56,848 nucleotides of DNA from Cyanophora paradoxa CCMP329 (Eukaryota > Plantae > Glaucophyta). Position numbers and translations under genes: made by a program. The notes below the pieces were generated by a model. The model ran no database searches, was not told the DNA's origin, and saw nothing but the letters and a program-made list of their open reading frames with translations. The DNA lies in NCBI GenBank assembly GCA_004431415.1, contig QPMI01000316.1:1-56848 (forward strand), in the 5' to 3' direction. Shown one piece after another: positions 1 to 56,848 of this stretch. Positions within the stretch are counted from its first letter, which is position 1. Each line of letters begins with the position of its first letter.

Positions 1-452
1 GCGCTAACGTGCGCTCTACGGGTGTGCTTGCTTCCGGGCTCCGAGATTGGAGCTTGCGGGTTTGCTTCCGAAGTTCCTGCATGCGCATGCGCAAATCAAC
101 AAATTACGCAATTGTTTTATGCCCCCCCCCCTTCTCTCCCTCTACCCCCGCTTGTGGGCTCCAAAGGCTTCTTCTGCGGCGCGATCCCGGTGCCGCCTTG
201 GCATGGAGACAGCCTTGGCCGCTCCGCAGGATCTGTTAAGCTTCGACCTCTTTGACAGGTGCCAGCGCGCGGTTCTGACCTTTAGGCGGGTGCCGCAAAT
301 CTGACTTCGCCGCGTTCAGTTTCAGCGCAAATCAGGCGGAAGCAGACGCGAGAACGCACGGGAAGCAGGTGCGCCTTCTGGCTATCCCACGCGATGATCG
401 CCGTGCCGCGCCTCGTTCCTAGCGGCCCTGTGCTGAGTCGTGATCTGCGCAG

Positions 453-2701
453 ATGGATGCCTCAAAGGGCGATGACCGGACCGGCATGCATGACCATCTG
501 AATGCCGGCGACCTGGACGTCGTGTCCTTCTTCGGAAGTGATATCATGCCCGGCATTGCGCTGGACGCTGGCCATCCGATGGACATCCCATCTCCGTCGT
601 TTCTTCCTTCCATCGGAATCTCGGACGCTTTCAACAACCCGATCTTGAGCAGCTTCGGGTCTTTCAGCGATGGCGGCTACCTTGGGCAGGGGGCAGATGG
701 AAACCTCTGCATTGGAGGGCAGCACGCTGGCTCATCGGAGCTTGCAGCCGCAGCGCTGACGGACAGCGCGCTTCTGGGCGCAACGCACATGGGGTCGCTG
801 CCCGCCTCGTCGGCGGGAGCGCCCGCTCAAAGTTCCGATGAGGAGGATCTCGCAAAGTTGATGGTGCGTTTTTGTCGTTTGCAGGGGCCTCTTTGAATCG
901 GCACGCGTCTGATTCCCTCGCAGAGGGAGATCAAGCGCGCGCGACGTGCGGAGCCAGGCGCTGAGACGGAGCCCGTACAGCTGCACAACGATATGTCGGG
1001 CCCCTCTTTCTCCTTGGAGAAGCAGCTTCGCGTTCAGATGGAGCATCACAATCAGATCAATCTCGCCCAGCAGATTCTGCAGCTTCAGCAGCAACACCAG
1101 TGTGGATCTCAGCGATCGCCTCAAAACTCCAAAGCCGACAGTAGCATCGCAGCGCCGACTTCCGCTCTTGGCTTCTCGCAAGACTTGGAGAGCGGTGCTC
1201 CGCAATCCGAGGCGAAGGCTGCGCCGGAGTCGACGGCAAGTGTCATGTCGATGGTGCGCAACTCTATTCCGTATCTAGACCTTTTCTCGCAATGATTCCC
1301 CTTCTTTCAGCCCCAAGTCGACATCAAGAAAGAGTCGTTTGCCATGCAGCCGCCAGCCGCTCCGGCAGCTCTGAGCGGAGCGGGAGCGCGCAAGCCTTCA
1401 GTCTCGGGGAATCTGTCCATCACCGTTCCGTCGGGGCAGACATCGGCCGCGTTGCCATCGCCGAGCACCCCCGCCGCGCCTGCCACTCCGAGCGCCTCTT
1501 CTGCTTCGCTTCAACCCAAGCGCCGCTTGGTCTGGACACCAGAGCTGCACCAGCGCTTCGTTGCAGCGGTCAATATTCTCGGGGTTCACTGTGCGCTTCT
1601 GTCTACTACTTCACTCCCGAAGAATTCTTTTATGTCCTTTTCGCTGGATTGATGTCTCGTGCCCACAGGTGCTGCTCCGAAGGCTATTCTCCAGCTTATG
1701 AACATCGATGGCCTTACTGCTGAGCATGTCAAGAGCCACTTGCAGGTGCGCTCACGATTTCATTTCGCCCCCTTTCTCTTCAGCTCTAACACTCTTCTCA
1801 GAAATACCGAATGAACCTGAAGAAGAACGGGGGCCAGGACACCCTTTTCGACGGTGCGGAATTTAGTTCTGGCGCGGACACGAAGCCCAGCGCGGCGCTC
1901 AGCGAAGCATCGTCGTCCCCGGCCCCCAAGGAAGCCGCAGCCTCCAGCAGCGCAGTAGCCTCCAGTAGCGCAGCTGTTTCCAGCAGCACGGCGGCCTCCA
2001 GCAGCGCATCTGTTGAGAAATCGCCGGCAGAGATTGCGCGAGCACCTGCCACACGTTCTGGGCGGAGCGCGTCTCCAGATGGCTCGGCGACGCGGGATGG
2101 TTCTGACGCTTCGTCGAGTGCTAGGCGCACCACAGCCTCGCAGAGCCAGGAGCTCCAGCGCCATCTTAAGATGCAGGAGCGAACTCTTCAGCTCCAGATG
2201 CAGCTGCAAATGCAAATGCATTCTCAGCTTGCTCTGCAGCGCCAGCTTCAGGTTAGCATTTCGCAGCAGAAGGAGTTGCTGCAGAAGCAGATGCGGGAGC
2301 AACAGGTCAGCATTGTACACATCTTGATTTCCGCTTGCATCTCTGACTCCTCAACAGGAGCAGCTGCGCTTGCTCATGCAGGACCAGGAGGCTGCAGAGA
2401 AGAACAGCGAGCTTTCTTCCCCTGAAAGAGCAGAGCGCCGTGGCCAGGCTGAACGTTTGAAGGAGCTTCACATGGTGCTTGCAAAGTAAGTCTTTGATGA
2501 ACGTATGAGAGCATTTACACTTGCCCTGAAGACGATGGCAGGCGGATTGCCGAGCAGCAGCAGGAGGTAGCCAAGCAAGAGGACCAATTGAAGGCGCTTC
2601 TGGAGATTAGCGAAAAGAACGTTACACAGCTGGCAAAGCCGGATGTGTTCGCACTTCCCCAGCCATCGGTTGCTCGGAGCTCCTCCCCTGCCGTGCAATA
2701 G
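453..2701 (+). CDS. PHR1/PSR1-like GARP (SHAQKYF-class MYB) plus coiled-coil transcription factor, multi-exon
   Basis: Spliced translation gives KRRLVWTPELHQRFVAAVNILGVH|CAAPKAILQLMNIDGLTAEHVKSHLQ|KYRMNLKK (GARP domain). TLQLQMQLQMQMHSQLALQRQLQVSISQQ (~2183-2270) aligns to the MYB-CC LHEQLE coiled coil. Stop TAG at 2699-2701. Confidence 0.88.
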
Positions 2702-3064
2702 CTATATTTGCTTCATTTACGCAGAACGATTCTTATTGCGAGGCAATATTGATGAAATATGCTCTCCATCAGTCTGTAAATTAGGTGTACTTGCAGTATT
2801 TAAAAAGAAACACTTTCGTTGTTGACCAGATACACTGGGGGTGGCATGGCATCATCAATTGCAGTGACTTTTCATCATCACTGAGACATCGAGGAATGTG
2901 CACGTGCACATTACCGGCCTGAGCCACACTGGGCAACTTTTGAACCTTTTTATATAATTACTAATATAAGTTATAAACATACTTGCAATTGGCCCTTACT
3001 GCAAAGCTCGAGAGCACCGCAAAGCTTGCAAAATCTGGAGCAGCCTTTTATGTTCAAGCTATAG

Positions 3065-3802
3065 CTAGCGTTGCGGGGGCCTCGATGCAAAACGGTGGAC
3101 AGCCGGGACAGCAAAAACGAAAGCCAGGACTAGGGCAAGACTGGCAACGACTCCGAGTTTGATAGCACCATACGGAATATCATAGAACAGCTCCTCGAGC
3201 ACTGCAGAAAGTTCAGCAACCTCGAAATGATTCAGTAGATCGCGATCGGCTCACCGATGTTGAACTGGACGAAGTTAGGCGCTTTAGACTGGAAGCTCAC
3301 TCCTTCTGCCTCTACTTCAACACAAACGGTGTAGCTCAGGCCGCGAGGTAGAGAAAAGCCCTGGGTGCGCATAGCAGACAAATTCACAAGACAAACAAGA
3401 TGGAAATATAATGAGCAGAATATCACACCAGAATTTCGCCTAACGCGCCGGTCTTGAACATAAGTTTCTCCGTGTTGAAAAGCGATCGACGCAAGTCCTT
3501 CTCAGCGTCTCCAATCAACCGCAATGAGAATTTGCTCGGCATCTGCCTGGGGTCACGCGCTTGCACGCGCTGGGCAGCCAAAGACGCACGGTCGCAGGAT
3601 ATGATATGCGAACTTCGTAATGCGCATGGGGCCGGAGGGCCGTGAGGGCGAACAAGCGCCATCCGCCGTAGGTGATGCGCTGGAGCTGAGAATCGTTGAC
3701 CACCAGAGGAACGACCTCCGACTGATCGCTGACACACGCACAACCCACAGAAGCAACAAGAAGCGCCAGAGCGAGTGCCAATACGCTAGCGGCTGACCTC
3801 AT
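3065..3802 (-). CDS. Uncharacterised protein with signal peptide and C-terminal transmembrane helix (4 exons)
   Basis: Signal-like start MRSAASVLALALALLVASVG. Motifs YEVRISYPAT, LFNTEKLMF and FNIVLEELFYDIP resemble a conserved uncharacterised plant family. Hydrophobic tail LGVVASLALVLAFVFAVP. Stop at 3065-3067. Confidence 0.7.
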
Positions 3803-4299
3803 GCGAGCTGCTGAGGTTCACGCCAGCGCATCTTCCCTCCACTAAGCTATCAAGCACCAGCACGCCGGCAAGGGCCACACGAAAAGTGCAGGCGGCAGGC
3901 GCAGGCGGCAGGCGGCGGCGGCAGGCCAAAACTAAGGGTACACGAAACACCTCAGCCGACACCCTGCGGCGCTGCGCAGCATTGCGCCAACGAGAGTTGA
4001 TAAAGGAAGCGTGTGGAAGTCGCCTGGCCTTCTGGGGGGAGTACCGCCCATGCGAGCCGGGGGCGCCTTCGTGGCTGGGCCAGCGCACTCGGCCAGCCCC
4101 GTAGCTTTATTGCGCAGCGGCTTCTCAGGAGCACCGCCGTCTCTGGAGCGAAGATTTGCCGGTCGGCCGCATGCGCGGCGGGGCAAGATGCAGGCGAGAG
4201 CGCTGGAGCGCAGGCGGATGCAATTTAGATGGAGTCCAGCGTGCAAAACGCTCCACTGCGTTGCGCAAGACTCCGCAAAGCGCGAGCCGACCGCTGCGA

Positions 4300-6127
4300 G
4301 AGTCCACGTGAACTGTCGAATCCACGTGAACTGTGGCGTTCAACGGTTCTCGATGGTCAGGATCCCTGACCGCCGCCTAGGCTAGTCGAATTCACGTGAA
4401 CTGCGGCGTTTTATTCTCGAAATTTAAAGCAGCAGTGCAAACGATCGCGACGGCAGCCGAGCGGCGAGTCGAATCCACGTGAACTGTGGCGTTCTCGAAA
4501 AGCAGAAAAGCGAGGGCTAGGGGGGGGGGGGGGGTACTTGGCCTGAGTAAGAGCTGTACTTGGCATGAGTAAGAGCTGAGTAAGAGCAGCGTTCGAGCGC
4601 TGTTGAAGGTGCGACCCGCTCATGATCAATGACCTGCGACGACTGCGAGAGTGGGGTACGCCTATCACGAGGGAGTCGCGGCCACGATATCGATAATGGG
4701 GTCGCAGCCGCGACGAACCTCGCGAGGGGTACCCGCGGAGGCACTTTCCACTTGGCACTGTGACGCCTTTTGTCGCTTGCATCCCGGGTGTGCGTTCGGG
4801 CGCGGCGCCTTGTTGCACCGCGTTCATCACGGCTCTCTTCGCACCGCCGCCTCTGCGGTCCCCCGGGATTCTCTCCCTGACTCTCCCCCCTGATTCTCCG
4901 CCCCGGCGCACCGCCGCGCCTCGCGCGCGTTGCGACATTTTTATCTCTTCGGGTCACCCGCGCCGCCCGTGACACCGGCGCGCGGCGCGAGCGGGCGCGG
5001 GGATGGGGCGCGGCCGCGGGCTCTGCCCCGTCTGTCGGCGCGCCCACGCGGCCGTCGACATGATCGGATGCGACAGGTGTGACGCGTGGGTGCACTACAG
5101 GTGCGCACGCCGCGCCCGCCGCTTGGCGTCTGTTCTGTTCTGCTCCTTCTGGTCCGCCCGTGTGCACGTGCTCTAATTTTCCGACTGTTCCGGCGCCCCC
5201 CCGCGCAGGTGCGCCGGCGTCCGCGACGACGCGCACGCGGATTCAATCGATTATTTGTGTCCGGCGTGCGCCGCCGGCGCGCGGCCCGCTCAAGTGTGCA
5301 ATCTCCCGCCCCGGTCGCCCGTGCCTTGCTTACCGCCCGGCCCAGCGCGCCGAGGCCGCGCAGCCGCCCAACGCCCCCGTGAGAAAACTCTAGTCTGGCA
5401 AAATTTACGTGAATTCGGCTCTCGGACTCCGCACCGACCCGCGCCCCCCGTGAGAGTTCACGTGAAGCTAGAGAGTAGAGAGAGCTGAAAGCTAGAAATC
5501 ACGTGAATTCGGCTCTCGGACTTAGCCCCGCGAGCGTTCACGTGGGGCTAGAGATCTAGATCTAGAGCCCAAAGCTAGAAATCTCACGTAATTGGAGTTC
5601 ACGTGAATTCGCCTCTCGAACTCAGCTCCGCCCCGCAGGAACATCTTCCTGCGGTTGATCTCCGGCGTGGACGCGGGGCGCCGGCTGAAGCCCCTCCGAT
5701 TAGCCGCCCTGGGCCTGGCGTCGCCGACGGCGGCTGAGTACGCCGCCGCCGTGCGCACGGCCGCCGCGGCTTATCACGACCCGGCCGGCACCCCCGACCC
5801 GACCGGCGCCGCCACGTGCACCCGGCCGGTCGCCTCCGTCGTCTGTCAGTAGGGGGACCGCTCACCCCCCGTCAGCGGGCTCTGCTGCGAAAAGCGTTTA
5901 CGCGACACCCGCGGCTTAGCGCCTTGTAGGGACAGCGCCCCCCCTGGGGACCCAGTAGCTGCGCGCGACAAGTAGACCCGCGCTGCGGCTGCCCCTGTTT
6001 CCGTTGAGCCGACCGCTATTCAGCCAGGCCTCTGGCCGCAGTTCACGTGAATTCGACAAATAGACCCGCGCTGCGGCTGCCCCTGTTCAACGCGTACGGT
6101 TTCCGTTGAGCCGCAGTTCACGTGAAT
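4300..6127. mobile_element. Putative non-autonomous DNA-transposon-like element with nested inverted repeats and many CACGTG/TTCACGTGAA copies
   Basis: Perfect 23-bp inverted repeat GTCGAATTCACGTGAACTGCGGC at 4385-4407 and 6035-6057. Outer imperfect pair at ~4316-4346 and ~6103-6127. Internal direct repeats at ~5374-5522 and 5973-5998/6061-6087. No transposase or target-site duplication recognised. Confidence 0.5.
5003..5290 (+). pseudogene. PHD-finger coding fragment split by one intron (5101-5208), inside the repeat element
   Basis: Spliced translation LCPVCRRAHAAVDMIGCDRCDAWVHYR|CAGVRDDAHADSIDYLCPAC is a complete C4-H-C3 PHD pattern. The intron is GT..AG with a CTAAT branch-like motif. 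In-frame TGA upstream at 4970. Expression unknown. Confidence 0.65.
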
Positions 6128-6346
6128 CAAGAATCACCCTGGCTTGATTCCAGGGGCCCAGCCAGACGTGCAGGCTCAACCGCGCAGACTCTCGCGTGCT
6201 GGTTCCTCGGTTTCCTCGGGCTCGCAAGCTTAAGCAGGTCGCCAGCTAAGCAGGAGTAGGGGGGGACAAGACAGGAGTACGTGAAACATTGAGCGCACGC
6301 CGACAGTACTAGTCTCACATGTACACAGACCTGTAGCTAGCAATCT

Positions 6347-8576
6347 ATGGACGCGTTTCTAACACCGGCTACGGCGATGGCCGTCCGGAGCCTCCCCGTC
6401 GCACGGGTTGCCGTCGCACAGGCGCGGCTCGTGCGGCCTGCTCAGCTCAGTACGCGCCGGGCGCATCGTCCAGCCAGGCTCGCTTCTCGTCAGTCGCTCT
6501 TCCACAGCTCAGCCGGTCCAGCTCTCCTGCGGCCAGCTGCCGTTTTCTCGACCCCGAATATTCAGCCAGCTCTGGACCGGGGCACCGTCCTCCTGTCGCC
6601 GCCGTCCTCAGAGCTCAAGGCGCTCTGTGCGAGCCAGGCTGCACTAATCTGCCGAGCGATGGAGGCGGTGAGCAGCGCGGTCTACCTGGCACAGCAGTCG
6701 CGGAAGGGCTCGCTGGAGTTTGTGCAAGTGGCGAGCTTCCCCGACGACGATCTCCTCGCGCTGCCGAAGACGCTGCTGCCCACGAGCAGGTACTGCAGCG
6801 TTCCCTGCGGCTAGGCGCGCGCGCCGACGAGGGCGGCAGGATCCTCTCCGAATACCCGTTCGTGTCCTTCTCCGATCCGGACGCTTCCTTCGGGGTCGAG
6901 GGGATACGCATCGCCCCGCTGCTACACGCCGGCATTCTTCTCGGTGGGGCTGTTCCTGTCGGGCCCCCCTCGCTCCTCCGCGCTCTGCCGACGCGGCTGC
7001 CGCAGGCCTGCTCGTGGTGGCGCGCTCGAGCAGCCAGTGGCGGGCGGGGGACGAGCAGCAGCTGCAGGCCGCCGCCGAGACCCTAGCCATCGCCTGCGCT
7101 CTCGACCAGAAATCGCAGTGGCAGGAGCGCATCCGCTCCGAGCAGAACATGCTGATGGGCCAGTTCACCTCCGTGCTCTCCTCCATCCTCCAGCAGGCCC
7201 GCCGCCCGCCGGCGCCCCCGCTCGATGGCCTGCATCTGACGCCGGCCGCAGGCGAGGAGCCCGCTCACGGCCGTGCGGACGTTCGGCCAGATCCTGAAGA
7301 AGCGGGTGCGCGGCAAGGGGCGAGGGCGGGGTGCCCCCGGGGCGGCACGGGGCGACGGGGCGGGGCGGTGCAGCTGGGGGCGGGGGACCCGTCGCGGGAC
7401 CTGGCGGGGGACATCCTCGTGCAGACGGACCGTCTCCAGGAGCTCCTCCTCCGCCTCGACCAGGCCCGCCTCGCCCCGCACCGCCCCCGCCCCTTCCTCA
7501 CCGCCCCGCCCCGCCCCGCCCCGCAGGCCCTCGAATCCGCCTCCGATGAGGGCCCCACCCCCGCCCCCGCCCCCTCCCCGGCGCCGCAGCGCCTCCTTTC
7601 GCCGGCGCGGGGCTCCGACGCCTCCGCACCGCGGCTCCTCCCCGCCGCCGAGCCCCGCCGCCTCGAAATCCTCGAGTGAGGCCCCGCGCCCCGCCCCGCC
7701 CCCGCGCTGGCGCCGCAGCCGGCTCACCTCCCCGCAGCGTCCTCCGCCCCGTCCTCTCCTCGGTGCAGCCGGTGGCGGACACGCGGCGGCTCGCCCTAAC
7801 GGCCCTCTTCGACACCGAGCTGCCCCCGTCCGCGTGCGCCCGTCCGCCGCCCCCGCCCGCGCCCCGCGCGCCGCCCTCACCGCCACCCCAGGCCGACCCC
7901 ACCGGCCTCCGCGAGGCGAGCTCGCGCGCGAGCGGGGAGGCGGCGGCGGGCTGAGCGTGGGGGCAGGTGGTGGGCAGCGTGCTGGACAACGCCCTCAAGT
8001 ACACCCCGCCCGGCGGCTCCGTCCTCCTCCAGGCCCGCCCCGCCCGCCCCCGCCCGCCCCCGCGCCGCCCCGCCGAGGGGGCGGGCAGGTGAGGGCGGCC
8101 GGGGACCCCGGCGGGAGCGGGCGGCGCGGCGTGCTCTGCGTCGTCGCGGACGACGGGCCGGGCCTCCCCGACGACGACGAGGCGGCGGCGCCGGCCCGCC
8201 CCCTCTGCCCCGGCCCCGCCGCGCGGAGACGGCTGCGGGGGCGGCGGGCGGGCAGGGGCTCGGTCTCGCGGTCGCGAGGGAGCTCGTGGAGCTCATGGAG
8301 GGGCGCATCGACCTCCGCAGCCCCTGCCCCGACCACCTCCACCCCGCAACCGCCGCCGCTGGCGCCGCGCCTGCAGCCGCTCCCGCCGAGACAGCGTCCG
8401 ATGGCGAGGAGGAAGGCGCCGGCGACGCGCCCGCCGACCCCGGCGCCGCCCGCCCGCGGGGCCCGGGCGCCGGCGGAGACGCGTCGAGGTTCCCACTAGA
8501 CTCGGCCGCCTCCGCACGGGGCACCGCCGTCTCGATCTGGCTCCCCGAGTGGGTGGCTCCGAAAGATCCGATATAG
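6347..8576 (+). CDS. CSK: Chloroplast sensor kinase (CSK/Hik2-like): transit peptide, GAF, HisKA-like, HATPase
   Basis: MDAFL.. Ala/Arg/Ser-rich presequence. SSELKALCASQAALI..AVYL matches the Hik2 N-terminal GAF. Also AAETLAIACALDQKSQW, ILQQ|ARSPLTAVRTFGQILKKR, N box LDNALKYT, G1 VADDGPGL, G2 GLGLAVARELVELMEGRI and GTAVSIWLP. Confidence 0.85.
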
Positions 8577-8979
8577 TGTAATTGTCCCCTCGAACACGAA
8601 TCTTGAGCCGACGGCTGCGTGATCGACGGGTGGCTCGACTCCCGAGGTGGGTCCGCTAGCTATAGGCCTTTAGGGGTGGACCGACTCCCGCGCGGTGCAC
8701 ATGCACATGGCCCGATGACGGTCCGCAGGGGGTACCCTGGCGCCGGGGCCGCAGCGCGCTCCGTTTACTCGAAGTCGAGAGCGGGCGAGCACGCGTCAAA
8801 CGCGTACGCAGGCACGCCCCGTAGGCAGATCACCGAGGCGGCAGGCAGTGGACGCAGGCTGTCGTGCGTGCAGTTGCAGAGCATTGTTCATTGCAGAGCG
8901 TTGCAGAGCGTTCAGTTCGAGGTGTAGAGCGACAGATAGAACAATTCAGAGCATTGCAGCTGGCGGAGCGCGGCGGCGC

Positions 8980-11596
8980 ATGCAGCGGCGGCCCGCGGAG
9001 CGCGCCGAGCGCGGGACCAGCGATTCGCAGAGCGGGAGCCAGGTGAACGTCGATCCGTCGAGGCTGGGGGAGCTCATCGCGAGGGCCACGAAGACCGGCG
9101 AGCAGGCTCTTGACGCCGACCACGTGAAAGTGAGCTTGCGCTCAGCCGCGTTCGCGCCCGTAAGCCTCACGGCCGAGGCACCAACTGCAGGATATCAAGA
9201 GCATCGTCCGTACGTCCGAAGATGCGGCACGATCCGCGTACGAATGCGTCCTGGCTCAGCTCAAGACGAAACACTCGCAGGTCAGATCAGTTCACGCGCT
9301 CATACCACGACGCCGGCTCGCTGAGCTGTACGCAGATACGCCTACTCGCAACTCTCCTTGCGGATGAGCTCTTCATGCGATCGAAGACCTTCCGCGCGTG
9401 CCTGGTGGAGGATCTCCGAACTTTCATCGGTGATAGAGCATCTGCGCGCCAAGCTGCGGGGCGCTGACGGATTCGCCAGAGCTCGCGATCGGGACTTCGC
9501 TTGAGAACCCTCTGCCCCCGCCGGAGTTCGCTGCCGTCGCCCTGAGGGAGAAGGCGCTGGAGGCAATCGAGCGGTGGGACGACGAGCACGGCTCCCGCTA
9601 CAAACAGGCGCGCTGCCCTCGATCACAGCTCTTCGAGGTATCGCCAAAGCTGAAACTTTCCGCAGCTCGGGCACGCTATGCGGTACCTGAAGGAGGATAT
9701 GCGAATGCGCTTTCCGGAAATCCGGGCGAACGCCGCCCGGCGAAGGCAAGACGAGGAACGGAGAAGAGTGAGCCGGGCAGTGAAGATCCTTTTGTTCCGC
9801 TTTCCGTCCCCCGACCGTCGCGTCAGGCAGAGACGCAGCGTCTGCTCTCGGCCCGCTTCGAGCAGCTGCGGAGGGAGTGGCCGGAGAAGTCGGTCGAGAT
9901 GGCAGCCACGCTGGACGAGATGGTGCGGCCGGCCGCCTCGCGGGCGCGCTTTTCGCCGGCGGGGCTCATGGGGCCCTCAGGACGCGGCGTTCGGGGCGCT
10001 GCTGGAGCACCGGGAAGGGCCGGCGGGGGGCGGGGAGGGGCCGGGCCCGGGCGAGGAGCCCGAGGAGGAGGCGCTCGAGCCCGAGGAGGCGGCCGAGTAC
10101 AACCACCGGCGCGCCCCCGGCGCGGAGGCCGCCGTGCGCACCCGCCGCGCCCCGCGCCGGCCCTGCTGCACGGAATGCCAGCCGCGCCCTCCGGCAGGTC
10201 TCCCGCGCCCTGCTCGCGCACGGCGGGCTCTCGATCACGGTGGACAGGCAGGCCGCCCGCCAGGTCGGCCCCTCCACGGCGGCGCGCGCGTGCAGACGTG
10301 ACGGGAGCTCTCGGCGCAGGGGGCGGAGAACGAGCCGCTGTACGCGGCGCTGGGAGAGGCCCTCCGCGTCGTCGAGGCCCGCCACGCGCCCCTCGCCGCC
10401 GAGTGGGCCGACACCCTCACCCGCTGGGACCCCCCGCCCGAGGCGCCCGCCCCGCGCTGCCGGCCTCGCGGTCCGGCCGCGCGCTGACCCCGTCCGCAGA
10501 TGTCCTCCGCCCGCGAGTCGTTCCTGCGCGATGTGCTCGTCCTGAGGCAGCGGATCGCGAACGCCCGGGGCCGCGCGGCCGACGTCGGCGTCACCAGCGC
10601 GCCCCTGCCGGCGCTGGCGGCCCCCGGGGCGGACGGGGAGGAGGCGCTGGAAGAGGGCGACTGGGAGGCGGCCGTCGTGGTGCCTGCCGCCCGTCCGGCC
10701 CCGCAGCCGCGGCGGTCGGGGCGGCCGCCGTCCTCCAGCTCGCCCTCGTCGGCCCAGCCGCGCGGCATCCCCGCCCGGCCTGCACCCGGGAGCACCGGCA
10801 CCAGCACCGCCAGCAGCAGCAGCAGCAGCCGGCCAGCGGATGAGAGGGGCGCGGCGGCGGCGGCGGCGGCGGCGGGGCCGTCGGTGGCGGAGTCGCTGGC
10901 GGCGAACTACCGGGGCCTGGCGATCGAGGGCCACTGGGGCCGCTTCGAGGCGGACGCGGTGGTGGACGCGGCGCACGTCGAGCGCCTCATGGCCGCCGGC
11001 CTCATCGTACCCGCCTACGCCGCCCCCGCCCGCCCCCCGCCCCCCCCCCCCCCCGCCCTCCCGCGTGCGCTTCCCCGCCCCTTTTTCCCCCGTGAAGCAT
11101 CGCCCGGTCTGACCGCGGCGGCCTGCAGCCGTGCCGGGCGCCGCTGCGGAGCGGGGCGCTGTGCCCGCGGCGGGACCTGTACCGGTGCCCGCACCACGGC
11201 CCCATCGTCGAGCGCGACGAGGAGGGCAACCCCCTCCCGCAAGCCTCCGCCGGGCAAAACCGGGAGCCCTCCGCGTCCCAGGGGGCGCCGCCGCCAGCTC
11301 TCGGCGACGCCGCCCCCGCCGGCGCCCCGGCCCCCAGGGAGCTCGCCCCACGGGGCCCGGCCCCCTCCGCCAGCTCCGGCGCCGGGCGAGGGGCGAAGCG
11401 CAGCCGGGCGCGGTCGCCCACCAGCTCGGGCGCGGCGGGGCGCGGCTCCAAGCTCGTGGCCCTCAGCAAGCCGCCGCCGGATGGGCCCCTCCAGCGTCTC
11501 CGCAAGCGCATCGCGCGGGAGGCGAAGTCCGTCGCCCTCCTCCACTCCGAGCGGGACGAAGCGTCCAGGCGCGACGCCGCCGCGAACCGCTGGTAG
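8980..11596 (+). CDS. UVSSA: UV-stimulated scaffold protein A homolog
   Basis: N-terminal VHS-like region IRLLATLLADELFMRSKTFR..LPPP..LREKALEAIERW. C-terminal CRAPLRSGALCPRRDLYRCPHHGPIVERDEEGNP matches the UVSSA zinc-finger signature. Ends ..AANRW*. Confidence 0.85.
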
Positions 11597-12109
11597 CCAG
11601 CGCGCGCGGTAGCGCTGGTGGCGCTATAGCTAGGCCTAGGCGCTGCTTAAGCGAGCTTCTGCGCTAGCTACAGCGCTAGTTATAGCTATAGATCTTGATC
11701 AGCATGTTTGATCTCAAAGTTCGTCAGCATTATCGATACTATGATAGGACGTACAATCTTCAGCGCTAGCCCCAAAGCAATCCACAATAATCCTGTATCC
11801 CCGCGGAATCCGCAGGCGCATCTACTCAGCAGTGTACGACGGTAGAGTTCTCTGCAGGCCGCTAGGTTCGCTTCTGGTTCGCTTCACAGCTAGCTTGTTA
11901 GAGCCCGGCAGCGCGCGGTCTGGGCTGGTTCCTGGTCGTCGGTTCAGCAGACCCCTGTCCGGCGACACAGCCGCGTGTAGCACGTCGCTGCTTCACGCTG
12001 ATATCTTGCGAGTAAAGGAGTGCACCGTCACTCGTGCCACCCGACGTGCTTCCCCGCTCTTCTTTCGCTCCAGCGCCATCCCGCTGCGGTCTGAGCACCG
12101 CGCCATATA

Positions 12110-14403
12110 ATGAAGGTAAATCGACACGCGACTCTTTCTTTGCCCAACGAGAGACCGATCTGATCGATGCGCGCCGCAGTTCGGTAAGCTCCTCGAGAGC
12201 TCCCTGGCAAACAGGTGCTACCGCGAGCACTGCCTCGACTACAAGCGTGCGCCATGTTTCCTTAGCTAGTTCACATTTGGATGCAGTGCTGAAGCAGTGA
12301 CCGCAGAATTGAAGAAGCACATCAAAGACATCGGATGCGGGGTCTCGCACGACGCGAGTGGCGTCTTCTGCAGATGTCTTGAAGCTCAGCTAGAGGTCGT
12401 TAACGGTACGGCATCACTGCACGCGCTGGGAGTGTGAGAAGCGACTGAATCTTTTCTGAATCCTACGTAGACCACTACTTCTCGCGCGAGGAGGACGCCG
12501 TCATTCGCTTGAAGATGCTCGAGGACGAAGTGCAGCGTCTGGTACATTTCTTTCTTGACCACATGCTTCACGCTTGACGCTTGGCGCTGACCGTCCTTTC
12601 TGTGCAGAACTCTGGGAAGAACGTGGACGTTGCGGCTTTGAGGAAATCGCTTGTTGACTTTCACGGGGAGCTCGTGAGTCTCGAGGAGTATGCTGCGCTG
12701 AATTTCACTGGATTGCTCAAGATCATGAAGAAGGTTTGTTCTTGTTCCTCCAGGGGCACCTCCTGCCGCGTTATCTTACTTGTGTATCGCGTCCAGTACA
12801 TGAAGAAGATTGGACATAACCAGTCCCCAACCAATGTACAGCAGCGGTATGCTCTTTGAAGCGCGGGGGATACCTCTTCGAGTCGCTCTGACGTCGGCGC
12901 TCAGCTTCCTGGAGCAGCCGTTTTACACGAACACCACGCTTCCCCAGATGATCTCTAAAATTCATTCATATTTCCACATGCTGGATTTGCATCCGGCCCC
13001 GCCATCGTGCCCCCTCACGGATGCGGCCGCTGCCGGCCCTGCCCCCACACAAAGCGAGGGTAAGATGGCTTCGCGCGCTTTTTTTTGTGCACCGCAGAGC
13101 AGTGCGGCAGGCGGGGAGAGCGCGTCGACGGAGGGGCGCTTCTCGCTGGACGACCTGGTCGGGGCGGCCGAGTTCGTTGGCCTGAGCTCCTCCAAGTGCT
13201 TCCGGAACGTGCGGCTGCTGCAGCTGCTGCTCGAGAAGATCAACGCGGCGGACGTGCTCCGCCTGATCGCCCAGGCCGACGCCAACGACGCCGCCGCCTC
13301 CCACTCGGCGCCCGCCCCCGACGCCGCCTCGCGCATCCGCATCACGCATCTCGCACGCACCCCGGGCCTTGCCCTCGTGCGTGTCGAGTCGCCCATTGCG
13401 ACCAGGTCGGTGTCTTGTGACGAATCGCCGCAGAGCGTCTGGGAGTTACCGCCGAAGGGCACGCTCCCCCTGCACGACCGCGGCGACACCATCGCTGTCA
13501 CGCGCGTGCTGCGCGGCTCCTGCAAGTGCGCTTCTGTCCCCTCGATCGCTGGCGGCCCGCGCTGACCCGGGCCCCTCGCCCAGGCTGCTCTCCTACGACT
13601 GGGAGCAGGCGCAGGCCAGCGGCTCCTCCGAGGAGGAGGCGGCCGATAACGCGTCGGCAGGGCTCGCCGGCCCCTCCATGTGCCCCGCCGCAAAGCGCCA
13701 GCGCCTCGAGAGCACTGCAGAGAGCTCGAGCGGCGACGGCGCCTGCGCCGTCCCCTGCGCGGCCGGTGCGCTTGCGGCTTCGCGTCCCTCGCGCCGGCGT
13801 GCCTCGCCGACACGCTCCGCAGAGGGGCGGCTGGCGGCGCGCCAGTGCCACGCGCTGCTGACGCCCGAGCGGCCGTCGTGCGTCTCGTGGCCGACCAAGG
13901 GCGGCAACCTGCGCTCGCTGACGGCGTCGGGCGCCGGCGCGTGCACGGTGGTGGACCTGATCGTGCCGGTGCGGCGCGAGGGGGCCGGCCAGGGCGCCGC
14001 CGTCATCCACCGGCCCTTCACCCTCCTCGACTTCCACCTCCCCTGCTCCGACGCCGTCCGCCAGGAGCGCCCCCTCTCCGACGCCACCTCCCCCGCCGAG
14101 CCCGTCCCCGCCCTCTCCTCCCGCGCTTCCCCCACCAACGCCCGCCCCGCCGACCGCACCCTCGCCGGCGCCGGCGTCGCCCCGGGGGCCGCCGAGTCGC
14201 GCGAGCCGTGCGAGGCGCTGGGGCGGAGCCGCGTGCTGCTGCACCAGCGGGCCTGCCCGGCGGCGCTCGCGGCCTGCATCGTCGAGCGCTACGCGGAGGT
14301 CTTCCCCAGCGCCGCCCCCGAGCCCGAGCAGGCCGAGCAGGCCCAGCAGGCCGAAGAGCCCGCCGTCTCTGCCGCCGCCCCTGAACCAGCCCCCGCAGCG
14401 TAG
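12110..14403 (+). CDS. SPX domain fused to a degenerate PCO/ADO-family (thiol dioxygenase) cupin
   Basis: Spliced SPX part: MK|FGKLLE..CLDYK|QLKKHIK..LRKSLVDFHGELVSLEEYAALNFTGLLKIMKK|YMKK..FLEQPFY. The same open frame continues to LLEKINAADV..WELPPKGTLPLHDRGDTIAVTRVLRGSCK, then after an intron LLSYDW..WPTKGGNLRSLTA..CTVVDLIVP (PCO/ADO motifs). Confidence 0.82.
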
Positions 14404-14725
14404 ATTCCTAGCTAGCTCTTTTCACTTCCGATTTTCAAGCCGACTCTGTGTCGCACAACTTGGCTACCTTGGCAGCTGTCTGTGTCGGGCCGCCGGACTT
14501 CAAAATCTCCAAGGCTCGCAGCAGCCTACTTATTGTCGCCCGATGAGCTGCTTGTTAACAGCTAGATCAAATGCAGAGAATCCCCTGGGGGCATAAAACA
14601 AATGTATACACTGTAGTACACGTAGGACGCAAACAACGGTGCCGGAACTATGTCGAGTCAGTCGCCGTTCTTGGACGCTTGGGTTGCGGGCCATCGCCGG
14701 AGTCTGAAGGGACGGCACGCTGTCA

Positions 14726-15330
14726 TCAAGACGCTGTGAAGCGGAAGGACGCATGCGTCGGGCACCTTGGATCGCCTTCGCCATCCTGTCGACAGCGCTG
14801 GGACTAACTGCCCCATGCACCTGCGCCTAAAGTCAGCCGAGTGCTCAGCAGCGCCGCGGAACGGAGCCGAAAGCACCGCGCGGGCCATGTCGATCCACTC
14901 TAGTGCTCGCGGCGTCGGGTCCGACTCATTTGGCTCGATATCGTGGGTGTACCAGCTGATAGATGATAAGCGGGCGGCCACGCGCACGTCGCTGCGCTCT
15001 CTTTCAGTTCCCCACCCGCAAGCAAGGCGGCGGCGGCGGGAAGCACCTGCACGAGGCGGGCGCCTCGCTCTGCGAGCTTCCTTCGCTTCCTTCACTCCTC
15101 CTCACGTCGAGCAGCACGCCGGCGTACGAGCTGGGGAGTTGAAGCTGGCGGCCGCGAAGCTGGCGACCCCGGAACTCCGCGTCGATTATCCCCGAAGCGC
15201 CTTCGCCCTGCTCCAGCAGGAAAAACGTGCTGACGCTTGCCGGACCGTCGTGCTTTATGATGCAGGGCACACGGTGCGCCCGAACGCACGGAAGCGGGTC
15301 CGTGCCCCGCGAGATTTGGAGCTCGGCCAT
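14726..15330 (-). CDS. RNASEH2C: Ribonuclease H2 subunit C (3' end approximate)
   Basis: HRVPCIIKHDGPASVSTFF..AEFRGRQLRG..LPSSYAGVLL and WYTHDIEP..RALEWIDMARA|VH match the RNase H2C family pattern. Confidence 0.8.
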
Positions 15331-16189
15331 TCAAGATCTGGCAACTTTAACGCGCAGCTAGCTATATAAAGAGCTCGAGATCGTGGTGGGGCTGGCGCCG
15401 CGGCCTGGCACTGCGTTCAAAAAAACAACTCCCCGTCTCGGATCCGAACTCGGAAACCCAGCTCCGGGCCTTCCACCCCGAGATCAAATTAAATTAAACT
15501 TGCAAGTTGATATTGGCGCGCGCGCGCCGATATCGATCGCGAGTCGATCGGCGCGCGCATATGCATGCATATGCGCACGTGTTTTTTACGTATACGTACG
15601 TGCACCGCACGTGACTCATGATCAGTGACTAGCGGGGCCCGGCGCGCGCTGCAGCGCCGCGGCGCCGCGGCGCGCGCGCGCGCCCCGCCGGGCCGGCTGC
15701 ATGGCCGGGCCCCGGGCCGCGGCCCGGCGGGCCGCGCCCGCGCGCCGGCCGCGGGCGCCGGCGCCGGCCGCCGGACGGCGGCGCGCCTGGCACGGCCGCG
15801 GCCCGGTGGCGGGCGCGGCTCCGCGGCGCGAGCGCCGGCGCCCGGCCCCGGCTGGCCGCGGGGCCCGCGCGCGGGCCGCCGGGCGCCGGCCGCGGCTGGA
15901 CCCCCGGGCCCTTGTCGCACTACTTTAGGTACTGCCATCTTTGAAGCTGTGATCATGAATAAGAACTCGGAAGAACTTCGGAAGAAGTTTGCAATTGAAG
16001 CTCAAACTTTGAAAGCGCTTCAAATTCAATTCAATAAAAATGGTTGAGTTCATATAAAGATACCGTTCGCACATCAATTACAGGAGAAATACGAGGCTCT
16101 ACACCTAAGCCCTACAACTGAAACGCTGCTGAAAGGATCGAAAAAAACAGTGCGAATAAGATCCGGAGGCGACAAGTCGCCGAGTAGTC

Positions 16190-19100
16190 CTACTCGGGAA
16201 CAGGCCGCAGGCTGACTCCCCGCGCGGCCGGCTTGATCCGGATCTGGCCGGGCGCCGGGACGTCGATCGCAACGGCCCCTGCCGCGCCCGGCCTCGCGCC
16301 CGGCACAGCCTGCATAAGCACGGAAGGGCCCCCTGGCGCCAGCGTGCCTGGGTACCCCGGCATGTATCCGGCCGCCGCGTAGCCAGTGGCCTGGGGGTAC
16401 GCCTGCGGGTAGCCCGCGCCCGCCTGCGGGTAGCCCGTGCCGAAGCCGTTCATGCCGGGGTAACCGCCCGGGAGGCCCTGCTGCGTCTGCTGCACTCCGT
16501 AGGGGTACTGCATGTACGGGGCGCCGGGGTACGGGGGGGCGCCGGCGGAGTAGTGGGAGGCGGGGTCGGCGGGGAAGAGCTGCTGGGCGGCGGCGGCCGA
16601 GAGGTTCGGCATGGAGGCGCCGCCGCGGGCCATCTGGGGGCCGCCGGGGCCGGGGTCCGAGGGGGGCAGGGTCGGGTGCGACTGGGCGTGCCCCGCGGCG
16701 AGGGAGGCGGAGGAGGCGGAGGGGAGGATGGAGCCGGCCTTGGCGCTGGCGTAGCAGTCCTGCCCCGCCGCGTTCACGATCGTGTCGTCCGCCCCTGCGC
16801 CCGCCCCAGCTCGGACCGCCGGCGGGGGGTGCGCGGGGGGTGGGGCGGGGGCGGGGCGGCGGACCCTTGGAGATGAGGTACTGGGCGAGCTCCTGGTAGC
16901 TGAAGGCGAAGGCGTGGTGCAGCGCCGTGTTCCCCTGGAACTGCCCCGCAGCGTCAGCAGGGCCGGGAGGGGCTCGGGGGCGCGGCGGCGCACGTTCTGC
17001 GCGTTGATGTTCGCGCCGCGGCGGAGGAGCAGCTTCGCGATGCGCTTGTTGTTGTTCTGCGCGCCGCTCGAGGGGCGCTCGGGGCGGGGCGGGGCGGGGG
17101 GGGGGGGGGGCGGGGGCGGGCCTGGACGGCGACGATGAGGGGCGTGTTGCCGCGCTTGTCGCGGGCCTCGAGGGGCGTGCCGGCGTCCAGCAGCGCCTCG
17201 ACCTCGTGGTACTTCCGGTGCCGGATCCGGTTGAACACGTCCCGCCGGCCCCCGACCGAGCTCAGCGTCCCGAACGACCGCTCCGAGCCGGCTCCCAGGT
17301 CCTCGCTGCCCGCCCCGCCCCCGTCGCGCCCCGCGCCACGCGCCGCGCCGGCCGCGGGGCGGGGCGGGGGCGGACCTCATGGAGTGGGAGAGGCCGTGGC
17401 GCGGCTGCCGCGGCGTCGCCTCCGAGAAGACCGACGGCGTGGCGTCCGAGATCCACGAGGAGACCGACATCCGCCGCTGCCGCGCTCTCAGCGCCCGCCC
17501 CCTCCCCGCCCCGCCCCGCCCCGCCCCGCGGGCCCGCCCGGCGTACCTGCAGGTTCCCCTCGAACTGCGGCTCTGGGAACTGGCCCCCCGGGCCGCTCCC
17601 GCTCGGCGAGTTCGGCTGCCCATGTCGTCGCACCGCTGCCACCGGCCCCGGAGCCGCCGGCGCGCTCTGGTGCGCCGTGCCGTTCCCGTACGGGTGCGCC
17701 CCCGGTGCCGCCGCCGCTCCAGCGGGGGCCGGTGCCGGGGCGGGCGCCGAGGCGGGCTGCGGCGCGACGGCGGATGCGAGCTTCTGCGGGGGCGTGAGCA
17801 GAGGGCCAGAGCGGGGCGGGGCGGGCGGGGCGGGGCGGGGCGGGGCGGGGCGGGCCTGCTTTGCGAGGAAGGCCGCCACCTGGTCCTCCGCACGCTTCCG
17901 CGCCTCCTCGAGGGCCCATTCCCGCCGCTCCCGAGGCCCAGCACGCCGCCCCGCCCGAGCCGGCCGCCGCCGGCATCCCGGCGGCAGCGCCCAGGGCAGC
18001 GGAGGCCGGCGGAGAGAAGGCCTGCGGGGCGGGCCGCCCGGCAGCGTCCGGCAGCGGCTGCAGCTGCGGCGCTTGCGGGCTGGCCGCGAGGGAGGAGGAG
18101 GAGGAGGGGTGGGGGGCCCGCCGAGGGAGGCGGCGGCGGCGGCGTGGGCGGCGGCGTGGGGGAACTGGGCGCGGTGCTGGGCGAGGTACTGGGCGACCTT
18201 CTCCTGCGCGCGCCGGCGGGCCTCGGCCATGATCTCCTCCGCCGAGAGGCCCCGCGGCGTCGCCTGCGACGAGCCCCGCGCCCCGCCCCGCCCCGCCCCC
18301 GCCCCGCCGCCCCGCCTCCTCCCCGCCCCCGGGCCCCCCCGTCGCCCCGCCCGCCTCGCGGGGGGATACGTAGCTCCCTCCAGCCGAGCTCGCGGGCGGC
18401 GGCGCAGGTGGCTCCACAGCGCTTTCCTCGGCCCGCGCGCCGGATCGACGCGGGGAAAGAGCCGTCTGCGGTGCCGATGGCGGCTCCGCAGTGGAGGAAG
18501 CTTGCGGGGAGAGCGTGGGGACTGGAGGAGGCGTCGCGCCGGGAGGCGCTGCCGTCGGGTGGTGTGGCCGCTCCGGGGGGGCGGACTCCAGCGGGGCCCG
18601 AAGAGCGGGCTGTTCTGCGGCTGCCTGCGCGGCAGGCTGCGGCGCTGATGCTCCCTGTGGAGCCGGCTGCCGGGGGGCGGCCGCGTGCGGGGCGGGCTGT
18701 TGGGGGGGCGCGGCGTGGGGGGCGGGCTTCGGAAGGGCAGCGGCACGAGGGGCCGGCTGTTGAGGAGGTGCCACATGCGGGGCGGGCTGCGGAGGGGCGG
18801 CTGCCTGGGAAACGGGCTGTGGATGGGGTGCTGCATGTTGCGTGGGCTGAGATGGGGCCGCCCCATGTCGGGCGGGGTGCGTTGCGGCCTCCGAATGCGG
18901 AGCGGGCTGCGGAGCGGGTGGCGGAGGCAGAGCGGGCTCCGGTGCGGGGGCCGGCTGGGGAGCGGGCTGGGGCGGGGCGGCTGCTTGAGGGCCGGGCTGC
19001 GGCGGCGCCTGCGCGCCTCGGTGGCCGGCCTGCTGGCGGAGCCAGTGCTGAAGGGGGTCGGCTGCCTCCGCGGCGGGGGCGGCGGGGGCGGCCTTTGGCG

Positions 19101-20851
19101 GCGTCCGGCTCCCTCGCGCCTCTTCCCGGGCGCTCCTGAAGCCATCGCGCTCGCTGTGGGAGGGGGCCGGCTGCGGGTGGGCCTGGGGGATGCGCTGCTG
19201 CCGCTCGCGCGCCTCCCGCGCGGACTCGCCGCCCGTCCCGTGCCCTGCGATCGGCGGCAGCTCCGTCTTCGGCTCCCACGGCGCCGCGTCCGGCCACGCC
19301 CGCTGCTGCTGCTGCTGCTGGGGCGGCCCCTGCGATGGCCCTGCCCCACGGTTGGGCCGCGCGTCCGGTGCGGCGGCCTCCCCCCGGGCAAGCGCTGCTG
19401 CGCGCTCCCGCGGGGTGCTGTTGGACGCGTTGCGCGCGGCGCCGTGGCCGCGGAAGAGGCGGCTCCCGCCGGGGGAGACGGAGGAGGAGGGCTCGCCGGC
19501 GGCGTCGAAGGAGCGGTTCGAGGGGAGGGCCCCGCGGGAGAGCGGGCGCCCCAGGACCCCCGCCGCCGCCGCGTCTCCGCTCTCCTGCCCTCGCGTCCGG
19601 GGCCGCGGCGCTGGGCCCGGCACGGCGGGGAGGAAGGCGTTGGGCGGGGCGGGGGGCTTGGTCGGGGGCTGGGGGGCGGGGGGGACTGGGTACGGGCGGG
19701 AGGAGAGCCCGAGGGAGGCGGAGGCGGCGGCGCGGGCCATCGTCGAGTTGGATCCGAAGGAGGCGGGGACGGCGGCGCGCACCGACTGCCCCGGCGCCGA
19801 CTGCGACATCAGCGCCCCGCGCACCGCCTGCCCCAGCCGCCCCTTCGTCGCCCTCGCCGAAACGATCTGCGGCGCGCTGCAGCTGAGCGCCGGAGAGCCA
19901 GAAGCGCTCAAGGCGCAGCGGGACCTTCTTATTCTCATCGACGTTGGTCTCGATCTGAGCTTGCAGGCCTGGATCTAGCTTCGTTCCTGCAAGCCCGACT
20001 TCAACTATTCCGGCGTTCTGGAGCAGCATCCTCAAAATAGCGAGGCCGGCGCTCCTCGAGAGTGGGTTGGCACTGAGGTCGACGCGCATCGCTGTCGGGT
20101 GCCTCGCCAGCAGTTCACCTGGCCCGAGCCGTGAGTGGGGGCGGGGCAAAGGGCGCACTTCTAGGGCTCGCTCACAAATCGCCTGCACGCCCACATCGCG
20201 AAGCCCGTTGCTGGCAAAGCTGACGGAGGCGAAGGCCTGGTCGAGCTTGAGCGCTTCAACGACCGCCGAGGCGCCGCGGTCCCCGAGATTCAAGCCGCTG
20301 AAATCGTACGCTTGATATCGTGCGATGCGACCCCCTTCGGGTGCGAGCTGCATGCGAAATAAGCGCGACAGTCGGAGCCTCCGAAGAGCGCATTGGGCGG
20401 CGAGGAGCGATAGCTGCCAGAAGGGGACATGGTCTAATGGGGCTAGAAGTGAAGCACACAGCCTGCAGGCGGCCTTGCGGAGGGTTGCGGGGAGGACCGG
20501 GGATGCGCATAGGGGGGTTTGGAGGACTTCGGAACTGGTCAGCACACGTAACGAGAGGCCTCCGGCGATAACTCCGGCGCGGTGGCGCAACCGGTTGCAG
20601 CGGAAGCGCGCGAACGCAGTTGGGCGCACCCTTACAGCGACGGACGAGAGATAGTCTGCGCCGAGATCTCTTGCAGCCCTCTCGTACACAGAAACCTGGC
20701 TGTCGCTGCTGGGCGGGGTGCGCTGTGCCGGCTGCTGCGCATCGGGCATGCGGGGGCTGCGTCCGTTGAAGCTGGAAGGCTTCTTCTTACTAAGGTCGCC
20801 CGCGTTCTCGCTGCTCCTGCTGTTCCGGCGCGAGGAATCCCGCGCCTTCAT
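16190..20851 (-). CDS. Large protein: N-terminal RNI-like LRRs, Pro/Ala/Gln-rich linker, C-terminal ankyrin repeats, Gly/Tyr/Pro tail (multi-exon)
   Basis: LRR-like DFSGLNLGDRGASAVVEAL, SFASNGLRDVGVQAI and VDLSANPLSRSAGLAI. Ankyrin EARDKRGNTPLIVAVQ|NNNKRIAKLLLRRGANINAQN|FQGNTALHHAFAFSYQELAQYLISK|GADDTIVN. Single-gene status is inferred. Confidence 0.72.
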   Translation of the reverse strand: MKARDSSRRNSRSSENAGDLSKKKPSSFNGRSPRMPDAQQPAQRTPPSSDSQVSVYERAARDLGADYLSSVAVRVRPTAFARFRCNRLRHRAGVIAGGLSLRVLTSSEVLQTPLCASPVLPATLRKAACRLCASLLAPLDHVPFWQLSLLAAQCALRRLRLSRLFRMQLAPEGGRIARYQAYDFSGLNLGDRGASAVVEALKLDQAFASVSFASNGLRDVGVQAICERALEVRPLPRPHSRLGPGELLARHPTAMRVDLSANPLSRSAGLAILRMLLQNAGIVEVGLAGTKLDPGLQAQIETNVDENKKVPLRLERFWLSGAQLQRAADRFGEGDEGAAGAGGARGADVAVGAGAVGARRRPRLLRIQLDDGPRRRLRLPRALLPPVPSPPRPPAPDQAPRPAQRLPPRRAGPSAAAPDARAGERRRGGGGGPGAPALPRGPPLEPLLRRRRRALLLRLPRREPPLPRPRRRAQRVQQHPAGARSSACPGGGRRTGRAAQPWGRAIAGAAPAAAAAAGVAGRGAVGAEDGAAADRRARDGRRVRAGGARAAAAHPPGPPAAGPLPQRARWLQERPGRGAREPDAAKGRPRRPRRGGSRPPSALAPPAGRPPRRAGAAAARPSSSRPAPARSPAGPRTGARSASATRSAARSAFGGRNAPRPTWGGPISAHATCSTPSTARFPGSRPSAARPACGTSSTAGPSCRCPSEARPPRRAPPTARPARGRPPAAGSTGSISAAACRAGSRRTARSSGPAGVRPPGAATPPDGSASRRDASSSPHALPASFLHCGAAIGTADGSFPASIRRAGRGKRCGATCAAARELGWRELRIPPRGGRGDGGARGRGGGGAAGRGRGGAGRGARRRRRRGASRRRRSWPRPAGARRRRSPSTSPSTAPSSPTPPPTPPPPPPSAGPPPLLLLLPRGQPASAAAAAAAGRCRAARPAGLLSAGLRCPGRCRRDAGGGRLGRGGVLGLGSGGNGPSRRRGSVRRTRWRPSSQSRPAPPRPAPPRPPRPALALCSRPRRSSHPPSRRSPPRRPPRHRPPLERRRHRGRTRTGTARRTRARRRLRGRWQRCDDMGSRTRRAGAARGASSQSRSSRGTCRYAGRARGAGRGGAGRGRALRARQRRMSVSSWISDATPSVFSEATPRQPRHGLSHSMRSAPAPPRGRRGAWRGARRGRGGQRGPGSRLGAVVRDAELGRGPAGRVQPDPAPEVPRGRGAAGRRHAPRGPRQARQHAPHRRRPGPPPPPPPPAPPRPERPSSGAQNNNKRIAKLLLRRGANINAQNVRRRAPEPLPALLTLRGSSRGTRRCTTPSPSATRSSPSTSSPRVRRPAPAPPPAHPPPAVRAGAGAGADDTIVNAAGQDCYASAKAGSILPSASSASLAAGHAQSHPTLPPSDPGPGGPQMARGGASMPNLSAAAAQQLFPADPASHYSAGAPPYPGAPYMQYPYGVQQTQQGLPGGYPGMNGFGTGYPQAGAGYPQAYPQATGYAAAGYMPGYPGTLAPGGPSVLMQAVPGARPGAAGAVAIDVPAPGQIRIKPAARGVSLRPVPE

Positions 20852-21035
20852 GGACGCCTATCGCCCGCGCGGGTCAGGATCATCCGGCCAGTCCAGGCGG
20901 CATCGAAGCCAGCGTCCGATGCGACCGGGCCGGATGGGGCGCGGGCCAAGTCAAGGTTTTTTTAGGACCGGGAAGAAGCGAAGCGAGGGTATAGGTAAAG
21001 AGGCGGTAGCGGCGGCCAGACGGGGAACTGGAAGG

Positions 21036-23564
21036 ATGGCGGCGATTACGTATGCGAAAGACATACTCGACAAGGGCCGCCGCATGTGAGACTCACGCCA
21101 CAGCACCCGCCCCTCGCCTTACAGCCTCTGCCGCCATTGAGCGTGGCGCCCGCACGTTCCGGCCTTGCCGCATAGGCTGTATCTAAGCATACCGCGCGTC
21201 GACCGTTGTGTTGGCTCGTCGACCAATTGCTGATTCCTAGAGCCCTCCGAGACATTCCGCGCACGCCGCTGCCTTGCCCGTCAACTCGAACGCTAATGTC
21301 CCTTTGCGTGCTCGCAGACAGCGGACCCTTATGAACAGTGAGCTTCCCGCCGGCGCTGGCTCGCCTGTCTGTCGTCCTAACGACATGCGCAGTGCCTGAA
21401 ATTGAGATCAAAGTGCGGGAGGCGACGTCGAACAAGACTTGGGGCGCTTCAGGCACGGAGCTCAGTCAAATCGCTCAGGCATCCAATTCGTCGAGCGACT
21501 ACCCTGTAATCATGGTTGGCACTCTTGCTCGCCGTGTCCCGACCGCTGCAGCTTATGCCAGCAACTAGAAAACCATCTGGGAGCGCCTGAATGACGACGG
21601 GAAGAACTGGCGCCATGTGTACAAGGCATGTGAAGTAGTGCTCAATCTGCCGCTTGCGCTTTCCACCTGAGCGTGCTTCTTGCAGGGCATGACCCTGATA
21701 GAGTATCTCATCGTTCACGGAAATCCCCGTGTGGTTGATGAGGTCCGCGAGCACTTGTACCAGATTCGGACCCTTGCGGACTTCCAATACATCGAGGAGG
21801 GCAAGGACGTCGGGCTCAATGGTATGTAATCTGTTCTGGGTTCTGCCTCGCTTAGCGCTCACTGCGGGCCAGTTCGCGAGAAGAGCAAGAAGCTGTGCGA
21901 ACTCGTCTCTGACGACAAGCGTATCGATGAGGAGCGCGAGAAAGCGCGGAAGAACAAGAGCAAGTTCGTCGGCATCGGCAGCAGCGACAGCAGATACGGC
22001 GGGGGCTACGGCGGGGGCGGCTATTCTTCGTCTCGGTACGCGAAGTGAACCTGGGCATCCATCCGCGGACTGGATCGGCTCGCAGAGCTAACACAGCGAT
22101 GCAGCCGCGATGACGATGATGACCGCTACAGCCGGGATCGGGGGGACCGTGACCGCGACCGCGACTCTTTTTCTCGGTATTCGGACCGAGAGAAGCGCAG
22201 CTCGTACGCCGACCGCGGTGAGCAAGACGGGAAGCGTTCTCTCTGGAGGGAGCGTTGCTTATGAGCACACAGATCGGGAGCGCGACCGAGACAGGAAGGA
22301 CTCCGACCGCGACCGGAAGGACTCCGACGACGAACGCGACAAGAAAACGCAGTCGAAGTCTTCTTCCAGCACCAAGGAGAAGGAGAAGGAGAAAAAGAAA
22401 GAGGAGAAGCCCAAGGAAAGCAGTCTGCTGGACTTCGACGAGCCCGCCCCAGCCGCAGCCAAGGTCATTTGGCTGCCCACTCGCCTGCGTGCCGCCTTTC
22501 GCATCTCGAACCCAGTTCGCAGGCACCAGAAGCGGACTTCTTCTCTGCGCCCGCTGCGGCGCCTGCCGCGGCTCCGAATCCCTTCGGAGCATTCCCGGCA
22601 GGCGGCATGCCTTCGATGGGGGCGCCAGCGATGGCCGCGAATCCTTTCGCCGTCTCTGCGCCGGCAGCGCCGGCAATGTTTCCTGCGGCTTCCTCGGCAA
22701 TGCCCGCGATGGGCGGCATGGCGATGCCGACTGCGACGGCAGCGAATCCGTTCGGCTCGGCCTCCGCAGCGACGTCGTCCTCGGCAGCTGCATCCGGCGG
22801 GGCGGGCTGGGGCGACTTCGCGACGTTCCAGTCGGCGTCGGGGATGGGCTCGGCGGGGGGGGCGGAGCCCAAGAAGGACGACCCCTGGTCAATGGGCTCC
22901 AACCTCGTCGACCTCGGTCGCCTCGCCATCACCGAGTCGGCGCCAGCCAAGCCCGCAGCCACCGGCCCTCTGCAGTCTCTTCCAATTCCCTCGCCGATGC
23001 CAAGCATGGCCGCCGCTGGCCGCGGCGCGCCCATGCAGATGGGCATGCAGATGGGGATGCCCGGCATGGCAATGGGCCGCGGCGGCCCCATGATGGCTGC
23101 TGCCGGTGGGATGCCAATGGGTGGCATGATGCAGGTTCGCGCTCCTCGCAACCTCGCTGAGATCACATCTCTTCGACTCACTTTCGTCATAGGGTGGTAT
23201 GGGTATGCCCGGAATGATGCCCGGAATGATGCAGCAGCCCGGAATGATGCAGCAGCCTGGGATGATGCAGCAGCCTGGGATGATGGCAGGCGGTCTCCAG
23301 CAGCAGCGGCCCCAAATGATGCAGGTGCTCCTCTTGACCTTGCCAAGTTGTTTGCTTGTTTTAGTCGAGCTCGCTCGCTCGCAGGGTGGCATGATGCCAG
23401 CGGGCGGAATGGCAATGGGCGGCATGATGCAGCAGCCTGCCATGTCCATGGGCGGAATGATGCCCGCAGGCGGCATGGCCATGGGCGGCATGATGCAGCA
23501 ACCTGGCATGGGCGGAATGCAGCAACAGCAGTCCAACGCATTCTCCCAGCTGAACTGGAAGTGA
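21036..23564 (+). CDS. ENTH-domain epsin / EpsinR-like clathrin adaptor
   Basis: ENTH motifs EIKVREATSNKTWG, IWERLNDDGKNWRHVYK|GMTLIEYLIVHGN and DFQYIEEGKDVGLN|VREK. Clathrin-box-like LLDFD and LVDLG, three NPF motifs, DPW, and a Met/Gly/Gln-rich tail. Confidence 0.92.
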
Positions 23565-23804
23565 GGACGACACGTTGTGTGATAGTTCCTGGCACATGCT
23601 GTTGTCTTGTTAGATGTACACCAAGACCTATCCTATCCTATCCAGATTCTACCAAGGAGGAAGTGCGATCACGAACACTAAATGACACGGAAGGGGAAAA
23701 ATCCGAGCCACATAATGGGAATGATCCATGAATTCGATGTGGAATTCAGATATGGTGAGAATGAAGCATGTTAAAGAACAAATGTACAGGTTAAAGGCTA
23801 AAAG

Positions 23805-25312
23805 CTAGAGAGAATCGTCGCCGAATCGCAGCCGCTTCGTAGAGGAACGCAGGGGTGTGTGGCTCGGAGCGCTGGCAGCACGACGAAGCGTTCCGCCAGA
23901 GAAGTCCAGCTTCCGAGAAGCTAGCAACACACGTGAGTCTTGATGTGCATCTGCCAGGCACTGGCAGGGAGCCAACCTTCACAATCCCAATACTCATGCA
24001 CGTGCTGCTTGTCCTCCTGGCGAACATATCCGCCCCGAATCAAGTCCTGCTCATTGTTATACGGGTCAGCAGCTACAAGCAGGAAGAAGCTTAAAAAACG
24101 AACGTCTTGGCCTTGATACGTCTCAAAGAACTCGCGGTAGCCGCCTGCCAGCACGAAGCACAGTGGGTAGCAGAGAACGTCGTCAGGCGCCGAGCTGGCA
24201 ACGGTGGGGCTGATTGGGCCATGCAGTTCGGCCTGCTTGTCCAGGTAAAGCTTCCGATCGTATGATCTTGTGTACCTCCACAGATCAGGAGCCCGCATCT
24301 GACTGAACTCGCTGCCAAGGTTGTCAGTGGCAAGAGGCCCAAAATTTGGTATCGAAAGCATACCAGTGGAACAAGATAACAGTCGACCGTTTGAAACGAG
24401 GCTCGCCGGAAGAGTCGAACAGGTCTGGCAGAAAAACGTGAGAGGCGAAATACAGTACGGCTGCGTCAACGTACAGTTTCGCACATCATCGCAACGCCTG
24501 GTCAACAAATTTGATCAGCGGATAATGCGGCCTGGAACAGAGCACGAAGGCAGGATCGCACCAGTGATTCTCGCTCCCTCTGATGCACCCTCCTTTCCAC
24601 TCATACGGGTATCTGGAAACAGTTCAATTCAAGCTGCAGAGCAACGCGCTGTACGCGCCTGCAATCAATGATCTTGTATGCATGCGAGGACGTTGCTCGC
24701 AGCAAGTTCTGGACCACGTCAGCCGCGTGAACCACGGAGATGGCCCCCTGAGCAGTGCATTTGTTCCTGCAAGCGAGTAGATCAGTGAGCCGACTGCTGC
24801 TAGCTGCCTGCACGATGACCGCACCGAACGCAAAGCTTAGCTCGAATCGCGCTGAGGACGGACGCTTCCTCGTCTGCGACTTCTTCCTCGCAAAGCGACA
24901 GGCGCTTCTTGTGCGCTCCGCTGCTCGCGCATTCCGGAAGAACTGACGGCAGCGATGCTGCGCGGCTGATCTCCCGACCCGGAGAAAGCTCTCGTCGGAA
25001 ATCGTGGGCTGGCGGAGCGCGTCGTCCCGAGTGGAGGCAAACCCTCCCGAGCGAGTCCTGGAGCAGCCCCGAAGGAGTGGCTGGCGGAGGAAGAAGCTCC
25101 CAGCTGCCAGCGTTCTCCTTGTCCCCTAAGGACGTCCTAGTCGTCTTAGGAACAGCAGCGGCTGGTTGGATGTTCCGCGTCCCGCTTTTCCGGACGTTGG
25201 CCGCTGCAGCTACCGGTAGGCCTGAGGGGCCTGAGACAGCAAGCTCTGGAAGCTGAAAGTCCGGCGGCAGGGACCTAAGAGCTGCTCTAGATCTTCGCTG
25301 TTGGAGCGACAT
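23805..25312 (-). CDS. CDC25: Cdc25-type (rhodanese-fold) dual-specificity phosphatase
   Basis: KIIDCR|YPYEWKGGCIRGS. Catalytic VILFHC|EFSQMRAP (HCx5R, split by intron 24312-24363). SYDRK..YPLCFVLAGGYREFF. Long Ser/Pro/Arg N-terminal regulatory region. Confidence 0.85.
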
Positions 25313-25604
25313 GTTCGACTTGGCGGACTGACGAGATAGGTTGTCCTACCGACTCCTACGCAAGCTCCCCGCGCATGACGGACTGGTTCAGCGGCGCAGC
25401 TACGCGCGCGCGCTGTCGCTTAAACTGTAGCGCTGTCCATCAGCTAGCTGGAACTCATTTTGACGATGCGTTGTCTGCCAAGCTGGAACTGGAACGGCAC
25501 AATTCAAACGGGGTAGGGAGTTCCGGCTGGGATACGTCAAAAGCCGGGGGGCTATACCGCCAGGAACCCGCACAGGGCGCCCGGCGGCAGCGGAGGACCG
25601 CGCC

Positions 25605-26424
25605 ATGATGCAGGTGCGCGGTTGCCCCACCGAAATCGGGCGTGCCTCGTGTCGGGATAGCGCGCTCGAGATCGCCATCCGGCCTGCCGGGCTCGCTGAT
25701 CGCTGCTTCGCCCCCCGCAGATCTTCGCGAAGACCCTCACGGGTGCGCGGAGCGGGCGGTGGTTCGCTGGGTCGCTCGCGTGCACGCCTAACGCGGGCCG
25801 CCGCGGCAGGTCGCACCGTCACGCTCGACGTGACGGCCGCGCACAGCGTCGAGGATGTGAAGGCTATGATCAACAGCCGGGACGGTGCGGCGGGGCGGGC
25901 AGCGGGCAGCGGCAGCTTGCTTTGGGGGGGTGGCGGGCTTCGGAGCTAACGGGAGGAGCGCGGCGCAGGCACCCCGGTTGAGCACCTGCGCCTGATCTAC
26001 GCCGGCAAGCAGCTCGAGAACGGCTGCACGCTCGCGGACTTCGGCGTGGAGGAGGAGGCGACCCTGCACGTCGTCGCTGGCCTCGACGGTGGCGCCAAGA
26101 AGCGCAAGAAGAAGACCTACACCAAGCCCAAGAAGCAGAAGCACAAGAAGAAGAAGGTCAAGCTCGCCGTCCTCAAGTACTACAAGGTCCGCCCGCCGCC
26201 CCCCGGCCTACCCCGGAGAGGCAAGCGGCGTGGCGCGCGGCTGACGGCGGCGGGCGCCCGGGCAGGTGGACGAGAACGGCAAGATCACTCGCCTGCGTCG
26301 CGAGTGCCCGAACCAGCAGTGCGGCGCCGGCACCTTCATGGCCAGCCACTTCGATCGCCAGTACTGCGGCAAGTGCACCCTGACCTACGTCTTCGCCAAC
26401 AAGGGCAAGGGCGGCGACGAGTAA
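25605..26424 (+). CDS. RPS27A: Ubiquitin-like domain fused to 40S ribosomal protein S27a (eS31), copy 1
   Basis: Five exons give [37 protein letters not shown] followed by [22 protein letters not shown]|[34 protein letters not shown]. Confidence 0.95.
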
Positions 26425-27021
26425 CTCGCTCCGAGCTCCCTGCTAGGCGCTCTGCATTCCGCCCCACAGCTTTGCTGAGAATGCTGATTTGAGTCCCCCG
26501 CTCAACCCCCTGCTACTGCTGCCGGGGCCCGGGGCTAGTGCTGGGTAGCGGGTGCGCGCGTATACGTTTTATAGGCACATATTCAGCTTGCGCTTCGAGC
26601 GGACCCTCCGGGTCGGCAAACGGATATTATTTTATCTTGCCGCGGTTAATTGTGTTGGCGGTTGCGCGCGGCGCCAAGGACCGTCAGCCGCACATCTAAA
26701 TGTCCTCGGCCTGAATTCGTAGCCTACACGTTGCAACCTACGTGTACGCGTGCAGTGAGCTCGAGAGTTCGAGGGAGGAGCTCGTCCTGTGGGTACGGGT
26801 TAACGAAGCAACAAGCTCGGCAAGCACCAGCGCCACCGCGTACGGCGTTTGATAGTTAGCTGAAACAATACAGCTTAAAGGCTTGCGCTTCTTGGTGCCG
26901 CCCGTAGGCTTGCCGTCGCTGCGGACCTCGCGGGTCGGTCCGCCGCCCGCAACTGCAGCGCCACGCGTGCACATGAATAGATAGCCTGAGCTTCAGCGTG
27001 AGGCGGCCAGCGCCCGCCAGC

Positions 27022-30000
27022 ATGCAACCGGCATGCCCGCCGGCAGCGCTGTGCGTTGTATGCAACCAAAAGCCCGAGAGCCCGTTCTCGCTTCCCTGCG
27101 GGTTCGTCGCTGTAGGTAGCGCCGACTGCCGGCCCTGACATGCGCTAGGCACCCGGTTTGCGGCCCGTGCGCGAAAGCGGGGCCGCCGCGGACATGCGGC
27201 CGCTGCAAGAAGCCTGTGCCGCCTGGTATGCTCCTTAGTAGCGTGCAAGATGCCAGCTGGCTGACCGCTCCGCTTCTCGCAGGCGCGCCGCTCAAAAAGG
27301 ATGACCGGCTGCAGCGGTACCTGACTCAGCTCGAGCTCGTGGAAAAGGTCCGCGGCACGCTCACGGAGGTCGCCATCCGGGACTTGAAGACCGTGTCCAA
27401 CCTCGGCGAGGCGAGCACCTCGCGCGCGCCGCTCTGTCCTTCTATGGGCCGCAAACGCGCGGCGCAGGGGAGCTTCGGGAAAGTCACGCTGTGCGAATGG
27501 AACGACCGGGAGGTTGCCTGCAAGACACTCATGATGCGCGAGATGAGCGGCACGGACGTCGAGGACTTCCGCAAGGAGATCGAGATCATGAGGTGCGCGA
27601 GCCGCCGCGCCGGCCCTGGGCGCGCCTGCAGCGGCGGCGCAGCCGGCTGCGGCACGAGAACATCGTGGAGTTCCTCGGGGCGACGCTGTCGCCGCCCTTC
27701 TGCATCGTGACGGAGTACATGCCGCGGGGCAACGTCTGGGAGCTCCTCCGGCGCCGGAGCCGGCCCCTCTCCCTCCCCGAGGTCCCCCGCCGCCCCCTGC
27801 TCCCCTCCCCGCACGCCGCCAAGAGCCGGGCCCGCTCGTGCTGACCCCCGGCGCAGCTCGCTAAGATCGCCCTCCACGTCGCCCGCGCAATGGCCTACCT
27901 CCACTCGCGGGTGCCCCGCCCCTGCCCCCCCGCCAACGTCCCCCGACGCGGGCTGAGGGGGCGGGGCGCGCAGGACATCATCCACCGGGACCTTAAGAGC
28001 GCGAACATCGTGCGGGGCGCGGCGCGCGGGCGGGCGGCGGGGCCTCACGGGGCGCGCAGCTGCTCGACGGGGAGCTGAACGCGAAGATCTGCGACTTCGG
28101 CCTGAGCCGCGTCAAGGCCGAGGGCCAGAAGATGACCCGCGGCGTCGGCTCGGTCTGCTGGTCGGCCCCCGGTGCGCCCGCCCGGGGGCCCGCGCGGCGC
28201 GGCGGCGGCGCGCGAGGGGCGACGGGGGCGGGGTGGCGGGGCAGAGATGTTCGGGAACAAGCGGTACGGGCTGAAGATCGACGTGTTCGCCTTCGGGATC
28301 GTTCTATGGGAGCTCATAACCGGCTCCATCCCCTATCTCGGCATGGCCTCCGGTGCCCCGCCCGCCCCGCCGCCCCGCCCGCCCTTGCCGCCTGACGCCG
28401 CGGCAGCGACGATCATGGCGCACGTCCTCGCGGGGAAGCGGCCGCAGATGCAGCCGGCCACCCGCGCGCACCCGCTCGCGCAGCTCATGGCCAAGTGCTG
28501 GGCCCAGGTGCGCGCTGCCGGCGCCGTGCGGGGCGCCGGGGCGGGGGCGACGGGGCGGGGCAGGAGCCGGGGAACCGGCCCGACTTCACCGAGGTGGTCA
28601 GCACCATCGAGGGCGTCGCCGCCTCAGCCCAACCCGCGGCGCCCCCGACAAGCCCGTGCGGCCCTGCCCCACGACCCGCCGCCGCCTCCGCCGCCGCCGA
28701 CGCGCCAGCGGCAGCGGAGCGCGAGCTCGAGGGGGCCCGTCCTGGGCGCCGCCGCGGCAGGCCGCGAGGCGGCAGAGAAGGACGTGCCGGGGCCAACCGC
28801 CGTAAAGCTCGCTGCGGCCGGCGCCCCGCGCGCCCGCCCCGCCTCCGCACACCCGCCCTCGCCGGCGCTGCCCCAGCCGCATCCCCCTCTCCCTCCCCCT
28901 CCCCTGCACCGGGCCCCATCCGGGTTCATGCAGCTGCTCCCGCCCCCGCCCCGGCCCCCATGCTCGCCAACCCTGCTCCCGCCGCCCCCACCCCAGCCCC
29001 CGCAGCCGCCCCGGCTCCCGCGCCCTCCCCGCTCCGTGCCTCTGCAGTCGCCCCGTTCGGCGCCGTCCCCGCCTTTGGCGCTCGCAATGCTTTGGCGGCT
29101 GCAGCCCCCGCCCCCCTTCCGTTAGCACCCGCCGCCACCCCTTCTGCTGCCGCCCCCAGCGTCCCCTCTGCCGCCCCTCCTGCCTCCCCCGCGATCCCTT
29201 CCACCGCCATCCCTAACGGCTCCCCCGCCGCTTCTCCCCCGGTTCCATCCCCTGGCGCACCTCCGGCCGCTTCCCCCCTCGTCGCGGCGGCGCCGGGCCC
29301 CGCCGCAGCGCCGTCTGCAGGAGCAGGCGCCCCTGCGCCCCTGGCTCGGCAGGCGAGCGGGGCGAGCCTGCCGGGCGAGTCGGCGAAGGCTCGGCGGCCG
29401 GCGTCGGCCTCGCCCTTCTTCGCCCCGCCGGCCCCGCCCAGGGCTCCCAGTCCGGCACGAAGGCGCCCGGGGAGGCCCCGCCGCCCCCGCCGCCGGCGGG
29501 ACGCAGGCGAGGCGCGAGGGACGGCCAAGGAGGCGGCCAGCGCGATCGCTGCGCGGTGCGCGGGCGGGGCGGGGCGGGGCCGGCGGGCGGGGGCGGGGCG
29601 GGGCCGAGGCTGGGGCGGGGCGGGGCGCAGGGTGCGGCAGGTGCAGGGGGAGGCGCTGGAGCGGGTGGCGGAGGAGCGCGCCCGCCTCGACGCCCAGGCC
29701 CGCGAGCGCGAGCGCCTCGCCCGCGCCCAGCAGACCAGGCCCGCCCCCCGCCCCCGGCCCCGCCCCGCCCCGCGCCGAGGCCGCCGCAGGTACCTCGCCG
29801 AGCGGAAGGAGGCAGCGGGGCGGGGCACGCCGGCGTTCGTGGCGCCGCCGCCGGTGACGGCGGCGCGGGCGGCGGCGCGGGCGGACCCGAGCCGCCTGCT
29901 GGAGGAGATCGCGCGCTCGAAGCAGGCGACGGCGGCGCGGGCGGCGCACGCGGCGGAGAGCGCGGCCAAGCGGGAGGCGGCGGCCGGCGCGATCGCCGTG

Positions 30001-31312
30001 GCCTCGGCGGGCCCCGAGCCGTGCTCTCGGGCCCGACGCGCCCCGCTCCGCTTCCGCCGCGGGGGCCGCCACGGGGCGGGGCAACCCCCTCGCCTGGTCC
30101 GAGGAGGCCCCGCTGCCGGCGCCGGGCGCGCCCCCGGCCGGCCAGGAGGAGGCCCCCCGGAGCGCAGTATGCGCAGCGAGCGGGCGCGGGCGCTTGCGGC
30201 GGCCGGCGGCGGCCCGCTCAGCGGGGCGGGGGGGCGGGGCGGCTGGAGGCGACGGAGCGGGGCGGGGGCTCGGCGAGGGGCTCGCGGGCGGGGGCGGAGC
30301 CCGAGTTCGAGGTCCACGACGGCGAGCCGGCCCCCGGGCCCGAGCCCGAGCCCGAGGCGGAGTCCGAGCGCGAGGCGGAGTCCGAGCCCAGGCAGAGCGC
30401 GAGGCAGAGCGCGAGTGCGAGGCGAAGGAAGCGGAGCAGGGGGCGGGGCCGGAGGATGAGCTCGTGCTGGAGGAGAACAGCGGGGAGCAGAGCGCCGCGC
30501 CGCCCCTCGCCGAGCCCGAGCAGGCGGCGGCGGCGGCGGCGGCGAGCTGGGGGCCGGCCCCGGCGCAGAGGGTGGAGGAGGCGCCGCGGCCGCCGGCGGG
30601 CCCGCTGATCGCGCCGTGGGAGGAGGCGGCGCTGCCGCGGCCGCGGGAGGCGGACCCCGAGGCGGCGGCCGTGGCCTCGGAGCTGGAGGCGGAGGTGAAC
30701 GCTCTCCTGGGGGGCCAGGGGGCCCTCGAGCTCGCCCCGGACCTCCGCCTGGCGAGCCTCGCCGGCCCCGCCCGCCTGGAGCCCGAGGCGGCCCTGACGC
30801 TCGCCCGCGGCCTCTACCGCCTCGGCACCGTCACCGAGCTGCGCCTCCCGCAGTGCGGCCTCTCCCTCGAGGCCGCCGACGCCCTCCGCAAGCTCCTCGC
30901 CACCCCGGCCTGCGCCCTCCGCGCCGCCGACCTCCACGGCAACCTCGCCCTCGGCGACGGCGGCGCCGCCATCCTCGCCGCCGCCCTCGCCACGAACCGC
31001 TCGCTCACGCGCCTCGACCTCGGCTGGTGCTCCATCGGCAGCGACGGCGCGCGCGCCCTCGCCGACGGCGTCCGCGCCGCGCGCCCCGAGGGCGAGCCGG
31101 CGCTGCCGCTGCGGGGGATCGACCTGCGGGGGAACTGCATCGGGGAGGGCGGCGCGGCGGCCCTCCTCGACGCCATGCACAGCGCCTGGACGGCGGGGCG
31201 CCGCTTCCTGGGCGCCGACCTCCTCGCCCAGCGGGCGCCCCCCGACGGCTCCCCTCCCGCCCCCGACCACCTCGTCCAGAAGCTCTTCGAGCACCTGCCC
31301 CGCTGGCAGTGA
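27022..31312 (+). CDS. C3HC4 RING finger, TKL/Raf-like protein kinase, low-complexity/coiled coil, C-terminal RNI-like LRR
   Basis: RING CVVCNQKPESPFSLPCG|HPVCGPCAKAGPPRTCGRCKK. Kinase LGE|GSFGKV, VACK, HRDLKSAN, DFGLSR, WSAP|E and DVFAFG. LRR ADLHGNLALGDGGAAILAAALATNRSLTRLDLGWCSIG. Linkage of the LRR part to the kinase is inferred; apparent frameshift near 30390. Confidence 0.75.
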
Positions 31313-31907
31313 CCCTTCCCCCCCTATCGCAGGCTAGATATCTAGATCTAGATGTCAATCATTGAATGTCTCGGTGTCACAGTCACTGAGTGTCACAATG
31401 TTGACGTCGACGTCGCTGAACTTGGGAAGGATTCGAAACTTAAAACTGCCGAGCCCCTCGGAGCTCGCGCGCCGAATTCAACGATCGATCATTGGATCTA
31501 AAGCTCATGATCAGCGGCCGCGGCTAGCCTGCAGCTGGCTATCAGAGAGACATACTATGCTATATCATAGTATAGCCGCCCGATTCGTCGAGTAGCGCCT
31601 GACATTGAGGCACTTTGATCATGAGAAATCATTGAGGATGCGCAACTTGCAAACCGGCTTACTCCGCATGATCAGCAGACTCAGAGCCGGCAAAGCAAGC
31701 AATCGCAAAGGGCGGGTCGATGCCAGCTCTAGAACCCCGGCCATGTCCACGAGGCGAGTTGTCCTTCGGAGAAGAGAGGTACCAAGACCCGCACTAGCCC
31801 CGGGCCCCGGCAGCAGTAGCAGGGGGTTGAGCGGGGGACTCAAATCAGCATTCTCAGCAAAGCTGTGGGGCGGAATGCAGAGCGCCTAGCAGGGAGCTCG
31901 GAGCGAG

Positions 31908-32724
31908 TTACTCGTCGCCGCCCTTGCCCTTGTTGGCGAAGACGTAGGTCAGGGTGCACTTGCCGCAGTACTGGCGATCGAAGTGGCTGGCCATGAAGGT
32001 GCCGGCGCCGCACTGCTGGTTCGGGCACTCGCGACGCAGGCGAGTGATCTTGCCGTTCTCGTCCACCTGCCCGGGCGCCCGCCGCCGTCAGCCGCGCGCC
32101 ACGCCGCTTGCCTCTCCGGGTAGGCCGGGGGCGGCGGGCGGACCTTGTAGTACTTGAGGACGGCGAGCTTGACCTTCTTCTTCTTGTGCTTCTGCTTCTT
32201 GGGCTTGGTGTAGGTCTTCTTCTTGCGCTTCTTGGCGCCACCGTCGAGGCCAGCGACGACGTGCAGGGTCGCCTCCTCCTCCACGCCGAAGTCCGCGAGC
32301 GTGCAGCCGTTCTCGAGCTGCTTGCCGGCGTAGATCAGGCGCAGGTGCTCAACCGGGGTGCCTGCGCCGCGCTCCTCCCGTTAGCTCCGAAGCCCGCCAC
32401 CCCCCCAAAGCAAGCTGCCGCTGCCCGCTGCCCCCCCGCCGCACCGTCCCGGCTGTTGATCATAGCCTTCACATCCTCGACGCTGTGCGCGGCCGTCACG
32501 TCGAGCGTGACGGTGCGACCTGCCGCGGCGGCCCGCGTTAGGCGTGCACGCGAGCGACCCAGCGAACCACCGCCCGCTCCGCGCACCCGTGAGGGTCTTC
32601 GCGAAGATCTGCGGGGGGCGAAGCAGCGATCAGCGAGCCCGGCAGGCCAGATGGCGATCTCGAGCGCGCTATCCCGACACGAGGCACGCCCGATTTCGGT
32701 GGGGCAACCGCGTACCTGCATCAT
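31908..32724 (-). CDS. RPS27A: Ubiquitin-like domain fused to S27a, copy 2 (inverted duplicate)
   Basis: Reverse complement of 25605-26424 with the same exon structure. The differences I saw lie in introns and flanks. Confidence 0.93.
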
Positions 32725-32871
32725 GGCGCGGTCCTCCGCTTCCGCCGGGCGCCCTGTGCGGGTTCCTGGCGGTATAGCCCCCCGGCTTTTGACGTATCCC
32801 GGCCGGAACTCCCTACCCCTAGAACTTGGTTGAGCGAGCTCTGGTCCTCGTCTCGTGCGGCTTGTGCCGCA

Positions 32872-35800
32872 ATGGCCTACCAGGTTCGCCCATTCTAGAC
32901 CAGTCTCCAGCGTTTAGAACTTCGCGCCGGCTCGCAAACTCTGGCTTCGTTGCGGAATGCGTTTTGAGGCTTCGCCGCACGCAGGGGCCGGCGGCCGGAG
33001 CTCTGCCGAGCGCTCCCTCTGGAGCGATCCCTCCGGCACCGTCCTCGCGCCCTCCGCCACCGGGGCGCTCGGCCCCTGGCTCCGGCACGGCGACGCCGCA
33101 CCATCCAGCGGGGATGATTGCTAGCGCGGCAGGGTTGCCGAAGGCAGGCAGCGCAACGACAGGCGCGGCAGTCGCCGATCAAATTGCCGTTGCTGCAGCC
33201 CAGCGGTCGGTGGCCAACTCCGTGGTGGGCTCGGCAGCTTCATCCAAGGTCCCGACGCGGTCGCACAGCCCTCGGCATTCGCGCCAACCGTCTGGCGGAG
33301 ACGTGCCTCAGATGAAGGTCAACCCGCCAACTGCCCCTGGGCCGGCCGGCACACGCGTAGCGCTGGGTTCGCCCGCTGCGTCTGCCATGTGCAACTCACC
33401 CTTATCCTTATTGCAACTCGCCGCAGCTAATATCGCAAGCAACACCCTGCAAGTCCAGAACATCAAGATTGATGACGAAAGCGAGGCGTCCGGCCTGCTG
33501 GAGTCGACGTCGGCGGATGGAACGTGCGCAGTTTGCAGATGCGTGCGCTCTAGCTTCGACGAGGGCCCGACCGCGCCGCAGCTCGGACGAGGAGGAGGAC
33601 GACAGCGAGGAGGAGATCGAGTTCGTCTCTGCGGCCGACCTCATCATGGCGGCGAACGTCCGCCGGCTCGGAGGTGGGCCCTTCGGTCCGAGGATCCAGT
33701 TTCCCCTTCTTTTCTGTAACGCGGCGCGCAGTCGAGCGCTTGTCGTACGAGCAGCTCGAGAAGCTGCTCCGGGAGGAGCAAAGCAGGCGCAACCGCGCGC
33801 TCTACGCCCTCCAGGCTGCCGAAGAGAAAGTGAAAAAAACGATGCACGAATCGAAGAACCACAAGCAGATGGCGAAGAACCAGGCTGCGATTCTCAAGAT
33901 CCAGTACGCCGAGAAGATGAAGGCCCTCGAGAAGGAGAACTTCGACCTGAAGTCGCAGCTCGCCCTGTTCGAGGTGCGCCCGTCTGGAGTGAGTGCGGCA
34001 GTGCCGGCCCGCTGACGGCGCCCGGGCAGGGGAGGCCGCCTCCGGAGAGGAAAGGGAAGGGTCCGCGCGACACCGACGCCGGCATGCACACGCAGCGCTC
34101 GAACGAGGACCCCCGCATGAGCACCATGTCAGAGGTAGGGCGCACGCGAGCCGCCGCCCTCCTGGCACGCGCGCAACGGGCCGCAGAAGGAGAAGAAGAA
34201 GAGGAAGAGTCTGGGGAGCCGGCTGGCGAAGTTCTTCGGGGGCAAGAAGGACGGCTCGAAGGGGAAGGAGCCGATGTCGGAGCGGCGGACGGGGCTGCAG
34301 GGGGTGCAGGGGGTGCAGGGCCCCGACTACGACTTCGGGGATGATCAGCCGGGGACGCGGGAACAGCCGCCGCCGCCCCCGATCATGCCCCCCGAGGTCA
34401 TGCTCAAGGGCAAGATCCCCCTCACGAAGCCGAGCGTGCGGGAGGCCGACCCCGAGGACGTCGAGCGCTACTACCGGGAGATCGCCGCGCACCTGCCGCC
34501 GGGGATGCAGCCGATGGACATCGGGTTCGCCATCCGCGCGGCGAAGAACCTGCCGCACTCGCAGGAGCACTCGCTCGCCAACGCCGCCAACGCCGCCGCC
34601 CTTTACGGCGAGGGCGACAAGGACCCCGCCGCCGTCGCCGCCTACATCGCTTCCCTCGCCGCCGCCGGCAGCGCCGCCGCCGCCGCCGCCGCCGCCGGCG
34701 GGGGCGTCCCGGCGCGGCCGGCGTCCCGGGGGCGGCCGGCGGGGCAGCCGACGGGACGCCCGGCGCCGCGGGCCTGTCCACCATACCGGAGGACGGCCCC
34801 GCCGCGGGAGGCGCCCCCGCTACGGGCCTCGCCGCCGCCCTCGCCGCCAGGGCGGCCGGGCTCACCCCGCCGGCTGCGCCCGGGCAGCCGCCCGCCGTGC
34901 CCCCGCCTGCACCGCCGAAAGCTGCGGGCGGTCCGCCGGTGCCACCGCCGCCGCCGGTGGGCGGGTGCCGCCGGCGCCGCCGGCAGCGGGCCCGCGGGTA
35001 CCGGCGGCGGCGATGGCGCCGGCGCTACCGGCGGCGCCGGCGATGCCGAAGGAGAAGCGGCTGAAGAACCTGCGGATGATCTACTGGAACGCGATTCCGC
35101 GGGCGAAGCTGCCGTGCACGATCTGGGCGCAGCCGTACATGCACCAGGAGGTCATCCCCCTCGACCTCGCCGAGATCGACCTCCACTTCGAGCAGAAGAA
35201 GACCGACGACGCCGGCCCGCCCCGCCCCCCTGCCCCTCCCGCCCCCCGCCCCCCCCGACCGCCGGCGCAGAGAACAAGATCGCCTCGAAGAGCATGAAGC
35301 AGTCGAACAAGATCCGAATCTTCGACGACAAGAAGTCCAAGAACGCCGGTGCGGGGGGCGCCGGGGGCCGTGGCGGCGGGGGCTCGCTCGTGCGACGGGG
35401 CGGGCGGGGGCGGGGCAGCGATCGTGCTGGCCAAGTTCACGCGCGTGACGCCCGACGCCGTCATGAACGCCATCCTCTCCCTCGACCCCTCCTACTTCGG
35501 CGACTCCGACGGTGCCCGCCCCCGCCCCCCGCCCCTCCCGGCGGCGGCTCGCGACGGGGGGCGCAGACAACCAGGTGGACACGATGCAGAAGCTGATCAA
35601 GGAGTGGCCCAACGAGGACGAGGACAAGAAGCTCAAGGCGTACGACGGCGACTTCGGGCTCCTCGACAAGCCCGAGATCTTCTTCATCACGGTGCGCGCC
35701 CCCCGCCCCACCCCCCGCACCGCCCCGCACCGCACCGCCCCGCGCCGGCAGCGCCTGACGCGCGGCGCAGCTGCTGCAGGTGCCGCGGATGGGGGACAAG

Positions 35801-38526
35801 CTGCGCTGCTTCCTCTACAAGCACACGTTCGAGAAGGAGATCGCGGCGATGCGGGAGGCGATGGGCAAGGTGACGTCGGCGTGCATCGAGGTCCTCTCCA
35901 GCCGCCGCCTCATGCGCCTGCTCGAGACCATCCTCGCCTTCGGCAACTACGTCAACAAGGGAACCGCCAAGGGCAACGCGCTCGGCTACAAGCTCGACAT
36001 CCTCCCCAAGCTCTCCGGCACCAAGGCCGTCAACAGCAGCCAGGGCATCCAGTCCGTCCTCCACTACGTCGCCAACGTGCGGCCCCGCCCGCCCCCGCAG
36101 CGGGGCGCCGCCGGGGGGAGGGGGCCGACGGGGGCGCAGCTGTGCAACCGGGCAATGCCGCTGGTGGTCAAGGTGCGGGAGGACCTCGGCCACCTCGAGG
36201 AGTGCACCAAGGGTCCGCCCGCCCCGCCCCGCCCCGGCCCCCCGCCCCGCCGCCGCCCCCGAGCGAGGCGCAGTTTCGGTGAGCAACCTGTACGACACGG
36301 AGAAGGAGCTGAAGGAGGGCCTGAGCGTGGTGCGGCGCGAGGCGGAGGCCTCCGGCAGCGAGGCCTACGCCCAGGAGTTCCACCGTAACATGGCCGTGCG
36401 CGGCGTGGGGCTGGGGGGCGCCGGCGGGGCGGGCGGGGCCGACGGTCGGGGGGCGGGGCGGGGCGCAGGCGTTCCTGCGGTACGCGGACACGGAGCTGCA
36501 GGCGGTGGCGGGGGACGTGCGGACGATGAAGGACTACCTGAACGCCATCCGCCTCTACTTCGGGGAGGACGAGCGCGGCTGCCCCAACCCCGAGGAGCTC
36601 CTCGGCACCCTCCACCGCTTCCTCGTCGACTTCCAGAACTGCCTCGGCGCCCTCGAGAAGGAGCGCGAGCGCCTCGCCAAGCAGGCCCGCACGGCCCGCT
36701 CCGAGCGTGCGCCCCCGCCCCGCCCCCGACCCCACCGCCTTCCGCACCGCACCCGCCGAGGCGCCCCCCGCAGCGGAGGAGGACCCGTACTGGCGGCTTC
36801 TGCGGGAGCAGCAGGAAAAGCTCGCCGCCGCGGGGCACCCCGACCCCGCCACCCACGCCGCCGACTACCAGTCCGCCCCGCCCCGCCCCGAGCGTTCGCG
36901 GCGCCGCCCTGACGCCCCGCAGGCGCATCATGCGCGAGCAGCTGCCGCCGGCGCAGAACCCCATGCAACCGTCGCCGGCCCCGGCCGCCGCGCCGGCCGC
37001 CGGCCCTGCGCCCCTGTGGGACGGCGCGCAGGCGGCGGCGCCGGCGGTGCCAGCGGCGCCGCCGGCCGGCCCGGCGGGGTCGGTGACGTCGGTGTCGCGG
37101 ATGCTGCAGCAGCGCGCCCTGCAGCGCCAGAGCAGCAACGACGACGCCGCCGCCGCCGGGCCGCCGGCCGTGCCCCCGGCTCCCCCTTCCCTCCGCCCCG
37201 GGGGCGCCGTCCCGCCTCCCCCGCCCCGCCCCCTCCGCTGGCGGTGCCGCTGCGGTCCTCCCCGCGCCGCTCCCCGCCGCCCTCCGGGGCGCTGCCCCGC
37301 CGCCCGTCCCCCGCCCCGCCCTTCGCCGGAGCCGCGGGGCCGCTCCCGCCCGGCCTCCCCCGCCCCGCCCTCCGGGGCGCGGCGCCGCCTCCTCTCGGCG
37401 GCGCTGCCGTCCCCCTCGGCCTCCCGCCGCTGCGGCCCCTCCCCCGCGGCCCCCGCCGCCGCCGTCCCCCGCCTCCCCCGCCGCCTCCATCAGTCTCCCC
37501 CCCGCCGCCCCGCCGCCTCCTCCGCCCCCGCCTCCTTTCGCAGCGGGGGAGGCGGCCGCTCCGGCGAGACCCCCTCCGCCGCCTCCGTCCGGCGGCGCCC
37601 GGCCGCCCGGAGGCTCCCCGTACCCCGCCGCGCCCCCGCACCGCCCGTCCCCGCTGCCCCGCGAGGCCACCACCGGCGCCGGCTGCAGCCGCCGCCGTCC
37701 CTCCGGCCCAGCCGCCAGGCCACCGCCCGCACCAGCCGCCGCCCTCCCCCCGCGGCCGCTCCGCCCCGCCCCCGCCCCCGCCCCCTTCGCGGCGGACGCC
37801 CCAGCCGCGGCGCCGCGCCCGCCGCCTCCTCCGCCCTCCGGCAGCGCGAAGCCGCCGCCTGTGCCCGGCGCGCCGGCCGCGCCGGCAGCCGTGCCGCCGG
37901 CCCCGCCAGCGCCAGCCGCGAGGGCCGCTCCGCCACCCGCCCCGCCCGCACCGCCACCCGCCCCGCCTGCGCCTGCCCGCGCCCCGCCGGCGATCCCCGC
38001 GCATCCTCTCCCGGCCCCGGCGGCGCTCGGAGCGCAGGAGGGGGCGTCGGGCGGGCACGGGGCGCGGCAGGCGTGGGGCGAGGAGCAGCAGCAGGACGAG
38101 TACGCCGACCCGTACGCTCAGCAAGGCTACGGCCAGCAGCAGCAGGGCTACGACCCCAGCCTGGAGACGGCGTATGGCGGCTACGCGTACGAGGAGCAGC
38201 ACCAGCAGCCGCAGCAGCAGCAGCAGTGGGGCGACGCGCAGGGCGGCTACGCAGAGGATGGGGGGCAGCAGGCGCCGTACTACGACCCGCCGCAGCCGTG
38301 GAACGGGCATGCCGAGCAGGACTACGGCTACGACCAGCAGCAGCAGGGGTACGGCTACGACCAGCAGCAGGGGTACCAGCAGCAGGCCGGCTACGATCAG
38401 CAGGGCGGCTACGACCAGCAGCAGGCCGGCTACGACCAGGGGTACGACCAGCAGGGCGGGTACGACAACCAGCAGCAACAGTATTATCACGGGCAGTACC
38501 CCAACCAGCCCCAGCAAGGCTGGTAG
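32872..38526 (+). CDS. Formin (FH2 domain) with N-terminal coiled coil, Pro-rich segments and a GYDQQ-repeat tail
   Basis: FH2 motifs KNLRMIYWNAIP..TIW, IFDDKKSKNA|AIVLAKF, VPRMGDKLRCFLYKHTF and LLETILAFGNYVNKGTAKGNALGYKLDILPKLSGTK. Start MAYQ|GPAAG inferred at 32872. Confidence 0.88.
38095..38523 (+). repeat. Coding imperfect tandem repeat (GGCTACGACCAGCAG, GYDQQ)
   Basis: Repeated GYDQQ(Q)/GYQQQ units in the last formin exon. Confidence 0.8.
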
Positions 38527-38937
38527 ACCCTCGCGCTCGATCCTCCGCAGTGCGCCGCGCTCCTCACTTCCCTCGGGTCATTCATCGATTCCGCGAGTTT
38601 AGTCTAGTAGATCTTACGCCAGAGAGCTGATGGTGAAATAACATGCACAAACAAATCATTGAATCTTACGCGTTCTCCGTGCCCCCATACGAGCTACAGC
38701 CTGGCAGGCTAAAATCGACGGGATATGCGACAGCGAATAAGGCATTCAGGCGTTTCAGACTTGACTGAAACTCGGCAAAAAGCAGAAAAGTGACTAGGTG
38801 ACACACTGTGACACTGGGGGAAAAGCAGGATGACTGCTGTAAATCAGAGAGGGCCGGCGCTAGAGCCTGGAAGGGCGCTGGGCCCTGGGCCCGCCGTGGC
38901 GGATTCATGCGGGCTCGCTGGTGCGCGAGGAGCGTCG

Positions 38938-40305
38938 TCAGCAGAACGCAAGGGCGCGAAAGGTGCGGAGGAAGTTGCGGTGGGAGGCCTTCCACTCCGC
39001 GTAGACGGCCCGCGCGCCCCGCTCCGCCCCCGCCCCCTCCCCGAAGGCCTCCGCCCACGGCCGCCCCCCCGCCCCCGCCGGGGAGGGCGGCGCCGGGGCG
39101 GAGCGGGCGGGGCCGACGAGGCGGGCCGGGGCGGGGTCGTAGTCGAGGAGGCGGGCGACGGGGGAGGGCGGGGGCAGGGCATAGCTGAGAAGGCGGCGGG
39201 GGCGACGAGGGCGTATGCTATGAGGGCGCCCACGGCGAAGAGGCCCTCCAGTGCTTCCCCGCCCGTCGCCGCGAAGAGGCCCCCCGCCGGCACTCCGCCC
39301 CGTACCTGCCGCCCCCGCCGGCCCCTCGACGCCGGCCCGGCCCCGCCCGCGCGGCGCGCCCGGCTCAGGCGGCGCGCACCAGCGGAAGAGGCAGCGGGCC
39401 GTCTCGTAGACCCAGCACGCCAGCGCGTACCTCACGGGCTCCAGCTCGGCCGGCGGCGGTCCCCTGCGGCGCAGCCGCGCGGCGTGAGGGCGCGCACGCA
39501 GCGGCGGGTGCGGCGCGGCGCACACGCACGATGCGGGTGCCTGGTCGATGCGGAGAGCTTCAGCACGCTCGCGCACGAAGGCCTCCAGGGACGCCGGCGG
39601 GCCGTCCGGGGCAGCCCAGGGGAAGGCGGGGAGAGCGATGTGCGGGCCGCCTTCGGAGGGCGGCCCGAACGCCCGCTGCAGGATCGAGACAAGGAGTTTG
39701 CGGGCCAGCTCCAGCCGCGCGCCCTCACTCTGCTGAGCGCTCGCGTGAGCGCGGACGCCCGGCGTCGGCTCGTGGACTGGCGCACCGCAAGGGACGCAGC
39801 GTCGACGAGTCCGAGACAAAGCTCCAGGTGGTCGACATCCAAAGAGGCGGTGCTGTCCACGACACCCAGGTCGAATAGCTGCAGCGCCTTCGCTCTGACC
39901 TTCCACACGGAGTCCAAGTTCCTGATAAGCTATTTAAGGCATGCGATGAGAGGCCTAGGGGGAGCGCCTCACCTCGGCCGCGGCGACGGAGAGAATGACG
40001 AAATGGACGGCGGCCTCGGGCTCTCCAGATCTGCGGAATCTGCCCTCAAGAGGTGTACCGGCAATTTCTGCGTGTGCAGGAAGTGAGCGCTGCGCACCGC
40101 GGCAACTCGCGCGGCGCGGGCGTCAGGTCTTTCGCACCTTCGGCGGACGGCAGGCCACATCAGTTCCTGATGGGTCGAAGCTTGTCGACCTGGAGAGCGA
40201 CAGCGCAGCGTGCGCGGAGCCGTTCTCGTTCAGCGGGCGGAAGCCAAGAGGCTTCTCGTCGCGCCGTTTCCGCAACAAGCGCAGTAGAAGCTCGTAGAAG
40301 CACAT
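38938..40305 (-). CDS. Hypothetical protein (multi-exon)
   Basis: Splice-compatible exons MCFYELLLRLL.., RNLDSVWKVRAKALQLFDLG.., LELARKLLVSILQRAF.. and VYAEWKASHRNFLRTFRALAFC*. No family recognised. Confidence 0.5.
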
Positions 40306-40430
40306 GAGATGGAATTGCGAGCGTACAAGCCGAGGTAATGCCGGGCAAGCGATTTGGTGCAGGTTACGGGGGTAGAGGCATTTCGAATTGCGGACTTGTT
40401 GATCGGAGCGGCCAGGCGGAACCGGGAGGA

Positions 40431-43400
40431 ATGGCGGGGGCAGGTGCTGTTGCAGCACAACCGTCACCCGTACGCACTCTCCCGACAGTTTTCGATTTGT
40501 CGGGACGGCCTCGAACGTCGCCGCGCGTGAGCAACACCCCAAGGAGCCACGTTGAAGGCATCGGGGCTCCGCGAGCTACGCCTCGCGTAGCGGAAAGCGA
40601 CCAAGATGCAACGCCGCAAGCTCTTGGAACGCCGCGAGCTGTGCTTCGCGTAGCTGTGGCGGAGACGCGCTCGAGCATGCTCCGCCGCCAATCCACGGAG
40701 GCAGCCCTGCGGCGTCAGCGCGAAGATGCGGAGGAAGAGTCCCGGAAGCGAGTCGCAGTTGACGAAGCGCCTCTCACGGGGCGCGGACCGCCCAAACTTC
40801 CGACTCTTTCCGCCTCGCTGCTGCGCACAAGCATCTCCCTCGCGCCGCCGCGGGCAGCGGAGCACGCGACGCCCCCGACGGCGCCGGAGCGAAAGCGACG
40901 GGTGCGGACGGAGCCCGTGAGGCGGCGGGCGTCGGAGGCGCTGGGCGTGAAGGCGCGGCGGGCCTCGGCGGGCATCGCGCCTCGCCCCGTCCTCTTCTCC
41001 GACATCGGGCGTTCGTTCTCCGACAAGCGGGACAACGACGGGTTCGCCATCGGGCGGCCCCCGACGCCGCCGGCGCAGGCCGCCCTCCGCCGCTCCTCCG
41101 CCGCCTTCGACGCGGAGAAGAGCGCGGGGCGCTCCTCCGTCGGCCCCGCCCCCTTCCCCTTCTCCCCCTGCGCCCCCTGCACCCTCACCTTTCCCGAGAG
41201 CCCCGCCGTACCCCCTGCGCCCTCCTCCCCGGGCCCTGCGCTGTCCTGCAACGGGGGCCCTGCCGGCGCGCCCCCCCTCGCCGCATCCCCCGCCTCGCGC
41301 TCGCCGCGGGGCTCGTGCGGGGGGAGCCTCGCGCCGCCCCCCGCGGGGCTCCCCGCGACGCCGGCGACGCCGCGGGGAGGGGAGTGGAGCGGGGGCGCGG
41401 GGACGCCGCTGCGGCTCTCCGGGGAGTGGCGGTGCGGGGCGGGGCTGCCGGTGCACGCCGGCCCCTTCCTGGCGCCCCGCCCCGGGGCCTCCTCGCCGGG
41501 GCGCCCCAGCCCGAGCGCCCCCTCCTCGCGCCGCTCCTCCGCACCCTCCCTCCTCCTCGCCCCCGCCCCCGAGCTGGCCGAGCGCGCCCCCTTCCCGGGC
41601 GCGCGCCCTGGCCCCCGCCCCCGCCGAGCCCGAGGAGCCGCGCGCGGCGGCGGCGGCGGCGGCGGGCCGGCGAGGCGGAGCGAGGGCGGGGAGGAGGCGC
41701 CGCTGACGAGCGCGCGGTCGCTGCGGTCGGAGCGGGGGCGGTCGGGGCACCGGGGCTCGCTGCCGGCGCGCCCGTCGGCCGGCTCCCTCGCCGCCCGCGA
41801 CGACGACCTCGACGAGATCGCCAGCATCCCGGACCCCGTGCCCCTGCCCGCCCGCCCCGCCCCGCGGGGGCTGAGGCGGCGCAGGGCCCGAACTGGCGCT
41901 CGGGCATCTCGCACTCGGGCTGGAGCGACGAGGAGGAGGAGCCGAGGAGGCCGCCGGCCCCGCCCCGGCGCCCCGCGGGGCCGTCCGCCGCGCCGCCTCG
42001 GCCGCCTCCTCGCTGGCGGCCCTGGGCGAGGAGCAGGCGGCCCTCTCCCCCGCCGCCTCCCCGCGCCGCCCCGACGCCGCCCTCCCCTCCCCGCCCCGCA
42101 CTCCACCCCGCGCTCCAGCCTCGCCCCGCCCCTCCCCGCCCCTCCGCCTCCCTCGCCGCCCCGGCACGCCCCTCGCCGCCTCTCCTCTGCGCCCTTCCAC
42201 GCCCGTCGCCGCCTCCCCGCGGCCGGCGCCCGCCCCGACGGCCCGCTCGCCCGCTCCCAAGACCCCGCCCCGAAGCTCGTGCCCTCCCGCCCAGCCCCGC
42301 CCCCGCGCCTTCCGCACCGCCGCCCGCCCCCGCCTCCGCCCCCGCCCGCGCTAGCCCGGAGGAGCCGTCTGCGCCGCCGCGGCCCGCCTCGCCGGCCGCT
42401 CCCGCCGCCGCGCCCGCCAGCACGGCGGGGCCGCGGGCCGGCGCGGAGGCGGCGCCGGCGTCGGCGGCGGCGGCGGGGCTGGCGTCGCTGGTGGAGGAGG
42501 CGGCGGGCGGCGCGGCTCCGTGCGGCGGCGCAAGGGCTCGCGGAGGGCCACCCGGGGCCCCTCCCGGCCGGCGCCTTCGCGGGCGCCGCCGTCCCCGAGT
42601 CGGACGAGTCGGAGGACGAGGGCGGTGCGGGGCGCACTGGGCCGGCGACTCCCCGCCCGCCCCGCTCCCCTCGCCCCCGCCCTCCCCGCCCCTCATCGCC
42701 CTCGGGCGCGACGCCACTCCGAGGTCCGCCGCCCCGCTTTTCGCCCGCCGCCCCGCCTCACGCGCCGGCAGCCGCGCGGGCCACCGCCCAAGGCGCGCGC
42801 GCCGCCGTCGCCGCCGCGCGTGCCGCCGCCGGAGCTCTCGTCGCCCGAGACGCCCGCCAGCGCCGCGCCCAGCGCCGTGCCCAGCGCCGCCTCCCTCCCC
42901 TCCGCCCCGCCGCCTCCGCCCCCCTCACGCCCCTCTCCCTCCGCCCCAGCCGCCCGCCCTCCCGCCGCCCCTCGCCCCGCCCCTCCTCCCCGGGCGCGGC
43001 CCGCCCCCGCCCGCCTGCAGCGCCGGCTGCAGGGGCGGGGCCGGCAGAGATGCCGGCAGCGGCAGCCAGGGAGCCGGCGGGGCCCCGGCGCCGGCGGCTG
43101 CAGCGCCCGCGGAGGCTCCGCCGCCGGAGAACGGGGCGGGGCGGGGCGGGCGGGGCGGGGCTGGAGCGGCGGCTCTCGGTGCGGGAGGTGGAGCGGCTGC
43201 TGCGGGAGGACGAGCTCGCCGCCCGCCTCGCCGACCTCGCCGCCCGCCTCGACCGTCCGCCCCCGCCCGCCCCCCGCCCCGCTCGCCCCGCTCGCAGGCC
43301 GCCGCTGACGCGGGGCGGGGCCGGCAGAGGCGCTGCGGGAGCGGGACGCGGCGCGGGGGGAGAACCGGGAGCTGCGGCGCGTCCTCAAGGCTCATGACCT

Positions 43401-43689
43401 GCGCCTCCTGCAGATGTTCGAGGCGGGCCCGCCGCCCCCGCAGCGCCCCCGCGGCGCCCCCTGACCGCCCCGCCCCCGGCAGCGCCTGGAGATCGCGAAC
43501 GACCTGAACGAGGAGCTGCGGCGGCAGCTGAACGACGAGTCGGCGGCGCGCGCTCCGCAGCCGCCCTCGCCCCTCTACGGCGGCTCGACGCCCCGGGCCC
43601 CGCCGACGCCCCTCGTCGCCTCGCCCCTCTTCGCGCCCCTCCCGCCCCCGTTCCCCCGCCTCCGCTCCGCCTCCAAGCCCGCCCTCTGA
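40431..43689 (+). CDS. Hypothetical Pro/Ser/Ala/Arg-rich protein with C-terminal coiled coil
   Basis: Long low-complexity frames ending in heptad-like LSVREVERLLREDELAARLADL..ENRELRRVLKAHDLRLLQMFE|RLEIANDLNEELRRQL. Start uncertain (40338 or 40431). Confidence 0.5.
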
Positions 43690-44239
43690 CCCGCCCCCGC
43701 CCCCGCCCCCCCGCTACCTGCCCCTGCCAACACGCCGCCCCTCCTGCGGCATGCCCCCCACACCTAGGCCTGCGAACCGCGCGCGTGCGCCCCCACGCCT
43801 CCCAGACAGTTTTGGATCCATATCCGTAGCCTAGACCGTCATACCACTCAAGAATCAATAGCTCACAGAACCCAAGGCCTTCTTTGAAGCAGCAACAGCG
43901 ATTAGTTTCAGTTTCAACGTCAAAGAGAAATCGATCGCACACGCACATCTATTCCGAACTTCGGCGCGGATGCACTATGGGCAGTGGGCCCTACTACTAG
44001 GCTACCGTACTAGGCGCGGCTTACTAAGTTACTTACACTACTACTACGCTATTCGATCGTCAGAAGCCCAGAAGTCAAAAGTCTCACGGTCTTCTAGTCC
44101 GGGCTTTAGAACCTGCGAACTTGAAATCCAGAAACTGAAACACGAGGGCAAAAAAACTATACAGGGAGGTCGACACGCGAATGCAGGCACGGCACGTACT
44201 ACGAACTGGAAAGGACTAAGCGGAGGACGGGGGAGGGGG

Positions 44240-45760
44240 CTACATGAGGAGGCACTTGCAGTTGGCCTTGGCGGATGCGTTCGAGGCCTTGCGCTCCGCG
44301 GCGATGGCGCCGAGGCGGAGGACGATCTGGGCGAACGAGGGCCGCTGCGCCGGCTCCTCCGCCCAGCACGCCATCAGCAGCTGGCCCAGGTCCCGGCAGC
44401 AGTTCCGCGCCGGCATGCTGCCCCCCGCCCCCGCCTCAGACCTGCCGGGCGGAGGGGGAGAGGGGGGAGGGGAGGGGGGCGGGGCGCGCATGTTGGGGCA
44501 GGGGCGGGCGCCCTGCGTGGCGACCATGGCGGCGGCCTGCTCCTGGGGCAGGCCGGCGTAGGGGACGCGCCCCGAGATGACCTCGAAGGCGAGGCACGCC
44601 CACGCGAACACGTCCGCCCCGAACCCGTACGGCTCCCCCCGCAGCACCTGCCGGCCCCGCCCCTCCCGCTCGCCCCGGCTGCCGCGCGGGGGCGGGCTGG
44701 CGGGCGGGCCGGGGCACCTCGGGGGCGGCGTAGCGGAGGGAGCCGGTGCGGGGCGTCATGCGGCCGTCCTGGGGCACTCGGCGGCAGAGGCCAAAGTCCA
44801 GCAGCTTCACCACCCGCCCCTTCGCCGTGATCATCACGTTCGGGCTCTGCCGCGCAGTCAGCGCCCCCGCGGGGCGGCCCGGGCGAGGGCGGGGCCCGCC
44901 TTGACTGTGGGGGGCGTGAGCCCGAGGAGCGGGCGGGGCGGCCGCGGGGCGGGGGGGGCGGGGCGGACGGTCGCGGTGGATGAGGCCGCGGTCGTGCAGG
45001 TACGCCATCGCCTCCGCCAGGGGCAGCAGCACCTGCCGCCCCGCCCCGCCCCCTCGCCCCGCCCCAAGGCGGGAAGGGGAGGGGAGTGGGGGGCGCCGGC
45101 GCGCCTCGAGGACGGCCTCGTTGGTGGGAAAGGAGCCGCCCTCCTCGTGCAGGCTGCGCCCCCGCCCCGCGTCGGCCCGCCCGCTCCCGGCGCGGGGCGG
45201 GGCGGGGCGGGGCGGGGCGGGGCGGGGCGGGCGGACATCTGCTGGAGGGTCTTCCCCTCGACCTTCTCGACGAGGAGCATGGGGCGGTCGGCCCCCGAGA
45301 CGATCCCCTCCGTCTTGATGATGTTCGGGTGGTCCAGCTGCCCCAGGAAGTCCGCCTCCGCCTGCGCCCCGCTCGCCCTTCAGCGCCGCCGCAGGGCGCC
45401 GGGCGGGCGGGGGTGCGGGGGGGCGGGGCCGGGCCTCCATCTCGCGCTGCATCTGCTCGACGGCGGCCGTGTCCTTGATCCAAATCGACCGCGCCCGCTT
45501 CACCGCCATCTGCCGCCCCCTGTACTCCGCCGTGTGCACCGACGCGAACCCGCCTGCCGCCCCGCCCCGGGGCCCCCGTCAGGGCCGCCCGAGGCAGGCC
45601 CCGCCGCGCGTCTCGGCGCACCCTCGGCGACCTTGTCGCTGACGACGATGCTCTCCGCCCGCGCCACTTTCTTCTTCGAGTTCCCCGCGTGCGCGGCGAC
45701 CGCCGGGGGCGCGGGGTTCGCCACGGACACCACAGTCACGTCGTTCTTCGCCTCCGCCAT
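44240..45760 (-). CDS. TKL-type protein kinase with C-terminal CaaX box
   Basis: VAEG|GFASVH, MAVK, LDHPNII, YLHDRGLIHRD-L-K-SPNVMI, LLDFGL, TGSLRYAAPE and ADVFAW. Ends ANCKCLLM*. Confidence 0.88.
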
Positions 45761-46427
45761 GTCCCGCGCTCCTGCGCAACGAACAAGCCGGGTTTTGAGG
45801 CCACGAGCGCCCGAGCGCTCATCGGGGAGCGTCTCGATGGGGCGCACCGATGGGCACAACCTGGGTCAAGTGCATGCACTGCGCTGAACGTGCTGCTGCG
45901 GCTGCGAACTGAAAGCTAATGCGCTTGCACGAACGCTCGCGCCCGCTGCCCCAGCCGATCGGCGGAGCTAAGCTGCAGCTGCAGCTGTCGCCCTGCCAGC
46001 GCCGCCGAGCGTCCGATCAGAGATCAGCCAGACGAGGAACCAGCTCTCCGACCCAGGAAGGAGGCTCTCAGGCAGTTCGCTTAGCGGCGTTGGCGGCGGC
46101 TGCAGCTGCTCCGAAAAATTGCGCCGAGCCGTTACGCCGCCTACCGCGGCCTACGTATACGCGGCCGCGAGCGGGGATCCGGATCATGATTCATGATCAT
46201 CGGAGCTCGAATTCGGAGCCTTGAAAACCGGTACATGCGTGTTCAAGCTCTGAGGAAGCTGGAGCCGGGAGAAGGCGCCCCCGGTGCAAAGGTCGCCGAG
46301 GAGGGGGTAGAGGCGGACTCGGGACCTGGGGGCAGAGTCGCCGCAGCAGTCGAGGATTTGAATTTAGGCAGGCGCCGCAGCCTGGCAGCAGAGTGACGCC
46401 AGAGTCGCGGCAGCAGTCGTTGAGAAG

Positions 46428-48498
46428 CTAGCGGTGGGCGGCGGCGGGCGGGGGGTGCGGGTGCGGGTGCGGGTGGGCCTCGGGTGCGGGCGGGGCGCGG
46501 CCGCGGCGCCAGAGGTGGCGCTCGCGGTGGCGGAGGGCGTACTCGAGGGACTGCATCTCCCGCAGCCGCGAGACCGCCCGGCGCACCACCAGCGCCCGCT
46601 CCTCCCCGTCCCCGCCCTGCGCCCCGGCCCCGGCCCCCGCCTCCGCCTCCGGCGCGTGCCCGCACCGGCCGCGGGCGCCGCCTTGGGGCGTCCTCGAGGG
46701 AGCCCTCGCCCTGCGCCCCGCCTGCGCACGAGCCGCGGGGCGTCGGGGCTGGAGGGGGCGGGCGGGGCGGAAGCGGGCGGACGGTGCGGGGCCGGGGCGG
46801 GGAAGAGGGCCTCCGGGGGCCCGTCGCTCTGGAGGACGAGGCGCACGCCGGCGTCGTACAGCGCGTCCACCAGCGCCGCCAGCCGCCGCCCCTCCTCCCG
46901 GCGCCCCAGCCGCCGCACCCCCACCAGGAACACCGTGTGGAAGCCTGCCCCGCGCACCCCGGCCCCCTCGGCGGTAGCCCCGCGGGCGGGGCGGGGCGGG
47001 GCGGGGCGGACCGCGGGCGAGGGCGGCGAAGTCGGCGGGGCCGGCGTCGGCGGCGAGGAGGTCCTCGTGGGCCGCCCAGGCGACCCCGGCCCCCGGCGCC
47101 GCGTGCGGCAGCCGCAGCACGCGCCCCGTGCCGGGGACGGCGAGGGGGAAGGCGGGGGCGCGGCGCAGGGGCGCCCCCGCGAGCTCCTCGAAGAGGGCCT
47201 CCACCTCGTGCCGCCCCGCCCGCGTCAGCGTCTCGAAGTGCAGCCGCATCGGGCCCCGCTGCGCCCCGCGCCCCGCCTCAGCCGCTCGGCGGGCCGGGGG
47301 AGGGGGCCGGGGAGGGTGCGGGGGCGTGCGGTGGTGAGGAGGCGGTAGTCGGTGCCGGTGCGCCCGAGGTGGTGCACGTCGCACCGCTCCTTCAGCAGCC
47401 TGCCCGCCCGCCCCCGTCAGCCGCAGCGAGGCAGCGCGGTCGGCGGGGCGGGGCGGGGCGGGACGGGCCGGATGGCGGGGTGGAAGAGCGAGCGGTTGTA
47501 CCCCCCCGCGTAGAGCTCGTCGGGGGGCCGGTTGGAGGTGGTGACGAGGACGCCGCCGCGGGCGAAGAAGGCGCGGAGGAAGGCGCGCAGGAGGAGCATG
47601 TCGGCCACGTCCGCCACCAGCAGCTCGTCCAGGCACAGCAGCCAGTGCTCCTCCGCCATCCTCTTCGCCACCGCCCGCACCGGGTCTGTGCCCCGCACTC
47701 AGCGCCCCCGGGGCGGGGCGGGGCGGTGCGGGGCGGGGCGCGCTGGAGAGGGGCCGGCCGGCGGGGGCGAGGTCGTGGAGGCGGCGGTGGAGGTCGAGCA
47801 TGAAGTCGGAGAGGTGCGCGCGCCGCTTCGAGACGTCGCCGCCCGCGCTCCCGTGGAAGAGGTCCAGCGCCAGCGTCTTCCCGCTGCCGACGGGCCCGTG
47901 GATGTAGAGCCCGCGGGGCGTCCCCGCCATCAGCTCCGCCTCCGCGTGCGTCAGCGCCCCCGCCGCCGTCTCCACCAGCGCCGCCTCCTCCCGCGGCGCC
48001 CCCTCCGCCAGCGCCGCCAGCTCCGCCGTCAGGACCGGCGGCAGGCCCTTCGGCAGCGACGAGTGCAGCTTCGAGTTCGCCCCCGCCGCCACGGGCCCCA
48101 CAGGCGCCGCGTGCACCGCCCCCTCCCGCTTCGCCGCAGCGCTGGCCCCCACGAGCATCCGCCGCGCGCGCTCCTCGGCGTCGATCTTGGCCAGCATCTC
48201 TTTACGCCAGTTCCCGTGGTGCGCGATTTTCTGGTGCAGATCGTCGAGCTGCGTACGCGACGTCAGACGTCGGCCAGCGCCGACCGCTCGGCGGACATCG
48301 CACCTTCAACAGGAGCGCGCCTTGCTCCTCGTCCGGCCGCAGGCGGTGCTCATCAAGGCGAAGCTTGTACGATGCATACGGGCCGTGGGCGGGAACATGC
48401 TTCACGCCGCGCACGCCCAGTTGCCCGATCCTCCAAGCGCGCAGCGCGCCCGATCCACCCATTTGCCCGGCTGGCCTCCGGGCCTGCAGCGCCAGCAT
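46428..48498 (-). CDS. AFG1/LACE1/ZapE-family ATPase, probably mitochondrial
   Basis: PRGLYIHGPVGSGKT (Walker A), LLCLDELLVADVAD (Walker B), LVTTSNRPPDELYAGGYNR, DYR, LVDALYD and RRAVSRLREMQS. Arg-rich presequence. Confidence 0.9.
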
Positions 48499-48666
48499 TG
48501 CGGTCGGTGCACTTGTACCCACCCAGCATCGGGGGAAGAGATCACTGGTGGGTAGGCGCGCTTCGCGAGCTCGTCACAGGCCCAGCGAGGTCACACGAGC
48601 GGTAGCAGTACATGCGCGACTTTTGAAGCGTGCTGATCCAATCGACGGCTCATTCACCAGCCCCCG

Positions 48667-50589
48667 ATGCCTTCCGAGCGCACGCCGCTCCTGTCGAGCC
48701 CAAAATCCGAGCCCGAGGGCCTGAGCCCGCTCGCCGTCTTCGGTGCCCTCGTCAAAACCTTCACCGGTGCGTGCAGCGCTTGCTAGATCGCTGCGGCCGC
48801 GCTCCAGCGGCCGGTTCGACCCTCAGCAGGCGCCGGCGTTCTCGCGCTGCCGTACGCCGTCTCGCGATGCGGGATCGTCTTGGGCACTTTCTTCTTCTGC
48901 TTTTTGGCTGCTGTGTGCCGGTACGTGGCAGCGCGTACGCCATTTGGCTAGCGCTGGGCTAACGCTCCGCAGGGTGTCTTGCAGGATGCTCCTCGCATCG
49001 CGTCGAGATTCCGGGTGTTCGGTGCGGCCCGCGGGGGCCTGCACGCGGTGACGTTCTGAACACTGCGCGGGCGTGTGCAGGGGCCGGACTGCTTCGCTGA
49101 CATCGGGCGGGAGGCGTACGGGGCGCTGGGCCGGGGCGCCGTGCTCTTCTCCGTGCGCGTGCCGGCGTCCGGCCCTCGCCGCGCCCGGGCGAGCGCGTTG
49201 CGAGGGACGGGCGGGGCGGGCAGATCGTGGCGGGGCTGTGGGGGGCGCTCGTCTCGTTCAACCTCGTCATCGCCTCCTCCCTCGCCAGCGTCTTCCCCCA
49301 GGCCCGCCCGCCCCACGCCTGCTCCCCGCGCCCGCAGCTGACGCGTCTGGGGCAGCTCTCGGTGCGGGGCTGGCTGGCCGCCGCCTGCCCCGTCCTCGTC
49401 CTCCTCAACGTCTCCAACAGCGCGCCCCCGGCCCCGCCCCGCGCCCCCCGCGCCCCGCCCCGCTGAGGGGCGGGGCAGGCCGGCGGCTAGTGGCGCTGGT
49501 GAGCGCGCTGGGGAACGCCGTCCTCTTCGTCAGCTGCGCCGCCGTCCTCGCCGCCGGCTACGACGAGTGGAGCCGTGCGCCCCCGCCCACCCCCGCGGCG
49601 GCCGCGAGGGGCGACGGGGCTGCAGAGGGGGCGCGGGAGGGGCCGGCGCTGGCGATCCCGGAGGGCGTGGGGGTCTTCTTCGGGGTCGCCACCTTCTCCT
49701 TCACCGTCCAGACCGCCGTCCGCCCGCCCCGCCCCGCCCCCGTCCGCCCCTCCCGCCCCGCCCTTCCCCGAGCCCGCCCCGCAGGTCTTCCCGATGGAGG
49801 ACGCCATGCGGGGCTCGGGGCCCGGCTCCCCGGGGGGCGGGGGCGGGGGCGGGGGCGGGTCGGCCTCGTTCGGGCGGGTGCTGGACTGGGCGATCGGGGC
49901 GGTGCTGGCCTTCTACACGGCCTTCTCCGTCGCCGCCTACGCCGCCTTCGGGGCGCGCACGCAGCAGATCGTCGTCCTCAACATCACCAAAGGCTACACC
50001 GCCGTCGCCGTCCAGGCGCCCGCCCCCCGGCCCCTCCCGAAGCGCCGAGCGCCCGCTGAGCGCGCCCCCGTCCTCCGCAGCTCAGCATGAGCGCCGTCGT
50101 GGCATTGACCTTCCCCGTCGTCCGCCCCGCCCCGCCCCGCCCCGGCCCCGCGCCGCGCCGCGCCGGGCCGGGCTGACGGCAAGGCAGGTGGGACTGCCCC
50201 TCGTCCTCACCCTCTCCTCCCTTGCCCTCCCCCGCAAGGCCGACGCCGAGGCCGGCGGGGGCGGGGGCGAGGAGGGGTCGCCGGCGGCGGGGGGCCCGCT
50301 GGTGGCGGCGCTGCGCGTGGGGATCGTGCTGACGACGGCCGGCTGCGCGGCGCTCTTCACGGAGTCGTTCGCGCTCTTCACGAGCCTCGTCGGCTCCTTC
50401 GCGATCTCCCTCATGACGACCATCCTGCCGCCCCTCTTCTACGCGCGCATCTGCGGGCCCCGAGTGGGGCCCCTGCGGGCGGGGCTGGCGGTGCTGATGG
50501 CCCTCGCGGGGGCCGCCGTCGCCGCCGCCTCCGCCGCCGCCGTCATCGCCGACCTCGCCAGGCCCCACGCCCCCCACCCGGCCCCCTGA
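48667..50589 (+). CDS. AAAP / Aa_trans-family amino-acid transporter
   Basis: ERTPLL dileucine-like N-terminus, VKTFT|GAGVLALPYA, FADIGREAYGALG, FFGVATFSF, AAYAAFG..QQIVVLNI and FTSLVGSF..ILPPLFY. Many hydrophobic helices. Confidence 0.87.
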
Positions 50590-51090
50590 TCGTCAACCCG
50601 ACACGCCCTCCAATGCCCAGACCCACACTCCTGCCCGTGCATATGCCCATATACCCATACCCATGCCGACGCCGAGGCCGGCGGGGGCGGGGGCGAGGAG
50701 GGGTCGCCGGCGGCGGGGGGCCCGCTGGTGGCGGCGCTGCGCGTGGGGATCGTGCTGACGACGGCCGGCTGCGCGGCGCTCTTCACGGAGTCGTTCGCGC
50801 TCTTCACGAGCCTCGTCGGCTCCTTCGCGATCTCCCTCATGACGACCATCCTGCCGCCCCTCTTCTACGCGCGCATCTGCGGGCCCCGAGTGGGGCCCCT
50901 GCGGGCGGGGCTGGCGGTGCTGATGGCCCTCGCGGGGGCCGCCGTCGCCGCCGCCTCCGCCGCCGCCGTCATCGCCGACCTCGCCAGGCCCCACGCCCCC
51001 CACCCGGCCCCCTGATCGTCAACCCGACACGCCCTCCAATGCCCAGACCCACACTCCTGCCCGTGCATATGCCCATATACCCATACCCAT
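50239..51090. repeat. 426-bp direct tandem duplication of the transporter's 3' coding end and 3' flank
   Basis: 50239-50664 and 50665-51090 appear identical, from GCCGACGCCGAGGCCGG to ATACCCATACCCAT. Confidence 0.92.
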
Positions 51091-51147
51091 GGCATATGCA
51101 CGGGCATGGGCAATGGAATTCCACCGCAATTTCCCCCCCCCCCCCGC

Positions 51148-51180
<33 letters not shown>

Positions 51181-52110
51181 TAGATCTCCCGGCCTCCCTG
51201 GAGCTCTCCGCTCCCTCCTTCTCGCCCTTCGAATTCCGATTTCTTGTCCCGGCCTCTCCGAGGCTCTGGATCCCTCGCCATGGCCCGTTCTGCCCATGGC
51301 CAGAACCATTGATGCCGCAGCTCAGCGGCTGCCGCGCGCAGTACAGTGGCAGTGGTCATCATTGGCATCATGACATGCCGCCGGGCCGCAGTGCCATGAT
51401 GAACTTTCGGAATGAGTTACTTCGTGAGTTGCCCAATGCCATGATGATGCATATGGCGCGGCCCACTGGCTGCCAGGCTGCAGTGGCCAGCTGCAGTGGA
51501 CCCGGGCCCCGGGCCCAGACTCAGTGAGTCAGCTGCAGCCCCGTGAGCTCCGAGGGGCCCGGGGCGTAGGCAGTGGCCATGCCATGATGGGGCGCCGGCG
51601 CCGGACTCGGCAGGCCTGAGCAAGCTTTGGCCTTCAAGGCTTCCGACTTCCGAAGTTCACTGAAGTTCGAAGGCTTGAAGACTCAATGATCATCATGGCA
51701 TCTAGATCTCAAGAACACCATGAAATCTCGAAGCTCAGCGGCTTAAGCTTGAGCCTCGGAGCGGGGCCAGGCGCCCGGCGGCCTGCCAGGCTGCGCCTCG
51801 CGATCGCACCGCATGCCCCCCGCACCGCCGCTGGCAGGCGCCCAGTAGAAGCGCTAGCCGCTGAGCGGGAGGCTGCGCCACCAAAGCGATTGACTAGAAC
51901 GATGTATTTTTTCGAAGAAATCACAAAGCTGGCGCGTAAACTTACAGGGCTAATCCTATGCCTGATCTCTGTACAAGCACATCTCTCACGCGGACGGCGG
52001 CTTGTCATAGATGCAGCCGCCGCGGCTACGTATAGTTCAAATGGGTCTGTTGTCTACGAGATACAAAGCACTGCAAGATGGAAAGAAAAAGGGGGACGGG
52101 GGGCCGCAGG

Positions 52111-53816
52111 CTAGCGGCGGCTAAACACGGAGGAGCCGTGCTTGTCGTAGAGGCTCTTCTTGGCGGGGTCGGAGAGGATCTGCGGGGCGCGCACGCGCGT
52201 GAGACGGGGGCGGGGCCTCGGGAAGGGGCCGGGGCGGCGGGGGGCGGGGCGGGGCGGGCCTCGTAGGCGAAGTTGATCTCGACGATGAAGGTGCGGGCGC
52301 GCTCGCGGTCCTCGGCTACGTCAGGGTGCCACTTGCGCACCTGGCGCCGGTACGCCTCCTTGATGTCCGCCGCCGACGCCATCGACCCGTTCTGCACCTG
52401 CGCCCCCGCCCCGCCCTCGCACCCACGCCACCCCACGCCACGCCGCGCGGGGCGGGGCGGGGCGGGGCGGGCCTCGAGGATGGAGTAGAGGTCCATGTGC
52501 TGGAACTCCGCGTTGCGCGCGTAGAAGCCGAACCCGTCCTCCCCCTTCTCCTCCTCCCACCCCGCCCGGTTCGAGCTCCGCGCCCCCCAGTTCGTCCGCC
52601 CGTAGTCCTGGTACCTGCCCGCCCCGCCTCGGTCCCCCGCCCCGCACCCGCCCCGGGGCGCCGTGCGGCGCGGCGCACCCGTACTGCTGGTAGGACCAGG
52701 AGCCGCTCGAAGAGGAGGAGGACGAGGAGTAATAGTTCGCCTTGTAGGCCTGTCGCTCGGCCCACTGCCCAGCCGCCCCCCCCGTCGGCGCCCCGCCGCG
52801 CGGGGGGCGGGGCGGCGGGTCGCCCGCACCCGCTCTTGGTCCTTGCCCCATTGGGCCTTGTACGCGTTCCACGCGTTCTCCTCGGAGAAGCCCGTGCGGC
52901 CGCTGCTGCCGTCCTCCGCCGGCTCACGCATCTTCCGCTCGTAGTACGACGCCCAGTTCGCCGCTGCGCCCCGGGGCCCAGGCTCGGCCCCGCCCCCCCA
53001 CGGCCCCGCGGGGCGCGGCGGGGCCTACACATGTGGTCATTCCAGTTGCGCTGCGCGTGCTGCGCAGCCGCCCGAAACGCCTCCTGCTGCGCCGCCGCCT
53101 GCTGCGCCTGCTGCTTGATCCAGCCCGCCCACTTCCTGCGGGGGGCTCGCACGGGGGGCGGGGCGGGGCGGGGCGGCGGGGGCGCCTGTAGGTCTCGCGG
53201 TCCTCGACGTTGTTGGAGGCGCTCGGGGGCTTGAACCAGGAGGGCGCCGCCTCGGGGCCCGTCGCCGAGGAGCGCGCCGCGTTCCACTGGCTCCACGCGC
53301 TCGACTCCGCCCGCCGCCGCTCGTCCTCCTCCTCCTGCGCCGCCCGCGCCGCCGCCGCCGCCGCCTCCGCCTCCTCGTCCACCCGCTTCTTCCGCCGAAA
53401 CTCGAAGTTCATCGCCCGCTCCTCCGTGCTGAAGCCCTCCGTCGTCTGCGTCCGCACCTTCTGCTCCCACTGCGCCCCCCGCACCGCCGAGCCGTCAGGC
53501 GCCGCCGGCGGGGCGTGGCGGGGCCGCGGCGTCCGCACCGCGTAGTAGACGCGGCTGCTGGTCTTGCTGTCGTAGTAGGGGGACGCCTGGCTGTACCCGT
53601 TGTCCGAGCCGAGCGAGCGCACGAACTGCGTCGCCGCAGAAAAGAGGTGAGAAGGGCGGGAGCGCCGCGCGGTCGCGTACCGAGAAGATGCTGTCCACCG
53701 GCGTGAAGACGGCGCTCTTCATGAGCTCAAACACGACCTCGAGGGGAGTACGATCCCGCTTCTCGATATCAACAGGCTCGCGCTGCCGGCTCAGCCAGCC
53801 GAAGATCTGCGAGAGA

Positions 53817-53852
<36 letters not shown>

Positions 53853-54304
53853 GAGCGGCGGCGCGTGGGGAAGATAGCTAAGGGGAGCCACCGCATTGAT
53901 GAAGAAAGCTTCTTGAGCGTCCGACTGCCTGCTCGCCGCTGCAGCAGCGGCGACCAGCGCGGCGAGGCTCCCCTCGCCGGAGAAGAAGAACCGCGCCGCC
54001 GGCGTCCAGTTCGACCGCCCGACGAGCGTTGAGGGCTGGAGAACATTGGAGGTATTTGCCCCTTTCGAATGGACGCTCCGGCGTTTCCCCGGGCGGCTGC
54101 GCGTCTAGGCCATCAGCCGCGGGAAAAAATGATAGAGCGACCGGACAAGAGGCGCGGCCCGGACCTAGAATTCCGGTTGGCGCCCACTGAAATCACGAGA
54201 CAAGCGCCGGGGGCGAACGCGAAGCCGCGGCGGCTGGCGCGGTCTCCGCGAGCCGCAGGAACGGCTGGCGGCACGAACGCCTGAACACGGCCATGAACCT
54301 CCAT
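52111..54304 (-). CDS. J-domain (DnaJ type C) protein with C-terminal J domain; 5' end uncertain
   Basis: MDLYSILE|VQNG..ADIKEAYRRQVRKWHPDV..EINFAYE|ILSDPAKKSLYD has an intact HPD motif. Possible organellar presequence MEVHGRVQAFVPP. Confidence 0.8.
53811..53849. repeat. (GA)n microsatellite, reading as a CT polypyrimidine tract in a J-protein intron
   Basis: GAGAGAGCAGAGAGAG... lies immediately before the minus-strand AG acceptor. Confidence 0.85.
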
Positions 54305-54516
54305 TTTTGCCAAAGCTAGGACCTCTTCCGCGGAGGCTACAAGCGCCGGCCGGGTGCGGGACGGTACGTTGGCCCACTATGCTGGGTTCAAAGGGGGGAC
54401 ATGCCGCGGGGGGCGTACAGCATCGTGCAGATGTTGGGGCGGGGGGGGGGGGGGGGGGCGGCGTACAGGTTCAAACATACTCTTCTTCTTCTTCTTCTTC
54501 TTCAAAGACCGCAACC

Positions 54517-55725
54517 ATGATCCGGGCGTTTACGGGAGACATACGCACCAGCGGCCTGCGTTTTGCAACGCGGCGCTTGCTCCAGATGAAGGGCGAGCTT
54601 AGGTGCATTTCCCCGCTTCAAAAGCGCGCACCGCCAGCGCCTGAAGCGCTGTCTCGCAGACCGGGGAGGCTCGTCGGAGTCGACTCTGTGGTGCGGCGCT
54701 CTCTTAAGCAATGCGCGGAGCCTCGGACTCGCCGCGTACCGCGCTCGTCGAGCCTGTGTTCCAATTGCGCGGCTTAAACGTGCTTTTTACGAGTCGTTGC
54801 GACAGGGAAATCGCTACTTCGGTTCGTTTTGTTAATTAGTCTCGATTTCTGCTCCTGCATATTCAAGCGCTCCCTCCCTGCCGAGCTCCTCGCGCTCGCC
54901 GCGAGCGCCCCCGGGCTGCGCATGCAGCGGTTCGTGCCCACAATCTTCGCAGAAGATGAGCGTGGCGGCAAGGCGCCGAACCTGCACGACCGCTGGATCG
55001 AGTACGCGGTGCGTGCTTGCTCCGCACGTCTGCTGCATGTCTGCGCATGCGAGTGATCTACGGTAGGGCGACGCAACGGGCGCGGACGCTAGCGAGCAGG
55101 ACCCCTGCTGGTGAAATCCTCGAACGCGCGCTATCGCTCTAACTCGTAGCCGCTCCGCGACACGCCGTGGGCATCTTACTCCGCGCAGGTTCGCTTGGCT
55201 GCACCACACGAGGGACGAGCCGCCGCCTGTGCTGGAGGCGGACCCCGCGCACCGCCGCGCGCACCCCTTCTACGAGGAGCGGCCCTCGAAGAACATGACG
55301 GGCACCGAGCACGCCTTCGACTTCCACCCCGGGCACCGTCCGCTCGCCCCGCTGCCCCGCCCATGCCCGACTCGAGCTCGAGCTTCCGTGGCCATGCTGA
55401 CATGGCGCCGGCGACCGCAATCTCACTGCACGCCCCCTCGGCCAGGCCTGCACCCCAAGGGCTGGCACCCCTACCGCGCGGAGGTCCGCCCGCGACAGAC
55501 GCCCGCCGCGCAGGGCCTGAGCGGCGGGCATGCAGGTCGAGGAGTGGGAGCCGCCGCCGGAGGTGCGCGCGGGGGCGGGGCGGCGCACTCTGGTTGAGCG
55601 GCGCCTGAGCCTCTCGCGCGCATGCGCAGGCGGGGCGCCTCGACCTGAGCGCGTTCCCGAAGCCGACGCGGAGCGGGGCGAACCTCGCCGAGATCGCCAG
55701 CCGCGGCAGGCAGGCGCCCCACTGA
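54517..55725 (+). CDS. NDUFA12: NADH:ubiquinone oxidoreductase subunit NDUFA12 (B17.2) family
   Basis: GRLVGVDSV|GNRYF|EDE..DRWIEYA|..DAS..W|FAWLHH..KNMTGT..|VEEWEP match the family motifs. Includes a 16-nt exon at 54806-54821. Confidence 0.85.
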
Positions 55726-56021
55726 TCCGCTGAGGGCGCGCGCGGCCCTCGAGCTCTTGGCCATGGGCCGGGCGTGTACGTACGCGTCGACGTCGACGCG
55801 CGCGCGGCGCCTCGGGCGCGCGCCATGCTCGCGCGCGAGACGCGTTCCTAGAAATCAATTAAACTCCATATGTGCGCGGACGTTGTGTTACGGAAGCGGG
55901 TGTCGGCAGAGGGCAGGAGGAGGCCCGGGGCCGGGGGCCGCGGCGGGGGGATACAGTGCAGTACTAGTTGCGATCGGCGCCCAACTGCCGGCGGCGCCGG
56001 CGGGACGCTCGCCAGATATCG

Positions 56022-56848
56022 ATGCTGCTGGCGCGGGCGTCCGCGCGCTTGGCCGGCCGACTGCGACCCGCGGCGTGCGCGTACACGCTGCCGCTGCCGG
56101 GCCGCAGCCGCGCGGCGGCGTACGCGGAGCGGCGGATCAGTCAGTCGGCCGCACGCGCGGCTCCGCCGTCGGGAACGACGCCGCCGGGCGAGTTGACGAC
56201 GAGGCCGGTCGAGAGCTCGAGGAGCGAGGGCCGCGACGAGGGCAGCGGCGCCGGCGCGAATTGCAACGACGCGGGTGGAGGCGGCAGAGCAGAGGAGGAG
56301 CAGGGCTCGAGGAGCGAGCAGAGCGAGTGGAGCGAGGGCGTATTCGTGGATCACGACCCGTCCCCGTGGACCTCGTTCCTGTGCGGCGGTGCGGCTGCCG
56401 CGACTGCAGCTGCCGGTCCCGACTGCGGCGCGGTGGACTCACGGGCATGCTCGGGGGCGGGGCGCAGGGGCGCTGATCGGACTGGCGGTGTACACGCAGC
56501 ACGTGGGCCTGGAGGCGATGGCGGAGGCGGAGGCGGCGCGCGCGTGGCCGGCTGCCACGGGCTTCGTCGTCCGCTCGGAGGAGCTCCTTGCCAAGGAGCT
56601 CTGGCTCACCACCGTCCCCAGCGTCACCTACGTCTACTCCCCGCTCTGGTCCTTTCACGCGTGCGTTGAGGCTGAGCGGGAGCGGGAGGCGGAGGAGCGG
56701 AGCCACGGGCCGGCGCCGGCGGAGCCGCGGCTCGAGATGGGCGTCCCCGAGCACGAGGCGGCCCTCGTCGAGCCGGCCGACGCCGCCTGGCTCCGCTCCG
56801 GCTTCTTCCACGCCCCGGAGCCGCCCCCGCCGCCCCCGCACGCCCCCG
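56022..56848 (+). CDS. Hypothetical protein with possible mitochondrial presequence, truncated by the window end
   Basis: MLLARASARLAGRLRPAACA.. start with open exons running to the end. No family recognised. Confidence 0.45.

Follow-up and report, generated by a model that had tools for sequence, protein, structure and literature searches.

A single gene of the glaucophyte Cyanophora paradoxa encodes an SPX domain of the SPX1 type followed by a cupin domain that descends from a PCO/ADO thiol dioxygenase, and in this cupin two of the three iron-binding residues have been lost. This SPX-pseudo-PCO architecture is real and conserved, and it is apparently undescribed. The gene was found in a stretch of 56,848 nucleotides, hereafter called the window, where it occupies positions 12110..14403 of the forward strand. 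It is spliced, with 11 exons, and codes for 564 amino acids. We propose, with a confidence slightly better than even, that the protein senses inositol pyrophosphates in the manner of SPX1, represses PHR and carries a non-catalytic, PCO-derived interaction domain.

The product of the RNA-supported gene model is identical to the EukProt protein tig00001336_g8224.t1 of C. paradoxa, referred to as P0001, which was the one protein returned when the genomic open reading frame of exons 10-11 was used as query. In each of three RNA-like runs, which come from two studies, a single contig of about 2.8 kb leads from the SPX domain into the cupin with all ten introns, and the ten GT..AG joints are the same in all three runs. 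Both domains are thus on one spliced contig, in agreement with the fusion proposed from a sequence-only reading of the locus. The spliced contig extends from position 11801 through the stop codon. The RNA status of these runs is a guess made by the search tool, and it is supported by the splice joints, none of which was found in the DNA-like run X15. Once the ten introns are removed, a script check gives a frame of 564 codons with zero internal stops. The sequence-only reading had connected the two domains through one frame at 12905-13530. The reading frame is indeed unbroken there after splicing, but in the genomic DNA it is interrupted by intron 7 (13060-13110, 51 nt) and by the next intron (13377-13433, 57 nt), both of them in frame. 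The GGNLR motif is encoded in exon 11, two introns beyond this stretch. The locus is GC-rich and its introns are short. Third-position GC is mostly 0.62-0.69 in SPX exons 3, 5, 6 and 7, against 0.92-0.96 in the cupin exons. Run X15 has an extra T at window position 13078, in the poly-T of intron 7, which leaves the coding frame unaffected. Downstream, the RNA contig continues into a convergent gene for RNase H2 subunit C (window ~14500-15330, minus strand; Pfam PF08615, E 8.5e-13). CT..AC introns of that gene, near 14704-14766 and 14817-14876, are on the same contig, so that the 3' ends of the two genes overlap or abut. The features of the locus are listed in Table 1.

Table 1 Features of the SPX-pseudo-PCO gene and of the MYB-CC gene in the window (residue numbers refer to the Cyanophora protein).
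Feature	Position in window	Strand	Basis
Putative PHR/PSR-type MYB-CC gene (approximate limits)	453..2700; MYB ~1503-1830, coiled coil 2135-2305	+	PDB matches
5' untranslated part (start is the contig limit)	11801..12109	+	same spliced contig; no upstream ATG
Exons 1-6 of SPX-pseudo-PCO gene	12110-12115, 12180-12246, 12307-12405, 12471-12541, 12608-12733, 12797-12846	+	splice joints, frame check
Exons 7-11 of SPX-pseudo-PCO gene	12905-13059, 13111-13376, 13434-13525, 13584-13765, 13823-14403	+	splice joints, frame check
SPX domain, SPX1-type, aa 1-165, exons 1-7	12110..12980	+	Pfam, PDB match, alignment
Ala/Pro/Ser-rich linker, aa 166-199, low confidence, split by intron 7	12981..13133	+	RNA joints, model
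Cupin first half, aa 200-318, three helices and first strands	13134..13605	+	Pfam, model, alignment
His294-Asp295-Arg296, replacing AtPCO4 His98-Asn99-His100	13473..13481	+	alignment
Disordered acidic insert within cupin, aa 319-377	13606..13839	+	model, alignment
Basic motif PAAKRQRL in insert, monopartite-NLS-like	13684..13707	+	motif; NLS role inferred
Cupin second half, aa 378-421	13840..13971	+	alignment, model
Arg402, replacing AtPCO4 His164	13912-13914	+	alignment
Asp416, equivalent of AtPCO4 Asp176	13954-13956	+	alignment
Ala/Pro/Glu-rich tail, aa 422-564, low confidence	13972..14400	+	model

Both domains of P0001 exceed their Pfam cut-offs, SPX with 60.3 bits (cut-off 27.8) and PCO_ADO with 57.9 bits (cut-off 27), in agreement with the original assignment. 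The closest solved structure to the N-terminal domain is that of rice SPX1 (E 1e-24). Residues Y25, K29, K147 and K151 of rice SPX1, which bind InsP6 (PMC8639918), align with Y23, K27, K119 and K123 of the Cyanophora protein, and the segments MKFGK, DYKQLKK and KIMKKYMK, from which retention of the ligand-binding residues had been claimed, are all present. Ten Lys/Tyr positions of the SPX domain are invariant in all 17 aligned members of the fusion family. The basic InsP surface thus looks intact, judging by its residues. The interface to PHR is conserved in part. As read off alignments, the rice SPX1 residues V125, V132, E135, E92 and K99 are kept in Cyanophora and E89, E100, R161 and Y180 are not.

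The cupin domain is recognizable as a PCO relative in sequence and in fold. The AlphaFold model of the Cyanophora protein is weak (mean pLDDT 49.5, three sequences), but it has two confidently modelled parts, which match structures of SPX domains and of thiol dioxygenases. Foldseek aligned this poor model to PCO4/ADO with an E-value of about 2e-6, and its VIA Z score against PCO/ADO is about 12, tied with CDO. A far better model, of the red alga Bangiopsis (see below), reaches a Z of about 17, and the structural resemblance called for by the initial assignment was found in both. The two full models have pTM values of 0.39 and 0.46 even though single domains were modelled well, and fixed packing between the SPX domain and the cupin is accordingly not predicted. 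In the Cyanophora protein, the final strands of the PCO fold were not found within aa 422-564, a tail of low complexity. Residues Trp394-Pro395 are invariant across the fusion family, and AtPCO2/4/5 have Tyr-Pro at this place. The position of AtPCO4 Tyr182 is lost in the Cyanophora cupin.

His98, His100 and His164 of AtPCO4 have been described as catalytically essential (PMC10092093). The Cyanophora cupin keeps one of these three iron ligands, as His294, and the other two are Arg296 and Arg402. The Arg substitutions had been noticed from the motifs PLHDRG and GGNLRS; they are confirmed in the DNA-like and RNA-like runs and recur in both related proteins from Gloeochaete. Neither RNA editing nor a faulty assembly accounts for the Arg codons, as the DNA-like and RNA-like runs agree with no differing letters. 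While the loss of the iron-site residues is read directly, the absence of iron itself is what the sequence suggests. With the His triad missing, use of O2 by the domain is not to be expected. Asp176 of PCO, which holds the substrate amine (PMC11773813), has a counterpart in Asp416. All three glaucophyte proteins have a K(K/R)x(K/R) motif in the cupin insert, and this basic motif resembles a nuclear localisation signal, which it may be.

Two full-length relatives of P0001, with E-values of about 1e-54, came out of an exhaustive search that covered 1.84 billion representatives. These two proteins, P0002 and P0003, both come from one transcriptome sample of Gloeochaete wittrockiana, and the glaucophyte sampling consists of two genera. 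In both, SPX and PCO_ADO score above the Pfam cut-offs. At 37-43% identity, both Gloeochaete sequences keep the His-Asp-Arg triplet, GGNLR and the Asp. Only 41 of the 195 ungapped columns are invariant among the three, and the pocket residues His294, Arg296, Arg402 and Asp416 belong to them. The codons for Arg402 are CGC, CGC and AGG. Since the Arg residues have been kept at this level of identity with differing codons, they are old and probably selected in glaucophytes. In a metagenome scan for further glaucophyte members, none of 21 SPX loci had a cupin in open frame; several of these loci are intron-rich, which makes this a weak absence.

The same architecture is found in red algae, where at least 13 proteins annotated as SPX-only have a PCO-type cupin with none of the three iron His. 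An iterative profile was seeded with four SPX tails from outside the glaucophytes and run over the 147 remaining matches listed (best 150 of 416). It gathered 14 tails first and the three glaucophyte domains afterwards. The carriers include Porphyridium purpureum, P. aerugineum, Bangiopsis, Chondrus crispus and Gracilariopsis chorda, and the remaining ones group in the red-algal clade of the SPX tree. With a profile built of red-algal tails only, AtPCO5, PCO2 and PCO4 top all PDB sequences (E 4e-6 to 1e-5), and a language-model search with one red-algal tail returned PCO_ADO clusters at 0.90. A second Porphyridium gene that was held out of all profiles matches the tail profile with an E-value of 1e-12. 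The Bangiopsis model (pLDDT 81) aligned to ADO with a Z of 17.5 and 2.9 Å over 169 residues, and to PCO4 with a Z of 17.2, CDO being within one unit. The modelled fold alone cannot separate PCO from CDO for the red-algal domain, but its sequence does. Most red-algal cupins fall below the Pfam cut-off, and these proteins are therefore annotated as SPX-only. His is absent from the three ligand columns in every aligned red-algal member. The Arg residues of the pocket are kept only in glaucophytes and these positions vary freely among red algae. Mean column identity across the fusion family is about 20%, and Gly, Trp and Pro of the cupin do not vary among the 17 aligned proteins, red-algal and glaucophyte. 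At least four groups of red algae and two genera of glaucophytes have retained the whole cupin fold. The red-algal clade also has two short SPX proteins, P0026 and P0063, which are without most of the cupin and may be fragments or true truncations. Porphyridium purpureum has two SPX-cupin genes arranged tail to tail (locus L026, 4001-5533 on the plus strand and 5649-7130 on the minus strand), two genes away from a gene of the inositol monophosphatase family (L026, 557-2359). In Neopyropia, a gene named SPX3, which may belong to the fusion family, is 5.2-fold up under P deficiency (PMC11641120).

No cupin was found in SPX proteins of the green lineage among the best 150 of 416 matches. The conserved tail of green SPX1 was considered as a cupin remnant and rejected, with a profile-profile probability below 1%, like that of reversed controls. 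Exact patterns, which have low sensitivity, retrieved no bacterial or archaeal relative of the Arg-type cupin from 185,579 genomes. When the tail alignment was used for a profile word search, just two members came back, both already known, which is uninformative. In trees of the SPX domain, in which green groups were labelled by their tail motif and partial sequences were excluded, glaucophyte, red, chlorophyte-type and streptophyte-type domains form separate groups. The glaucophyte, red and streptophyte-type groups are well supported, the base is poorly resolved and the outgroup is unreliable. A tree of 37 rows places glaucophytes and red algae on one side of a branch with weak support (78/46), and one of 70 rows leaves the base open. 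That both groups have Trp-Pro and that both have lost the metal site speaks for one fusion event, which most likely preceded the divergence of red algae and glaucophytes. The support for this single origin is weak. The alignments suggest that the pocket has decayed in part in glaucophytes, where His-Asp-Arg, Arg and Asp are kept, and fully in red algae. As a plant phosphate sensor, the two-domain form may be older than the stand-alone one. The fusion may have been present in the ancestor of all Archaeplastida and been lost in greens, or it may be a novelty of red algae plus glaucophytes. A stronger version, that SPX-pseudo-PCO sensed phosphate in the archaeplastid ancestor (or was a novelty uniting the red algae with the glaucophytes) with the pocket as a second input or output site for an anion or an N-terminal peptide, seems to us improbable; if it were true of the ancestor, the stand-alone SPX1 of green plants would be a truncated descendant.

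Among known proteins, the stand-alone (class 1) SPX proteins, such as rice SPX1/SPX2 and Arabidopsis SPX1-4, are the best match to the N-terminal domain in sequence and structure. The fusion resembles them in keeping the InsP-binding residues and part of the PHR interface and in having no membrane segment. Class 1 is defined by the absence of a further domain, whereas in the fusion a PCO_ADO domain follows; this PCO-fold domain has 200-400 residues, and green proteins have in its place a short tail without detectable homology to the cupin. The cupin shares with Arabidopsis PCO1-5 and animal ADO (PF07847) the fold and the order of its motifs (helices, P-x-H strand, YDW, GGN, Asp176 position), and its nearest relatives in the PDB by sequence are AtPCO2/4/5. 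It differs from them in its broken iron site (one of three His in glaucophytes, none in red algae), in the lost Tyr182 position, in its long insert and in its SPX partner, the known PCO/ADO members being stand-alone enzymes. Like the known multi-domain SPX classes, the fusion has an N-terminal SPX sensor and an effector domain, but unlike the classes described (PMC8717665, PMC11528361) its partner is a dead dioxygenase. The red-algal proteins named SPX domain-containing protein 3/4 (P. purpureum KAA8494547, G. chorda PXF44630, C. crispus CDF40820) share the two-domain architecture and differ from the Cyanophora protein in a cupin below the Pfam cut-off and in full loss of the pocket residues. 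We found no description of an SPX and PCO_ADO fusion in the open literature, and precomputed data show both Pfam domains on P0001. In those parts of an SPX survey covering Chondrus, Galdieria and Cyanidioschyzon that were searched, text and supplements, PCO, cupin and dioxygenase are not mentioned. The initial view that this pairing is unlisted thus stands for the open literature searched, but the occurrence of the architecture in red algae had been missed.

With the fusion, the SPX sensor family gains a class that is missing from the surveys cited above, and red-algal proteins taken for SPX-only, including those of cultivated seaweeds, become two-domain proteins. It also represents a branch of pseudoenzymes among the PCO/ADO oxygen sensors, seen in two stages of decay, of which we found no earlier description in the literature searched. 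As a rare fusion present in red algae and glaucophytes, it bears on the origin of plant SPX1-PHR signalling. The branching order of the three primary-plastid lineages is unsettled, and the fusion will bear on it once a cupin tree with outgroups exists. The Porphyridium and Cyanophora proteins make the fusion testable in vitro.

In our proposal, the fusion protein would correspond in glaucophytes to the SPX1-type sensors of plants, with a two-domain architecture that red algae share. Under ample phosphate, inositol pyrophosphate would bind the basic surface of the SPX domain, as residue conservation suggests, and the loaded protein would bind and inhibit a PHR/PSR-type MYB-CC factor in the nucleus, by analogy with plant SPX1 and PHR. 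The cupin, whose fold is kept, would act as a folded, flexibly tethered and non-catalytic module, most likely a surface for protein interaction or self-association that adds a partner or tunes the availability of the SPX domain. Such a module accounts most simply for a fold that persists while its pocket decays, and we regard it as somewhat probable. The changes in several residues of the rice SPX1-PHR interface count against the PHR-repressor part of the proposal. A CC-bearing PHR is doubtful in red algae (10.1101/2022.04.15.488190), so the partner may be a different one there.

Other readings of the cupin were weighed against this one. The glaucophyte pocket might be a second binding site, as the sequence-only reading had suggested, for an anion such as phosphate or an inositol phosphate or for an oxidised, anionic N-terminal Cys peptide. 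The protein would then integrate phosphate status with a second signal, possibly the Cys N-degron pathway. The invariance of its four residues, the Arg402 codons, which point to selection for Arg, and the retained Asp of the substrate amine speak for such a site, but the case comes from three sequences of two genera with shared ancestry, red-algal members do not keep the Arg, Tyr182 is lost, and a change from His to Arg takes one transition and lies within motif cores conserved for folding. We consider this reading unlikely. A link to the O2/N-degron pathway, raised in the sequence-only reading, is unsupported beyond ancestry: the triad is gone, Tyr182 is lost and the Arg pair is confined to glaucophytes. 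Outside vascular plants no Cys-degron substrate is known, and in glaucophytes and red algae ATE/PRT6 were not found in every case (PMC10092093).

Alternatively, the cupin could be a structural passenger that binds neither a partner nor a ligand and is retained for the stability of the protein or the control of its turnover; green plants would have lost it while keeping the core function. Its low mean identity, the flexible linker and the green SPX1-type proteins without a cupin, among the matches listed above, fit this idea. An idle domain should be truncated more often than the two short and perhaps fragmentary proteins indicate, and the whole fold, with its invariant Gly, Trp and Pro, has lasted very long in red algae and glaucophytes; the passenger reading is a little less likely still. 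Residual metal binding in glaucophytes through His294, Asp416 and water, with non-canonical chemistry under SPX control, would explain why one His and a second-sphere Asp are invariant there. Two cationic Arg side chains occupy the ligand positions, the three His are described as essential for catalysis and red algae keep none of them, which leaves this reading very improbable. Finally, there is next to no chance that a gene model joined two neighbouring genes artificially. The RNA evidence does consist of contigs, and the same contig runs into a convergent gene, but every joint between the domains is a plus-strand GT..AG in frame. In other species the same fusion is encoded in independently obtained transcriptomes and in genomic genes without introns, and these orthologues already refute an artefact. 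The non-catalytic interaction module remains our preferred reading.

A candidate partner of the fusion protein, by analogy with plants, is encoded about 10 kb upstream by the putative MYB-CC gene, whose MYB is of the GARP type. Its best PDB matches are OsPHR2 for the MYB domain and AtPHR1 for the coiled coil (E 5e-5), and its Pfam Myb_CC score is below the cut-off, in a Gln-rich segment. In the coiled coil, the His and Arg of KHR are kept and the K325 position is Met. A preprint reports no CC-bearing PSR factor in Cyanophora (10.1101/2022.04.15.488190), and the coiled-coil gene described here differs from that report. In a eukaryote, a proximity of 10 kb is no evidence of partnership. From the alignments, the E135-R356 salt-bridge pair of rice is kept in both Cyanophora proteins and the R161-E363 pair is lost in both. 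This matched keeping and loss is a weak hint of SPX-PHR pairing. No P1BS element was found near the SPX promoter, between 9695 and 15557, and plant-type feedback induction is therefore unsupported. Paired P1BS-like GCATATGC sites are present at window positions 15557, 15567, 51065 and 51092. After the MYB-CC gene, at 4300-4620, the window has short repeats of TCCACGTGAACTG, with a G-box-like core, and of TGAGTAAGAGCTG. A gene at 6720-7679 on the plus strand, between the MYB-CC and SPX genes, has a weak match to the GAF domain (E 0.03).
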